NCBI GenBank assembly: GCA_963708295.1
Contig: CAVPSJ010000007.1
Span: 32,001-96,000 of the forward strand
Direction of reading: 5' to 3'
DNA from: an uncultured delta proteobacterium
GTDB lineage: Bacteria; Desulfobacterota; BSN033; UBA1163
Length of the DNA: 64,000 nucleotides
Shown in pieces: positions 1-64,000 of this stretch. The notes under the pieces are model-generated. The model was not told the DNA's origin. It searched no databases and saw nothing but the letters and a program-made list of their open reading frames with translations. Position 1 is the first letter of the stretch, and every line of letters starts with the position of its first letter. The position numbers and the translations under genes were made by a program.

Positions 1-672
1 GGAGGCTCGCGCTGGTACATCCTGAGGGCATTGGAGGCCAGCCTGAAAAGGCTCCAGACCGATTACGTGGACCTGTATCAAATGCATCAACCTGACCCGA
101 CGACTTGCATCGAAGAATCTCTTCGCGCCCTTGACGATCTGGTGAAATCCGGTAAGGTGCGTTACCTCGGCTGTTCCAACTTTGCCGGCTGGCAGCTTTC
201 AGAGGCGCTGTGGACATCCCGCATCAACAGTCTGAATTCTTTCGTAACGGTGCAACCCAAATACAACCTCTTTGAGCGCCAGATTGAACAGGAGTTGGTC
301 CCCTGCTGCAAGGCCCACGGTATTGGCGTTATCCCCTGGGGGCCCCTTTCGGGCGGTTTCCTCACAGGCAAATATCGACGCGGTGAGCAACCTCCGACCC
401 CGGCCCCGGGTGCAAGGCCACCCAAGGCCTTCCTTTACCTTTACAGCCCCGTGATGACGGACACGAACTGGGAAAGGCTCGCCAAGCTTGATGCCTTTGC
501 AAGAGCCCGCGGTCGCAAAGTCGCTGACCTGGCTATCGCTTGGCTGCTCTCCCACCCCTGGCTGAGTACGGTGATTCCCGGCGCCACAAAGCCGGAGCAG
601 CTGGATGCAAACCTCATCGGCGCCGAATGGAAACTGACCCCGGAGGAAGTCGCCCAGATCGAGCAGATATAG
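1..672 (+). CDS. Aldo/keto reductase (5' end outside the window)
   Basis: Open frame from base 1; AKR motifs SLKRLQTDYVDLYQMH, GKVRYLGCSN, PWGPLSGGFLTGKY, IPGATKPEQL. Confidence 0.93.
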   Translation, partial: GGSRWYILRALEASLKRLQTDYVDLYQMHQPDPTTCIEESLRALDDLVKSGKVRYLGCSNFAGWQLSEALWTSRINSLNSFVTVQPKYNLFERQIEQELVPCCKAHGIGVIPWGPLSGGFLTGKYRRGEQPPTPAPGARPPKAFLYLYSPVMTDTNWERLAKLDAFARARGRKVADLAIAWLLSHPWLSTVIPGATKPEQLDANLIGAEWKLTPEEVAQIEQI

Positions 673-710
673 TTTTGAATTCCGAGATCCGCACCAATGA
701 GATGATCTCC

Positions 711-2252
711 TCACTCCGGCTGCTTCAGATACATTTCGAGGCGGCAATTGAAGCCTCCGAGATCAATCACCTTCCGGTACTTCAATTTGAGCGATGGGTC
801 CAGGGGTTCTATGCGCAGGGGGTTGGCAAATATGAGCCGTCCCCCAGGCTTTAACACTTCGGCAGCGGCGACAAAAAGATCCCCAAACAATCCGCGGAGG
901 TTGGGGATACGAATTCGCCTTCCCATGGGAGGGTTGGTGATGATGAGGGTAACGCTCTTGGGTCCCAGGCCTTCCATCTTGACATGGTCGCGAAAATCAC
1001 AGCAGGCGAGCTTCGCCCGAATGTTCTTCAATTTCGCGGCGGCAAGGTTGGCCCGGCAAATGGCAATGGCATCGGGGCTGAGATCCGTTCCGTAGATGCT
1101 CTGTACGCCGCCCAGCAGTGCCCTTTCTATTAGCTCTAAACCCGATCCGCAGAACGGGTCCCAGACGATCTCATGGTTGTCCCTTCTGCCCAGGCGGGCC
1201 ATACAGGCGGCCAACGGAGGGTGGGAGGCTGCACGAATGTCCTGCTCGCGATAGGTAAATCGCGGATCGGGCGTCAGCTTCGGGCGCAATTCGACAGAAA
1301 TTCCATGTCCGGTGGGGAGGAAATCCATCGACCAGGGAGCGCTTCGCGGATCGTTGAGAATGTCCGGGCACATCGCATAGGCCCGATTCGCCAGGAGACG
1401 AACAGCGCCCCTCTGGTGCCCCTTGTCAACAAACTCCAGACGATAGCGAATGGATCCCTCTGTGAAAGCTGCCAGAACAGATCGCGACAGGGGCGAAGTC
1501 ATCATTGACGCCAGACCATCAAGGGACTCTGTCGGGTCGGACTTCCGAACCTGGCCAAGAAAAAAGCCAACGGTGGCAAAACATCGAAGGGTATAAATGT
1601 CGTCCAGAGAAAAGGGCGCCACCGGTGTGATCGCGACCAGGCCGCTCCGCACCTCTACGATGCGGAATTTCCCGTGCTTCGCCGTATCCTCTTTCACTTC
1701 ATCGTGGAGAATCTCTTCCAGCCCCTTGCGGCAGTGCAAATGGATCCGCAAGCGGGTGAAATCGGAGAGGATCCTTTCCATTCGAATGACGCTCGGCCTT
1801 TCCCTGCGCGCCACACTGGCTTTCACCTTCTGTTCGGTTTGTGGAAGGAAGCCACGGTCCCCGGCCACGACATCCAGCGTAGCCGTTCCGCCGATTTTTT
1901 CCAGAGCCTGACCCAGGTATTTCTTCTCGCGCTCGACCGTGGTTGTCCGCAACAAGGAAAGCAGCGTCTCTTCCTCCCTGGTGCCGGCGCCAAGCTTTGG
2001 CAACGCCGTCATGGCATAGCGTCTCACTTTCTCGCTTGGATCCTGCAATAGACGAACAAGCCACGACCTCGCCTCGGCTTTCTGCTTCGCAGTCCCCACC
2101 TCGGAAAAGACGACGCCCACTGCGCGAATGACCGCCACTCGTTTTACTCGCTCCTCGGGAGTGGATCGATCGAACCGTGCGACCTCGTCGTTCCATAACC
2201 TTTCACACGATAAGCCGCGCAACCCGCGATAAAGTTCCTTGTCGGTTTTCAT
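711..2252 (-). CDS. HEAT-repeat-containing class I SAM-dependent (probably RNA) methyltransferase, TRM11/RlmL-like C-terminus
   Basis: N-terminal HEAT-like LLQDPSEKVRRYAMTALPKLG; C-terminal DPFCGSG (SAM binding) and ITNPPMG (amino-MTase motif IV); start placed at MKTDKE. Confidence 0.75.
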   Translation of the reverse strand: MKTDKELYRGLRGLSCERLWNDEVARFDRSTPEERVKRVAVIRAVGVVFSEVGTAKQKAEARSWLVRLLQDPSEKVRRYAMTALPKLGAGTREEETLLSLLRTTTVEREKKYLGQALEKIGGTATLDVVAGDRGFLPQTEQKVKASVARRERPSVIRMERILSDFTRLRIHLHCRKGLEEILHDEVKEDTAKHGKFRIVEVRSGLVAITPVAPFSLDDIYTLRCFATVGFFLGQVRKSDPTESLDGLASMMTSPLSRSVLAAFTEGSIRYRLEFVDKGHQRGAVRLLANRAYAMCPDILNDPRSAPWSMDFLPTGHGISVELRPKLTPDPRFTYREQDIRAASHPPLAACMARLGRRDNHEIVWDPFCGSGLELIERALLGGVQSIYGTDLSPDAIAICRANLAAAKLKNIRAKLACCDFRDHVKMEGLGPKSVTLIITNPPMGRRIRIPNLRGLFGDLFVAAAEVLKPGGRLIFANPLRIEPLDPSLKLKYRKVIDLGGFNCRLEMYLKQPE

Positions 2253-2490
2253 GGGCGAATGGAAACAGGGGGTTATTTCTAAACAATCTCCGAAACGCAA
2301 ATAAAATGGTAGCACAAACCTCCTTAAAGAATCCACATCGCCCGTAACCTCATCGGGCTGTCGAGTGATTCAACGGAATCATCGATCTTTCCCTTTTCTT
2401 GGCAACTTTCCCGGAGGTTGCCGTCAACATTCCGAAATGCAAAGAGCAAATCAAGGAATCAGGAACCAGAGGGGAGTGGGGTGGGACTAA

Positions 2491-2997
2491 TTAGAAAAAT
2501 GAGATTCTGGATCCAAATACCATTTGATAAAGGAATAAGGCCAGGAGCAGTATATTCAGAAGGAGGGAGGCGGTGAGAAGTCCTTTTGTGATTTTGTTGC
2601 CGGACTTCGTCTGCTTTTGATCGACCGGAATCGTTTTATCCGCGAGCGCAGCCCTGCTCTCCGCTTCTTCTCGCTCATCGAGAATCTTCGTGATCGTTCG
2701 GGTCAGTTTTTCATAATCCAGTTCCTTCTTCTCTTTGGGAATCGCTTCCTTAATCAGGTCGAGAAGTTCAGCTCGGATGGCGTCCGTAATTCCTTTCTTC
2801 AGTTTGGAAGAGAGTCGCTCCACCTCTTTTCGGATGGACTGCTCCGCTTGTCTTGATATTCCGTCCGCGGTTGTCTTTAGTTTCGCGGTGATCTCGGAAT
2901 CAACGGCCGCCTGTAGTTCCTCCTTAATATATTTTGCATAGATCTCCCCGAAGATTTCCTGTATTTCGGTTTTGTATTCCTGGCTTAAGCTCCCCAT
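2491..2997 (-). CDS. Helical/coiled-coil protein with a single C-terminal transmembrane anchor
   Basis: Charged helical body, then GLLTASLLLNILLLALFLYQMVF; SD GGAGG upstream; 24 bp after the dynamin-like gene. Confidence 0.75.
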   Translation of the reverse strand: MGSLSQEYKTEIQEIFGEIYAKYIKEELQAAVDSEITAKLKTTADGISRQAEQSIRKEVERLSSKLKKGITDAIRAELLDLIKEAIPKEKKELDYEKLTRTITKILDEREEAESRAALADKTIPVDQKQTKSGNKITKGLLTASLLLNILLLALFLYQMVFGSRISFF

Positions 2998-3021
2998 GGC
3001 CCGGGCTTCCCCTCCGACGAT

Positions 3022-4866
3022 TTAGTGATCGGTATATTCGAGATATTTTAGGATTCCCCAGAGTTCCAGAAATCCTTTCAGCTTGATGTCGGTGCCGTCG
3101 TTTTTCCGGGGTTCTCTCCAGCCCCGGAGGGCTTTTAAAAAATCCTGCCTCAGTTGACCGTTCATCTGGGTCAGTGCGCCCGTGCTCTTCAACATTTCCT
3201 TCCCAAACAAGGACAGTTTCTTGAATTCCTCCTCGGCTTGACCCAGTTCCGCTGCCGCCCGTTCCTTTTTCTCTTCGTATTCCTGCGCGATGTCCCTTTC
3301 CCAGCCTCGTTTGAGCTCGCTGAATTGCTTTTGGACCGAAGCCTCAAGTTCTTCGATGTAATTTCTCAAGGGGGCGACCGGAACGCAATCCAACCCCTGC
3401 GCAAAAGACGTTTTCAGCTCTCGATTGACTCCCATATGGCAGAAATCCTTGATGTTTGACCAGAGCGGGTTTACCTTTAACTCTAATATTTTTTCTCTTA
3501 CACCCTTACTGTGAAATAATGCGGCTAAGAGAGAAGAGATTTCTTCCGGTTTCAGCGCCGAGTTTTTTATCTTGCTCCCGAGTTTATCGACCAGCGCGGA
3601 AACATAATCAGCCAAGTCTCTGACACTCCGATTGTAACGGTCGTTGGATCTATTGTCTACAATCTTCTCGCAGAGGCGGTTGATTTCCTCCCTGAGACCG
3701 TCGAAATTCACGATGTCCTCCAGAACGGGAAGGCCTGCCATTCTGTCTTTCTGACGCTCTCCCAGCACCTCCAAACTCCTTTTGACCGTATCCAGGGCGC
3801 CGCGGAGGTCCTTCTTTTTTCGAGAAAGTGAAGGCCTGAAGATTTCAAGCACCTGAATCAGTTTATCGGAGGCGTTTCCAAAATTAAGCAGATGTATCTT
3901 TCTGGCGTTCTCCGCAAGATGTCTTTCGATCTCCAGCAGACTCTTTTCCGTCAGCGTTTTGTAACGGAGGTAGCCGTTCTTCTGGCTCTTGAAAACAGAA
4001 AACAAGAAGCCAGAAAAACCCAGGTCCGTCTCCCTGGCATAGGTCAGGAATTTTTCGCGAATGAAAGTCTCGGGGTCCTCCAGGCCATGATCGCGGCAAG
4101 TCTTATCGAGCTGGTCAAAGAAATTCGAGACAAAGACGAGCCTTTCCCTTTCGATTTCTCGAGTCAGATGGCGGTTGTCATCCAAGACTTTCAGAGATTC
4201 CGACAGGTTGGGTTCGTTTCCGATCAGTATCCACAGAATGAGAGAGTGGTTAAACATTCTCACCGTCACTTCCTCTTCCGTCTCGGATTTCCACGACGCC
4301 AGCCCTGGCGTATCGTAAATCATATAATCTTTAAAAAACCTTACCGGGTAAAAGAGATCGATATAGTCGATGTGCTGAATCGGGTCGTATTCCCGTTCCG
4401 GATCGGCTTGGATGAGCCTGTGAAAGAGCTCGATGCCGGGCTCAGCCTCAAGAGGGATCTCAATACTGCTTTTTTTCTCGTCGAACCTTGCTTCATCCCA
4501 GCAGACCTCTTTCCTGAGGGACGCCGGGAGGGAACTCTGGGGGGAAAGTTTGAGGGAAGCCTTCTTTTCATTGCTGTGCTGAAGTCTTAGGATCCTGCGT
4601 GTTTCCGTCTTGCAGGTTTCAGGAATCACTTTGAGCCCGTCGCCCTCAAGGATGTAGTTCAGGAAGGAGGACTTCCCGGAACTCGTTTTCCCTGCGAGGT
4701 AGATGCTTTTTCGTTTCGAGGAAATCTCCTCGATGAAAAGCTCTACGAGCCTGACCAATCTCCGGCCTTCTTTCTCCTCGACCAATCCCCATTCGTCGGA
4801 GTCTCTGACGCATTGCAGCGTCTCAGCGAGTTGCCCCGCATAGGGACTGATGGCGTCAACCAACAT
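3022..4866 (-). CDS. Bacterial dynamin-like GTPase (second of pair)
   Basis: G1 GKTSSGKSS, G2 Thr (KTET), G3 DTPG, G4-like NFFD, long helical C-terminal stalk; SD AGGAG. Confidence 0.8.
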   Translation of the reverse strand: MLVDAISPYAGQLAETLQCVRDSDEWGLVEEKEGRRLVRLVELFIEEISSKRKSIYLAGKTSSGKSSFLNYILEGDGLKVIPETCKTETRRILRLQHSNEKKASLKLSPQSSLPASLRKEVCWDEARFDEKKSSIEIPLEAEPGIELFHRLIQADPEREYDPIQHIDYIDLFYPVRFFKDYMIYDTPGLASWKSETEEEVTVRMFNHSLILWILIGNEPNLSESLKVLDDNRHLTREIERERLVFVSNFFDQLDKTCRDHGLEDPETFIREKFLTYARETDLGFSGFLFSVFKSQKNGYLRYKTLTEKSLLEIERHLAENARKIHLLNFGNASDKLIQVLEIFRPSLSRKKKDLRGALDTVKRSLEVLGERQKDRMAGLPVLEDIVNFDGLREEINRLCEKIVDNRSNDRYNRSVRDLADYVSALVDKLGSKIKNSALKPEEISSLLAALFHSKGVREKILELKVNPLWSNIKDFCHMGVNRELKTSFAQGLDCVPVAPLRNYIEELEASVQKQFSELKRGWERDIAQEYEEKKERAAAELGQAEEEFKKLSLFGKEMLKSTGALTQMNGQLRQDFLKALRGWREPRKNDGTDIKLKGFLELWGILKYLEYTDH

Positions 4867-4937
4867 TTATTCCACTCTCCTGAAGGTCGTTTGAACACCG
4901 CCCCCACAAATCACCGCAGAGGGGAACCCTAGAACCT

Positions 4938-7265
4938 TTACCCTCCATGATTGGATTCCGCATCGGGAGGAGGAAGGGGGCCAGAGGTTTTGAATTGAAG
5001 CTGATAGGTCTCGAAGATATGGATCGCGCGATCGCAAAGCCCCATGCCCTTTGAAGCCTCATCGGATTCCCTGCTTTTCGGCTTAAATGTTTCTTCCAAT
5101 CCTTCGAAGATCGCATTCTGGACCTCTTCATAGGTCGGTTCAAGAATTTTCTTAAAATGGTCAAAGAAGTCGTCTTGGTTCTCCACGATGGCGCTTTCCA
5201 GCTTTCCCTTCAGCTCATCCAGCATGTCGTTCAGCATCAAACCGAGGTCGACCAAATCCTTGACGATCAGCAGCCATCCGACGAAAGGGATCCCTTTGGC
5301 GGGTGCAATCTCCGCCTGCTCTTTCGCGTAATCCAGGCTGAGCTTGACGAAGATTTTCCTGAACATCTTTACAAAGAGCTTCTTAAATTTGGTCATCCCC
5401 CTCTTTCTCATGTCGGAGGCTGCCATTTTTTTGACCAGGCCCCCCATCATTTTTCCCAGCTTATCCATCAGGTCCTTCACGACCTCATTGACCCCTGAGT
5501 CGTCAAACCTGGCGTGCTTGACGCCGCCCTTCGCGTTCACCCCGTCGCGTTTTCCCTTTCCTATTCTGAATTCCTTCGTTCCGATCTTTTCGCCGCCAAG
5601 AGATCCCAGAGTGACCTCAGCAATGATATTCTTGACCTCCTCGACCGCCTCCGCAATGAGGCGCTCCGTCTTCGCCTCCGCCAGGGTTTCGAACTCCGCA
5701 TCGATAATCCTGCTGATCTCCCTCATCACAGGCCCCTCGTCATCGCCCCGGAAAATCTGTGGAGTCATCTGCTTTAAGAATTCTTTCCAGAGATCTTTCT
5801 TGCCGATTCTTTTGCCGATCTCTTCGAGTATTCTCTTTACGAGATTCTCGCTCATCTGCATGGAGTACCTTTGGATTTTCGCAAGATACCACTCCCGGTA
5901 GTTCCGGCGGATCGCCTCCTTCAAGGCCTCCCTTTTCTCCCGCTCCTTTGCAAATGCCCGATCTTTTTCCTCGATGACCTTCTGGTATTCACCCCTTTTT
6001 CCATTTATGGCCGACAGGATATTCTGTTGCCCGTAGAGACGGGTCACTCCGTTTTTGACCCTCGCGATCTTCTCTTGAAGCGACCGGTTGAAAATCACCT
6101 CCTGCGCAAAGTGCTCGATGGCAGGCAGCATGGAGCTCTCGAAGGAAAGGGATCTCCCTTTTTCCGTCAGGACATATCCGCGGTCCTTCTTTTTGATAAA
6201 ACGATTTGTGTAAAGCCAATGGAGGAACCGGTCTCTGTCGAATGGAGCCTTTTTTTCTGTCAGGCCACCGTCGTCACAGCCGTTCCAAAGTGAAAATTCG
6301 TTCATCACGGAATCCTCATCGGAAAATGGAAATCCATGGCTCAAATAGTTCCAAACCATTCTTAACCCGGCTTCCTCGCCCGGCAGAATGTCATCCGAGT
6401 TGGCGAGGATTTGGTCGGGCTTCATCCCCAGTGCGGATTCAGCCGCCAGCCCGTTATAAACGAAAAAACAGATGCGTTCCTTTCCTCCAAACTCCTTTCT
6501 GAGAAGCAACTTCTTCTCGGTCTCTTCAAAAAATTCCTTAAGCACATCCCTCACTCCGTTCACACCGTCGCTCTGGTAGAGATCGTCGGCGAATCCGAGG
6601 ACACCGATAATGTTTCCATTATCCCGATGGATCAGGGGAATCAGTCTCGTGTTGAATGAATCGAGGATCTGGTTCCGTTTGTTCATCCATACAACCAGAT
6701 CCGCCCCTATGAATAAGTGCTTGATTTTCTGTAGAAAATCCGCAGTCACGGTGTTCAATCCGGGCGTATTAATGAATTGAATCGACTGGAGCAGCGGATT
6801 GCGGGAATAGATTTCAAAGAATGCGATCGAGTCCCGATAAGCGGCGTTTTTCTTAAGCTCGCCGTTGGTGCTCAAGTCGATGCGTTTGTAGAATTCATCG
6901 CGGCTGATCCATTCCTCCGTATAAACACCTTCTCGGTCGGTGAAATACTTGACGCTGGCCTTCTTCTCTAGCTCGGCATTTTCCGTGTGGGACAGTTTGA
7001 TGATACTTCCTTCTGTTTCATCATAATGGCTGGTCATAATGGGCTCACCGAGCAGAAGGTTAATGAGGGTAGATTTTCCCGTTCCTTGCACACCGACGAC
7101 GGCTATCTTAAAGGGTTCGGTGAGAGAATCCCTGAGCGCGTCTATTTTCTCCAGCCCTTCACCGAAGATTTCAAGAAGATCCTTCTGCCCCGCCCTGGAT
7201 TTCATTAAGGCCTTTAATTCGTCCGACATGGCTGTCAGGGTATCGGCAATCCTCTCTCTCTCCAA
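4938..7265 (-). CDS. Bacterial dynamin-like GTPase (first of pair) with C-terminal hydrophobic paddle
   Basis: G1 GVQGTGKST, G2 Thr (ETEG), G3 NTPG, helical stalk, hydrophobic IPFVGWLLIVKDLVDLGLML; start moved to the TTG at 7265 (SD GGAGA) because the longer ORF runs across a promoter motif. Confidence 0.8.
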   Translation of the reverse strand: MERERIADTLTAMSDELKALMKSRAGQKDLLEIFGEGLEKIDALRDSLTEPFKIAVVGVQGTGKSTLINLLLGEPIMTSHYDETEGSIIKLSHTENAELEKKASVKYFTDREGVYTEEWISRDEFYKRIDLSTNGELKKNAAYRDSIAFFEIYSRNPLLQSIQFINTPGLNTVTADFLQKIKHLFIGADLVVWMNKRNQILDSFNTRLIPLIHRDNGNIIGVLGFADDLYQSDGVNGVRDVLKEFFEETEKKLLLRKEFGGKERICFFVYNGLAAESALGMKPDQILANSDDILPGEEAGLRMVWNYLSHGFPFSDEDSVMNEFSLWNGCDDGGLTEKKAPFDRDRFLHWLYTNRFIKKKDRGYVLTEKGRSLSFESSMLPAIEHFAQEVIFNRSLQEKIARVKNGVTRLYGQQNILSAINGKRGEYQKVIEEKDRAFAKEREKREALKEAIRRNYREWYLAKIQRYSMQMSENLVKRILEEIGKRIGKKDLWKEFLKQMTPQIFRGDDEGPVMREISRIIDAEFETLAEAKTERLIAEAVEEVKNIIAEVTLGSLGGEKIGTKEFRIGKGKRDGVNAKGGVKHARFDDSGVNEVVKDLMDKLGKMMGGLVKKMAASDMRKRGMTKFKKLFVKMFRKIFVKLSLDYAKEQAEIAPAKGIPFVGWLLIVKDLVDLGLMLNDMLDELKGKLESAIVENQDDFFDHFKKILEPTYEEVQNAIFEGLEETFKPKSRESDEASKGMGLCDRAIHIFETYQLQFKTSGPLPPPDAESNHGG

Positions 7266-7411
7266 ATTTCGTTCTCCAAAGTCGCCCCCTTTTTCCAAAA
7301 CTTCCTCTCTCCTCAAAAGCGAATGACCAGGCTTATTTGAAATGGAATTTCCTCTCGCTCTTTGCAACGTTGTCGCAGGATATGGGAGATTCTTCACGGT
7401 GGCAATAATCA

Positions 7412-7427
7412 AGCATTTTTTGTGCCA
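7412..7427 (-). promoter_or_regulatory. Putative sigma54 (-24/-12) promoter of the dynamin operon
   Basis: Minus strand TGGCAC-AAAAA-ATGCT; GG and GC separated by the canonical 10 nt. Confidence 0.55.
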
Positions 7428-7567
7428 GAAGTGGACGTCTATAACTGCATGGTTTAAAAGGCTTTCTGCCAAAAAGAGGAAATCGAACTGGTCAGAAATC
7501 GGCCAAAAATGTCCTAAGTGTGATGAATTGTACTAAAGGGATAAGGAAGGTTAAAGAAGGAAAAAGA

Positions 7568-7675
7568 AGATAGGGATGCGGTGATAGGGGACCAAAAAGA
7601 ATATGATGGAGAGTCAGGGAAATGAGGGGATGGAACCACCTCTCCCCATCTCCTTATCACCCTATTCCCCCATCT
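7568..7675. repeat. Imperfect inverted array of about 8-nt repeats directly downstream of the argJ stop
   Basis: agatagggatgcggtgatagggga ... tccttatcaccctattcccccatct. Confidence 0.6.
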
Positions 7676-7680
7676 GTCTA

Positions 7681-8901
7681 TTAGGAGCGATAGGAGGCGT
7701 TAATTTTGACATAATCGATGGAGAAATCGGAAGTGAGGACTGAGAATTCGCTCTTGCCCTGATGGAGATCAACCGTAACCTTGAAGGATTTGTTTTTGAG
7801 AGTCTGACCGGCCCGCTCTTCTATCCTACCGCCTACTCCCATTCCTTTTTTCACGATGGGAGCTTTATCAAAATAGACGTCAACTTTGTTCGGATCGATG
7901 TGCGCGCCGGAATAGCCCAGAGCGCAAAGAATCCTCCCCCAGTTGGCATCCTCCCCGAAGAATGCCGTCTTCACCAGCGGCGAATGGGCAACCGAATAAG
8001 CCGCCTGTTTGGCCTCTTCCTTGTTTCGGGCACCCCGGATCAGGATTTCGACGAATTTCGTCGCCCCCTCTCCATCCTTTACCACACTTTCGGCCAGACT
8101 CCGGCAGACTTTTGAAAGCATCGACTGGAATGCCTCGCCATCCCGGTCCATACGGCTCAAAAAGGGATGGCCTGCCTTTCCGTTGGCTAAAAGCAATACC
8201 GTGTCATTGGTACTGGTTTCCCCGTCCACCGTAATCCGGTTGTACGATGCCTCAGCCGCCTCTCTCAGCATTCGTTGGAGAAGGGGAGTTTTAATGCGGG
8301 CGTCCGTGACCAGGAAGGAGAGCATCGTTGCCACATCGGGGCGAATCATTCCTGCGCCCTTGACCATCCCGCAGAGCTTCACCTGTTTTCCCTTGATGCG
8401 GCAGGTCGCCACTTCAACCTTCGGAAAGGTATCTGTGGTCATAATCGCTTCTACCGTACTCATCCAACCTTCCGGAGAAAGGCGAACCACCAATTCCGGA
8501 ACTCCTTCCTCAATCTTCTTGATCGGGAGGGGGCTCCCGATCACTCCGGTCGAGGAAGAAAACACCAGCCCTTCGTCGATCCCCAGGCGCTCTGCGACAA
8601 CCAAAGTCATCCTTTTGGCGTCTTCCAGCCCTCGGCTCCCCGTACAGGCATTCGCATTTCCGCTGTTCACAACGATGGCCTGGCAGAGGCCTCTCTTCAT
8701 ACGCGCTCGATCCAATTGTACGGGGGCTGCTTTCACGGCATTGGTGGTGAAAAGCCCGGCCACCTGGGCGGGAACCTCGGAATAAATCAAGCCTAAATCT
8801 CTCTTTCCATTCTTCTTAATCCCCGCGGCAATCCCTGAAAAAAGAAAACCCGGCACCCTAAAATCAAGTGGCTTCATCTTACGTCTCGCTTTTGCTCCCA
8901 T
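7681..8901 (-). CDS. argJ: Bifunctional glutamate N-acetyltransferase / ornithine acetyltransferase
   Basis: NSGNANACTG, IMTTDT, KGAGMIRPDVATML, DGETSTND, DGEGATK, DANWGRI, YVKINASYRS. Confidence 0.97.
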   Translation of the reverse strand: MGAKARRKMKPLDFRVPGFLFSGIAAGIKKNGKRDLGLIYSEVPAQVAGLFTTNAVKAAPVQLDRARMKRGLCQAIVVNSGNANACTGSRGLEDAKRMTLVVAERLGIDEGLVFSSSTGVIGSPLPIKKIEEGVPELVVRLSPEGWMSTVEAIMTTDTFPKVEVATCRIKGKQVKLCGMVKGAGMIRPDVATMLSFLVTDARIKTPLLQRMLREAAEASYNRITVDGETSTNDTVLLLANGKAGHPFLSRMDRDGEAFQSMLSKVCRSLAESVVKDGEGATKFVEILIRGARNKEEAKQAAYSVAHSPLVKTAFFGEDANWGRILCALGYSGAHIDPNKVDVYFDKAPIVKKGMGVGGRIEERAGQTLKNKSFKVTVDLHQGKSEFSVLTSDFSIDYVKINASYRS

Positions 8902-8931
8902 TATCGATTGAATGAATCGATAGGTGGACTC

Positions 8932-9146
8932 ATGTCAAATGTCAAAGTCTAAAGTCCAAATGAAATCCAAAGCTCAAATGGCAAAGAAAAAAGAGGAAGA
9001 ATGGAATAATGGAACATTGGAATACGGGGTTAAAAAAACATTCTTCGTATCTCTCTCATCATCCCTTCATTCCATCATTTCAGGACTATTTTTTATTTTG
9101 ATATTTTGTCATTCATTTGACATTTGAACTTTGAAATTTGAAATTT
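8932..9146. repeat. Nested inverted tandem-repeat element (outer TCAAATG-type 7-mers, inner AATGGAAT-type 8-mers)
   Basis: atgtcaaatgtcaaagtctaaagtccaaatgaaatccaaagctcaaatggc ... tttgacatttgaactttgaaatttgaaattt; inner gaatggaataatggaacattgg ... cttcattccatcatttc. Confidence 0.85.
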
Positions 9147-9154
9147 CTCATTAT

Positions 9155-11830
9155 TTACGCTCTGGCTTCTTCCTCTTTGGGTAGGCAGCATCGCTTGTAC
9201 TTCTTTCCGCTTCCGCAGGGGCAGGGGTCATTCCGTCCCACTTTTTTTCCTTCCCGCCGAACCGTCACGCCTTTCCCGTCCTCCGTCTTTCCGCCCCCGC
9301 CCTCGGCTGTCTCTCCCCGGCTCATGACAAAAGTCTGTTTCCGCTCCATCTTGATTTGTTTGCCCTCTTCCTGTTCCTTGGCCATCTGAACGGCGAAGAG
9401 CTTTTCGACGGTGTCCTTTTTTATCCTGTCGAGCATCTCAAGAAACATTTGATAGGCTTCTTTTTGATATTCAATGCGAGGGTCTTTCTGACCATAACCT
9501 CTTAAACCGATCCCTTCCTTCAATTGATCAATGGCAAGGAGATGATCCTTCCAATGGTAATCAATCGATTGAAGCATGATCACCTTCTCCAGGTATCGAA
9601 GCATCTGCGCCCCAAATGCCTCCTCCCTCTTCTGATAAACGTCCTTCGCACTCTGAATGATCATGTCTGCTAACTGATCTCTCCGGATACCATTCTCCAA
9701 AGAGGGGCCGGACCACTTGAAAGAGAATTGCTGATAAACGGCGTCCTGAAGTGCCTTCAGGTCCCAATCCTCGGGGTGTTCCTTCTCATCGGTGTAGAAA
9801 TCGACGAGCCCCTCACTCTGTTCTTCAATCATCTCCGTAACCGTTTCTCTCAGGTCTTCGCTGCCCAGAACCTCTCTCCGCTGGGAATAGATGACCTCTC
9901 TCTGTTTGTTCATCACGTCATCGTATTCCAGGAGGTTTTTCCGTATCTCAAAATTATGGGCCTCCACCTTCCGCTGAGCATTTTCAATGGCCTTGGTCAC
10001 GAGTCCGTGTTCGATGGGCTGGTCTTCTTCAATCCCCAGCCGGTCCATAATCTTCGATATCCTCTCCGCGCCAAAAATCCTCAGAAGGTCGTCCTCTAAA
10101 GAAAGATAGAATCGGGAGGACCCGGGATCGCCTTGTCTCCCCGATCGTCCTCTCAGCTGATTGTCAATCCGCCTGGCCTCATGCCGCTCGGTTCCCAATA
10201 CATGGAGGCCTCCCAACTGGACGACCTTTTGTTTCTCCTTCTGAACGATGGCGGTCGTCTTTTCGTAGGCCTCTTTCGTAGCCTCCTCGGTAGGCGCCTC
10301 GCCCGCCATGGTTTTTGCCAGGAACTTGGGATTTCCCCCCAGGAGGATGTCTGTCCCTCTTCCTGCCATATTCGTCGAGATGGTGACCGACCCCACCCTT
10401 CCCGCTTGGGCGATGATTTCAGCCTCGCGCTCATGATGTTTGGCGTTCAGGACATTGTGCGGAACCCCCTGTTTCTTCAGAAGTTGACTCAGTCGCTCAG
10501 ACTTCTCAATGGAAATCGTGCCCACCAGGACCGGATGGCCGGATTGATAGAGATCTTTGATTTCCCTGACGACGGCACGAAACTTCTCATCCGAGGTTTT
10601 GTAGATGACGTCGGAGTAATTCGTTCGCCTCATGGGCATGTTCGTAGGAATGACCACGACATCCAGATTATAAATCTTGCGGAACTCCGCAGCCTCCGTG
10701 TCCGCTGTCCCGGTCATCCCGGACAACTTCTTGTACATCCGGAAATAATTTTGAAATGTGATCGTGGCCAGGGTCTGGTTCTCATTTTCGATCTTGACGT
10801 TCTCTTTGGCTTCGACCGCCTGGTGGAGGCCATCGCTCCACCTCCTCCCGGGCATCAGCCTTCCGGTGAATTCATCGACGATGATCACCTCCCCGTCTTT
10901 CACCATGTAGTCCACATCTCTCTTAAAGAGGGCATGGGCTCTCAAGGCCTGATTCACGTGGTGGAGGGTCTCGATATTTCTGGGATCGTAAAGATTTTCG
11001 ACATGAATTAATTTCTCCACGTGGGCCACTCCCTCTTCCGTCAAAAAGGCCGCGTGGCTTTTCTCTTCGAGTTGATAATCTTCCCCCTGCTTCAAAGAGG
11101 GGATGATCCGGTTGATCTTATAGTATTTATCCGTCGATTCTTCCGCAGGACCGGAGATGATGAGCGGGGTCCTGGCTTCATCAATCAGGATGCTGTCGAC
11201 CTCATCGACGACGGCATAATTCAAGTCCCGCTGGACGTAATCTTCAAGGGTGAATTTCATATTGTCCCGGAGGTAGTCGAAACCAAATTCGTTATTCGTC
11301 CCGTAGGTGATATCGCACCCGTAGGCTTCCTTCCGTTCCCGGTCGTTTAATTCGTGCAGGATCACCCCGACGGAGAGGCCCAGGAATCTATAAATCACTC
11401 CCATCCATTCGCTGTCCCTTTTCGCCAGGTAATCGTTCACCGTGACGATGTGGACCCCTTTCCTTTCGAGGGCGTTCAAGTAGGCGGGGAGTGTGGACAC
11501 CAAGGTCTTTCCTTCACCGGTCGCCATCTCGGCGATCTTGCCTCCGTGGAGAACAATTCCTCCGATCAACTGCACATCGTAATGTCTTTCGCCAAGGGCC
11601 CTTTTTGCTGCCTCGCGAACGACTGCGAAGGCTTCCGGGAGGGTCTCGTCGATGGACTCCCCGCGCTCAATTCGCTCTTTGAACTCAGCGGTTTTGGCCA
11701 CGAGACGGTCATCCGCCAGCGGACTGATCTTGTCCTCCAACTGGTTGATTCTGTCGACAAGGGGTTGAATGCTTTTCAACTCTCTTTCGTTCTTACTACC
11801 CACGATCTTCTTGATCAGTGACCCAATCAT
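9155..11830 (-). CDS. secA: Preprotein translocase ATPase SecA
   Basis: [76 protein letters not shown]. Confidence 0.99.
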
Positions 11831-12030
11831 AAGAAGCTTCTCTCCTCCACCTTCTTCTTTCGCACCGAAAAATTATATAACGGATGACAACGGGTTGCAA
11901 TCCCCAAAAATGAACACGATTACGAGCTGTTATCTTCGCCTTGATGCATGCCCGTCGCCTCCTCGATTGGGCCTGGCCAGTGGTAGGGAAGAAGGCAGAG
12001 ACAGGGCTGCCATACTTCCCCTGGCCCCTG

Positions 12031-12053
12031 CCCTCTCCCCCGAGGGGAGAGGG
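12031..12053. repeat. GC-rich REP-like palindrome
   Basis: ccctctcccc-cga-ggggagaggg. Confidence 0.6.
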
Positions 12054-12169
12054 AAAATGGCATTATCTCTTCGCTAACCTCTAGGGAAACTCAATCTTTC
12101 CGGAAAATGATCTTGACAAGAAGGGGTCTTTCATTTGAAAGATATCTTGGAAGGCATTGGACCCTCCCT

Positions 12170-13297
12170 ATGCGATTTAAGACTCCATTGATCCTACTGT
12201 CCCTATTTTTCCTTCCGTTTGGGGCGGAGATTTCAGCAAACGAAGAACCTTCGGCAGTATCTTCGGTAATCACGGTGGCGGCCGTCGGGGATATCATGAT
12301 GGGAACGGATTATCCCTCCCCGAAACTTCCAGAGAAAGACGGGAGGCTCCTTTTCGAGAAAGCAAAAGGATTTTTGAGGAGGGCAGATCTTGTCTTCGGT
12401 AACCTTGAAGGACCCCTCACCGAGGAAATCTCTCCTGCAAAAAAAGTGAAGGATGAGAAGGAAGCTTACTTCTTCCGAACGCCACAGAGGTATGTCAAGA
12501 ATCTTGTCGACGCGGGGTTTAACGTCGTTTCTCTTGCAAACAATCATGCGGGAGATTTTGGAAATAAAGGGATGTCTTCTACCAAAAAAGTCCTTGCTGC
12601 CGCCGGGATAAAGTACTCAAGCAAAGCAGGCGAGGTGGCCGAGTTTGAAATCAATGGGCTGAAATTGGGTTTGGCCGCATTCTCTTTTGGTTCGCCACCG
12701 AGGTCTATCGTATACCCTGACGAAGCGCTGGCAGAGATCGATCTCCTTTCAAAAAAATATGATCTGTTGATTCTCTCGATTCACGGAGGCAAAGAAGGAG
12801 GAACAGCCTTACGGACCGAAAACGAGTTCGAATATTTCCTCGACGAACCCAGAGGCAATCTGATTCAATTCTCTCATGAAGCGATCGAGCGGGGCGCGGA
12901 TCTTATTCTTGTACACGGTCCCCATGTTCCGAGAGCCCTTGAGATCTACCAGGACAGACTGATTGCTTATAGCCTCGGCAACTTCTGTACCTACCGGGGA
13001 ATGAGTTTAGATAAAGAAAAAGGCTATGCTCCTCTGTTATGGGTTGAATTGGGTCGAAATGGCGAGTTTGTCAGAGGAAGGATATTTTCTTTCATCCAGG
13101 TCCCTCCGGGAGGTCCTAAGAGAGACGAGGAAGAAAGAGCGTGGGCTTTGATTAAAAGACTCTCTCAAGAGGATTTCCCGGAGACGAGTCCTCTTTTCGG
13201 TGCATCAGAAATCATTCTCCCAAGGGAGAAAACTCCGGAGAGAGACGCCCCTCCCACCTCACTGCAAAGCCCGCTTTCTCCGGTGAAAACAGAATGA
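12170..13297 (+). CDS. Exported CapA/PGA_cap family metallophosphoesterase
   Basis: Signal peptide; AVGDIMMG, GNLEG, SLANNHAGDFG, SIHGGKE, HGPHV, AYSLGNF. Confidence 0.9.
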   Translation: MRFKTPLILLSLFFLPFGAEISANEEPSAVSSVITVAAVGDIMMGTDYPSPKLPEKDGRLLFEKAKGFLRRADLVFGNLEGPLTEEISPAKKVKDEKEAYFFRTPQRYVKNLVDAGFNVVSLANNHAGDFGNKGMSSTKKVLAAAGIKYSSKAGEVAEFEINGLKLGLAAFSFGSPPRSIVYPDEALAEIDLLSKKYDLLILSIHGGKEGGTALRTENEFEYFLDEPRGNLIQFSHEAIERGADLILVHGPHVPRALEIYQDRLIAYSLGNFCTYRGMSLDKEKGYAPLLWVELGRNGEFVRGRIFSFIQVPPGGPKRDEEERAWALIKRLSQEDFPETSPLFGASEIILPREKTPERDAPPTSLQSPLSPVKTE

Positions 13298-13390
13298 TCC
13301 TAATTTGACTGGACCCCGTTTCCACCGAGGTGACAAATGAAATTCAATTTTTTTCAGAGGGGAATGGAAATTTCGCTTTAATTGGAGGGA

Positions 13391-14299
13391 TTATTCCAGA
13401 ATATATCTCGATGGGTTAACAGGAATGCCATTTATCCTCACTTCATAATGGAGATGGGGACCTGTTGACTTACCCGTCGTACCAACCTCGGCAATCTTAT
13501 CGCCCCGTTTCACCCTCTGCCCCGCACCGACTAAAATTTTACTCAGGTGATTGTGGCGGGTGATGATTCCAAATCCGTGAGAGATCACAACAACATTCCC
13601 ATAGGAAAAATCCTTGCCCGTGGCCGAAACAATTCCATCTGCCGGGGCAATCACAGGGGTTCCTTCACGATTCGAAATATCAAGACCTTCGTGCATCTGG
13701 TTTAATCCCGTAAAGGGATTGGTTCGAAAGCCAAAACCCGATGTCACCCACCCATGGACCGGCCAGATCGAGGGGGTATGGGTCAACATGTCTTTCTTGG
13801 TGAGCAAGAGTTTCTCGAGTTCGGAGAGGCTCTCTTCCTGGGTTACGGCTTCAGATTTGAGGCGCTCAACATCGGTCCTCATCTGCTGAACCAGCCCCGT
13901 TTCGTCTTTTTCCAATCTCAATTTCTCTCGGACATCGGAGGGAGAGGGTCCGCCCATTCCCACAAAGGAGGTTGTTTCCCCGCCCTTCTCCAAATTGGCA
14001 ATGATTCGAATCTTCTTATCAAAATCCTTTAATCTGGCGAGTTGTTTCTCCAGGTCTTCTATTTTCGACGAGAAAAAATGAATCTTGGTCCTCTGCTCCT
14101 CGGTTTCGTGTCGCAGTTGCGCCAGTTCAAAGCCCTTCTTCCTCACCTGGATGTAGTCACAGAAGAAGAAAATGGTGAGGAGAAGGCAAAAAGCCAGGAG
14201 ATAAAGTCCAATTTTGAACGTCTTTTTGTGTACCCTAACGTGGCGGGTCTTAGAGGTCTTCTGGCCAAAGACAAGGATATTGAAATAGTCTTTATCCAA
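13391..14299 (-). CDS. M23 family metallopeptidase (N-terminal TM plus coiled coil)
   Basis: TPSIWPVHG, HEGLD, GKSTGPHLHYEV. Confidence 0.93.
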   Translation of the reverse strand: MDKDYFNILVFGQKTSKTRHVRVHKKTFKIGLYLLAFCLLLTIFFFCDYIQVRKKGFELAQLRHETEEQRTKIHFFSSKIEDLEKQLARLKDFDKKIRIIANLEKGGETTSFVGMGGPSPSDVREKLRLEKDETGLVQQMRTDVERLKSEAVTQEESLSELEKLLLTKKDMLTHTPSIWPVHGWVTSGFGFRTNPFTGLNQMHEGLDISNREGTPVIAPADGIVSATGKDFSYGNVVVISHGFGIITRHNHLSKILVGAGQRVKRGDKIAEVGTTGKSTGPHLHYEVRINGIPVNPSRYILE

Positions 14300-14457
14300 A
14301 ATAAACTCCTTGTTTCATTGATTCACAAGTGGTATCTGAATTTACGGCCCCCATCTAAATACCAGAGTAAATATCGCCGTGTCAAGTTTTTTTTTGTCCC
14401 CTCTTCTTTCCCCGAATTCTTCCCTGGAAAGAGCGAGGAATTATATATAATTATCTT

Positions 14458-15855
14458 TTAATTTCCACTAATTACAAGCTCTTTAATCAGGAGACTTGGG
14501 GCTCCAACGGCACCAAAAAATCTGAGATCCTTCCCGACCCCGATCACCCCCCGGAAGAGTTCGAAAAGGTTCCCTGCGATGGCGACTGATTTCACCGGAT
14601 GGACCTTTTGCCCTCGATCGATCCAGTCGCCTGAACAGCCCAGAGAAAAATCTCCCGAGATGGGGTCTACGGTATGGAGGCCCATGACCTCCTCTACCAC
14701 CATCCCATGCAAAAAGCCTTCCAACAGCTGTGGTAAATCGAGGTCTCCTGGTTCAACGAAAAAGTTTGAAATCCCTACCCCGGGGGGGAATTTGATTCCA
14801 GCACGTCGACTGTTCCCCGTCGACTTTTCCTGTGACCCCGGGGAGAGAATCCTCTCCCGGTTCGCCCAATATCGATCGTATAGATAATGGGTGAGTTCTC
14901 CCCGGGTGACTAAACAGGTCCGCTGGCTCGGCATCCCCTCTCCGTCGAAGGGAGCAGTGGAAACTCCCTTTGAATAAAGTCCATCATCCACGATCGTAAG
15001 GAGGGGGGAGAAGAATTCTTCTCCTCGCTTCCCCCTCAAAGGAGATTTTCCTTTCTGGACCTGGTCAGCGAAAAAGGAATGGGCGAGAAGGGATAAGAAT
15101 TCAGCGGCCACATGATTTCGAAGAAGTACCGGATAAGCGCCCGATAGGATCCTTTTCCCGCCCAGCCTCTCCAATGCTTTCCTTCCGGCGGATCGCCCGA
15201 CTTTCTCGACATCGAGGTCCTTAAAAAAATGGCTGGCGTCGAAGTCCCAGGCCACCTCCGATTCCCCCGATGCTTCCGCCACGGCGGTGACGCTCGCTGA
15301 GGCAAGAGAGTGGGCGTAGGAGTTCCGAATCCCATTCGAGTTCACCAGGGTTGTCCTGGAGAGAACCTCCTGGTAAGAGGCCTTCCTCACCTTCTTGATC
15401 CTCTCCGGATCCACTGCCCGGGTTGACGCCTCCAAATCCTTTGCCTTTTCGATCTTCCTCTTCTCTGAAATCCCCTCCAGGGACTCATCAAAGATGGGTA
15501 ATTCGGGAAGGGGGTCTTGGAGCGCAGGGGCAAAGTCGAAGCACGGATCTGGCGAGGTCGGCTCGGCACTTCGGATCGCATCCTCTATCATCCGATCCAA
15601 CTCGTCCGAAAAATTCTGCGGGGCGGAAGAAGAAGAGGGATTGGACAGGGTCGTGTAAGAAAAGCCAATTCGTTGATGATTCAGTATACGGAAGGCCATT
15701 CCCAAGTACTGATCGGTCTGGAGGGTTTCAATCTTTCCTTCCTTTGACTCAATATCAAAATGGGAGGATTGATTAAAATAGATTTCATAGCCATCGATGG
15801 GCTTCTTCTGGAGAATCCTCAGAACCTGGTCGATGATTTCCTCGTTATAAATCAT
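14458..15855 (-). CDS. pmbA: TldD/PmbA family protein (PmbA/TldE type)
   Basis: PFDGEG, STGN, SGDFSLG, IAGNLFEL; lacks the TldD HE motif. Confidence 0.85.
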   Translation of the reverse strand: MIYNEEIIDQVLRILQKKPIDGYEIYFNQSSHFDIESKEGKIETLQTDQYLGMAFRILNHQRIGFSYTTLSNPSSSSAPQNFSDELDRMIEDAIRSAEPTSPDPCFDFAPALQDPLPELPIFDESLEGISEKRKIEKAKDLEASTRAVDPERIKKVRKASYQEVLSRTTLVNSNGIRNSYAHSLASASVTAVAEASGESEVAWDFDASHFFKDLDVEKVGRSAGRKALERLGGKRILSGAYPVLLRNHVAAEFLSLLAHSFFADQVQKGKSPLRGKRGEEFFSPLLTIVDDGLYSKGVSTAPFDGEGMPSQRTCLVTRGELTHYLYDRYWANRERILSPGSQEKSTGNSRRAGIKFPPGVGISNFFVEPGDLDLPQLLEGFLHGMVVEEVMGLHTVDPISGDFSLGCSGDWIDRGQKVHPVKSVAIAGNLFELFRGVIGVGKDLRFFGAVGAPSLLIKELVISGN

Positions 15856-15888
15856 ATCGTACCCCACTCCAATGCGTATTCACGCCTC

Positions 15889-16938
15889 TCACCATCGGAT
15901 TAGGCTGCTCGCCCAGGTGAGTCCTCCACCGAACGCGGTGAGAATGATCAAATCTCCCTTTTGAATGGATCCATCCCGAACGGCTTCGTCGAGGGCGATC
16001 GGAATGGTCGCGGATGAGATATTGGCATATTTCTCGATTGTCAGGTAGACTTTCTCCATTGGGACATCTAATCTTTTTGCGACTTGCTGAAGCATGCGTA
16101 GATTGGCCTGATGGGGAATGATCCATTTCACATCCGAAAGGCTGACACCGTTGAAGGCAGCGGCCTCTTCCGCAGCTTCTGCAAACCGTTTCACCGCCAC
16201 CCGGACCGATTCATTCGCTTTGATCATCCGAAGGGTATGGAGTTTCCTGTCCACGCTTTCGTAAGAGATCGGCGTCGTCTTTGATCCACCTCCAGGAAGA
16301 AGCAGGTTTTCACCGTTCGCCCCATCGGTGTGAATATGGACGGAAAGGATTTCGCCGACATCCCTCCCTGATTTCCGGAGAGACTGATTTCCCTTCGAAT
16401 CCTCAAAAGCTCGAAGAACGGCTGCACCCGATCCGTCTCCCCAGAGGATACAACTCTCTCGATCCGTCCAATCCAGAGTCCTGCTCATGATCTCTACCGA
16501 TGCAACCAGAGCGGTTTTGTAGGTCCCCGCTTTAAGATATTGCTCGGCGACGGAAAGACCAAAGACAAATCCGCTACACGCCGCTGTCACGTCGAAGGAG
16601 ACCGCTCTTCCCGCACCGAGTTTTGCCTCCAACCAGTTAGCGCCGGAGGGACAGGCCGTATCCGGCGTCATGGTGGTCATGATGATGAGATCTAATTCCT
16701 CGACGGGAATGCCTCCCATTTCCAGGGCACGGAGGGAAGCCTCTTTGGCAAGGTCCGAGGCATTGACATTCGGCGCCGCAATTCTTCGTTCCTTGATTCC
16801 TGTCCTTTTGTAAATCCACTCGTCATTGGTGTTCAGAGTCTTTTCCAAATCAAAATTGGTGACGGCCCGCTCCGGAAGAAACGAGCCGGTCCCCAGAATC
16901 CCGATTCTCTTGCCGCCCATCAGCGAACTCCTTTTCAC
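15889..16938 (-). CDS. fabH: 3-oxoacyl-ACP synthase III
   Basis: WIYKRTGIKERR, AACSGF, WGDGSGA, PHQAN, AFGGGLTW. Confidence 0.93.
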   Translation of the reverse strand: MKRSSLMGGKRIGILGTGSFLPERAVTNFDLEKTLNTNDEWIYKRTGIKERRIAAPNVNASDLAKEASLRALEMGGIPVEELDLIIMTTMTPDTACPSGANWLEAKLGAGRAVSFDVTAACSGFVFGLSVAEQYLKAGTYKTALVASVEIMSRTLDWTDRESCILWGDGSGAAVLRAFEDSKGNQSLRKSGRDVGEILSVHIHTDGANGENLLLPGGGSKTTPISYESVDRKLHTLRMIKANESVRVAVKRFAEAAEEAAAFNGVSLSDVKWIIPHQANLRMLQQVAKRLDVPMEKVYLTIEKYANISSATIPIALDEAVRDGSIQKGDLIILTAFGGGLTWASSLIRW

Positions 16939-17015
16939 TCAGATTTGAAGGGATGTTCAGCTCCTCATCCCCGCCTGCGGCAGGCACGCACACCCATCTC
17001 GTTTGGCCCAGAGAC

Positions 17016-18146
17016 TCAATTTTTGTAAATTCTCGGGACCCTTTTCCCTATCGAGCACAACACCTCATAGGGAATCGAGTTGATTTTATCTGCGATTTCC
17101 TCGGGGGTGATCTGCTCTTTGCCTTGCCGCCCCATCAATATCACTTCATCTCCTTCTGAAGCACGCGGGATATCGGTAACATCCACCATGATGAAATCCA
17201 TACAGACCTTCCCGACCACAGGTGCCCTTCTCCCGCGGATCAACACCTCTCCATGATTCGAGAGATGACGGCTATACCCATCCGCGTATCCGATCGGAAG
17301 CGTCGCGATGAGACTCTCCCGTTTTGCCTTAAATGTCCCTCCGTAACTGATCCTCGTTCCAGGTCGAACCGACTTCAAAAAATGGATGCGGGTCTTCAGG
17401 GTCATCACGGGCTTGAGCGAAATAAGAGATCGGAATGCGGGAGAAGGATACGAGCCGTATAGCATGATCCCGGGTCGAACCAGCCGGGCGGAATATGCCG
17501 GAAAAGCCGTAAGCATCGCACTGCTGGCCATGTGAAGATACGAACAGCAAATTCCCAACTCTTGGGCAGCGGCCACAGCTTCTCGAAACGCTCTCCATTG
17601 GGTTTGAGTAAAACCCTTTTCTTCGTCCGTCATTGCGAAATGGGAAAGGATGCCTTCTGCTTCAATCCTCGGGAACCGTCTCAACTCGCGCAAAAAGTCG
17701 TACCAGAGGTGGTGGGGCACCCCCAATCTTCCCATTCCCGTATCCACCTTGAGGTGGACCCTCACCTTCCTCCCGCGCCTCTCCGCTTCTCTGGAAAGAA
17801 TCTTCAAAGAATCCTTTCCGAAGACGACAGGGGTGAGGCGGAAGCGAAAAATTTGGTCTACTTTCTTTCCGAAAATCCCTCCTAATACGAGAATGGGGGT
17901 TTTCACCCCTCCCTTTCTGAGCTCCACTCCTTCTTCAGGGATTGCGACACCCAGGTATTCCACCCCCAACTTCTCCAATCGAAGTGAAACCGGAATGGAC
18001 CCATGACCATAGGCATCCGCTTTGACCACAGCCAGGAGTTTCACGCCCTCGGGAATTCTCTTCTTAATCTGCCGATAATTAAACTCCAGTGCTCCAAGGT
18101 CAACTTCCCCAACCGTCGGTCTTCCGGATGAAAGTGGCATATTCAT
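17016..18146 (-). CDS. alr: Alanine racemase
   Basis: AVVKADAYGHG, HLKVDTGMGRLG, RPGIMLYG, IGYADGY, GKVCMD. Confidence 0.97.
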   Translation of the reverse strand: MNMPLSSGRPTVGEVDLGALEFNYRQIKKRIPEGVKLLAVVKADAYGHGSIPVSLRLEKLGVEYLGVAIPEEGVELRKGGVKTPILVLGGIFGKKVDQIFRFRLTPVVFGKDSLKILSREAERRGRKVRVHLKVDTGMGRLGVPHHLWYDFLRELRRFPRIEAEGILSHFAMTDEEKGFTQTQWRAFREAVAAAQELGICCSYLHMASSAMLTAFPAYSARLVRPGIMLYGSYPSPAFRSLISLKPVMTLKTRIHFLKSVRPGTRISYGGTFKAKRESLIATLPIGYADGYSRHLSNHGEVLIRGRRAPVVGKVCMDFIMVDVTDIPRASEGDEVILMGRQGKEQITPEEIADKINSIPYEVLCSIGKRVPRIYKN

Positions 18147-18515
18147 CACGATATCTCTAACTGTTTGAATAAGAAGAAAAAAAACATTAAACAAATAACA
18201 TCAACCCTATGGAAAGTCAATGGAAGCCATTTGCTGGGCAGGCTAGCTTTTTCTTCTGTACCCGGCGTAATTATCAACATAATGATCGACACAAAGGGGC
18301 GATTTCCGAAGCTCGCCGCCATTGGGGTGGGCCCCTGAAGAGGCTTCATCAGCCCACCTTCTAGGGTTTGGCTGCATCGGGCTCAAAGGAAAACTGTGGT
18401 TCAAGGTCTTGCGCGGTTCATCCTATTTCCCCCAACGCGGGCCTGATGAAGCCTCGGAGGGGATTTACCCGATCGCGGTAAGCAAAAACTGGGGTAGAGC
18501 AAGGAGAAGCCATTC

Positions 18516-19379
18516 TTGACAATCTCCTCCCCATCCATTAATCTGGTCTTCGTGAATGAACCGCCTCCCAAAAATATTCGCATCAAGATCAATGAAAAAG
18601 AAACCCCTATTCCTTCGAACACCACTCTCCTTCAACTCAAAAGTCAATTCAACCCTGATGCAGATTTGATCATTTACAACGGTTTCCCGGCCGCTTCAGA
18701 TTACCCCCTGAAACAGGATGACGAAATTATTCTCATCGAAAAAGGCAAAATTCCCTCCTCCGAGGAGTTCGAGTGTTTCATGATGGCGCGTCACACACCC
18801 GGAATTCATCAGAAAATCAAAAACTCCGTTGTGGGAATCGCCGGATTGGGAGGTCTTGGGTCGTCCGTTGCCGTTGCCTTAGCTCGTGTGGGAGTGGGCA
18901 AGCTGATCCTGGTTGACTTCGATGTGGTGGAGCCGTCCAACTTGAATCGGCAACAATATTTCGTGGACCAGATCGGAATGCCGAAGGTCGAAGCCCTCCG
19001 AAAAAACATCGCAGCCATCAACCCCTGCGTGAGGGTCGAGATCTATCAGGAAAGACTCGATCGAGGCAATGGCGAGAAAATCCTTCAGGAAGCAGAGGTG
19101 GTGGTGGAGGCTTTTGACCGCGCCGAAGAAAAGGCGATGCTGATCAACATCGTCTCAGAGAAGATGCCGGATAAATATATTGTCGCCGCATCAGGTGTCG
19201 CGGGTTACGGAGACAACAACGAGATTAAGACAGTTCGGTTCTCTTCAAAGATCTTCATTGTGGGGGACCAAAAGACAGCCGCACAACCTGGCATGGGCCT
19301 GATGGCACCACGGGTGGGAATCGCCGCCCACCATCAAGCAAACACTGTCTTGAGGATTCTCTTGGGCGAGGAGAAGTAG
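18516..19379 (+). CDS. thiF: ThiF-type sulfur-carrier adenylyltransferase with N-terminal ubiquitin-like domain
   Basis: GIAGLGGLGS, DFDVVEPSNLNRQQY, EAFD, MAPRVGIAAHHQAN; exact start uncertain. Confidence 0.85.
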   Translation: MTISSPSINLVFVNEPPPKNIRIKINEKETPIPSNTTLLQLKSQFNPDADLIIYNGFPAASDYPLKQDDEIILIEKGKIPSSEEFECFMMARHTPGIHQKIKNSVVGIAGLGGLGSSVAVALARVGVGKLILVDFDVVEPSNLNRQQYFVDQIGMPKVEALRKNIAAINPCVRVEIYQERLDRGNGEKILQEAEVVVEAFDRAEEKAMLINIVSEKMPDKYIVAASGVAGYGDNNEIKTVRFSSKIFIVGDQKTAAQPGMGLMAPRVGIAAHHQANTVLRILLGEEK

Positions 19380-19715
19380 TTACTTCGCTATCATTTTACA
19401 ATTTCCCTCAAAAATTCCGCCGTCCTGAATCACAAAAACGGGAGTAAAAACGGTCCCGAATAACTTTCCTCTCGCATGGATCTCCATTCGCTCTTTGGCA
19501 GTTACATCTCCTTCCAAGCTGCCATTGAGGATCAGGGTTGTGGCCTCTACTTTCCCCTTAATGACCGCTGTTTCGCCTATGATTAATGTCCCGGTATGAT
19601 AGATTTCTCCCTCCACTTTCCCATCGAGGCGAAATATTCCTTCCGAATTGACTTTCCCCTTTAACAAGGAATCTTTGCCCCAAAAAACATTCATCTCTTC
19701 TGTGACTGGCTTCAT
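19380..19715 (-). CDS. Bactofilin (polymer-forming cytoskeletal protein)
   Basis: Beta-helix repeats RLDGKVEGEI, IIGETAVIKGKV, IQDGGIFEGNC. Confidence 0.9.
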   Translation of the reverse strand: MKPVTEEMNVFWGKDSLLKGKVNSEGIFRLDGKVEGEIYHTGTLIIGETAVIKGKVEATTLILNGSLEGDVTAKERMEIHARGKLFGTVFTPVFVIQDGGIFEGNCKMIAK

Positions 19716-19789
19716 TGTTTTAAGAAAGCTCCGGGTTCATCTTCCAAAGGGTGATTGAACTATGTGTTAGGCCATGGATATGAGTCTTC

Positions 19790-19805
19790 AGCAATATTAG
19801 TGCCA
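19790..19805 (-). promoter_or_regulatory. Sigma54 promoter upstream of bactofilin
   Basis: Minus strand TGGCAC-TAATA-TTGCT, matching TGGCAC-N5-TTGC. Confidence 0.75.
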
Positions 19806-19930
19806 AATTTTCTTAAATTCTCTTTTTCCTAAACGGACCGGATTCTAAGGGTTTCCCTGATTCATCGCCCGGCCCCGGTGGAAAATTTATAGCCACCGGT
19901 GTCCGTTTTGTTCAAATTTGGGTTGATCTG

Positions 19931-20383
19931 CTATACCAGCTCTTTTACCAAAGCAGTTTCATCGCAATCCGGAAATTTTACACACCTCAGGCAGTCGGTC
20001 CAGATTTTGTGCGGGAGGGCTGTCTTATCCACTTTCTTGAAACCTAATCTTTCAAAGAATTCAGCCTGGTAAGTGAGCGCAAAGACTCTCTTCACCCCTA
20101 AGAATTTCGACTCCTTCAAGCATTCTCTCACCAACTTTGCGCCGATTCCTTTGCTCTGATCTTTCTCTTCTACCGCCAGGGACCGTATTTCCGCCAAATC
20201 CTCCCAGCAGATGTGAAGGGCACAGATGCCTACGACGTTGCGGTTCCTGATGAAAACAAAAAAATCCCTGAGATGGTCATAGAGTTCGCTCAGAGACCGG
20301 GGGAGAATCCCTCCCCGGGGAGCGTAGACTTTAAGAAGCCGCTGAATCTCTTTGATGTCATCGAGTTTCGCCTTTCGAATCAT
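19931..20383 (-). CDS. argA: Short GNAT N-acetylglutamate synthase-like acetyltransferase
   Basis: LPRSLSELY, WEDLAEIRSLAV, LPHKIWTDCLRCVKFPDCDE. Confidence 0.8.
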   Translation of the reverse strand: MIRKAKLDDIKEIQRLLKVYAPRGGILPRSLSELYDHLRDFFVFIRNRNVVGICALHICWEDLAEIRSLAVEEKDQSKGIGAKLVRECLKESKFLGVKRVFALTYQAEFFERLGFKKVDKTALPHKIWTDCLRCVKFPDCDETALVKELV

Positions 20384-20418
20384 CGTTTTTCTCTCCGTCG
20401 AGAATTCCCCTCATACTC

Positions 20419-22098
20419 TTATGCCTTCTTGGCGCTTTCAACCATTTCTCTGGCATGGGCTTTGGTCTTCTCCGTAACCTTCACCCCTCCCAACATCCTG
20501 GCTATTTCATCCACGATCGACTCCTTATCCAGTCGATCCACCAAGGTCGTGGTCCGCCCTGATTTTACCTCTTTCCTCACACTGTGGTGCTGGTCGGCAA
20601 AACAGGCAATCTGAGGAAGGTGAGTGACACAGATCACCTGATGATGCCGGGAAAGTTCTTTCAACTTCTTCCCGACCACTTCTGCCATCGCCCCTCCAAT
20701 TCCGGAGTCGACTTCATCGAAGATGAGAACCTGTCTTCCGCCGACCTTGGCCAAAATTCTTTTCATGGCCAGCATGATTCGTGAGAGCTCCCCTCCAGAA
20801 GCAATTTTCGCCAGGGGCTTCACCTCCTCGCCGACATTGGGAGAAATCAGAAACTCTACACGATCCACCCCTCTCGGAGAAAGGGGGGCAGACTCCATCC
20901 GGATTTCAAAAATGGTCTTTTTCATGCCCAGAGAATTCAATTCCCTCTCCACCGATTTTTTCAATTCCAATGCCACTTTCTTTCTCTCCCCCGAGAGTCG
21001 CTTCCCCAGATTATCCAACGTTTGCCGGAGCGGCTCCAAAAGGCCTTCCAGTTGGGAAAGCCTTTCTTCATCGGAAGTAAAGGATTCCAACGCTTCATCC
21101 AACTTCTGTTTCAAGGAGAGAACGGCTTCAACAGTCGGCCCATATTTCCTCTTCAGCCGGTCGATCTCCTCCAGCCTGTCCTCAATCTCGTCCAACCTCG
21201 TCGGGTTGATCTCCACCCTTCTCGAATACTCTCGAAGCGTGAGCGCGGCCTCCTCCAGCTGAATGAGGACGGAATCCAGGGCCTTCAAGGGTTGAGAAAG
21301 GAAAGGATCAACCGCCGCTGCCTCCCGGCACTGAGTAAGTACGTTCTGGACCCTTTCGATCGCTGAACCTTCTTCGGAATAAAGCGCTTCTTCGGCGGCA
21401 AGGGCAAAATCCATCAATTTCTTCGCATGGGTGAGGAGGATTCGGTCCTCCTTCATAGACTCTTCTTCTCCAATTTGGATTCCGGAAGTTTCAATCTCCC
21501 TCGACTGGAAAGCCATTAGGTCTCGTTCCTTCGCTTTTTTCTCCCTCTCATCCCGGATCTTTTGAACCTCTTCAGATAAAGAGATAAATTCCAGGTACTG
21601 TCTTTGAAATTCCTCTCGGAGTCCGACCAGTCCCCCGAATTCATCCAGAATACCAAGGTGCGTCTCTACCCGCTGAAGCGTTTGATGTTCGTGCTGACCG
21701 TAGATGCTGAGGAGCCCTTCTCCGACCTCCGAAAGCACTCCGAGAGTGGACAGATTTCCATTGATAAAGACCTTTCCCCGGCCGCTTCGGGAGATCACGC
21801 GGCGAATGAGGAGGGAATCCTCTTCTCCGGTGCCCTGCAGATGCGGAGCCTTCTCTTTTATCTTCTCCCTGATCTCTGAATTTCCACAGAGGTCGAAGAG
21901 GGCCTCCACGTTTGCCTCTTCTTCTGAACTACGAATCCATTCCTCGGTCGCTTTATCCCCTAAAAGCAGGTGGACGGCATTGAGGATAATGGACTTCCCC
22001 GCTCCCGTCTCGCCGCTGAGGATATTGAAGCCTTTGGAGAAGGACAAATTCAGCTCATCGATGATAGCAAAATTCTTGATTCGAAGCTCGATCAACAT
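20419..22098 (-). CDS. recN: DNA repair protein RecN
   Basis: MLIELRIKNFAII, GETGAGKS, IYGQHEHQ, ASGGELSR, FDEVDSG, VTHLPQIA. Confidence 0.97.
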   Translation of the reverse strand: MLIELRIKNFAIIDELNLSFSKGFNILSGETGAGKSIILNAVHLLLGDKATEEWIRSSEEEANVEALFDLCGNSEIREKIKEKAPHLQGTGEEDSLLIRRVISRSGRGKVFINGNLSTLGVLSEVGEGLLSIYGQHEHQTLQRVETHLGILDEFGGLVGLREEFQRQYLEFISLSEEVQKIRDEREKKAKERDLMAFQSREIETSGIQIGEEESMKEDRILLTHAKKLMDFALAAEEALYSEEGSAIERVQNVLTQCREAAAVDPFLSQPLKALDSVLIQLEEAALTLREYSRRVEINPTRLDEIEDRLEEIDRLKRKYGPTVEAVLSLKQKLDEALESFTSDEERLSQLEGLLEPLRQTLDNLGKRLSGERKKVALELKKSVERELNSLGMKKTIFEIRMESAPLSPRGVDRVEFLISPNVGEEVKPLAKIASGGELSRIMLAMKRILAKVGGRQVLIFDEVDSGIGGAMAEVVGKKLKELSRHHQVICVTHLPQIACFADQHHSVRKEVKSGRTTTLVDRLDKESIVDEIARMLGGVKVTEKTKAHAREMVESAKKA

Positions 22099-22197
22099 AG
22101 AATTAGAGTAATGAGTTCGGAGTTCATGGTTCGGAGCCCGAAAACTATTCAGAAAATCTAACACTCCGAGCTCCCAACTCCCAACTCCGAGCTATCA
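22099..22197. repeat. Inverted 7-mer tandem-repeat element filling the nadK-recN spacer
   Basis: Sense strand: tagctcggagttgggagttgggagctcggag ... ctccgaaccatgaactccgaactcattactctaattct-ATG. Confidence 0.8.
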
Positions 22198-23082
22198 TTA
22201 TCTTTCCCCCCATTTTAGCTTTTCCCTCAGCAATTCAAAATACTGCCGGTAGGGCGATTTGATCAGAAGGATGCGCCCTTCCGCCTTTTCGACCTCCACC
22301 ACGTCCTCAAATTCCAGAGTGAATCCCTGCTGGCCATCCAACGTGAGAGTCACTTCTTCGTCTCTCGATTTCAGCAACGCCCGAATCTTCACATCATCGG
22401 GAATAATAATAGGACGGATCGTTAAGGTATGAGGGCAAATGGGCGTGATGATGATCGTATGGAGCGAGGGGTAGACAATCGGTCCTCCGGCGGAAAGATT
22501 ATAGGCGGTGGAACCTGTGGGTGTCGATATAATTAACCCGTCCGATCTGAAAGTCGACAAATATTCGCCGTTAACCGTGGTCTCCAGATCAATGATTCGT
22601 GCCAGGGCTCCTTTGTTGATCACCGCATCGTTCAGCACGATGAATTCCGCAATCCGCTTCCCACTTCGAATCACACCCGCATTCAAAACTTCTCTCTCGT
22701 TGGTGGCAAAGTCATCTTGAACGATTCTCTCCAGGACAGGGTACAATTCATCCAAACTGATTTCGGTCAAGAAACCCAGTCCACCCAGGTTGACGCCAAG
22801 GATAGGGATGTTCTTGTTCCATACCTGGCGGGCCACACTGAGAAGCGTCCCATCTCCTCCCAGGACGATGATCATCTCCAGATTATCCGGAATTTCATCC
22901 CTCTCGATGGACTTCCAATGCCCCCCGGAGGGGGAGACGGGAAGGAGTTTTCCAAATTCTGCGTCAAGATAGACTTTGATCTTCCTCGTCGACAGCCATT
23001 CCACCAGATGGCTTGCAATCGTGACAACCTCCGGTTTATTCCTCTTCGCAACGATGCCGATTCGATTCATTGCAGACCCCAT
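22198..23082 (-). CDS. nadK: NAD kinase
   Basis: LGGDGTLL, GVNLGGLGFL, LNDAVI, DGLIISTPTGSTAYNLSAGGP. Confidence 0.97.
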   Translation of the reverse strand: MGSAMNRIGIVAKRNKPEVVTIASHLVEWLSTRKIKVYLDAEFGKLLPVSPSGGHWKSIERDEIPDNLEMIIVLGGDGTLLSVARQVWNKNIPILGVNLGGLGFLTEISLDELYPVLERIVQDDFATNEREVLNAGVIRSGKRIAEFIVLNDAVINKGALARIIDLETTVNGEYLSTFRSDGLIISTPTGSTAYNLSAGGPIVYPSLHTIIITPICPHTLTIRPIIIPDDVKIRALLKSRDEEVTLTLDGQQGFTLEFEDVVEVEKAEGRILLIKSPYRQYFELLREKLKWGER

Positions 23083-23155
23083 TCACCCCGTATCTCGTGT
23101 CCGTTTCCATGTCCGGAAGAAAACAATTTAAAGGGACGCGGTCAAAGACGTGTCC

Positions 23156-24187
23156 TTACATAAGATGATACTTTATTCGAATCTTTTTTGACAACTCCTT
23201 TAGCACCTCAAACGCTTTCTCAACGGTCTTCTCCTTATCCACATTCAGCAGGTTGCAGGTTGCCGGTGCCAGAAGCGATTGTCGAAGGAGTCTCTTTGAA
23301 TCGATTCCCTTCAGAGAGAGAGCCTCCCAAAAACTTTCCAACCTCTCCATCAGAGAATCAATAGTCTCCTGCTCCAAAAGCTCTGTGTACGTAGGGACAA
23401 TCCCCCAGGAAAGGACTCCTCCCCTCTCTACAAATTCTTTCAGGGAGGGGTAGTGGACGATCATGGCCCCGGAATTCAAGGAATCGAAGGAAAGGATATC
23501 TATCTTTGATTTGAGGAGAAAATCCCAATCCGGCTTGGCACAAAGATGAACCCCTTTGGGTCCTTCCAGCCCTTCCAAAAACCGATCAAAATCAGTCTTC
23601 GCCTGGAACTCGTTGTATCCGGATAACGCATTGAAGATGAGCGCCAATCCGGGATCATCGACCCATACAAAGGCATTGGGGTTTCTCTCTTTCAATTCCC
23701 GGTATTGTCGATTCACTTTCTTTTGAATAAAATCGAATAAAACCTCTTTGACCTCATCATGATAATTGATCGATTTTTGGTTCTCGTCCACGATCTTCAT
23801 CCCCAGACTGATGGGACTGATCACCTGGCCCCGGATGGCGGCGTAATGAGAGAGGTCTCTTTCCAAAAAACGATGGTAGACGAGAGAAAACTCTTTTGTC
23901 AATTCAAAGGTCCCGGGGTCATCTGCCTTCTCAAAATAGGAAGGAAGCTCCTGTTCGAAACGGGAAAGGTTGAAATCGATTTTTTGATGGACCGGGTCGA
24001 TTCTCACCCCCGGAAAATTCTCCAGAGCCTGCACGTACATGTCCTCGAAGTAACTGACCTTCGGAAGTTGGGGCCAAAATGGGATGTCGAGGGTCAAGGC
24101 GACGTCCAGAGCTCTCTGAACATCTTGGTGAGGCATAATGCCCATAGCAGTGGTCTGACAATTGGGCGAGAAACCTAGGGCGACCAT
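23156..24187 (-). CDS. Core (single-barrel) cobalamin-independent-type methionine synthase, MesB-like
   Basis: PFWPQLP..EDMYVQ, DDPGL, Zn ligands GVHLC and PATC, SWGIVP. Confidence 0.7.
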   Translation of the reverse strand: MVALGFSPNCQTTAMGIMPHQDVQRALDVALTLDIPFWPQLPKVSYFEDMYVQALENFPGVRIDPVHQKIDFNLSRFEQELPSYFEKADDPGTFELTKEFSLVYHRFLERDLSHYAAIRGQVISPISLGMKIVDENQKSINYHDEVKEVLFDFIQKKVNRQYRELKERNPNAFVWVDDPGLALIFNALSGYNEFQAKTDFDRFLEGLEGPKGVHLCAKPDWDFLLKSKIDILSFDSLNSGAMIVHYPSLKEFVERGGVLSWGIVPTYTELLEQETIDSLMERLESFWEALSLKGIDSKRLLRQSLLAPATCNLLNVDKEKTVEKAFEVLKELSKKIRIKYHLM

Positions 24188-24903
24188 TATGGGAGTCCTT
24201 CCAACAGGCGGACCAGCCTGCGAATCTCTCCCCGATTCGGGAGAAGGGGATCTAACATTAAAGCGGTTTTCAGATGGTAAAGGGCCTTTTGTTTGTTCTG
24301 AAATTCATACCAGTAGATTTGCCCGAGATTGAGATGGGCAAGGGCGTAGGAGGGGGAAATTCTAATTTCCAACTCCAATTCTCTGACGGCTTTATCAAAC
24401 TTCTTTTGGGCCATATAGACAACGGCTAAGAGATTGTGAACCTCTGGAATATAAGGGAATATACTGAGAAATTTCTGAAAAGCTTTTTCAGATTCCTCAT
24501 ATTGGCCGGTTTCAAAATAGATCTGCCCGAGAGAATAATAGGCCAAACTAAAACCCCGATCCACTTCGAGTGTCTTCTTCTCCATCTCGATCGCCTTCTG
24601 GGCATCTCCCATTTGCTTGTAGGTAAGGCCAAGGATGTAATACGCCTCCCCATGCTTCGGATCGAGTTGTATTGCCCTTTGTGCGGCCTCAAGAGATCGA
24701 TCATAGGCCCCTGCATTAAAATAGGCAAACCCGAGTTGAATATACGGTCTTGCTTTTCTTGGGGATTTCTTCACACAATCGACGCAGAGTCCTATCTCGT
24801 CATTCCAAATGTTATTCCTCGAAAGGGCCCCGGCAGAGAGGAGCAGGATGATGGCTCCGAAGATTACGATCTCTAAGAGATGGGGTTTCATCCGCTCGAT
24901 CAA
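24187..24903 (-). CDS. TM-anchored TPR protein resembling a TMTC C-terminal module
   Basis: N-terminal TM, RNNIWNDEIGLCVDCVKKSPRKARPYIQLG, then TPR repeats. Confidence 0.85.
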   Translation of the reverse strand: MIERMKPHLLEIVIFGAIILLLSAGALSRNNIWNDEIGLCVDCVKKSPRKARPYIQLGFAYFNAGAYDRSLEAAQRAIQLDPKHGEAYYILGLTYKQMGDAQKAIEMEKKTLEVDRGFSLAYYSLGQIYFETGQYEESEKAFQKFLSIFPYIPEVHNLLAVVYMAQKKFDKAVRELELEIRISPSYALAHLNLGQIYWYEFQNKQKALYHLKTALMLDPLLPNRGEIRRLVRLLEGLP

Positions 24904-25637
24904 TTCTCTTTCCCCTTCTTCTGTCTTTGGGCCGCCTCTAGCGCTAAGACAACCTTACCAATTTTTTCAGCATCAAGTAGACCGGGATGACTCAGCGCCT
25001 TTCTATAATGGGCAAGTGCCCCAGGATAATCTCGGATGGCCTCATAACTCTCCCCTAAGTAAAGGTGGGCATAAATATTATCGGGATGAACTCTCAGCTC
25101 TTCGTGAAATGACCGGATCGCCTTATCCCATTTCTTTAGCCCGTTATAAGCGAGTCCCATATGATTGTGCCCATTTTCATAGTCAGGCTTGACTTGTAGA
25201 AGTTTCTCAAAAGTCTGAACGGCATCTTTGTGGAGACCTTTTTTGTGATACGCAAGGCCAAGATTGTAAAGACAATCCGGGAAATTTGAATTCAATTCGA
25301 CTGCCCTCTTGTAGTGATCAATGGCCTCATCCATCAGTCCTTTTTCGTAATAAACCAGGCCTAAGTTATACAACGACAGGAAATAGGAAGGATTCAAGCT
25401 TAATGCCTCCTCATATTCCTGTTGAGCATCATTCAACCTTTTTAGTTCGTGATAGGCAAGACCTAAATTGTGGTGAGTCCTCTCTTTATGAAGAGACTTT
25501 CTCATGCAGTCCTTCCATAACTCTACTTCACTTTTCCATACAGCATTCCTTCGATAAGTTCCCGCGAGCAGGAAGATCACAATAAAAAATAGAATCAACC
25601 AGTCAAGGATCTCCCCTGTGGGCTTTTTCGTATTCAT
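24900..25637 (-). CDS. TM-anchored TPR protein, TMTC C-terminal module (may be fused to the upstream gene if a 1-nt error is present)
   Basis: TM, TYRRNAVWKSEVELWKDCMRKSLHKERTHHNLG, TPR repeats. Confidence 0.8.
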   Translation of the reverse strand: MNTKKPTGEILDWLILFFIVIFLLAGTYRRNAVWKSEVELWKDCMRKSLHKERTHHNLGLAYHELKRLNDAQQEYEEALSLNPSYFLSLYNLGLVYYEKGLMDEAIDHYKRAVELNSNFPDCLYNLGLAYHKKGLHKDAVQTFEKLLQVKPDYENGHNHMGLAYNGLKKWDKAIRSFHEELRVHPDNIYAHLYLGESYEAIRDYPGALAHYRKALSHPGLLDAEKIGKVVLALEAAQRQKKGKEN

Positions 25638-25638
25638 A

Positions 25639-26910
25639 CTAGGGGTTTGATTGACCAACCCCCGGGGTGGGTTTCAAGAAGGAGGTTCTGTTCTTGATTT
25701 TTTCTATGCCTCTTATCATCATGAGACTGAATAAAACGAAAGGACCCACGGCCGGGAGATAAAGCCTGTGTTCATATACCATTTCCAAAGGGAAAATAGA
25801 TGATTCAATGACCAAGTTTCCGAAATACCATAAAACAAAGAAGGAAAGGACAGGCTTTTTTCTAGCGACCCAGATGCTATATCCCACTATCCCAGCGATG
25901 ATTAAGATGGAGATCAGTGTCGTAGCAGGATCAAGAATCGTCTTTGAAATGGGAAAATCATAATCCAGATTGAGACGGGAGGGATGCGGATAAATAAGGA
26001 GGGTGACATAATAGAGGACGACCCTGAACTGAGTCAGCACCCTCTCCGACATCGTGAACGTCCGATATTGGTAACCCACTATCGTGAGATCAATATACCT
26101 TCTTCCCCAGAAGATAAATCCGAACGCCCCCACAACGACCACAATGCCAATGAGAACAAGAAGAATATTCTTACCCCTCGGGCTCAGGTCCAATTTTTGA
26201 AAAAAATAGAACTCATAGAGAGCAATAAACAATGGGAGGATGGCTACATTCTCTTTTGAAAAAACCCCGAGTAGATAACTCAACACCATTCCTCCAAAGT
26301 AAAGGGTCCGGAGTAGACCCGTTGTTAATCTTCCCTTAACATAGAGGATCAGGGAGAGGAGATAGAACATCCCGGCCATACTGGTCATCCTTTGAACAAT
26401 ATAGGTGACCGATTGGGTTTGAATAGGATGGGAGATAAAGATTAGACTTGAAAAAAGAGCCACTTTGTATGAAATGGCCCCATACCTTTCTTTTAAGGAC
26501 GGTAGATTGAAGGTCAGGAGAAGGAACCAGTATAAGAAGATTCCTGAAGCGACATGGATAACAAAATTTACTAAATGATAACCAAAAACGTCGAAACCTC
26601 CAAAATAGTAATTCACGGCTATGGTAAAGAATGAAAAAACTCGAATCGTTTCCTTGTAAGTATGCGTGACCAACTGAACCAATCGATCCAATGTGAAAAC
26701 TCTTATCTGGATGTTGGGATTTAGGGTAATCTGGGGCCGATCGTCGAAATGGAATGGAGCATGAAAAGTGTTGGAATAGGCTAACAGCGCCACTCCGGCA
26801 ATCAGTCCCACGGCAATGAGATGGTGAATGACGGGTCGACGTTTCAAGCCTGTTTTTGGGAGGATCTTCTTCTTCTGATCTGATTTTTGATTGTTATTAG
26901 GCTTCGCCAC
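25639..26910 (-). CDS. TMTC-like GT-C membrane glycosyltransferase core
   Basis: FHFDD, GYHLVNFVIH, HPIQTQSVTYIVQR, SKEN, YEHRLYLP; multiple TM segments. Confidence 0.85.
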   Translation of the reverse strand: MAKPNNNQKSDQKKKILPKTGLKRRPVIHHLIAVGLIAGVALLAYSNTFHAPFHFDDRPQITLNPNIQIRVFTLDRLVQLVTHTYKETIRVFSFFTIAVNYYFGGFDVFGYHLVNFVIHVASGIFLYWFLLLTFNLPSLKERYGAISYKVALFSSLIFISHPIQTQSVTYIVQRMTSMAGMFYLLSLILYVKGRLTTGLLRTLYFGGMVLSYLLGVFSKENVAILPLFIALYEFYFFQKLDLSPRGKNILLVLIGIVVVVGAFGFIFWGRRYIDLTIVGYQYRTFTMSERVLTQFRVVLYYVTLLIYPHPSRLNLDYDFPISKTILDPATTLISILIIAGIVGYSIWVARKKPVLSFFVLWYFGNLVIESSIFPLEMVYEHRLYLPAVGPFVLFSLMMIRGIEKIKNRTSFLKPTPGVGQSNP

Positions 26911-27844
26911 AGGTCTTCTTTTTCTCTTGTCTCTGGAGTTGTTCGAGTAAGTATATCATTCCAATCAATCCGATTTCAATAAGAGTCATCCAAATACGGG
27001 TGAGAACGGAAAGAATCACTGCGACCGGAGTGGCCATGACAAACGAGAGAAGAAAAACTAATGCTCCTTCTCTTACCCCCAACCCGCTCGGAGCAAAAAT
27101 GGCGATCAATCCCAAAGTGCTTGAAATGGCCAGGGCACCTGTTAAGAACAAAATGGACCGGAGTGCCAAGGGGTAGATCGAGTCGACAAAGAGATAAAAG
27201 CCGAGTCCTCCAACCAACCAGGCCACGATACAGACAGTTAATATCCAGAGAATATCCGAATAAGACGCGGATAAAGAGATAGGCTCCCTCCTGAAGAGAA
27301 CGAGCACCCAATTCATTATCTTTTGAAGAACTTGTGGATGAATAGAGGCGAAGGATAAGATGAAAACGGGAACCAGCCACCAGAGTTGCTTACCGGAATA
27401 AAGATACCTTGTCTCTCGAACCAGAACCGGGGAGGCCAGAAAGATCATCCCGCCTGCTATCACAACTGTGACCATTTCAAAGTACAGCGCAACGGAGATC
27501 AATTTCCTCGGTTTTCCTCTGGATTCGTAAGAGTAGATCCGGCCCAGAAGAAGCCATATCTTCCCCGGCAAATATTTACCCAATTGCGAATAGAACCAAC
27601 TTTTTGTTGTTTCTGGAAAGGAGACTGCGATTTTCAACTTCAACGTGATAAGATACCAGGCCCAAACCTGGATGAAATAGCTGGAAGCAAAAATGAGGGT
27701 AGACAAAATGAGAGGAAAAGCTCGGAGCGTAAAAGGAGTGTCCCTTACCTGACTCCAATTGTCCCATACCATCTTTCCCAAGAAAACAAAAATGGCAAAG
27801 GCAATCACCCATTTTAGGGCCAGTTTGTAATTGAAACGTACCAT
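26897..27844 (-). CDS. Lysylphosphatidylglycerol synthase TM-domain (UPF0104, flippase-like) protein
   Basis: SQLGKYLPGKIW, APSGLGVREG; polytopic. Confidence 0.85.
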   Translation of the reverse strand: MVRFNYKLALKWVIAFAIFVFLGKMVWDNWSQVRDTPFTLRAFPLILSTLIFASSYFIQVWAWYLITLKLKIAVSFPETTKSWFYSQLGKYLPGKIWLLLGRIYSYESRGKPRKLISVALYFEMVTVVIAGGMIFLASPVLVRETRYLYSGKQLWWLVPVFILSFASIHPQVLQKIMNWVLVLFRREPISLSASYSDILWILTVCIVAWLVGGLGFYLFVDSIYPLALRSILFLTGALAISSTLGLIAIFAPSGLGVREGALVFLLSFVMATPVAVILSVLTRIWMTLIEIGLIGMIYLLEQLQRQEKKKTCGEA

Positions 27845-27850
27845 TATCTT

Positions 27851-28603
27851 TTATCTTTTCGTCAATACCCAGATATAGGTGGGAACCCATGGATAGAAAT
27901 AAGGTGCCAGCACGCGAATACACCTGTATAAATATGAGTTGGGATTAAAAAGCTCGGTCGCAGAAAACTTCTCGGGGTTTTGAATAATGGGAAGAGTATA
28001 ATCGTAGATTTGGAATTTTTGAACTAACTTCTTTAGCCCTCGCAGGGAGAGGTGCTCTTCATAATAAAAACTACCTTTCCCGGTCATTTTAAGATAATAA
28101 TGGGCAAACGATTTGGGAACCCAGGATAGAAAGGGAAGACCGTAATGCCCTTCGAGAATCATATGCTTGTTCCCTGCAGAAAAATAGCAGAAACCTTTCT
28201 CTTTCAGAACACGATAAATTTCATCCATCATCCGATCCGCGTACGGAACATGCTCGTAAATGTGGTTGCATACGATCACATCCACTGAATTGTCGTGGAG
28301 TGGAAGGGCCATGGAATCAGCCATTAGGAATTGAACGCGAGGCGATGAAGAATGATCTTGAGCATATCGAATAGCTTCTTCATCAATATCCATCCCGAAG
28401 GACATCCGGAAATGATTTCCGAGGAGAGAGGTGATAATCCCGCTGGAACATCCGATGTCAAGGCAATTCATGGATGGGGTGCCGGGATTAAAATCTTGGA
28501 GAACGCTTCGGATTTTTTCGGATTTCTGGGTTCGCCCCTCAACATCTTTTAGAACAAAATCCCCTCGGGATAAATGAAGCTGATAACTTCTCTTTTGAGT
28601 CAT
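27851..28603 (-). CDS. Class I SAM-dependent methyltransferase
   Basis: LDIGCSSG, DVIVCNHIYEHV, EIYRVLK. Confidence 0.88.
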   Translation of the reverse strand: MTQKRSYQLHLSRGDFVLKDVEGRTQKSEKIRSVLQDFNPGTPSMNCLDIGCSSGIITSLLGNHFRMSFGMDIDEEAIRYAQDHSSSPRVQFLMADSMALPLHDNSVDVIVCNHIYEHVPYADRMMDEIYRVLKEKGFCYFSAGNKHMILEGHYGLPFLSWVPKSFAHYYLKMTGKGSFYYEEHLSLRGLKKLVQKFQIYDYTLPIIQNPEKFSATELFNPNSYLYRCIRVLAPYFYPWVPTYIWVLTKR

Positions 28604-28610
28604 GGCTTCT

Positions 28611-29360
28611 TTAACAGGAATAAGTGGTCCTGATAGTAAGAAATGTAATCCTCTCTTTTCTATTCTTCTTCAATTCCCAAGAGGCGATGCGAGAAAACCA
28701 CTTACGGGGGACCAACCCGTACCGAATCAGATAAAGGAGCCACCATCGGCCCATTCGGATAGGATAATGCTGAAGACATTCCATTCCGGATGAACCAAAG
28801 GCATCCAGGTATTCCTTCAGGCTTGGCCTGTTCCGCTTCGTGTTGTCTGATACTTGCTCTATAAAGTAAAGCCTCCCACCTTTCTTCAAATAACGAGCCA
28901 AACTGGAAAGGGTGTATTTTAATAATTCTTCCTTCATGGTCTGCAAGACACCCACGGAAAGGATGAGGTCAAAGGGATAAGGGAAAACGGGAAAATGAAG
29001 ACCGTCATAGACCGCGAATTCCACATTCTCTGCCACACGATTTTCTTCGGCGAGATCGATCATCTCCCGGGTAATTTCTAATCCCACTACTTTCCTCACC
29101 CTGGGTGCAATCCAATAAGCAACCCTTCCACTGCCACATCCAAAATCCAAAACGACTTCTTCCCTCTTTAACCGCAGCACCTCCTCCAGGGCCGCTTTCT
29201 GGAGAAGGTCAATGTAATCATTCTTATCGCCGATTCGATCCGCTGGATCGATGCCGGACCTCAAGAATCCCTTTTGTGCCCTATTCCCCCAATCTACATT
29301 CTCGGTCAAGTCATTCCTCACCGCGTGCCTGTGGCAGGGCCCGTATTCCTTCCAGAACAT
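28611..29360 (-). CDS. Class I SAM-dependent methyltransferase (extreme C-terminus possibly frameshifted)
   Basis: VLDFGCGSG, FDLILSVGVL, LKKGG. Confidence 0.85.
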   Translation of the reverse strand: MFWKEYGPCHRHAVRNDLTENVDWGNRAQKGFLRSGIDPADRIGDKNDYIDLLQKAALEEVLRLKREEVVLDFGCGSGRVAYWIAPRVRKVVGLEITREMIDLAEENRVAENVEFAVYDGLHFPVFPYPFDLILSVGVLQTMKEELLKYTLSSLARYLKKGGRLYFIEQVSDNTKRNRPSLKEYLDAFGSSGMECLQHYPIRMGRWWLLYLIRYGLVPRKWFSRIASWELKKNRKERITFLTIRTTYSC

Positions 29361-29363
29361 TCT

Positions 29364-30368
29364 TTAACGGCCCTGGATCCATCTGACTATATTCGACCCC
29401 CAACTTGACGCGCCTAACCTTTTACCCCATTCCCAAGCTTTGCACCGAAGGGGATGATAATCCTTCACATAAGTGAAAATGCCCTTCGATTGACTACCCC
29501 ATTTCTCTTTAAATCGGATTAAAGAAAGGTCCATCGGATCCGAGCCCATAAAATCGAAGAAGGAAATCCTTTTCTCCAGTGCATTCTCTATCGATGAATG
29601 AACCAATAGTTCATTGGGACAGAACTTTAAGAATTCATACTGCGAACCATTATGGAAATAATGCGTTGAGGAAGCCGAATAAATGAGAATGATGCCGGCA
29701 ATCGCCACGCCATTCAGATGAGCCACGTAGATGGCGCCCAACCCTTTTTTTGTTAGTACTTCATAAAGGGTCTCAAACCAGCGCATTGGATACTTGGCCA
29801 TGGCCCTATTCCGGTCCATCGAGGCTATATAGAGTTCATAGAATACCTTTGCATCTTCTCTGGAATCTCCGCGACGAATTGTAACCCTACTTCTCTGTGC
29901 TTTTCTAACATCTCTACGAATATTTTTTTTGTAGCCTTCCCAAATTCTCTCTTTGTCATACCCTCTCAAATCTAATAGAGTGCACTTGGCGGAAGCTGGC
30001 CTAAAAGAAGGGTCCAATGGATAGGATTCGGAGAAAGGGGATTCGGTTAACCGGGCCTGGTCAATCCTTTTATTTCTAAACTCCTTTTCCAAGACTTCTA
30101 AAAAGGTCGGATAATAAGACCTTTGACCAATCAAATTTCCATACGGTATAGAGGCATATAGAATTTTGAAAATCCTAAAATTGAGCAAGACCCCCGGCAA
30201 ACCAGCAACGATCTCTCCTCCTTCTCTTAAGCAAAAATAAAGGGGTTGTCCTCCCAACCCCTGTTTGAGCACGTCACTCCATACCGATTGATAAAAGATG
30301 AGATCCGTGTATCGGGAGGCAAATTCATCCCATTCTTTTCCAGGCGACTCGAAAACCTTTAGTTCCAT
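29364..30368 (-). CDS. FemAB-like GNAT acyl/aminoacyl transferase
   Basis: RRDVRKAQR, PNELLVHSSI, FDFMGS, FKEKWG; start at MELKVF after SD GAGG. Confidence 0.82.
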   Translation of the reverse strand: MELKVFESPGKEWDEFASRYTDLIFYQSVWSDVLKQGLGGQPLYFCLREGGEIVAGLPGVLLNFRIFKILYASIPYGNLIGQRSYYPTFLEVLEKEFRNKRIDQARLTESPFSESYPLDPSFRPASAKCTLLDLRGYDKERIWEGYKKNIRRDVRKAQRSRVTIRRGDSREDAKVFYELYIASMDRNRAMAKYPMRWFETLYEVLTKKGLGAIYVAHLNGVAIAGIILIYSASSTHYFHNGSQYEFLKFCPNELLVHSSIENALEKRISFFDFMGSDPMDLSLIRFKEKWGSQSKGIFTYVKDYHPLRCKAWEWGKRLGASSWGSNIVRWIQGR

Positions 30369-30408
30369 GAAGCCTCGTGTTGGCCATAGGTGATTAGTCT
30401 CATCCGAT

Positions 30409-31562
<1,154 letters not shown>

Positions 31563-31589
31563 CGTGTCCGTGTCCGTGATCCGTGTCCG
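31563..31589. repeat. Left arm of a perfect 27-bp inverted repeat built from CGTGTC units
   Basis: cgtgtccgtgtccgtgatccgtgtccg is the exact reverse complement of 31988-32014. Confidence 0.97.
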
Positions 31590-31598
31590 TTATCAAAC

Positions 31599-31949
31599 TT
31601 ATTCCAAAGATTTAGCTAACTTGGTCAACATCTGACTAACACGTTCGTATTGGGGTAAAAGCTCTGAATATTTATTCTCAATAATATATTTTAGATCTTT
31701 CACCAATAGCAATTGATATTTCATTTCGCCCGTGGACCCTTTTGCAATACCAACGAATTGCCTATACTCTTTCCTATTTAAGCGGTGGCCTCCCTCCATA
31801 AGGTTCATTGGTATGGAATAAGCTGCTCTTCTCATTTGGGAAACGAGTCCAAATTTCTCTCCCCCGGGAAAGGATTTTGTCAGCTCGAAGATTTCAAGCG
31901 CCAATGAATGAGACAGTTTGAATACGTCTAATTCCTCTACAGTTTTCAT
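31599..31949 (-). CDS. Four-helix-bundle protein (23S rRNA IVS protein / Avd-like family)
   Basis: EELDVFK..FP..EKFGLVSQMRRAAYSIPMNLMEG..IAKGSTGE; 116 aa; SD GGAG. Confidence 0.93.
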   Translation of the reverse strand: MKTVEELDVFKLSHSLALEIFELTKSFPGGEKFGLVSQMRRAAYSIPMNLMEGGHRLNRKEYRQFVGIAKGSTGEMKYQLLLVKDLKYIIENKYSELLPQYERVSQMLTKLAKSLE

Positions 31950-31987
31950 GGTTAATCTCCTTTCGCGATCGGGAAAGTTGAGTTTTC

Positions 31988-32014
31988 CGGACACGGATCA
32001 CGGACACGGACACG
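31988..32014. repeat. Right arm of the perfect 27-bp inverted repeat
   Basis: cggacacggatcacggacacggacacg. Confidence 0.97.
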
Positions 32015-32017
32015 TTA

Positions 32018-33001
32018 TTATAATGGATAACTTCCAACCTTAAACCGAGATAAATTCTTCTCGTACCAGTCGATCGTCTCTCTCAATCCATCCTCCAGAG
32101 AATATCGGGGAGCCCATTTAAAAAGCTTCTGGGCCAAACGGGTATCACAGAGAAGCTGCATCACTTCACTTTTCTCCGGGCGAATCCTCCGATTCTCAAC
32201 TTCAATCTCTCCACCCTTCCCCACCTGACTAAGAATCTTCTTAACCAATTCTTTAATGGAAATGTCTCTTCCCGTGCCAATGTTCACCACTTTTCCAACC
32301 GCCTTGGAACATTTTGCCAATTCAATAAACCCTCTAACCGTATCTTTGACAAAGAGGAAATCCCTCCGGGGCTCAATATTGCCCAATCGAATCTTCTTCC
32401 CCTGAATGGCCTGGGAGATGATCGTGGGGATAACGGCCCGGAGGGATTGCCGGGGGCCAAACGTATTGAAGGGCCGAATCGTGGCAATGGGAAGACCAAA
32501 GGAAAGATTATAACTTTCAATTAACTTATCTGCTCGCAATCTTACTGGCTGCATACGGGGATTGGGCCTGAAGGGGATGTTTTTCATCAATGGGAATATA
32601 TTGGGCTGTTCCATACACTTCACTCGTGGAGGTATGGATGATTTTTTCTACACCTGTTCGTTCTCAAGGCAGGCATTGAGGAGGTGGGCAGTTCCAATGA
32701 CATTGGTCTGAACGAAATCAAAAGGGTGAACATAAGAATAAGGGATGGCAATGAGGGCGCCTAAATGGAAAATTTTCGTGCATCCCTTGACCGCCTTCTT
32801 GACCCCATCCGGGTCTTTGAGATCTCCGGGAATGATCTCAATCTGATTCTGAATTTCTCCAGGTAAGTCTTCTAAAAGACCCCTTTCATCCCTTGAATTA
32901 TATCGGACAAAAGCCCTTACCTCTTCCCCTTGTTTGACCAGCTCTTCCACCAGATGGCTTCCGATAAATCCCCCCGCACCGGTCACTAGAACCTTTCCCA
33001 T
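32018..33001 (-). CDS. NAD-dependent sugar 4,6-dehydratase/epimerase (LegB-like), frameshifted near 32550-32650
   Basis: VTGAGGFIGSHL, HLGALIAIPYSY, RPFNTFGPRQSLRAVIPTII, RIRPEKSEV. Confidence 0.88.
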
Positions 33002-33036
33002 AACAACCTCGTTCAATCCTCGTGTAGTGTCGTCGT

Positions 33037-33149
33037 ATTCAAATCCAAAAGTCAAAGGTCGAAAGCTAAACGAATGTCAAAAAGATTTAATGTCAAATCT
33101 TGACGATTTGACAAATTTCATTTGAACTTTGAGCTTTAAAATTTGACAT
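33037..33149. repeat. Inverted TCAAAT-type tandem-repeat element
   Basis: attcaaatccaaaagtcaaaggtcgaaagctaaa ... tttcatttgaactttgagctttaaaatttgacat; abuts the upstream stop at 33150. Confidence 0.85.
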
Positions 33150-33879
33150 TTAAGATTCATATAATAACTTTTTCCTCATCTCCTGGAACTTCTTTTGCGC
33201 CTCCTCATAATCCTCATGCCGGCCGATATCGAGCCAAAAGTCACTCGAAGGATAGCAGACTACTTTTTCCCTTTGCTTGATGAGTTTCTGGATCAATTCG
33301 GGAAAATCCAGGTATTTCTCGGAGGGAATCCATTTCAAAACTTCTCTCTCAAACACGTAGATCCCCATGCTCACAGAGTAGGACAGCGTTGGTTTTTCAA
33401 TATATCGAGTCAGTTGATGGGCACGATTAAATTCCATGACTCCCAATTCCAGATGGGACTTTCTTCTGAGTCATCGCAATGGTGACCATGCCTTGATGCC
33501 GGCGATGATAGCTGATCAACTTTTGATAATTGAGAGTGGTCAGGATATCTCCATTCATCACCAGAAAGGTCTCTGGAAGATTTGGGATGATGGAAAGAGG
33601 ACCAGCCGTTCCAAGAGCTTTCTCTTCTTTCGAATAACGAATGTCGACCCCATATTGGTCTCCATTTCTAAAATAAGCCGAGAGGAGCGGCTCTGATTGT
33701 TGACTCACGGTGAAGACGATCTCTTTAATCCGAAAATGGGCTAACTGCCTGACGATGATTTCAAGAATGGGCATTCCGTCAATAGGCATCAGAGGTTTAG
33801 GAAAGACGGTGGTATAGGGAGCAAGTCTTGTCCCTTTCCCCCCAGCCAGGATGATTGCTTTCATTTTTTCTCCCATCAC
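33150..33879 (-). CDS. Sugar-phosphate nucleotidyltransferase, frameshifted near 33440
   Basis: ILAGGKGTRLAPYT..PKPL, LGTAGPL, VMNGDIL, EKP, WLDIGR. Confidence 0.88.
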
Positions 33880-33901
33880 CCTTGTATCACGTCGCCCTTC
33901 A

Positions 33902-33922
33902 TCCCCCTTTTCTAAAGGGGGA
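33902..33922. repeat. REP-like palindrome
   Basis: tcccccttt-tct-aaaggggga. Confidence 0.55.
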
Positions 33923-33932
33923 ACCAGAGGGA

Positions 33933-35090
33933 TTACGTATAATCTGCCAAAAATCTCTCCACAGAAGTCTCAATATCGAATAATTGCTTCAATTCCTCCC
34001 TTCTGGCTTCATTCCTTTCTTCATTCTCGTTATCCTTAAGATCAGCTTTCTTCTTCATGACCTCCTTCAAGGCCCTGACGTTTTCCGGAGGAATCACCCG
34101 GGCGACTCCATATTGGCGACCGAGCATCCCCATATCACCCACATCGGTAACGATCAGTTCTTTATCAAACCTTAATGCTTCTGAAAATACCAGAGGGATC
34201 GACTCAGAACGGGAAGGAATCACCACGCAATCGGATGATTCATAGAGGGAAGCCAATGTCCTGGTCCGATACATTTCCCATCCACGAAACATATCCCCCC
34301 AGATCTCTCTCTTTAATAAAACTCTTTGCCCATTCCTCCATCCCTCCCCTGCCCACCACTGTGAGATGAACATTCAATGCTTCCTCCTTCAGTCATGCCA
34401 TGGATTCAAGCAGGAGATCGATCCCTTTCACCTTTTCAATCCTCCCCACAAATAGAAAACGGTAAGGTTTGCTCGTTATTCCCTCCAGCCTTTCCTTTAA
34501 TGACAACGACGGGGGACCATTGGATCGTTCGTGTGGTGGCCAAAAAAAAACACTTTCTTCCAAACCGTTCTTCCACCCTTTTCGAAAGATCAAAACCGTC
34601 AGCAAAAACACCTCTGGCCTCCTGAATGATTCTCCTCATCATCGGATAGAGAAAGGGATTTTTCCCGTATCGATAAATATCTGAACCGAGGGACCAAACA
34701 GAATAAGGAATCTTCGTTTGCCGGAAGGCCTGATTTGCAAAATAGCCACTCGGAAGAACCCAGAGGGCAAGGCATACTTCTATCTTATTCTCTCTTATAA
34801 AAGCGGGGAGTGCCTTTTTCCCTCTATAAAACAGATTCACAATTCGAAAAAAATCCAAAGGCTTAAAGGGATTGAGCTGGACAAGGGGCTTATCTCGATT
34901 TGATCCAGGGAAACCAGTTGATTTTTACACCCTCCAAGAATTCCTCCTTCTCTCCTTGGCGATCTTGCGTAAAGACGAAGATGTGATGCCTCCTTTTCTT
35001 TAGCTCCCTAATAAAATCGACAAGAAAAGGGACCTGAACAGTATCATCAGGACGGGATGGAAAGGAAGAGGTAATGATACAGATGTTCAT
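33933..35090 (-). CDS. GT4 glycosyltransferase, split by indels
   Basis: MNICIITSSFP, GSDI, FVGRIEKVKGIDLL, PSRSESIPLVFSEAL, TDVG. Confidence 0.82.
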
Positions 35091-35163
35091 CGGTGAACCA
35101 ATGTCAATGACTCGGTCCAAGTGCTCAGTGACCCTGAGCGGTTACCGCATAAACGTTGCGCAG

Positions 35164-35262
35164 AATGGTCAAATGTCAAACTCAAAGCTCAATGACCCCG
35201 GGGACAAAAGAATAACTTTTTGACATTTGATCATTTGGCATTAATTTGACATTTGGATTTTC
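35164..35262. repeat. Inverted TCAAAT-type tandem-repeat element
   Basis: aatggtcaaatgtcaaactcaaagctcaatga ... tttgacatttgatcatttggcattaatttgacatttggatttt. Confidence 0.82.
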
Positions 35263-35270
35263 GTACGACT

Positions 35271-36218
35271 CTATTTCAGCTCTTTATTATATTCCATATC
35301 GAACCACATGGCGAAGAAAAGAGATTGAAGACCTGATATGGCAAAGAAAGCAGCAAAGAGAGCGCTGGTCGCTGCCACCGTGCCGACGAAAAGCCTGAAA
35401 ACCATAAGATAACATCCAAAAATAACCCCAATAGGCGTAAGGATAAAACCGAGAAGATAGAAAAGGACCAGCGGATGGAAGTCCCGGATCACATATTTTT
35501 CCTTGAGTCTCCATAAAAAGAGTTTTAAGAGCAGGAACGAAAGGGTGAAAACCACTCTATAAATTTTCATCCCTGAACGTTCTCCGATACCGTAAATAGG
35601 ATTGACAGGCACATCCCTGACCCTGAATTGATAAACATTTAATCTCACCAAAAAGTCGTTTGGCATTCCATAACGTTTGTAAATGCTATCCAGATCAATG
35701 GTTTTAAGCACCTCCAAGTTGACGGCTCCATAGCCTGATTGGGAATCCGCGACATGCCAATATCCGGAGGCGATCTTCGTCAGAAAAGACAGGACGGCAT
35801 TTCCCAGATAACGTGTTTTGGGAATGACGTTCCACGCCTTGCCGGTGAAAAGGCGATTCCCTTTGGAATAATCCACACGCCCTTCGACAATAGGGTCCAA
35901 CAATCTGGGAAGGTCTTCCGGGTCCATCTGCGCGTCACCTGCCATGACCACACTGACGAAGATTTCATTGTCTCGAGCCCATTTATATCCGGTGACGATG
36001 GCCCCCCCGACTCCCTGGTTTTTTGGATGACGCAAATAGACGATCCGAGAATCCTCCTCCTGATGGGCTTTCACGACATCGCCTGTCCGATCACTGCTGG
36101 CATCATCCACCACGACGATGCGGTCAATGAAGCTCGGGATCGTTTCAAGAACCTTCCCTATCAATTTTTCCTCGTTGTAGGCAGGAACGATAACAGCAAC
36201 GACTTTATCCCGGTACAT
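35271..36218 (-). CDS. GT2 (DPM1-like polyprenol-phosphate) glycosyltransferase with two C-terminal TMs
   Basis: VPAYNEE, VVDDASSD, NQGVGGA, MAGDAQMDP, KGNR, DSQSGY. Confidence 0.9.
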   Translation of the reverse strand: MYRDKVVAVIVPAYNEEKLIGKVLETIPSFIDRIVVVDDASSDRTGDVVKAHQEEDSRIVYLRHPKNQGVGGAIVTGYKWARDNEIFVSVVMAGDAQMDPEDLPRLLDPIVEGRVDYSKGNRLFTGKAWNVIPKTRYLGNAVLSFLTKIASGYWHVADSQSGYGAVNLEVLKTIDLDSIYKRYGMPNDFLVRLNVYQFRVRDVPVNPIYGIGERSGMKIYRVVFTLSFLLLKLFLWRLKEKYVIRDFHPLVLFYLLGFILTPIGVIFGCYLMVFRLFVGTVAATSALFAAFFAISGLQSLFFAMWFDMEYNKELK

Positions 36219-36433
36219 AAAACGATAACTCCAGAATCATTGAACAAAGAACTTTAGGTCTTATGTGACATATGTGGTTGAAATAACACACAGATGAGAG
36301 GGTGTCAATTGAATTTAAGGAGCTGGAATGATTAAACGGGAGACGATTAAGGTTTAGTGATCATCTCTGAGGAACGCTTCAAATTGCGTTTCTACGGCTT
36401 CTCGAAAGTTAATACTAAATCAACACTTTCCCT

Positions 36434-36649
36434 TTATTCAATCACGGCAATGGTGGACTCCGCCTCCACCTCCTGCCCGGCAGAGACACGCACCTCCTTC
36501 ACCACTCCACTGACTGGAGCGACCAGAGGCATTTCCATCTTCATTGCTTCCAATACTGCCACCTGATCATCTTCTTTCACCCTATCTCCTACCTTTACTG
36601 AAACCGAAATAATCTTACCCACCATCGGTACTGTCACGGGTGTTGCCAT
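36434..36649 (-). CDS. Stand-alone biotin carboxyl carrier domain protein
   Basis: EAMKM motif; 71 aa; SD GGAGG. Confidence 0.92.
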   Translation of the reverse strand: MATPVTVPMVGKIISVSVKVGDRVKEDDQVAVLEAMKMEMPLVAPVSGVVKEVRVSAGQEVEAESTIAVIE

Positions 36650-36778
36650 AGATGCCTCCCCTTCTTGGTGATTCGTCATGGTGATTGGTGATTCGCCACC
36701 GCCATTCACGAACACGATAGAATTAGACCCGAATCATCCCCCATTTGTCAAGAAATTTTTGAGGGTCGCAAAAAATAA

Positions 36779-36807
36779 TTGACATCAAGAGTAGATTATA
36801 ATAATCT
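36779..36807 (+). promoter_or_regulatory. Putative sigma70 promoter for hbd-thiolase
   Basis: TTGACA-N17-TAATCT. Confidence 0.5.
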
Positions 36808-36863
36808 ATGTGAAAAATTTAACTAAACCTTTTTTGTTAATTCAAACTAGAGCAGGAGGGCAT

Positions 36864-37720
36864 ATGAACATTAAAGTGATTGGGGTCTTGGGAGCAGGGA
36901 CGATGGGAAATGGGATTGCTCAAGTGGCAGCCCAGGCAGGGTATCAGGTGATCATGAGGGATATTGAAGACCGTTTCGTTCAAAACGGTCTCAAGGCGAT
37001 CGACAAATTTCTGACCAAGAGCGTTGAGAAAGGAAAGATTAAAGAAGACGAAAAGAAGGGAATTATTGGCCGAATTAAGGGAACCGTACGGATGGAGGAC
37101 CTCAAGGATGCGGATTTGGTCATCGAAGCTGTCTTCGAAGACCTGGAGTTGAAGAAGAAGCCTCTTCAAGCAACTGGATGAATTGACGCGACCTGAAGTC
37201 ATTCTCACAACCAACACCTCTTCCATGTCGATCACGGAAGTCGCCATGGCAACCAAGCGGCCCGAAAAAGTGGCGGGGATGCATTTCTTCAATCCGGCGC
37301 CCCTCATGAAACTCGTCGAGGTGATCCGCGGAATTCATTCGAATGATGATACCATCTCGACGGTCATGGACCTGGCTCGCAAGATGGGAAAGGAACCGGT
37401 TGAGGTGAAGAAAGATACACCCGGGTTCATCGTCAACCGCCTGATGATGCCCCACTTTGTGGAAGCGATCAGGATGCTGGAAGAAGGAGTGGCCAGCGTC
37501 GAGGACATCGATAAAGCGGTCAAATTGGGGCTCAATTATCCCATGGGTCCCTTCGAATTGATGGATCTGACCGGAGTCGACATCGGGCTCCATGTCACAG
37601 AATATCTCTATAAAGAACTGAACAAAGAGAGCAAGTGGTCTGTCCCCGTCCTTCACGAAGTCAATGGTTCGGGCAGGAAAACTGGGAAGAAAAACCAAGG
37701 AGGGTTGGTACAAGTATTAA
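36864..37720 (+). CDS. hbd: 3-hydroxybutyryl-CoA dehydrogenase, frameshifted near 37160 and 37660
   Basis: GAGTMGNGIAQ, IEAVFE, TNTSS, GMHFFNP, PGFIVNR, PMGPFELMD. Confidence 0.9.
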
Positions 37721-37820
37721 ATATCGTGATTCGTGTTAGTGACTCGTGATTCGTTGCGGTCTTTTGGCCGAATAAGAACCTCGAAATCCACAATTCACGA
37801 TTCACCGGTGCGATTCACTT
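37721..37820. repeat. Inverted CGTGATT/ATTCACG-type 7-mer element directly after the hbd stop
   Basis: atcgtgattcgtgttagtgactcgtgattcg ... cacaattcacgattcaccggtgcgattcac. Confidence 0.65.
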
Positions 37821-37854
37821 CCTGACACTATTCACTTAAAAAGGAGGAATTGTT

Positions 37855-39058
37855 ATGAGTCAATTCAGTAAGGCATTCATCCCGTTTAAAGGTTATTACT
37901 CTTCACCGTTTTGTCGCTGGCAGGGAAGCCTCGCCAATGAAAATGCCATTATTCTCGGAGCGAAGACAGCCAATCGGTGGTTCAAGCAAAGGAAGATCGA
38001 TCCCACGGTGATCGACTATCTCTACTTCGGAATTACCATTGCCCAGCATTGGCTCTTTTATAGCCATACCTGGTCGGCGGCCATGCTGGTAGACGGCGCG
38101 AAAGACATTCCGGCTCTGATGATCCATCAAGCCTGCACGACTTCTACCACCGGGATCTTTCTGGCCGCCCAGAATGTTGAACTTGGGAGCCTATCAGACC
38201 GGATATGGTCTGATGGCAGACCGCTGTTCAAACGGGCCTCACACGGTCTGGCCCAACCCGATGGGTCCGGGCGGTGAAGTGGAATCTGAAAACTGGATGA
38301 TGGACAATTTCAATAGAGATCCATGGGCAGGTTTCAAAATGATACAGACCGCTGAAAATGTGGCCAAGACCATCGGGGTCACGAAGGAAGAATGCGATGC
38401 GGTCACCTTAAGGAGATATCAGCAATATTCGGACTCTCTGGCCAACGATCGGGCATTTCAGAAAAAGTACATGTTTCCTTGCGAGATCAAAATGGGCAAA
38501 AAAGGGACGAAACTGATCGAAGAAGATGAGGGGGTGACACCGACCACAGCGGAAGGCCTTGCAAAACTTGGCTCTGTCGAGCCCGGGGGCGTTCACAGTT
38601 TCGGGGCGCAGACACATCCTGCGGATGGAAACTGCGGGTTCATCGTTACCACCCGGGAAAAAGCCAAAGAACTGAGCGCCGATCCCAAGGTCGAGGTTAA
38701 AATCCTCTCCTACGGCTTTGCCAGGGCGAAGAAGGGTTTTATGGCGGCCGCTCCGGTTCCCGCGGCGGAAATGGCCCTTCGCAACGCAGGAATCACCGTC
38801 AAGGATCTTAAAGCGGCAAAGACCCACAGCCCCTTTGTTGTCAACGATATCTACATGAGTCGCATGATGGGAATCGATGTCAACTGGATGAACAATTATG
38901 GAAATTCTATGGTCTACGGTCACCCCCAGGCGCCCACGGCCGGAAGGCTGATTATTGAATTGATCGAAGAGCTGGCTATGCTCGGCGGAGGTTATGGCCT
39001 GTGGGCTGGCTGCGCTGCGGGCGACACGGGAGCAGCAATGGTGTTCAAGGTAGGATAA
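37855..39058 (+). CDS. Thiolase family protein, frameshifted near 38190
   Basis: QACTTS (active Cys), HPADG, KTHSPF, YGHPQAPT, GCAAGDTG. Confidence 0.88.
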
Positions 39059-39286
39059 GTCTTGTTTTCCTTTTCGGTCAGAGCCCCGCCCTCGGGATGG
39101 GGCTCTGACCGCATGAATTCCTCCCAAGCAGACATCTTCCGCCCCCCCCTTTCCTTCCATTTATCGACCAGGATCCCTGCAAGGTCTCTTGTTTGACAAA
39201 TTCTTAGAAATAAATCATCATATACCTGTATCTTGACGGTGTGGTTCAGAGGACATTTATTCCAAGAAGACATGAAAGGAGTCCCC

Positions 39287-40882
39287 ATGAAATTTAAAGT
39301 CATATTGCCATGGCTGCTTCTCGCCTTCATTCTTATCCTTCCTTCTGCCTTCTATCACTCAAACCAGAGATCCTAACAAGGTCTATAAGGTAGCCATCCT
39401 CCCTTTTATGATTCACAGCCAGGAAAATCTGGATTATCTCCGGGAAGGGATCAATGACATCCTCACCTCCCGAATTACCGTCGAAGAGCGGGTCGTGGTC
39501 ATCGAACGATCGATTGTGGAACGGGCTCTCTATGAGGAGAAACCGATGCGTCTTGACGAAGCCGCAGCCGCCAAGATCGGGATGAGAATCGGAGCCGATT
39601 ATGTCGTCTTCGGAAGCATCACGAAGATCGGCGATTATATCAGCCTGGATGCCCGCCTGATCAGCGTCGCCGAGGAAAAACCGCCCGTAACCGTCTACAC
39701 CCAGCAGAAAGGGATCGATGACGTGATGGTGAAGATCGGCGACTTCGCACAGGACATCGGATATAAAATCCTGGGACGCCGCACCACGGCCGGCCGCCCG
39801 GGTGAACCCCAAACGTCCATCGAGAGGGGGAATAGAGAGGTTCGAGCGCGCGAGCGTCGATTATAAGAAAAGCCAGACCTTCAGGTTTCAAATCAAAGGC
39901 CTCGATATCGGAGATGTGGATGGAGATAAAAAAAACGAATTAGTCGTCATGGATAGTAACAACCTCTACGTCTTTAAATACGATGGGCAGAAAATGAGCA
40001 CTCTTTAAGAAGGTTGAGGCGGGAAATGAAAACAATTTCCTGACCCTCGATGTCGCCGATCTAAACCGGAACGGACACGCTGAAATTATCGTTACTTCCG
40101 TCGTCGAAGATGACGTCCGGTCCTTCATCCTCGAATATGAAGAGGGCAAATTTAAGAAGATCACTGAAAAGTCAAATTGGTACTTCCGGGTATGGGCGTC
40201 TTTCAAGGAAGGGCCGATCTTGGTGGGTCAGCGAAGAGGCTCAGACGGATTGCCTGTTGATCCGGTCTACAGGATGGTCTGGAAAAAGAAATCCTTCGAA
40301 AAAGGGCCTAAAATGGACTTGCCGAAGGGGACGAATATCTTTGGTGCTGCCATGGCCAACATCCGTGGAAACGGAAAATCTGAGGTCATCGCCCTCGATA
40401 GATTTGACCGTTTGAACATCCTTTCAGAAGCCGGAAAGACCCTGTGGAACAGCTCAGACCGATTCGGAGGAACGAACAATTTCTACGAAACAAAGAAAAA
40501 ATGGTATTATGATTATCATGAAAAATATCCGTGGAGGGTTTACATCCCCGGAAGAGTCCTCATCAAAGACCTGGAAGGAGACGGAATTCCTCAGGTCATT
40601 GTCAACAAGAACGAAGCGACGACCTACCTTTTCGAAAGGGCAAGAAGTTACGAAAGCGGGGAGATTCAATGCCTGATCTGGGATCAACCCGATCTGGAAA
40701 CCAGCTGGAAGACCCGGTCGTTCAAAGGCTACATTCCAGATTTTCAAGTGAAGGATGTGGACAATGATGGGAATGAAGAATTGGTCTTCGCTGTCGTTGG
40801 TCCTGATGAGACCGGGGAAGGGGTTACAGGAGTTCTTTCCGACAAGAAGATAAGCAACATTTATTTCTTCAAGCTCTTTTGA
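39287..40882 (+). CDS. Exported FG-GAP/VCBS beta-propeller protein with N-terminal TolB_N/CsgG-like domain, split by indels
   Basis: Signal peptide, ADYVVFGSITKIG, DVDGDKKNELV, DLEGDGIPQVIV, DVDNDGNEELV; SD AAAGGAG. Confidence 0.75.
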
Positions 40883-41120
40883 ACCCTACGCCCATGGGCG
40901 CGGTGCTTCTTCCAGTTCGATGGACCTCAGGGAGCGGGCCGCTTAAATCCCAAGAGGCACAAGCAAGGGGATGCCCTACCCTATGTGACAAAGATCCGGC
41001 CTGACGCCCCCCCCAGGAAGCTCCGAATAGCCGTTAGGGCAGACGACCAAGACCTGTACTTTGTCTTCCCACGCACTTTATCTCCTACGTATTTTGCTTC
41101 AAAAATCTCTTTACTCGATT

Positions 41121-41231
41121 GTCATTCCGTATTTGACCAAGCCTGCCCTGCACTTGATACAGGGGAATCCAGTATTTCTGAACTGGATTCCCGCCGGAGT
41201 TTGCCCCGATGGAAATCGGGGCGGAAATGAC
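41121..41231. repeat. Composite palindromic element (gtcattcc...ggaaatgac, dRS3/REP-like)
   Basis: Terminal gtcattcc/ggaaatgac, internal gggaatccagt...actggattccc and gccccgat...atcggggc. Confidence 0.7.
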
Positions 41232-41486
41232 CGCTTCGGAACCAATGCAAAGTAGCATTGGACGCACGACACTGGCCGGATAAAAACTAACCGTGGGCAA
41301 GCTCAAAAACAGACTTCTTCTAAGCCCCTCTCCCCTTGCTTAACTCCTGAGTTTGTTCTTCGTCGTTGATGAAAATTCAAGCCGATTTGGAGCAAGGCAG
41401 GCCATGCACTTTTCAAGTTCAAATCCGCAAAAACCTTTGCACTTTTGAATTTTAGGGGCAAGCCCAAAAAAAATGCAAAAAAATGC

Positions 41487-41515
41487 TTGACAAGTTTTTT
41501 TAGGAGTGGTATACG
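41487..41515 (+). promoter_or_regulatory. Putative sigma70 promoter for the porin
   Basis: TTGACA-N17-TATACG with TG extension and an A-tract upstream. Confidence 0.6.
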
Positions 41516-41679
41516 ATTAAAAAATTCTAATTCCCTTGTGTTTTTTTTTCACAATCCATCCAGAAAGGAGGTGAGGATTTAGGGGGTATAGTGGTAGTGA
41601 ATTCTGTTAGTGGTTAAGGCATCACGAGCACGATTCACCCATCACGAATTTAATTATAGACTAAAGAGGAGGAAAAGAG

Positions 41680-43255
41680 ATGAAAAAATTCACTGTTCTA
41701 TGTTTAGCTGGGCTTCTGGTCTTGGCCTTTGGCGCAGCAGCATCAGCCCAGGAAGTGAAATTGGATTTCAGGGCATCCGGGAGTATTGACGCTCAAACGC
41801 ACTTGAGTCAGAACGTCCCTCCGTTAAATGCCAATGCAACGCCTATCTACAACTCCCTTCCTGCTGACTACAATTTTTCAGCGGCAGGCAACCACGGGGC
41901 GGTGCTAATAAACCGAACGGTCTCTTACTGGGATTCCCGTATGAGCCTCAGATTCGAAGCGAACATGGGAAAGGAGTTATCCGGAGTTCTCCAGTTCGAG
42001 ATAGACTCAACCCGGTGGGGCAATTCCTCGGGAGGTGTTCGCCCGGGGAGTGAGGCACATGCAGTGGGTGCCTGGTCCACGGACAAAGTAGGGATTGAAG
42101 TCAAGTATATGTACTTTGACGTCGGGCTCCCTTATATCGGAATTCCCGGTGCCCATGAATGTTAGGCTGGGCGCCCAGCCCATGGCAATCCGGCCGTGGT
42201 TTTTTGCCGCAACGGACGGAATGGGGGTATCCGGCAGCCTGAAGATCGATCCGGTTAACATCAACCCGTTCTACTTCAAGCCCGCTGAAGGGATTGACTG
42301 GACAAACGACGATGTGGATATCTACGGCCTCCAGGTAAATGCAAAAATCTCGAACGTTCACCCTTGGCGGTTACGGCGCCTATTACAACATGAACCAGTA
42401 CCCGTTGGCGAGACAGGCCTTCGCCGCAGCGGCGCCTCGCTATATGTTGCCACCAACACCGCGCGAAGCCAATCTCTATTGGTTCGGGCTTTATGCAGAT
42501 GGCAAGGCAGGCCCTGTCGACATCAACTTTGATTTCGGTTACGACGTTGGTAAAGTCAGGGCTAGGCAAGATAATCCGGCCGACCATGTCCATTATTCGG
42601 GCTGGGCAACACGGGTCAAAGTTGATTACCCGTGGGAAAGATTCAACTTCGGAGTAACTGGAATGTATGCCAGCGGTTCCGACGCCGATAAGACCAGCAC
42701 AACCGGCCTTCCCGGAACCACCGTAGCAGACGGCTTATCCACCAATCCAACCACAAGAGTCAACGGCTGGATGGTCCCGGTCGGTTCGGAAGCCGGAGCA
42801 GCGAATGGTGAGTCAGCGGTCTATCTACGGTATGGAAGCCGGCGCTTCCGGAGGCCAGGGGTTTGCGGTAAACCACAATATCGCCCAGGCCTCGAAGGGC
42901 CCATTTGGCGGATACGTGGTTTGCCAAGCTTTACGGCAGCTACAAGGTTACCCCCTGGTACAAGGTCACGCTCCAGGGACTCTACATCGGCGATACCGCG
43001 AAGAACGGGAACACCTTTGGCACTGCCAGGAAGTATTGGTCATCCGGCGCCGTCCTTTGCGGGATGACAAGTTCATCGGTGTCGAGTTAGATCTGCTCAA
43101 CGAATTTCAGATCTACAAGAATCTCACATTCAAGGTGTTCGGCGGCTACCTCTGGGCAGGAAATGCCCTGGATCTTTTTGCTGGTGGCACCACCGGCAAC
43201 TTTGCGGATGCATAACCCCTGGGCCGTCAGAACAAGGCTCCTTTACACCTTCTAA
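41680..43255 (+). CDS. Outer-membrane beta-barrel porin (deltaproteobacterial type), split by indels
   Basis: Signal peptide ending ASA-Q, LQFEIDSTRWG, amphipathic beta strands, IGVELDL, C-terminal RLLYTF; SD GAGGAGG. Confidence 0.8.
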
Positions 43256-43272
43256 CCGAAGGCCAGCAAAAA

Positions 43273-43302
43273 GGGCGGTCTGAAGAGACCGCCCTTTTTT
43301 TT
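43273..43302 (+). terminator. Rho-independent terminator
   Basis: gggcggtct-gaag-agaccgccc followed by T8. Confidence 0.9.
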
Positions 43303-43580
43303 GTTTTCGCGTTTACCCCGTGGAGTGAACTCCACAAAACTTTCTCGTATATAGAATTTCCAGAATCTCCCGATTCGTAACCAACAAGCCCGGGTACTTA
43401 ACCTATACTCCACGGGGCGGAGTGAACCCTCTATCCGACCTGACCTTCGAAAGACCCTCTATTATTAATGTCTCCCACTCGTCTTGACATCCCCGTCAAA
43501 ATTTGTGATATAGGACTAAACTTCAACTTCTTTTCCGATTCCTGTAGGGAGGGAAGGATGAGGGAAAGCAAGGAGCGTTT

Positions 43581-44663
43581 ATGATTCAAAATAAGAGATT
43601 GGTCCTAAGTATTTTTATTCTCTCCTGCGCCTTTTTCCTCATCCTCACTTCCTGCTCCGGGAGCAAGAAGGAAGAAAAGGTTTCTCCCGACAAGATCGTG
43701 ACCGTCGAAGGGATGGAGACGATAAAAGGCACGAATCCTCCAAAGTCGGAGCCGGCTTCTCCCAAGAAAACTCCCGCTCCGGCATCTCCGGCGCCCCCTG
43801 CAAAGAGAGAAGCCCCGCCTCAGGTGGCTTCATCCCCCCCCAGGCCTTCGTACACCCCTTCCCTTCCTCTTTTTCAAACAAGTTTGAAGAGAAAGGTCGC
43901 GATTTTGACCTTCGAGAACAATACCTCTTACAAAGAGGAAAAGATCGGAGAGGCTGTGGCTAAGAAGCTTTCCGATAAGCTTGAGGCAACCCAGCGGGTA
44001 GTGGCGCTCGATAAGAGCGTCGTCTCCGAGACATTAAACCGGGAGGGTTTCAGATTCCAAGATCTTTCGGACCTCCCGGTGATAAAGCGTGCCCATCAAT
44101 CCCTGGGAATCCAGGCGTTCGCCCTGGGGGCGGTGACCGATGTCAGCCTCCTTTCGTCGAAAGCCTCCGAGACTTCTGATGAGGAAGTTACCTTTGCCAC
44201 CGCAAAAGTGGAAATCCGTCTCATCGATGCCTCCACCGGAAACCTGCTGAGAACCTTTATCGGAAGAAGCCCTCTCTTCGGCACCAAAGAGACGGGAGAA
44301 TACAGCCGCGGGAAGTCTGTGCTCAAGGCGATTGACCTCAGTCTGGATGACATCCTGGAAGGTTTCCTCCGGGAACTCGACCTCCTGGATTGGACCACCA
44401 CCATTGTAAAAGTCGATGGCGAAAGCATCTACCTGAATGCAGGCAAACTATCCGGGATTCGCATCGGGGACACCTTGGAGGTCTTTGAGCCCGGAAAGGA
44501 GATCTTTCATCCCAACACTGACCTCTCCCTCGGATGGACCACGGGCAAACTCAAGGGTGCCGTGAAAGTGACCGACCTGTTTGGGGTGGATGCGGCCATC
44601 GGAAGGGCCGCCCAAGGCGCAGGGTTCAATTCCAAAGACGTCGTGAAATCTGCAATGAGATAA
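43581..44663 (+). CDS. Lipoprotein with CsgG-like and FlgT C-terminal-like domains
   Basis: Lipobox LTSC, Pro-rich linker, KVAILTFEN, IRLIDASTG, IYLNAGKLSGIRIGDTLEV. Confidence 0.75.
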   Translation: MIQNKRLVLSIFILSCAFFLILTSCSGSKKEEKVSPDKIVTVEGMETIKGTNPPKSEPASPKKTPAPASPAPPAKREAPPQVASSPPRPSYTPSLPLFQTSLKRKVAILTFENNTSYKEEKIGEAVAKKLSDKLEATQRVVALDKSVVSETLNREGFRFQDLSDLPVIKRAHQSLGIQAFALGAVTDVSLLSSKASETSDEEVTFATAKVEIRLIDASTGNLLRTFIGRSPLFGTKETGEYSRGKSVLKAIDLSLDDILEGFLRELDLLDWTTTIVKVDGESIYLNAGKLSGIRIGDTLEVFEPGKEIFHPNTDLSLGWTTGKLKGAVKVTDLFGVDAAIGRAAQGAGFNSKDVVKSAMR

Positions 44664-44933
44664 TTTCCGTAACAATCCGCTACTGGCATTCGTCACAAAA
44701 AAGCATGCTTTTTAACATTTTTTACTTGACATTGAAAAATTCTTTGTGATATTTTACACAAATTATAAAGAACCCGCGTAATTGATTCCAGGTTTGTCGG
44801 GCTCTCCACGAAACCGACTGAAATCCTGGACACAACGCAACAACCCGTGAAAAAGTTGTAATCATCATTGCAATGCAGATAGCCCTCCCTTCCCCCCACT
44901 GTGGAGAGGGGAGGACGGAAAAGGAGGATTCTC

Positions 44934-46955
44934 ATGTCCTTTGCTATGTTTGGTCGAACGATTCGAAAGATCGGTGTTATTGGATCGGGGAATATCGGTC
45001 CGGATATTGCCCTTCATTGCAGCCAAACCCTCTCCGCTTACGGTATACCCGTTGTCGTCGTGGATATCCTTCAGGCGGCCCTCGATTCGGGTTCAAAGAA
45101 AGCCGAATCGAAACTGAATAAGGCGGTCGAGAAAAAAATCTACAAGAAGGAAGAGGCAGATGCTATTTTCCGCAATTTGCAATTCACCACGGATTACGGA
45201 AAGCTGACCGATGCCGATCTGGTGATCGAAGCCGCTTTTGAGAGGCTCGACGTGAAGCACAAGATCTTCGCCCAGCTTGAGGAGACGTGCCCGAAAACCG
45301 CGATTCTGGCTTCGAACTCCTCTCACATCCCCCCCGAGGAGATTTTTCCGAAGGTGAAGGACAAGAGCCGATGCCTGGTGCTTCATTATTTTTTCCCTGC
45401 AGAAAGAAACATCCTGCTTGAAATCGTTCCCATGAAGGAGACAGACCCCGCTTTGGTTGAATACTCGAAGAAGTTCTATGAGTTCATCGGGAAGGCTCCC
45501 ATCCGGGTGGGAAGTCGTTTCGGCTTTGCGGTGAACCCCTTCTTCGAGGGAATGTTTCTTGCCACGATCCTGGCGGTTGAAAAGGGATTGGCCACGGTGA
45601 AGCAGGCAGATACGATCGTTCAGAAAACCCTCGGAATGGGCGTAGGGCCTTGCACTGGCCATAACCTTACCGGTGGAAACCCTCTCACTCAACATGGTTT
45701 GCAACAGTATACCTCCGTCATCGGTCCTTGGTTCCGTTCGCCGAAGATTCTGGACGAACGCGTGAAGTCCGGGGTCCCGTGGGAAACAGCCGCGAAAGGG
45801 GAAACGGTTGAATACAGCAAAGAAGTCTTCGAGGCCATTTCAAACAGGGCCATGGGGGCATATTTTGGAATCGCCTGTGAAATCGTTGAAAGCGGCGTGA
45901 CGAATATCGGCGATCTGGATATGGCCATTGAGGTCGGGCTGGTGATGACACCTCCATTCAGAATGATGAACCAGGTTGGAATAAAGAGATCGCTTGAGCT
46001 GGTGGAAGCCTATGCCAAAGAAAACCCCGGGTTCAAAGTGGCCGAGATGTTGAGAAAACAAGCAGCTACCGGAAAGCCATGGAAGATTCCTATGGTCTTC
46101 AGGGAAGATAAGGGGGATGTGGCCATCGTCAAGATCCGACGGCCCAATGCCCTGAATGCACTGAACAAGGACGTCTTTGACCAACTGGAGGAGATCTTCA
46201 CCGGCATAAAGAAGGACGCAAAAATCAAAGGGGCTGTTTTGACAGGATTCGGAACAAGAGCGTTTGTTTCGGGCGCAGACATCGGAATGCTGGCCGCTCT
46301 TAAGACTCCGGCGGAAGCCGAAGCCGGCTGCCAAAGAGATAAGGCGGCATTGGCTCTGATTGAGAATCTGGGGAAGCCTGTGGTCTGCGCGATGAATGGG
46401 TTGGCCTTTGGCGGTGGAAACGAACTGGCCATGTCCTGTACGGCCCGAATCGCCAAGAAAGGACAGAAGGTTTTCGTGGGTCAGCCTGAGCCGAGGCTCG
46501 GCATCATTCCCGGAGCCGGCGGGACCCAGAGACTTCCAAGGCTGGTGGGAATAGAAAACGCCTGGCCCATTCTCAGGACCGGCAATCCCATCTCTTCAGC
46601 GCAAGCGAAACAGATTGGTCTGATTCAGGAAGAGGTCGAAGGAGATATCGTCGAGGCAGCCATCGATTGGGTCAAGAAGATCCAGTCGGGAAACGTCAAA
46701 ATTCCAGCGATCAAGAAGGATCCTATTTCCATCCCTTCGAAACTCCCCGACGTGGATATCGGACATTTCAGTCGAAAAATCGACTCTCTCCTCCAGAAAG
46801 CCGTCTTGGAGGGCGCGAAAATGAATCTGGCGGACGGCTTGAATTTTGAATCCAAAGTCTTTGGGGAATGCCTCCTGACAGAAGATATGCGAATTGGAAT
46901 GGACAACTTTTTGAAGAACGGGCCAAGGGTCAATGCTCCCTTTGTCCACAAATAA
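44934..46955 (+). CDS. 3-hydroxyacyl-CoA dehydrogenase / enoyl-CoA hydratase fusion (dehydrogenase first)
   Basis: GSGNIGPDIA, SNSSH, HYFFPAE; then FVSGADI, AFGGGNELA, GQPEPRLGIIPGAGGTQRL. Confidence 0.92.
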   Translation: MSFAMFGRTIRKIGVIGSGNIGPDIALHCSQTLSAYGIPVVVVDILQAALDSGSKKAESKLNKAVEKKIYKKEEADAIFRNLQFTTDYGKLTDADLVIEAAFERLDVKHKIFAQLEETCPKTAILASNSSHIPPEEIFPKVKDKSRCLVLHYFFPAERNILLEIVPMKETDPALVEYSKKFYEFIGKAPIRVGSRFGFAVNPFFEGMFLATILAVEKGLATVKQADTIVQKTLGMGVGPCTGHNLTGGNPLTQHGLQQYTSVIGPWFRSPKILDERVKSGVPWETAAKGETVEYSKEVFEAISNRAMGAYFGIACEIVESGVTNIGDLDMAIEVGLVMTPPFRMMNQVGIKRSLELVEAYAKENPGFKVAEMLRKQAATGKPWKIPMVFREDKGDVAIVKIRRPNALNALNKDVFDQLEEIFTGIKKDAKIKGAVLTGFGTRAFVSGADIGMLAALKTPAEAEAGCQRDKAALALIENLGKPVVCAMNGLAFGGGNELAMSCTARIAKKGQKVFVGQPEPRLGIIPGAGGTQRLPRLVGIENAWPILRTGNPISSAQAKQIGLIQEEVEGDIVEAAIDWVKKIQSGNVKIPAIKKDPISIPSKLPDVDIGHFSRKIDSLLQKAVLEGAKMNLADGLNFESKVFGECLLTEDMRIGMDNFLKNGPRVNAPFVHK

Positions 46956-46983
46956 CGGAAAAATATTCTGATTCTTCCCTTTG

Positions 46984-47020
46984 CCTTTCCATCCTCTCCC
47001 TTTGGGAGAGGATGGAAAGG
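46984..47020. repeat. Perfect 17-bp-stem REP-like palindrome inside an operon
   Basis: cctttccatcctctccc-ttt-gggagaggatggaaagg. Confidence 0.8.
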
Positions 47021-47051
47021 GCGATGGGAATACGAAAGCGGGGAACAAACG

Positions 47052-48510
47052 ATGAGCATAAGAGAAAAGCTATCCGAAATCGTGGGGAGTGGAAATTTTT
47101 CAGACGACCCGAACGTTCTTGGCAAGTATGCCTCCGACTTCAGTCTGACGCCGGCGGGGGCGCCGAGCTATATGGTCAAGCCAAAAGATTCCCAGGAGGT
47201 CGCAAAAGTGATCCAGCTGGCCAATGAAAGCGCCCTCCCCGTGGTGCCGGTCAGCTCCGACGTGCATTTCAACGGGGCAGCCATTCCAAAGCAAGGGGGG
47301 ATCGTCCTCGACCTCACCCGGATGAAAAAGGTTCTGGAGATCGACGTAGACAATCGCAGGGTGAGAATCGAAGCGGGGGTCAAGTGGCAGCAGCTTACCG
47401 ATGAACTTGCGAAGAAGGGAATGAGAATGATCATGCCCCTGCTCCCTCCCGCAGGCCGTTCCGTCCTGACGGATTACCTCGAACGCGAGGTTCCGACGAA
47501 TGTGGTCTACGACTACGGGGAACCTATGCAGTCCCTGGAAGTCGTCTGGCCCACCGGTGAGATCTTCCGGATGGGGTCTGCGAGCGTAAACGGTTATCCC
47601 GATTCCGCTTCCAAAGGCGCCAATCCCTCGGGCCCCGGCATCGACTTCTACCGGTTTGTTCAGGGTGCCCAGGGAACCATGGGCGTTGTCACCTGGCTGA
47701 ACCTGAAGATCGAATCGATCCCGAAAATCGACAAGGTCTTCCTGGCGCCTGTCGACGACCTGGCTTATGCCCAGGACTTTCTCTACCGGGTCCTGCCGCG
47801 GAGAATCGGCCAGGAATGTCTTCTTTTGAACAACATGGATCTCGCTGCCATCGTTGCGGAGAAGTGGCCCGGCGATTTCGAAAACCTGCGCGCCAATCTC
47901 CCGCCCTGGACGCTTGTTCTGGTGGTAAGCGGGCTGTTGCGCCGTCCGGAGGAGAAGATCGCGTACGAGGAGAATTTCCTGAACCAGGTCATCCGGAATG
48001 AGTTTCGGAAGATGGAACTGCAGGATAACCTTCCCGGGGTGCCCGGCATCGGCCGAAAGCTCCTGGACATGCTCCGGAAGCCGTGGCCTGCGGAGAAAAC
48101 CTACTGGAAGAATATCTGGAAGGGCGGCTCCCAGAGCCTCTTCTTCATCGCCAGGCCGAATGCAACCCCGCTCTTTGTGGACACCGTCAAAAAGATCGCC
48201 CCCCTGTACGGGTATCCCGTAAACGACATCGGAATGTACATCCAGCCCATCGAACATAACCGGGCCTGCCAGGTGGAATTCACCTTCTTCTACGATCCGG
48301 CGAGCAGCCGCAGAAAAAACGAAGATGGGTGACCTGTACCGAAGCGTCGCCACCTCTCTGATGAATCAGGGTGCCTTTTTCAGCAGACCCTACGGCGAAC
48401 TGGCGACCATGATGTACGAACGCGCTTCCGGGTACACCATGGCCCTGAAGCGGCTGAAGAAGGTCTTTGATCCCAAGAATATTATGAACCCCGGGAATTT
48501 GTGCTTCTAA
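47052..48510 (+). CDS. FAD-binding oxidoreductase (PCMH/GlcD-like), frameshifted near 48310
   Basis: LDLTRMKKVLEID, IEAGV, GAQGTMGVVT, C-terminal KKVFDPKNIMNPG in the next frame. Confidence 0.85.
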
Positions 48511-48520
48511 GGAGGATAAG

Positions 48521-49810
48521 ATGCCCAAAAAGCAATTTAGCTTAGACGTAAGGCAGTTGGACAATTTCGTTTATGACATGAGCCGGTGCATCAAGTGTAA
48601 GGGATGCTACTGGGTAGAGCACACTTACATGCCGGGAGTTAACTTCAGCACGAGGTGCCCAAGCAACACCTGGAATGACTTCGATTCCTACGGCGCTTTC
48701 GGTAAGATGCGGATCGGCATGGCCGTAGCCGAAGGAAGGCTTCCATGGACTCCGAAGCTCTTGGAAATCATCTATGCGGATCCCCTTTGCGGCGCCTGTG
48801 ACGTAGGCTGCAAGAGGAACCTCGACCTCGAAATCGAGCTCTCCCTCGAGGCCTTGAGAGTCAAGGCCGTCAAGGACGGCGCGGGCCCCATGCCCGCCCA
48901 CAAGAAAGTGGCGGAAAATATCGCAAAGACCCACAATCAGTTTGGCTCGCCCCATCAGAACAGGAAGAAATGGGTCACCGGCGATATCCAGGTGGCCTCC
49001 AAAGCAGACGTTCTTTATTTCGTCGGATGCTCGGCCTCCTACCTGAATCCCGAGATCGCCCAGGCCACAGCGAAGATTCTCAATGCTTCGGGGACACCCT
49101 TCATGTTGATGCCGGATGAGTGGTGCTGCGGAAATACGCTCTACTCCGTGGGCATGGTTGACGAAGCACAAGCCCTGGCGCGGCGCAACATCGATGCGGT
49201 AAAGGCCACAGGGGCAAAGACGGTGATCCTGAGCTGCGCGGAGGGTTACCGGATGTGGAAAGCGGATTACCCGAAGATGCTCAACGTGGCCACGAAGGAC
49301 CTGGGGTTCCAGGTGATGCATGTCGTCGAGTTTGCGGATGCGATGGTCAAGAAGGGAGCCCTCAAGCCGACCAAGCCGGTGAACGCGCGGACGGCCTATC
49401 ACGATTCATGCAGCATCAGCAGGCTCGCTGATTCCTGGACTCCCTGGAGCGGGGAGCGGGGATGGATGGGCACGGTCAGCCCGGCACTCAAGAGACGGCG
49501 AGGGACGGAGGGACTGTACGCCCAGCCGAGAAACCTCCTGAAGGCCATTCCCGGGATCAACTTTGTGGAGATGCCGCGGACACGGGAGAACGCCTTCTGC
49601 TGCGGCGCCGGCCGCGGAACAAAGGAGGCATTCCCACAACTGGCCTCCTTCTCGGCGAAACATCGCCTGGATGAAGTAAAATCCGTCGGCGCCGAGCTGC
49701 TCGTCTCCGCCTGCCCCTGGTGCAAGAACAATTTCTCTCTGGCTGCCAAGGAAACGGGAAACCCTGTAAAAGTGATGGATATCTCCGAACTCATATTAGC
49801 GTCGATTTAA
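48521..49810 (+). CDS. (Fe-S)-binding CCG-domain protein (GlpC/HdrD-like)
   Basis: CIKCKGC, CGACDVGC, FVGC, CCG, YHDSC, CCGAG, SACPWC. Confidence 0.9.
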   Translation: MPKKQFSLDVRQLDNFVYDMSRCIKCKGCYWVEHTYMPGVNFSTRCPSNTWNDFDSYGAFGKMRIGMAVAEGRLPWTPKLLEIIYADPLCGACDVGCKRNLDLEIELSLEALRVKAVKDGAGPMPAHKKVAENIAKTHNQFGSPHQNRKKWVTGDIQVASKADVLYFVGCSASYLNPEIAQATAKILNASGTPFMLMPDEWCCGNTLYSVGMVDEAQALARRNIDAVKATGAKTVILSCAEGYRMWKADYPKMLNVATKDLGFQVMHVVEFADAMVKKGALKPTKPVNARTAYHDSCSISRLADSWTPWSGERGWMGTVSPALKRRRGTEGLYAQPRNLLKAIPGINFVEMPRTRENAFCCGAGRGTKEAFPQLASFSAKHRLDEVKSVGAELLVSACPWCKNNFSLAAKETGNPVKVMDISELILASI

Positions 49811-49818
49811 ACTCAGAT

Positions 49819-49865
49819 AACCCCTCCTAACCTCCCCTTAATTTAAGGGGAGGCAGGGTGGGGTT
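49819..49865. repeat. REP-like palindrome
   Basis: aacccc...cctccccttaa-t-ttaaggggagg...ggggtt. Confidence 0.65.
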
Positions 49866-49892
49866 AAAATGAGGGATTCATAGGAGGAAAGC

Positions 49893-51497
49893 ATGGCTAT
49901 CGTCAAAGAAGCGTACAAAGCATTGGAAGCGATCGTAGGCTCCAAAATATATTTCGGACGATCCCGCGGTCTGCGAAGGCTATCGGTCCGGGCCCGGGGG
50001 ATACGAATCCGGCCTTGGGTACGAGAGGGTCATGACGAAAATCCCTCTGTCGTAATCCTGCCCCGGAGCACTGAAGAAGTCCAGAGGATCGTCAAGGTGT
50101 GTAACCGCTACAAGATCCCCTACGTTCCATACAGCACGGGGTTTTACGGCCCCCGATCTCATTGCCATGTGGACAACGAACTGTTGGTTGACCTGAAACG
50201 CCTGAATGACTTCGAAATCGATGAGAAACATTTCTATGCCGTGGTCGGGTCGGGTGTCGTCTACTCCCCGCTCCAGGAAGAAGCCATGAAGCGCGGCGCC
50301 TATGTGGTCATCGGTGGAGGAGGCGCTCAGGCCTCCGTCATTGCCAATCTCATCGGCGACGGCTGGTCGCCGTTGAGCCACCGGATCGGCCTTCCCCACC
50401 GCCGGATTCTCGGCACCGAAGTTGTGCTGCCCGACGGCGAGTTGTTGAAATTGGGAACACTGGCCGTGGGTGAAGATCCCTTCTGGGGCGACGGCATCGG
50501 TCCGGACCTGCGAGGACTGCTCCGAGGGTATACGGGATTAAGAGGATGTCTCGGAATCGTGACGAAGATGGCTGTGAAGCTTCTCCCCTTCCAGCCGGAG
50601 CGCTTAGTCCCCACAGGGATTTCTCCAAACACGGCCCTGGCCCTTCCGGAAAAACGCGTGAAGTGGGTCAACTACCAGATGCCCAGCAAGGAAGCTCAAG
50701 TCAAGGCCATGTTTGAAATCGGAAAGGCCGAAGTGGGCGGTGCGGTCACGAAGGTCCCCCTCTTCTGGCGCGCCATTGCCAAGGCAGAAAGTAAGGAACA
50801 TTTCTGGGACCTCTGGGGAAAAGAAAACGCAGAGACGATTAAGAACTTCCATATCGTCCGCGTTTTGTTTATCGGATTTACCTCGGAAGAGCAGATGCAG
50901 TACGATGAAAACGTGATCGGTGACATCATGAAGGAACTCGGCGCCGTGACCAGGCCGACCAAACCTTCTGACGAATCCTGGATCAAAAACGCCGACTCGG
51001 CCGGCATGTGGCTGATGTGCGGCTCCTACGTCTCGGTCGACTATGTCATTGAGACGCTCTCGCAGGCGGTCGTCCACGGGGATAGCTACGCCGACCTGAA
51101 GTGGAAATACACGCCGCCTTTAATGCCGGACTACGGCGACCCGGGCTGGTTCCAGAGCTTTGAACTGGGCCATCAGGGTTATTCCGAATTTCTGATCTAC
51201 TGGGATCAGGACGAGGATACCACCGGAGTGGACCACTTCTATCTGGAAACCTCCAAGATGAACATCAAGAACCGTTACTATACCTCGCTCCTGGGGCCTC
51301 ACCAGCCGCTCTATCTGACGGGGCCGAAGTATGGGCCGAATTACCATGAATGGCTCCTAAAGATTAAGGATGAGTTCGATCCTCTCTGGGTATCTCATCC
51401 GCCGGTGCCGCTGGCCCATGACGCCTTTGTCGAAAAGGCAGAATGGATGAAGCCGATAAAAGATTGGGAAAGCCCAAAAATTCCTTCCAAATATTAA
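49893..51497 (+). CDS. FAD-binding oxidoreductase (PCMH/VAO-like); probable compensating indels at about 49945-50045
   Basis: VILPRSTEEVQRIVKVCN, VDLKRLN, EVVLPDGE, GPDLRGLLRG, LGIVTK, KIKDEFDP. Confidence 0.85.
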   Translation: MAIVKEAYKALEAIVGSKIYFGRSRGLRRLSVRARGIRIRPWVREGHDENPSVVILPRSTEEVQRIVKVCNRYKIPYVPYSTGFYGPRSHCHVDNELLVDLKRLNDFEIDEKHFYAVVGSGVVYSPLQEEAMKRGAYVVIGGGGAQASVIANLIGDGWSPLSHRIGLPHRRILGTEVVLPDGELLKLGTLAVGEDPFWGDGIGPDLRGLLRGYTGLRGCLGIVTKMAVKLLPFQPERLVPTGISPNTALALPEKRVKWVNYQMPSKEAQVKAMFEIGKAEVGGAVTKVPLFWRAIAKAESKEHFWDLWGKENAETIKNFHIVRVLFIGFTSEEQMQYDENVIGDIMKELGAVTRPTKPSDESWIKNADSAGMWLMCGSYVSVDYVIETLSQAVVHGDSYADLKWKYTPPLMPDYGDPGWFQSFELGHQGYSEFLIYWDQDEDTTGVDHFYLETSKMNIKNRYYTSLLGPHQPLYLTGPKYGPNYHEWLLKIKDEFDPLWVSHPPVPLAHDAFVEKAEWMKPIKDWESPKIPSKY

Positions 51498-51514
51498 TGA
51501 TCCCACGCCTTACG

Positions 51515-51542
51515 ACCCTCACTCCCTTTCAGGAGTGAGGGT
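51515..51542. terminator. Hairpin between convergent genes
   Basis: accctcactcc-ctttca-ggagtgagggt; no U-tract. Confidence 0.45.
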
Positions 51543-51590
51543 ATCACTTTCTCGAATTGTGCACAAAGTGGCAAGAAGGTTGTGCTTGAT

Positions 51591-51759
51591 CAAACCTAAA
51601 TCCGAAGCACGAAATCCGAATTTCGAGACAATTTCAAATGTTCAAAATCCGAAACGCCAAGGTCTTTTTGTAAGGTTTGGACTATTTGGACATTTGGATT
51701 TTGGATTTGTTTCGGATTGGTCCGAGACGGACGCTTCACCCGATATTCGGATTTTGAAT
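51591..51759. repeat. Inverted TCCGAAA/TCCAAAT-type tandem-repeat element
   Basis: ctaaatccgaagcacgaaatccgaatttcgagacaatttcaaatgttcaaaatcc ... tttggacatttggattttggatttgtttcggatt ... ttcggattttgaat; abuts the creatininase stop at 51760. Confidence 0.82.
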
Positions 51760-52656
51760 TTACTGAAGTCTCAAAACCGTTTGAATCCGACTATCCGGGT
51801 TAGGGTCCTTAGGCGGGGAATAACGCCCCTGAAGAAAGGCTTCGATCACCCCAGCGGCCGTCTTTCCGTAGGCTTCCATCTCTCTTCTTCCTCTTTCAGG
51901 ACTGGCCGTTGCCGGATCTCCAAAATATCCGTGGGGAGTGACTTCCCTGGCTTCCCTCCCTCCTTTTGTCCAGACCAGAAGATCTTTGAAAACCAGGTTC
52001 GTTGGTTTCAAGTTCTTCAAAACCTCTTCGTTCACCAGCTCCGGCAAGTACTGCCACATGAAGCTGGTTTCATATCCCTCGGCATGGATGTTGAGATAAG
52101 GAGAAGGGGGCCCGGAAGAAAAGAGACTTTCATGGATCAGAAGATGGGGCTCGTTCGCCCTCATCCCTAACCCCTTGAGGAAGAATGAGTCGATGACCAA
52201 GTAAGCCCCGATCCCTGCTTCGCTGTGTGCTCTCCGGATAGCCTTATCCAAGGCTTTCATATGACCGCTGTCCATGTGATGATTAATGAAGAAAATCCGC
52301 TTGAACCCCCAGTTTTTCAGGCTGGCCATCGCATCCGAGAGGACAGAAATCATCGTTTCTTCCCGACACGAAAAGGACCCGCCAAACGCACTGGTGGCCA
52401 CATTCATCCCCCAATAAAAGGGGGGAGCAATCAGGGATTGGACCCCTTTCTTTTCCAGTTCGGATTTCACGCCTCTTGCCTGAAGATAGGAGCCGTAGAT
52501 ATCGACCGCCAGGGGCAAATGTGGCCCATGTTCCTCGATAACGCCGACGGGAAAAAGCACCGGGGTGCCCTTCCCTGCTGCCTTCTCAATCTGGACATAG
52601 GTCATATGAGCCATCGTCTCTTCAAAGATGTTAATCCTTTTCTGCAGCTCACCCAT
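51760..52656 (-). CDS. Creatininase/mycofactocin MftE family amidohydrolase
   Basis: PVGVIEEHGPHLPLAVD, INHH, HAEGYETS, GYFGDPATASPERG. Confidence 0.88.
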   Translation of the reverse strand: MGELQKRINIFEETMAHMTYVQIEKAAGKGTPVLFPVGVIEEHGPHLPLAVDIYGSYLQARGVKSELEKKGVQSLIAPPFYWGMNVATSAFGGSFSCREETMISVLSDAMASLKNWGFKRIFFINHHMDSGHMKALDKAIRRAHSEAGIGAYLVIDSFFLKGLGMRANEPHLLIHESLFSSGPPSPYLNIHAEGYETSFMWQYLPELVNEEVLKNLKPTNLVFKDLLVWTKGGREAREVTPHGYFGDPATASPERGRREMEAYGKTAAGVIEAFLQGRYSPPKDPNPDSRIQTVLRLQ

Positions 52657-52913
52657 CAAAAATCTCCTTCCCTCAGTGCTCCTATCAAGGGTCTCACCAT
52701 TGAATAGGCATGAATCAGAAAATCTCCCCCCTGCCTTCGTGCCGCAAAGCGGGGCTTCGCCCAGGCAGGTCGCCCCTCTTTGCCCTTTGGCAAAGGGAGG
52801 TTGGGAAGGATTCTGCAAGTCATTTCGTTATTCTGAGGCTGTTGATATCATTTCTCGGTGGCTACTACTTCGTACCTGAAACCAGGGTCCACTGTCTTTC
52901 CGCGCAGGTCAAT

Positions 52914-53804
52914 CTATTCTGTACCTGGATTCCCCCTGCTGCGGCTGGATATGTCAGATCCTTGCCGCCTACAGAAAGCATCCGCAAATAGAGCTGCGCC
53001 TAAAGCTACGGCCAATGCAGGATCCCATCCAGGCTTAGGAGCCAATCTGGGTACCTCCAGGATACCTTCCAGCCGATCTGTTATCCCCGGATTCTTGGCC
53101 AGTCCTCCAATAATGACGAAATCCTTTTTGACACCCGATCTCGCTACTAATGTGCTGATTCTCTTAGCCATAGCATAGTGGTAACCTGCGATGACTTCTT
53201 CGAGCGGCACTTTGCTCCGGATTAAATCAAGAGCTTCGGATTGAGCATAGACCGTGCAAAAGTCGCTTAACTTTGGGAATTGATCCGATTGAAGTCCGAT
53301 GCCCCCGATCTCCGTTACCTCTTTATTAACGAGATCAGCAAATGCTTCCATCGAGCGTCCAATACCCGCAGCACATTTGTCATTCCAAAGGAAAGCGGTT
53401 GCCCTGCCTTTATCGGTGCAGTGAATGACTTTGCAACTCTGCCCTCCAGCGTCTAGTACCGTACGCACCGATGGGCCCCAAATATGTACAGCCCCTGCAG
53501 CGCCACACGCAATTTCAGATAGGGTTTTACGCGCAAACGGAACCTGTGTCCTCCCACGACCGGTTCCCACGACGTACTGAATACTTTCTAACGTTAAATG
53601 GGTCTTAGCTAAAGCCGCGTTTATCGCCTTGAACGCAGATTCTTTGGGCGTTCGGGTGACAACGTGAGAAACGGCATAGGGTTGCCGATCCAGTAATATC
53701 ATCGCCTTGGAACTCACCGCTCCCACATCGACTCCCGCTACGACCACCTTCGCCCTTGTCCAATCGAGCTGTTCGTTCATCGAAGCGCATTCATGTTCGC
53801 TCAT
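52914..53804 (-). CDS. ASKHA ATPase activator subunit, benzoyl-CoA reductase BzdQ/BcrA-like
   Basis: GVDVGAVSSK, GTGRGR, DAGGQSCK, NDKCAAGIGR, CTVYAQSE, GGLAKN. Confidence 0.85.
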   Translation of the reverse strand: MSEHECASMNEQLDWTRAKVVVAGVDVGAVSSKAMILLDRQPYAVSHVVTRTPKESAFKAINAALAKTHLTLESIQYVVGTGRGRTQVPFARKTLSEIACGAAGAVHIWGPSVRTVLDAGGQSCKVIHCTDKGRATAFLWNDKCAAGIGRSMEAFADLVNKEVTEIGGIGLQSDQFPKLSDFCTVYAQSEALDLIRSKVPLEEVIAGYHYAMAKRISTLVARSGVKKDFVIIGGLAKNPGITDRLEGILEVPRLAPKPGWDPALAVALGAALFADAFCRRQGSDISSRSRGNPGTE

Positions 53805-54595
53805 TTTCCACCCTCATAACTCATCACCGCACCGATGGCACCTGCATATTCCGGAAGGTTCAATACGCTTACGTCTTGCTTTAGCAAACCCGGAAGGTGC
53901 TTCATCAGCGCCTTAGATTTGGCTAATCCTCCAGCGACCACGATCTCCTTTTCGAGAAACATCGTTGTGCACATGGCAGCCACGCGTTCAACGATGAATC
54001 TCGAGATAGCATCTGCCACATCTGCCATGTCCACACCCTGGCACATCAGATCAATCGCTTCTGATTCAGCGGACGCGGCGCAGTGAATCGCAACAGAGAC
54101 ATGCTGGGTGGATTGGAGTGCTAATTCAGACAGTTCCTGCTCACTGACCCCGAGAGCTTTGGCCATCGTCGTGTAAAACATGCCCAGACCATCAGCACAT
54201 TTATCATTTTGAATAACGTCGAGGAGATTCCCGTGTTGATCATACCGGATGGCTTTATGTATATTCCCACCGATGTCGATCACCGTCCTTGAATTCTCAT
54301 TAAGGAATAAAGCACCTTTCGCGTCCGCCATGTAATCGGGCACCGTTGTCGTGACGTTGAGCGGCGGTGCCTTCATCCTATCCCTGAAGATTCCAGTAGA
54401 GACGATTCCGGCGAGTTCGCCGCGTGCGACGCCCGCGGTCTCCAAAGCATTTTTGAGTGCGGTTTCAGCCGCAGCGACTACATCAAACCCTGTGGGAGCT
54501 GTGGCATACCCGAGGATTTCTTGTCCCCTCATGAGTACGGCTTTCGTCGTCACATGACCTGCATCGAGTCCAGCCAGAAGTTTTCCCTTATTCAA
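53801..54595 (-). CDS. ASKHA ATPase activator subunit, BzdP/BcrD-like
   Basis: GLDAGHVTTK, DIGG, NDKCADGLG, CAASAESE, GGLAKS, GAIGA. Confidence 0.85.
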   Translation of the reverse strand: MNKGKLLAGLDAGHVTTKAVLMRGQEILGYATAPTGFDVVAAAETALKNALETAGVARGELAGIVSTGIFRDRMKAPPLNVTTTVPDYMADAKGALFLNENSRTVIDIGGNIHKAIRYDQHGNLLDVIQNDKCADGLGMFYTTMAKALGVSEQELSELALQSTQHVSVAIHCAASAESEAIDLMCQGVDMADVADAISRFIVERVAAMCTTMFLEKEIVVAGGLAKSKALMKHLPGLLKQDVSVLNLPEYAGAIGAVMSYEGGK

Positions 54596-55763
54596 GTGGC
54601 ACGACCTCCCGATTTAGTATTTCTAAAAAGGCCTCCAACTGTGTCCCAAATTGAGTGACGGGTAGGGTTGTATCAAGTTCAAAATCAGTCGACGGAATAC
54701 CCAGTTTATCCAGGATAGGCTTCAGTGCCACAATGTCCATCGGTTGAGGGCTGCAAAATCTCTGATAGAGAAATACGACTCCATCCGGCCTGTACTCCTC
54801 GATGAACTGTTGAATGAACCTGAACCTTTTTTTCTCTCCGGTACCAGGAACATTGTCTTTTGCAGGACACGGAATTCTGCTGATGTATCCCTCCGCGATC
54901 GCCTTAAGCTTGTCAGGCCGATCCTCAGGCACCTCAAACCAGAAGTACCGGGTTGCGGTACACGAGTCGACGAAAATCAGGCTTGCCCTGGTGCTGAGAT
55001 GCTCAATTAAATCAAAAATCGCAAGGTCGTCACAAGCCCCTCCCGATACCATCAGCCTGACCCCGGATGGTCCCTTGCCAGGCTGGGCCTCTAATCTCTG
55101 GATAAGCTGCTCGATCAGCGGGTTGCATTCTTGCTTGTCCATCACCTGAGAAGCCAACGTCACGGTCGCGACTTCCGGTCCCGTGATCGGCGGGTGATCG
55201 CGCCGTAGGAACTCCCAAAGCCGTCTCAGGAGCCTTCGGGTGTGATTATAAACTTTAATCGCCTTCTCGAGGTCCTCATCCGTTATAGATTTTTTCACGA
55301 GCCTCTCCAGGAACGGCTTAAACTCTCCGAAAGACTCCACCATGAACGCGGCAGCAGGTTTCGTTTCGATGATATGAGGGTACGGGATGAGGAAGCTTTT
55401 CCCCTGGAATCCTGCAAACCTAATCCAAACATTAAACGCTTCCCCCATATGGATGCAGCTGCTGCTCGTCACGATCAAGTCTAAGAAATCATAGTTGTGC
55501 GCCAACCCTTGGTACGCACAATCATGCGAAAAGGAACAGTAGGTTTCATGCATATAGCTCCGGGTCATGGCTTGTGAAACATGGGAGGTAAGAATTCTCA
55601 CCGGTATCATCCCGGCTGCGTAGAGAATCTCCTCGGGGACATGCGTGCACATATATCCGGCTAACAACTGCCCTCTCTTCTGGAGGGATTTGGCGTATTC
55701 GGGTGGATTCTCAGTGATGACGCGAAAACGTTCGATGATTGCGTCAGAGCTCTTGTGGATCAT
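54588..55763 (-). CDS. 2-hydroxyacyl-CoA dehydratase family subunit, BzdN/BcrC-like
   Basis: GYMCTHVPEEILYAAG, YCSFSHDC, SCIH, DSCTATRYF, PCPAKD, RFCSP, LEAFLE. Confidence 0.85.
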   Translation of the reverse strand: MIHKSSDAIIERFRVITENPPEYAKSLQKRGQLLAGYMCTHVPEEILYAAGMIPVRILTSHVSQAMTRSYMHETYCSFSHDCAYQGLAHNYDFLDLIVTSSSCIHMGEAFNVWIRFAGFQGKSFLIPYPHIIETKPAAAFMVESFGEFKPFLERLVKKSITDEDLEKAIKVYNHTRRLLRRLWEFLRRDHPPITGPEVATVTLASQVMDKQECNPLIEQLIQRLEAQPGKGPSGVRLMVSGGACDDLAIFDLIEHLSTRASLIFVDSCTATRYFWFEVPEDRPDKLKAIAEGYISRIPCPAKDNVPGTGEKKRFRFIQQFIEEYRPDGVVFLYQRFCSPQPMDIVALKPILDKLGIPSTDFELDTTLPVTQFGTQLEAFLEILNREVVPLE

Positions 55764-55884
55764 GGATCATGCACTCCTTTCAGAGATTTCTAAAAAAGCC
55801 TAGAAATCTCTGATGACACCGATTCTTAGCCGATTAGAATTGCGTTGAAAATAAAGAAAAATCTGTGTAATCGTTTTCTGAAAT

Positions 55885-57231
55885 CTACGTAATCAGAGAG
55901 CGAGAATCAGTTTTTCGGAGCTCTCTTTTCTTATGCGCTTCCATGAGATGCACGAACAATTCTGTTTTCCGTTGGGCACCCGGCAAATCCATTTTTCGGA
56001 CATCTACCTGGTCGCTATCGTATTCGATGGTTGGAATCTCGCTTTTAAAAATACGCTGCATCCCTACGTAGCCGTTCCTAAAGTCGGTTTCACAACTACG
56101 GCTGGGCGCTAACAAAAGCCCGTCCGCTTTGTATTCTGTTACCATTGCCCGAGCCATTGATTCGAGTGCCCAGTAGGACCTCACCCCCTGCCAGGTAGGC
56201 CAACCGAGAACGATTTTAACGAGCTCGGTGACGGTCTTCCTCCGGGTGGACAAATCCAGTTCGTCTACCCACGCAGGGTCAAGGGGATCCCATGACCACT
56301 TCCCATCTACCATTCCTCTAAAATTGCCACACGTGCCGAAAGTATAGACGGACGCTACAATCTCGGCTCCGGCGTCTCTAAGAATTCTTGCCATTTCCGG
56401 ATGGCCATAGGTATGTGCTATCCCAAAGTAGACGATCCTATAGCGTTGATCCGGAACCACACTTTGTCTGGTCTCAACCATGCGTTTCACTTCTTCAAGT
56501 AATGCCTCATATAACTGCACACTCTCATCCGTTGTTCTGTCCACCATGGCTGGTGGGAACAGAGCGATCAGTCGACGCTCATCCAACGGCGCGGGCGCAT
56601 GCCTGTTGAGCGCACATATATTCCCCCATAGAACCAGGACCTTGATTTCGTTTCTCGCTGCCTTCATGAACGACTCGTCCGAAAACTCCCTACCCGTCAC
56701 TCTCTCGAGCCAGCGTATTCCCTCCTCTATCTGGTCGCTCAAATAGTTTACAATTTTGGGATCTTTCTCCGCATTTCCCCCGCCGATCATATCTATTGCG
56801 TACATCGGTATGCCACCCAGACGCCTTGAAACTTCCTGGTACCATTTTGAATGCTGACTGCACAAGTGTGTCGTCCAGATCAAATCCGGCCTGGGATACC
56901 CCTCCTTGATTGTTTTATCCGTAATCGCTATCTTATCGCGCACCACTTCCCCTGTGAACAGTTTGAGGTAACTGCACGAGTGAAACCCTAAGCCTGCGGT
57001 CTCGGCAGCTGAAATATCCTCACGGCTCTCTTGAGGGAACGTCCCAGCCGTTGACGCGGCGTGCGGCTCGCCTCCGATGAGATGGACGTCGTCGCCTAAC
57101 CCTTTCAGAGGAGACAACGGGCTCCAGGTAGAGCCCATCACGCGAAGGCCTTCAGAAGCATACAGATAGTTCCTATAGCAGGCACTCTGGTAATTCTTGA
57201 AGTCGCCCCAAGTTGTTAAGGTATAGGCCAT
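55885..57231 (-). CDS. 2-hydroxyacyl-CoA dehydratase family subunit, divergent BzdO/BcrB-like
   Basis: GEPHAA, CSYL, HLCSQHSKWY, WLERVTGREF, PAPLDE, RSCE. Confidence 0.8.
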   Translation of the reverse strand: MAYTLTTWGDFKNYQSACYRNYLYASEGLRVMGSTWSPLSPLKGLGDDVHLIGGEPHAASTAGTFPQESREDISAAETAGLGFHSCSYLKLFTGEVVRDKIAITDKTIKEGYPRPDLIWTTHLCSQHSKWYQEVSRRLGGIPMYAIDMIGGGNAEKDPKIVNYLSDQIEEGIRWLERVTGREFSDESFMKAARNEIKVLVLWGNICALNRHAPAPLDERRLIALFPPAMVDRTTDESVQLYEALLEEVKRMVETRQSVVPDQRYRIVYFGIAHTYGHPEMARILRDAGAEIVASVYTFGTCGNFRGMVDGKWSWDPLDPAWVDELDLSTRRKTVTELVKIVLGWPTWQGVRSYWALESMARAMVTEYKADGLLLAPSRSCETDFRNGYVGMQRIFKSEIPTIEYDSDQVDVRKMDLPGAQRKTELFVHLMEAHKKRELRKTDSRSLIT

Positions 57232-57235
57232 CCTC

Positions 57236-59296
57236 CTAAGCCCTCCGAATAGAACAGAGTTGGGACTTCATCTGCGGATAACCCATGATCGGCTCCCGGC
57301 AATGAACATCGGTCAGGAGATTCACGTTCGCATCCCCCGGCCAGCCGTGGGGAATACTCACCACTCCTTCCATCATGTCCTCCGTGACCAGGGCTTTCAC
57401 TCTGATCTGCCCCCGGTTCGATTCCACCACAACAGGATTTCCATCGATCACCCCGAATTGTCTTGCCGTCTTGGGATGAATCTCTGCGAAGGGCTCCGGG
57501 CACTTCTCTTTCAAATCTTGAATATTTCGATGTTGGCCATGGGTATAATAAAGGATTCGAGCTCCGGTGGTAAGAATCAAAGGATACTTCCGGAATAGTT
57601 GAGAGTCGCCCAGGGGACTCTGATCGGGTTCCCGGTAGGTGGGAAGAGGATCAAATCCCCCTTTCTCAAAGGTTTCAGAATAAATCTCTATCTTCTTGGA
57701 TGGGGTAGAAAAGCCCTTTATCTCGTACCCTTCCATCCCGTACTTCTTCTTCATGTAATAAGCTCCAGCGACCTTCTCCTCCTTCAACTCTTTATAACTG
57801 AGGCCCGACGGCTTCAGTTCAAGCTGCACGACTTCTTCGTCGCTCTCCCACGGGAACACCTCCTTCATGCCCATTCTTTCGGCCAGATTCTTCCAGAATC
57901 TAAATTCCGATCGGCTTTCACCCAACGGCTCGATCGCCTTCTTTCTCAGCATCAGATAGGGCATGCCATGACAGACATTATAGCTGTAGGCCAAGCCGTT
58001 CTTTTCAAAATGAGTGCACCCCGGGAGGACGTAATGGGCCAGCTCGGCTGTCTCGGTCATAAACAGATCAAGAACGACCAAGAGATCAAGTCTTTTCATC
58101 GCCTCCTTGAATGCGTTTGAATCAGGCATGCTCACCACCGGATTTCCTCCGGTGACAATAAGTGATTTGATGACCTTGGGAACGCTATCGGGGAAACAGA
58201 CCACCTGCCCATAAGGGCTCTTCCTCCCCCAAATTTCATAAAAGAGCGGGTAGTCTTCGGCGCCTATCGGAGTTCTGTCAGTGGGAATCCCCAAACCCGT
58301 CAGGGAAAGCCTCGGGCTGATCACCCACCCCCCTGGATTGTTGATATTTCCTGTGATGGTCTGAAGGATCGCGAAGGCTCGGCTGTTCTGGGTTCCGTTC
58401 GCCGTCTGGTCCTGAGTATTCGTGCCCTGAAAGATGCTGGCGCCCTTCGCCGTGGCATAGAGCCGGGCAAGTTTTTTAATATCTGCAGCCGGAACGCGGG
58501 TGATTTTCTCTGCCCAATCGGGTGTATAGGGCTCAATATGGGGCACGAGCTTATCAAATCCAACCGTCCATTTGTCCACAAAATCTTTGTCATAAAGGTT
58601 CTCTTTGATGATGACGTGCATCAGAGCGAGGGCCAGGGCACCATCTGTCCCCGGGCGAATGGGTAGAAACATATCCGCATTCTTGGCCAGAGGAATCCTC
58701 TTCGGATCGATGACGACCAGCTTCGATCCCTTCGCCAGGTTCTCCTGGATGGCTAAATGCAGAGGGAAATCGGACTGCTCCGGATTATGGCCCCAGAGGA
58801 CATAGAGGTTCGTATCCATTTCCTCCACCGGATATTTTCCAAAGGTCATCTGCCTGGATCGAATTCGCATCCGGTAACAAATCCCCTCCACGGAGATAAA
58901 ATTCGGACTGCCGAAAGCCCCTTTGAATCGCTGGGCCATTTCCATCATTTCCAAATTCTCCACTCCGATGGAGCCCGAGAAGATGCTGAGCATCTCCGGC
59001 CCGAACTCCTTCTTCAATTTCTGTAATTGATCGGCAATTTCCGTCAGGGCTTCGTCCCAAGAAATCTTCCTCCATCCCCCCTTCGTTTTTTTGAGGGGAT
59101 ATTTCAGGCGATCAGGATGATAAACCATTTCCATGGCCTTTTGCCCCTTTGGACAGAGTTGCCCCTTGCTCAGCGGATGATCCCTGAGCCCCTCCACCTT
59201 TTTGATTTGTCCATCTTCCACCAGGACATTCATCCCGCAGCTGTGGTAACAAATCGTACAATCAGTCGCAATCCATCGGGAGCTTGAATTTTTCAT
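57236..59296 (-). CDS. Molybdopterin (bis-MGD) oxidoreductase, cytoplasmic, with N-terminal 4Fe-4S cluster
   Basis: CTICYHSCG..LCPKG, HPDRLKYPL, WGHNPE, RPGTDGAL, DLFMTETA, TPSKKIE, PHGW; no Tat signal. Confidence 0.92.
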   Translation of the reverse strand: MKNSSSRWIATDCTICYHSCGMNVLVEDGQIKKVEGLRDHPLSKGQLCPKGQKAMEMVYHPDRLKYPLKKTKGGWRKISWDEALTEIADQLQKLKKEFGPEMLSIFSGSIGVENLEMMEMAQRFKGAFGSPNFISVEGICYRMRIRSRQMTFGKYPVEEMDTNLYVLWGHNPEQSDFPLHLAIQENLAKGSKLVVIDPKRIPLAKNADMFLPIRPGTDGALALALMHVIIKENLYDKDFVDKWTVGFDKLVPHIEPYTPDWAEKITRVPAADIKKLARLYATAKGASIFQGTNTQDQTANGTQNSRAFAILQTITGNINNPGGWVISPRLSLTGLGIPTDRTPIGAEDYPLFYEIWGRKSPYGQVVCFPDSVPKVIKSLIVTGGNPVVSMPDSNAFKEAMKRLDLLVVLDLFMTETAELAHYVLPGCTHFEKNGLAYSYNVCHGMPYLMLRKKAIEPLGESRSEFRFWKNLAERMGMKEVFPWESDEEVVQLELKPSGLSYKELKEEKVAGAYYMKKKYGMEGYEIKGFSTPSKKIEIYSETFEKGGFDPLPTYREPDQSPLGDSQLFRKYPLILTTGARILYYTHGQHRNIQDLKEKCPEPFAEIHPKTARQFGVIDGNPVVVESNRGQIRVKALVTEDMMEGVVSIPHGWPGDANVNLLTDVHCREPIMGYPQMKSQLCSIRRA

Positions 59297-59319
59297 TTCT
59301 CATCCTCCTCGGATATCTC

Positions 59320-59922
59320 CTAGACTCTCTGTGCCTTTCTTGAGGACTCTATTCCATCCATGACCAGTCTGCAAATGTCTTCATAAGAATCCATCAAATC
59401 ATATTTTTCCCCTTTAAGCAGCCACCGGGTAACCACATGTTCTAAGATCCCTAACATCAACTGTCGGATGACGTAAGGGTTCGCATCCTTCCGAAGGACA
59501 TCTTCCTCCTGCCCCTCTTTGATAATTTCCAAAATTTCGCTGGTAGATCCTCTTAAGAAACTGTATGTTTTGGTCTTAACGAAAGTTCTACTCACCCTCA
59601 TCTCAAGCATCAGAATCCTTCCGTATTCCGGGTTCATCTTGAAAAAGTAAAGGTAGTACCAGATGAACTTTCTAATCTTGTTGAAGGGTCCGACCATCCC
59701 TTGGAGGTGCAATTCAAGCTCGGCGCAAAACTCTTTTGTCTTCTCGATAGGGATCGAGAAAAACAAATCTTCTTTATTCCTGAAATATTGGTAAATGGTC
59801 CCTTCCGCAACATTTGCCCTTCGAGCGATTTCAGAGATATTCGAATTTCGGAAGCTCTTTTTCCCGAAGACCTCGATGGCCGCCTGAATAATGGTTTGTC
59901 TTTTCGCAATTTTTTTCGACAT
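59320..59922 (-). CDS. TetR/AcrR family regulator (FadR/YsiA-like)
   Basis: IIQAAIEVF..ISEIARRANVAEGTIYQYFRNKEDL. Confidence 0.93.
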   Translation of the reverse strand: MSKKIAKRQTIIQAAIEVFGKKSFRNSNISEIARRANVAEGTIYQYFRNKEDLFFSIPIEKTKEFCAELELHLQGMVGPFNKIRKFIWYYLYFFKMNPEYGRILMLEMRVSRTFVKTKTYSFLRGSTSEILEIIKEGQEEDVLRKDANPYVIRQLMLGILEHVVTRWLLKGEKYDLMDSYEDICRLVMDGIESSRKAQRV

Positions 59923-59939
59923 AGGAAAAAAGAAAAAAT

Positions 59940-60030
59940 TGAATATTGTTCATTTTTACCACATTACAATTAATCTGTCAAACATTTTAATCTAAAAAAT
60001 ACAATTAGTTATAAAATTGAATTGTATTCA
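59940..60030. promoter_or_regulatory. tetR promoter flanked by two TGAA-N5-TTCA palindromes
   Basis: TGAAtattgTTCA 59940-59952 and TGAAttgtaTTCA 60018-60030; minus-strand TTGACA-N17-TAAAAA between them. Confidence 0.55.
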
Positions 60031-60255
60031 TAAATTATCAAAATTTCCTCCTGCTTCTTGTCCATTGTCTGTCAGTAATTCGGAAGGTTCGTTTCATGAA
60101 TGCTTTGCCAGAGACTCATTGGAGGCCTGCTTGGGAATATTGAGACAAAAATGTGAAAAAAAATGCTTGACAATGTCCTCTTCTACAAATAATAATGACT
60201 CCAATTTCCTAAATATCCTGCCTGTTCACATTTAACATTTTGCGGAGGTGAGAAA

Positions 60256-61444
60256 ATGAAAAGAGTATCGATCATTATGGCTGTACTGTTTTTTGCCGTT
60301 CTTCTTACTGCCAATCTCCTCGCACAGGATCTTCGATTAAGCATTCCCCTACCGCTCACAGGACCCCAGGCAAAATTCGGTGAGATAGAAAAGAATTCCT
60401 ACATCATTGCTATGGAAGAGATCAATACGGCTGGAGGAATAAAGGACAAAAAGGTCGTTCTCGAATTTGAGGACTCTCAGGGGAAACCGGAGATCTCCAG
60501 GGCGATTGCTGAAAAAATCATCGATGTAAAAAAACAGCCCATCATTTTCGGTGAATACAGTTCCTCCTGCTCAAAGGCCATTGCCCCCGTTGGCAGAAGA
60601 GAGGAAAATTCCCTATATGGTGGTCACCGGTGCGACCGATGACATCACCCAGCAAAATTATAAATATGTTTTCCGAATGAATCCAACAAATGCCTATTAT
60701 GCCACCGGAATGATCTCTTTTTTCAGGGAGGTCGTCAAGCCCACGTCGATTGCCGTTCTCTATGAGAGTTCGGATTTCGGCACCTCCGGCGCAGAAGATA
60801 TGATTAAACAGGCTGAAAAATTCCCGCTGAAGGTTTTGGTGAAAGAAAAGTATGAAAAGGGAGCCGTCGATTTTAAGCCGATCCTTTCCAAGGTGAAGGC
60901 CGCAAAACCAGATGTCATTTACATGGTTTCTTACGTCATGGATGCTTCCCTGCTGATGAAACAGATCAAGGAACTCCGAATTGATGCGAAGTTATTTGCG
61001 GGGGGGGCTGCAGGTTTTGCTATACCTGAATTTATAAGCAGTGCCAAAGATGCCTCTGACTATGTCGTCACTGCGACGATCTGGAGTCCTCAAGTCGTTT
61101 ATCCTGGAGCAAAGGAATTTGCGGAAAAGTACAAGAAACTCTATAAAGACTATCCCTCCTATCATGGCGCCGAAGCCTATTCCGCGCTTTACATTATCAA
61201 AGATGTTCTGACGCGGGCAAAGTCTATGGCACCCGATGACATACGGGTAGCGATGAAAGCCACCAATATGATGACTGCATTTGGTCCGATCAAGTTCGAG
61301 GATAAGGAGGGTTATACAAACCAAAACTTCATAGATTCTCTGGTCATGCAAGTGATCAACGGTCAACACGAGACCATCTGGCCACAAAAATATGCCAGCA
61401 AGAAATACATCTTCCCTATTCCAAAATGGAGAGATAGGAAGTAG
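60256..61444 (+). CDS. Branched-chain amino acid-type ABC substrate-binding protein, frameshifted near 60585
   Basis: Signal peptide, PLTGPQA, INTAGGI, GEYSSS, YVFR, DFKPILSKVK, AFGPIKF. Confidence 0.9.
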
Positions 61445-61600
61445 AATTCTCAAATCCAAATATCAAATTCAAAAGGTCAAATGAAGTTCAAATGACAAAT
61501 GGCAAAACATTTTCCTTCTCGAGGAAATGACCAAGGGGAGCTGGGCTTCGGGTTTGAAATTTGGATTTCCTTTGAACTTTGAGTTTTGACATTTGACATT
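61445..61600. repeat. Inverted TCAAAT-type tandem-repeat element filling the spacer between the substrate-binding gene and livH
   Basis: ctcaaatccaaatatcaaattcaaaaggtcaaatgaagttcaaatgacaaatggc ... tttgaaatttggatttcctttgaactttgagttttgacatttgacatt. Confidence 0.85.
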
Positions 61601-61612
61601 GTTTCATCCTAT

Positions 61613-62539
61613 ATGGCAATCCAAATTGAGCTCTTCTTACAGACCCTGATCGCCGGAATCTTACTCGGAGGTCTCTACGCTCTCATCGGCATCGGCATGA
61701 CTCTCATCATGGGCGTGATGAAGATCATTAATCTCGCCCACGGGGAGCTCATGATGGTGGCCATGTATATCTCCTTCTGGCTCTTTACCCTCTTCCATAT
61801 CGATCCTTATGTTTCTGTCCTCGTCGCGGCTCCTGCCATGTTCTTTCTGGGGATTGGCCTCCAGAAGTTCCTGATCAACCCTGTGCTAAGGGTGGAATCG
61901 ATCCTGCCGGAGAATCAGGTGATCCTCACGGTGGGCATCGGGATGGTTCTGGCTAACTTAGCCACCATATTCTTTACATCCAACTACCGTTCCACCCCTG
62001 TGGATTATGCGACAAAGGCCTTCTATTTGACCGACTTCTGGAAAGATGCTCCCATTGAACTCTCTCTCTCCATGGCATGGTCCTTGTCTTTTCTCATTGC
62101 AGTTGCTATTACGATTCTCCTTTGGTTCTTTCTAACACGGACAGACACCGGCAAGTCGATTCGGGCAACGGCGCAGGATCTCGATGCCGCCCTTCTCATG
62201 GGTGTCAATGTGAGAAGGATGAGGGTCGTTACGTTTGGGATCGGATGTGCCTTAGTCGGGGCCGCAGGCTGTCTTTTTCTTCCCATCTACTATCTCTTTC
62301 CTTCCCTGGGCGGACAATTCACCCTGATTGCCTTTGTGATCACCATCCTCGGTGGACTCGGATCAACAAATGGAGCCATTATCGGAGGGGTCATCCTGGG
62401 AATCTTTGAATCCATGACAGCGACCTATCTCGGCATGGGATGGGCACCTGTGGGGAGGTTTCTCATCTTCGTCGCAGCCCTGGTCTTCCTGCCAGGTGGC
62501 GTCGCATCGCTCTTACAAAGCAAGAAACTCGGAAAATGA
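61613..62539 (+). CDS. livH: Branched-chain amino acid ABC permease
   Basis: GGLYALIGIGMTLIMGVMKIINLAHGE, TGKSIRATAQD, ILGGLGS. Confidence 0.92.
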   Translation: MAIQIELFLQTLIAGILLGGLYALIGIGMTLIMGVMKIINLAHGELMMVAMYISFWLFTLFHIDPYVSVLVAAPAMFFLGIGLQKFLINPVLRVESILPENQVILTVGIGMVLANLATIFFTSNYRSTPVDYATKAFYLTDFWKDAPIELSLSMAWSLSFLIAVAITILLWFFLTRTDTGKSIRATAQDLDAALLMGVNVRRMRVVTFGIGCALVGAAGCLFLPIYYLFPSLGGQFTLIAFVITILGGLGSTNGAIIGGVILGIFESMTATYLGMGWAPVGRFLIFVAALVFLPGGVASLLQSKKLGK

Positions 62540-63480
62540 AAAAAGGTCTATGTCTTATCATTCTTCTTATTTTGCTCGCCGTCTTACCACTGATCGGTCT
62601 GAGCTCCTACATGATGCACATCGTGGTTCTGGTCATCATCTATTCGATGGTTGGAATGGCATGGAATCTCCTTGGCGGATACTGCGGCCAGGTCTCTTTT
62701 GGCCATGCGGCCTATTTTGGCGTTGGGGCCTATACTGCAGGTATCCTATACTCCAAACTTGGAATCTCAGCCTGGTGGGGGCTAGCCTTCAGTATTTTGG
62801 TAGTGACGGCCCTTTCCCTAATCATAGGTTTTATCTGCCTGAGGTTAAGAGGCCCTTATTTTGCCCTGGGCACCCTTGCGATGGGAGAGGTGCTGAGAGT
62901 AACGGCTGAAAATCTTGTGAAATTCACAGGAGGGGATGTCGGAATAATGATCCGGGAACGGACCTGGGTGGGAAAGACATGGTACTATTATATTATTCTG
63001 CTATTAGCCATTGGAACTTATCTCTTAATTAAGAAGGTGATCGAATCCAAACTCGGGTACTACTTTGTATCCATTCGGGAGGATCAGGACGCGGCGGAAT
63101 CGATGGGAATAGACACCACCGCTTATAAAACCATCGCCCTTTGTCTGAGTGGTGCCATCACAGGAATTGCTGGCGCATTCTATACCAACTATATGGGATA
63201 TATCGACCCGAAAGTCGTCTTCAGCCTTCATGATATCTCCATCGTCACCATTATGGTTGTGATGGTGGGAGGCGTGGCCACGTATTCGGGGCCAACCATT
63301 GGAGCCATCATCATGGTCTTTCTAGCCGAATTGATCAGGTCGAATCCCAGCCTCGGAGCGGCTCATCAAACCCTCTTTGGAATTCTACTTATCTTCATCA
63401 TTATCTTTTTGCCGAACGGAATCGTTGGAGATTTCCCCAAATTGGCAAAGATTTTCAAAATTGGGAGACCCTCCTCATGA
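62536..63480 (+). CDS. livM: Branched-chain amino acid ABC permease
   Basis: [47 protein letters not shown]. Confidence 0.92.
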
Positions 63481-64000
63481 GTTTGCTCGAAATCAAACGG
63501 ATCTCAAAGCAATTCGGGGGACTTGCAGCCCTCACCGATGTGTCATACTCCGTCAATAAAGGCGAGATTCTCGGGCTGATCGGTCCCAATGGCGCAGGCA
63601 AGACAACCCTGTTCAACGCGGTGAATGGATATTATCCCCCAACAAGTGGGGAGGTTCTTTTCAAAGGAGAGAAAATATCTCATTTGAAGCCCCATCAGAT
63701 TTGCAAATTGGGAATTGGAAGGACCTTTCAGGTCGTAAGACCTTTAAAAAGAATGACCACTCTTGACAATGTCATTGCTTCCGCATTTCTTCGGGCAAAG
63801 GATAAGGTCGAAGCAGAGGCGATAGCGACGGAGACCCTCCGGTTCACCGGCATTTATGAAGACCGGAATGTCCTATCCAAGGGGCTGCCCCTTGGGAAAA
63901 GAAAGAAGCTTGAGATTACGAGGGCCCTTGCCACAAGACCCGAGATGCTCCTTCTGGATGAGTCCTTTGCCGGGCTCAATCCTTTCGAGCAGAACGAGCT
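63477..64000 (+). CDS. livG: ABC transporter ATP-binding protein (truncated by window end)
   Basis: [41 protein letters not shown]. Confidence 0.9.

Follow-up and report, generated by a model that had tools for sequence, protein, structure and literature searches.

Between the genes for an NAD-dependent epimerase/dehydratase and a DegT/DnrJ/EryC1 aminotransferase, the window (the whole 64,000-nt stretch of DNA that was analyzed) carries a block of 452 nt, positions 31563 to 32014, with its sense on the minus strand. We favor the view that this block is a mobile cassette, selfish and passed on horizontally, which has the build of the intervening sequences (IVSs) of 23S rRNA and whose arms would act as an RNA stem. 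That it is a mobile cassette of the IVS type is very likely; for the steps that involve the RNA stem, which we propose by analogy, the chances are close to even. The parts of the cassette and the genes that border it are listed below, 5′ to 3′ along the minus strand.

About 33040 to 32018, minus strand: NAD-dependent epimerase/dehydratase gene, split into frames, probably by 1-nt insertions in the assembly
32015 to 32020, minus strand: tandem stop codons TAA TAA of the NAD-dependent epimerase/dehydratase gene (PF16363/PF01370), whose C-terminal GSYPL before the stop is kept in relatives
31988 to 32014, minus strand: 5′ arm of 27 nt, made up of CGTGTC(C)-type tandem units, with a first base that directly follows the stop codons, 100% complementary to the 3′ arm; the unit type is common to the relatives of the clade
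31950 to 31987, minus strand: leader, 38 nt, with the Shine-Dalgarno sequence AAAGGAG at 31963-31957, 7 nt before the ATG
31599 to 31949 including the stop codon, minus strand: gene for a PF05635/TIGR02436 four-helix-bundle protein of 116 amino acids (ATG 31949-31947, TAA 31601-31599)
31563 to 31589, minus strand: 3′ arm of 27 nt, made up of GGACACG-type units, with a last base that directly precedes the DegT ATG
31560 to 31562, minus strand: ATG of the DegT/DnrJ/EryC1 aminotransferase gene, with an N terminus kept in relatives
About 31562 to 30409, minus strand: DegT/DnrJ/EryC1 aminotransferase gene, split by probable 1-nt insertions

The perfect inverted repeats that the earlier note had described around the 116-amino-acid open reading frame (ORF) were confirmed: the arms at 31563-31589 and 31988-32014 are complementary at 27 of 27 positions, with a separation of 398 nt. 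They consist of imperfect tandem units of 6/7 nt, CGTGTC-C with one GTGATCC. A 14-nt core of the arm has five matches in the window at ≤2 mismatches versus 0.26 expected, a count reached in 0 of 100 shuffles. RNA fold prediction paired the arms in the MFE structure as well as in the centroid (−157.5 kcal/mol, z = −5.4), and none of 100 shuffles was as good. The cassette had also been placed directly against the dehydratase TAATAA and the DegT ATG. The coordinates agree with this placement, and both gene ends are conserved in relatives, which share the terminal GSYPL and the start M(K/I)(T/K/A)W(R/K)YPLSDID. Between the stop of the ORF and the 3′ arm lies a spacer of 9 nt. There is no transposase within the cassette, as noted before, and no target duplication, since the arms are without a flanking direct repeat both here and at at least 10 other insertions. 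The statement that DegT has no clear Shine-Dalgarno sequence was too strong, because the last arm unit puts a GGA 4 nt before its ATG.

The assembly splits each of the two flanking genes into several frames. These breaks are probably single-base insertion errors and not marks of pseudogenes, because contigs of related populations have one base fewer at 9 of the places; these short DNA contigs were used solely to flag 1-nt insertions.

The ORF belongs to the four-helix-bundle/IVS family, as proposed from the sequence alone, with scores above the curated cutoffs of both PF05635 (119.9 bits, cutoff 33.8) and TIGR02436 (110.7 bits, cutoff 24). Its product is basic (pI 9.3) and similar in sequence to the solved pentamer PDB 2gsc (E 8e-16, five chains in the entry). 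Against its closest relatives, the ORF has a dN/dS of 0.03 to 0.06, and by this measure the protein is under strong purifying selection. The 3′ arm is constrained as well, because it is identical at 27 of 27 positions to the arm of a copy at another site in the relative G009, while the two ORFs have a synonymous difference of 0.336. Together, these comparisons show, at the level of sequence, that the arms as well as the protein are kept by purifying selection.

ORF-bearing IVSs provide the closest described match in design. According to the sections of PMC4990558 used here, rRNA IVSs with an S23p/PF05635 ORF, present in Coxiella, Leptospira, and others, have been known since about 1990, and their origin, movement, and function are unexplained. 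The IVS in the 23S rRNA of Coxiella burnetii is 428 nt long, has a 28-bp stem that RNase III cuts in its middle, and contains GACAGAT heptamers that vary in number as well as a PF05635/S23p ORF. Our cassette resembles it in size (452 nt), in its terminal inverted repeats (27-bp stem), in arms built from tandem units of 6-7 nt that differ in number among strains or species, and in a PF05635 four-helix-bundle ORF in the loop without a transposase, a build long considered selfish. The link that the earlier note drew to 23S IVSs excised by RNase III holds in this part of the literature, where the stems consist of heptamer repeats. Unlike the 23S IVSs, which lie in helix 9, 25, or 45 of the rRNA, the cassette sits between two protein-coding genes of an operon. 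The 23S gene of the genome to which the window belongs (G000, a Thermodesulfobacteriota MAG, 91% complete; gene at C8:287926-290970) has no PF05635 match and no long inverted or tandem array. In contrast to the Coxiella S23p ORF, reported in the same source as decaying and apparently not translated, the ORF here has a strong Shine-Dalgarno sequence in the loop and shows strong purifying selection. Because the Coxiella ORF appears untranslated, the rRNA precedent says nothing on the purpose of the protein. Cutting by RNase III, shown for the 23S IVS in PMC4990558, would apply to this cassette by analogy.

A single cassette clade, defined by CGTGTCC arms, occupies three different gene junctions in relatives. 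It is found at the dehydratase-DegT junction (G000, G010, and G004), at the ppnK-recN junction (G009, G004, and G020; decayed in G006 and G012), and after a gene whose product ends in FFKIF (G021 and L032). Between G009 and G004, the dS of the cassette is 0.071 (se 0.03) versus 0.68 for the adjoining ppnK and 0.54 for recN. In the comparison of G000 with G010, the cassette has a dS of 0.51 and the dehydratase is saturated (pS 0.74); identity is ~90% within the cassette versus ~76% outside, with the step at the arms. No such step at the arms was seen between G000 and G004, which share the dehydratase-DegT site. A low cassette dS could partly reflect constraint on the RNA of the ORF; such constraint appears weak, however, because pS for G000 and G004 at their common site is 0.76. 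Judged by these divergence patterns, the cassette has been exchanged between species independently of its flanks.

The ppnK-recN junction is found in untouched, gene-bearing, gene-less, and decayed states, and cassettes decay into gene-less hairpins. As the earlier note had anticipated, relatives without the cassette exist; its expectation that an empty site has the stop next to the start was borne out at ppnK-recN. Untouched ppnK-recN junctions have a TAATG overlap (G022) or a 5-nt spacer (G018). At dehydratase-DegT, the cassette-free relatives do not read TAA-ATG: one has a 24-nt spacer with two arm-like units (G023), and in the other (G024) about 70 nt contain a different hairpin and a single GGACACG unit.

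Other selfish genes, a Y1 transposase and DUF559, lie inside similar arms at the dehydratase-DegT site in relatives. Neither horizontal exchange nor selfish genes of other kinds within the arms had been foreseen from the window. We considered whether the loop is a general landing pad, with arms independent of PF05635. This idea was down-weighted because the Y1_Tnp and DUF559 genes of G000 have their own, different flanks and because the same G/C-rich hairpins also disrupt PF05635 genes, in L043, G006, and G012. The Y1_Tnp and DUF559 hairpin units look like secondary invaders.

The repeat-flanked architecture is general in this genome and in its phylum. G000 contains 13 PF05635 matches, which represent 12 loci, and 11 of the 12 are flanked by inverted arrays of 6-9-nt units that score above all 100 shuffles, each locus with its own unit. 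The family occurs in 90 of 151 genomes of the phylum; in a sample of 29 genomes, 22 of 29 testable loci pass the inverted-array test, mostly with a period of 7. A match to the family was also obtained in Bacteroides thetaiotaomicron, a member of the control set. In both the genome and the phylum sample, homologues generally have inverted tandem repeats at their flanks, in line with the earlier note. Among 17 close-to-distant protein relatives fetched by sequence, arrays above all 50 shuffles were found in only 8. The locus search used this single protein as query and reaches close relatives only. A tblastn search of 50,697 phage records returned no match to the protein.

These features can be combined into a model. 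The PF05635 gene occupies a loop of about 400 nt that a long stem would close, each arm of which is an array of 6-7-nt units inverted relative to the other; the cassette lies in the junction of two co-transcribed genes and has the build of an ORF-bearing 23S rRNA IVS. Having no promoter of its own, the gene would be transcribed by read-through from the host operon. Simple scans detected no promoter-like site before the ORF on the minus strand and no terminator of its own behind it, and the 38-nt leader is so short that it leaves no room for a promoter. Furthermore, 11 of the 12 PF05635 loci of G000 are co-oriented with both neighbors, as are all intact ORFs at the ppnK-recN junction with their host genes (9/9). 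In the transcript, the arms would pair into a 27-bp stem. This stem may fold the insert out and so bring the end of the upstream gene beside the start of the downstream one. Alternatively, the host RNase III, the gene for which is present in G000, may cut the stem as it does in rRNA, which would yield a translatable PF05635 mRNA capped by the stem and keep the cistrons of the host usable. On both routes, which we regard as plausible, junctions that were originally translationally coupled would tolerate the insert. As for movement, the likeliest candidates in our view are an exchange in which the arms serve as short homologies and an activity directed at hairpins. Searches for known families found nothing near threshold in Rfam and no defense-system family with PADLOC.

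A different account of the arms, which we hold to be unlikely, overlaps with the preferred explanation on what the element is and departs from it on how the arms work. They would act mainly as DNA, either as recombination or transposition ends (single-strand hairpins or cruciforms for a host or trans-acting enzyme) or as portable short homologies for cassette replacement, and the RNA stem would be a by-product. The steps between cassette and flank identity fall at the arms, different cargo is found within similar arms at one site, and target duplications are missing, all as this account would have it; yet no candidate enzyme is tied to the arms, G000 has no reverse transcriptase (RT) that we could find, and its Y1 transposase and DUF559 genes have flanks of their own. 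Gene-less copies also disperse, as illustrated by C17:227173 and C4:1022564, which are 93.9% identical and have unrelated flanks. Arm polarity follows the direction of the neighboring gene (27 versus 9), and strand-specific single-strand transposition shows such polarity. A need for transcription by the host is nevertheless the better explanation of the near-total co-orientation with host genes. The stems count for the DNA account: in 51 hairpins between co-directional genes, sense-strand mismatches of the G·U type (72) are not in excess of those of the A·C type (62), which gives no signal of RNA-level selection and does not single out RNA over DNA as the level of pairing. What speaks for RNA is that the rRNA relatives are known, from the sections of PMC4990558 used here, to act as RNA stems.

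Gene-less hairpins number roughly 70 in G000, and the window holds the following hairpins and remnant.

22099 to 22197, minus strand: gene-less hairpin, made up of CGGAGTT/GGGAGTT units, which takes up the ppnK-recN junction, the junction that carries this cassette clade in relatives
23096 to 23160, plus strand: degenerate CGTGTCC-type array followed by a leader-like start, judged by eye to be what probably remains of a cassette from this clade
33045 to 33152, minus strand: gene-less hairpin of A-rich/T-rich heptamer-like units upstream of the dehydratase gene, with an inner stem that is a terminator-like site (33091-33113)

The earlier note had suggested that the cassette is the protein-coding member of the window's gene-less family. 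This suggestion failed: the hairpins have other repeat units, so the cassette is not their master copy, and the sole remnant with the same unit (23096-23160) is degenerate. In addition, no PF05635 gene of G000 has arms that match its largest gene-less families (AAATCCG, 12 copies), which disfavors a simple relation in which each protein serves its own repeat; for these families, the one-master-one-repeat relation of RAYT/REPIN is unsupported. The cassette shares with REP/REPIN-RAYT (Y1) systems and MITEs the hairpin-forming intergenic repeats, a small gene between inverted copies, and gene-less dispersal. It differs from them in that the enclosed gene is PF05635, which is no known kind of transposase, and in the lack of target duplication. 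Unlike in REPIN/RAYT, each PF05635 paralogue has its own unit, the biggest gene-less families lack a matching gene, and the Y1 genes of G000 have flanks other than cassette arms. Of the hallmarks of classical IS/MITE elements, the clade has terminal inverted repeats and copies at several sites but neither a transposase or autonomous partner nor a target duplication.

Intergenic paired inverted heptamer arrays have been described as the GGGAATC repeats of Xanthomonas (PMC4692102) and the STRR/TAACTGA heptamer repeats of cyanobacteria and Beggiatoaceae (PMC4679880). In the passages of these papers considered here, they are intergenic tandem heptamers, often two convergent arrays able to form a stem-loop, and their length differs between close relatives, features that match the roughly 70 gene-less hairpins of G000. 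Unlike here, these passages mention no PF05635/S23/four-helix-bundle gene between the arrays (0 occurrences) and present the repeats as regulatory or G-quadruplex sequences without assigning them to a cassette.

It is improbable that the cassette is a domesticated module beneficial to the host, in which the PF05635 protein would bind RNA to regulate this polysaccharide/amino-sugar operon and the hairpin would be an operon-internal processing or attenuation site. Strong purifying selection on a basic protein would suit such a role, and several G000 cassettes lie in sugar/polysaccharide clusters (C15:197-208 kb); however, the same clade is found at unrelated junctions such as ppnK-recN, relatives lack the cassette here or carry other selfish genes in its place, the twelve paralogues occupy unrelated places, and decay series exist. 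We rejected the remaining candidate, a remnant of a diversity-generating retroelement with an orphan Avd gene, as having next to no probability: the weak matches to the bAvd-like PF22296 (E 6e-4) and to the Avd model NF033474 (19.9 bits versus a cutoff of 80) are offset by the lack of a reverse transcriptase (PF00078) in the 91%-complete G000, no template/variable repeat (TR/VR) pair was seen, and the neighbors are sugar-pathway genes. Avd binds nucleic acid and a partner enzyme. The likeness to Avd is one of distant homology within the four-helix-bundle pentamer fold family, PF05635 being called Avd-like in the relevant part of PMC10053308; with a score below the Avd cutoff and no RT or TR/VR, the cassette departs from it.

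The mobile IVS-type cassette invites a broader and more speculative proposal, which we put forward as doubtful. PF05635 cassettes could constitute a new class of transposase-less mobile element, in which a pentameric four-helix-bundle protein, the element's own factor, would recognize its tandem-unit arms as RNA or single-stranded DNA and spread would be hairpin-dependent, between operon junctions and rRNA helices. An RNase III-type stem would let the element live in any host transcript and keep that transcript functional, with rRNA IVSs as a special case. If so, the rRNA "intervening sequences" would be the first-noticed case of a much larger family. Apart from this proposal, the locus and its relatives show that the cassette is established in ordinary operons, where it is well conserved and apparently expressed, that it passes between species independently of its flanks, and that it leaves heptamer-repeat hairpins in many intergenic gaps. 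What was a curiosity of rRNA is thereby a widespread element whose sites form a natural series, from empty and full to gene-less and decayed, and this series makes the insulation of operons by the stem, as well as a role of the protein in mobility or RNA processing, directly testable. Annotation is affected too: genes labeled "four helix bundle protein", which number in the thousands, and many tandem-repeat hairpins between genes may belong to one kind of element. In the open-access papers searched, the design is described only in fragments, and no description of PF05635 cassettes with repeat arms outside rRNA was found.

We also looked at two finer features. RNAalifold on six leader sequences predicted a weak 5-bp hairpin and a 4-bp one (−2.76 kcal/mol, three covarying pairs); a hand-drawn helix that would sequester the Shine-Dalgarno sequence held no single register over the six, and we make no claim for it. 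Last, the arm units co-vary with the proteins: median protein identity is 57.5, 46.7, and 40.4% at unit distances of 0, 1, and 2 and about 38-39% beyond. Discarded as a sign of recognition, this trend fits plain co-inheritance.

The feature is real: a cassette of the rRNA intervening-sequence (IVS) type that lives in operon junctions, and the block in the window is probably a mobile one. Its inverted arms, its PF05635 ORF and its direct abutment of the upstream stop and the DegT ATG, all described in an earlier note, were found at 31563–32014 on the minus strand:

32020–32015 (−): end of the NAD-dependent epimerase/dehydratase gene, ...SYPL followed by TAA TAA
32014–31988 (−): 5′ arm, a 27-nt array of CGTGTC(C)-type units, first base directly after the stop codons
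31950–31987 (−): cassette leader, 38 nt, with AAAGGAG 7 nt ahead of the ORF ATG (31949)
ATG 31949 to TAA 31601–31599 (−): cassette ORF, 116 codons
31589–31563 (−): 3′ arm, 9 nt past the ORF, exact reverse complement of the 5′ arm
31562 (−): A of the DegT aminotransferase ATG, the base immediately following the 3′ arm

Repeat search returned the 27-nt arms as 100% complementary and 398 nt apart. The arm core has five matches in the window against 0.26 expected, a count reached by none of 100 shuffles. The ORF scored 119.9 bits on PF05635 (cut-off 33.8) and 110.7 bits on TIGR02436 (cut-off 24), and the nearest solved relative of its protein is the pentameric XCC0516 (PDB 2gsc; E 8e-16). The neighboring genes are GDP_Man_Dehyd/Epimerase and DegT_DnrJ_EryC1, then a FemAB-like acetyltransferase. 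The claim that DegT lacks a Shine-Dalgarno (SD) sequence was too strong, because the last arm unit supplies GGA 4 nt before its ATG. In the assembly, each flanking gene falls into several frames; since contigs of related populations are without one base at nine of these places (30862, 31062, 31117, 31157, 31237, 31340, 32536, 32651, and 32661), the breaks look like insertion errors of one base in a long-read assembly and not like pseudogenes. Right behind the 5′ arm, the leader of this cassette clade (clade A, with CGTGTCC-type arms; window 31950–31987, also loci L026–L029 and L043) has a small conserved hairpin, with three covarying pairs among six sequences and a weak energy of −2.76 kcal/mol.

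Profile search of the source genome (G000; 4.95 Mb, 20 contigs, 91% complete, closest named relatives Thermodesulfobacteriota MAGs) gave 13 PF05635 matches at 12 loci, a GIY-YIG-like ORF having split one gene into two matches. When 260–320 nt on each side of the gene were compared with 100 shuffles, inverted arrays pairing better than all shuffles flanked 11 of the 12 loci, the sole exception being C15:206998. The unit differs from locus to locus (AAGGTT, CGGAGAC, GGACTGA, GATCAGT, GAGTTCATT, GCGCAGA, TGCAAAATTA, CAAAGGT, and others), and the paralogues are only 18–35% identical to the window's protein; thus, gene and arms became associated long ago and not through recent within-genome copying. 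The family is present in 90 of 151 phylum genomes sampled. Among the best loci of 30 genomes, one of which was dropped for too short a flank, 22 of 29 passed the shuffle test, with period 7 in most. The flanks of homologues, which the earlier note had singled out for inspection, thus generally carry inverted tandem arrays both in G000 and in the phylum sample. Eight of 17 loci fetched by similarity to the window's protein beat all 50 shuffles. CGTGTCC-type units are retained in its close relatives, and copies from Brocadiaceae and Scalinduaceae MAGs (61–63% identical) have related GTG-type units.

Four of the G000 loci (five family matches, one gene being split) lie at separate junctions within ~11 kb (C15:197000–208600), in a setting that resembles a polysaccharide gene cluster, with polysaccharide deacetylase-like and glycosyltransferase-like ORFs nearby. 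The split gene (C15:199304–200061, CAGTGCTG-type arms) contains the 107-aa GIY-YIG-like ORF, a selfish gene within a selfish cassette.

The copies most similar to the window's cassette, with 97 and 93% identity at the protein level, are located not at dehydratase–DegT but between NAD kinase (ppnK) and recN. This junction was found in 33 of 41 genomes and read in the 23 closest, seven further loci of class-level relatives being left out.

States of the ppnK–recN junction in G000 and related genomes (G001–G024)
G022: untouched, TAATG stop/start overlap
G018: untouched, 5-nt spacer
G009, G004, G020: clade-A cassette, CGTGTCC arms; start codon ambiguous in G020
G006, G012: clade-A cassette, decayed
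G002: contig begins within the cassette
G024: gene-less hairpin, CGTGTCC arms, 82 nt
G003, G011, G010, G001, G014, G021: different PF05635 clade (118 aa, 72.9 bits), GAGTTAA-type arms
G015: gene-less hairpin, GAGTTAA-type arms
G000, G016, G023, G005: gene-less hairpins, other units
G007, G013, G019: other small palindromes

The junction displays the whole life cycle of the cassette: untouched, gene-bearing, gene-less, and decayed. All nine intact PF05635 ORFs there are co-oriented with ppnK and recN. The outer arm ends lie 0–4 nt past the stop and 2–13 nt before the ATG, and no direct repeat was found at them among the insertions read. Because the untouched spacer is at most 5 nt, an insertion that damages neither gene will necessarily lie against stop and start, which explains the placement exactly between the two without nucleotide-precise targeting. 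A third clade-A site (L024:1537–1887 in G021, also L032) lies directly behind a gene ending in ...FFKIF*, whose protein has DGDG-type repeats.

For a hairpin survey of G000, TRF arrays of period 5–12 were paired when within 1.6 kb. This yielded 75 inverted array pairs at a score of ≥14, compared to 6 in a reversed (not complemented) control; at ≥13 there were 108 pairs, 71 of them with a loop of ≤150 nt and no gene. The gene-less unit families include AAATCCG (12), AAACTCT (5), AATACTCC (4), and further ones. Part of these hairpins are dispersed copies; those at C17:227173 and C4:1022564 share 93.9% identity over 147 nt between unrelated flanks. In many cases, 1–9 nt separate the hairpin from the upstream gene's stop codon. 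For about half of the hairpin unit types, G000 has a PF05635 locus with a matching unit; it has none for the largest gene-less families. The window itself contains the following:

8932–9146: gene-less hairpin, units other than CGTGTCC
22099–22197: gene-less hairpin, units other than CGTGTCC
~33045–33152: gene-less hairpin, units other than CGTGTCC
23096–23160: degenerate CGTGTCC array with a leader-like start

Because the units differ, the cassette is not the master copy of these hairpins, and the suggestion that it is the protein-coding member of the window's gene-less family was not borne out. Two solo arrays were also found in G000, one on contig C2 and one on C18.

The cassette ORF would be expressed through read-through from the host operon, because a scan found no promoter-like site in front of it, the leader has just 38 nt, and the copies are co-oriented (11 of 12 G000 loci with both neighbors; all intact copies at dehydratase–DegT and ppnK–recN with the host genes). 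In the transcript, the arms would pair into a stem; the predicted fold of the 512-nt sense RNA (−157.5 kcal/mol, z −5.4) has them paired in the MFE as well as the centroid structure. Such a stem might fold out the cassette and juxtapose the upstream gene's 3′ end with the downstream ATG. At ppnK–recN, the GGGGAG-type SD belonging to the once overlapping junction lies in this 3′ end. Such split ribosome-binding sites occur in phage T4 genes. Alternatively, host RNase III, whose gene is present in G000, could cleave the 27-bp stem by analogy with the Coxiella IVS, where an excerpt of PMC4990558 describes a 28-bp stem cut by this enzyme in mid-stem. Cutting would free a stem-capped cassette mRNA that, unlike in Coxiella, keeps its SD. 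We give the RNA-stem part of the explanation, whether by folding out or by cutting, an even chance at best.

A view in which the arms act only as RNA is counted against by the mismatches in the stems of 51 co-directional hairpins, which on the sense strand gave no RNA-sense pairing signal (72 G·U-type versus 62 A·C-type). This point is qualified by arm polarity, as among 52 co-directional G000 hairpins, which are grouped into families and thus not independent, the first arm in the direction of the neighboring genes is rich in purines 27 times and in pyrimidines 9 times. The window's cassette clade is an exception to this polarity.

The dehydratase–DegT junction was read in nine of the 41 genomes searched, G000 included.

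States of the dehydratase–DegT junction
G000, G010, G004: PF05635 cassette, one common clade
G003: diverged PF05635, GTGATTC-type arms
G015, G012: CGTG-type arms around a Y1_Tnp (transposase domain; IS200-like, PF01797) gene with its own REP-like hairpins
G009: CGTG-type arms around a DUF559 gene (PF04480, E 4e-40)
G023: without cassette; 24-nt spacer containing two arm-like units
G024: without cassette; ~70 nt, G/C-rich hairpin and one GGACACG unit ahead of the ATG

The two cassette-free spacers run counter to the prediction of a stop directly followed by ATG. We gave less weight to the arms as an independent landing pad: in G000, Y1_Tnp and DUF559 genes have their own flanks (unique 23–31-nt inverted repeats; G-rich palindromes), unlike the heptamer arms, and G-rich hairpins of the DUF559 type interrupt PF05635 genes in L043, G006, and G012. 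For both reasons, we take these genes to be probable secondary invaders of resident cassettes.

In G015 and G012 (L017, L021), GGGTCGTCCC.GACCCC-type REP-like hairpins bracket the Y1_Tnp genes between the CGTG-type arms, nested three deep. G000 has eight Y1_Tnp-domain ORFs of ~320–338 aa (C4:1008279, C20:73782, C14:290302, C12:89690, C16:103315, and others), several with their own unique 23–31-nt inverted repeats and with at least three end types among the eight. G/C-rich palindromic hairpins of the GGGGAGGG type flank all four G000 DUF559 genes (C16:131325, C14:41930, C15:117441, and C12:224058), and gene-less ones sit in broken PF05635 genes of relatives, e.g., L043:905–960.

Taken together, contrasts in dS and identity between cassettes and flanks indicate that cassettes were exchanged between lineages and sites after host divergence. 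Between G009 and G004 at ppnK–recN, cassette dS is 0.071 (se 0.03), as compared to 0.68 over the adjoining 229 ppnK codons and 0.54 over 250 recN codons, and identity is 93–100% within the cassette versus 77–92% outside. Between G000 and G010 at dehydratase–DegT, the cassette has a dS of 0.51 against saturation in the dehydratase (pS 0.74), and identity drops stepwise at the arms, from ~90% inside to ~76% outside. No identity step was seen between G000 and G004 at this junction, where the cassette, too, has reached saturation (pS 0.76); thus, silent sites in the ORF are not inherently slow to change. Copies at ppnK–recN are nearer to the window's copy (dS 0.445 and 0.47) than the host genes are among themselves (0.77–0.98). 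Purifying selection on the protein is strong (dN/dS 0.03–0.06). The 3′ arms of the G000 and G009 copies are identical at 27 of 27 positions despite a silent-site difference of 0.336 (chance of zero differences ~2e-5 by simple arithmetic), so the arm sequence is constrained as well.

We found no transposase in the cassette, no target duplication at it, no RT in the 91% complete G000, and no phage carrier among the phage records searched. Short-homology exchange through the arms, or a hairpin-specific activity, would fit as the route of movement because of the identity steps at the arms and the cargo replacements. Judged on defining features, the cassette is unlike IS, MITE, and RAYT/REPIN elements in its behavior; readings as a defence gene (protein not in PADLOC) or as Avd, the accessory protein of diversity-generating retroelements (19.9 bits, cut-off 80), were rejected.

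Paired inverted heptamer arrays (70 and 75 pairs) are described for Xanthomonas (PMC4692102) and abundant heptamer repeats for Beggiatoaceae and cyanobacteria (PMC4679880); excerpts of these two accounts make no mention of a PF05635 gene. The full-text literature searched gave no account of PF05635 repeat-arm cassettes outside rRNA. For the window's locus, what is new is evidence that the cassette was exchanged horizontally, that its sites show a complete series of states, and that selection acts on the arms as well as on the protein. ORF-bearing 23S rRNA IVSs have the same build as the window's cassette, which differs in not being located in rRNA; it would work like an IVS yet, by its location, is none. 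In the 23S gene of G000, neither a PF05635 match nor a long array, inverted or tandem, was found. The 23S model of 2925 positions matches over 3045 nt, and the spacer just upstream of the gene holds a tandem array of 4.3 CCTTAA copies (L046:1456–1481).
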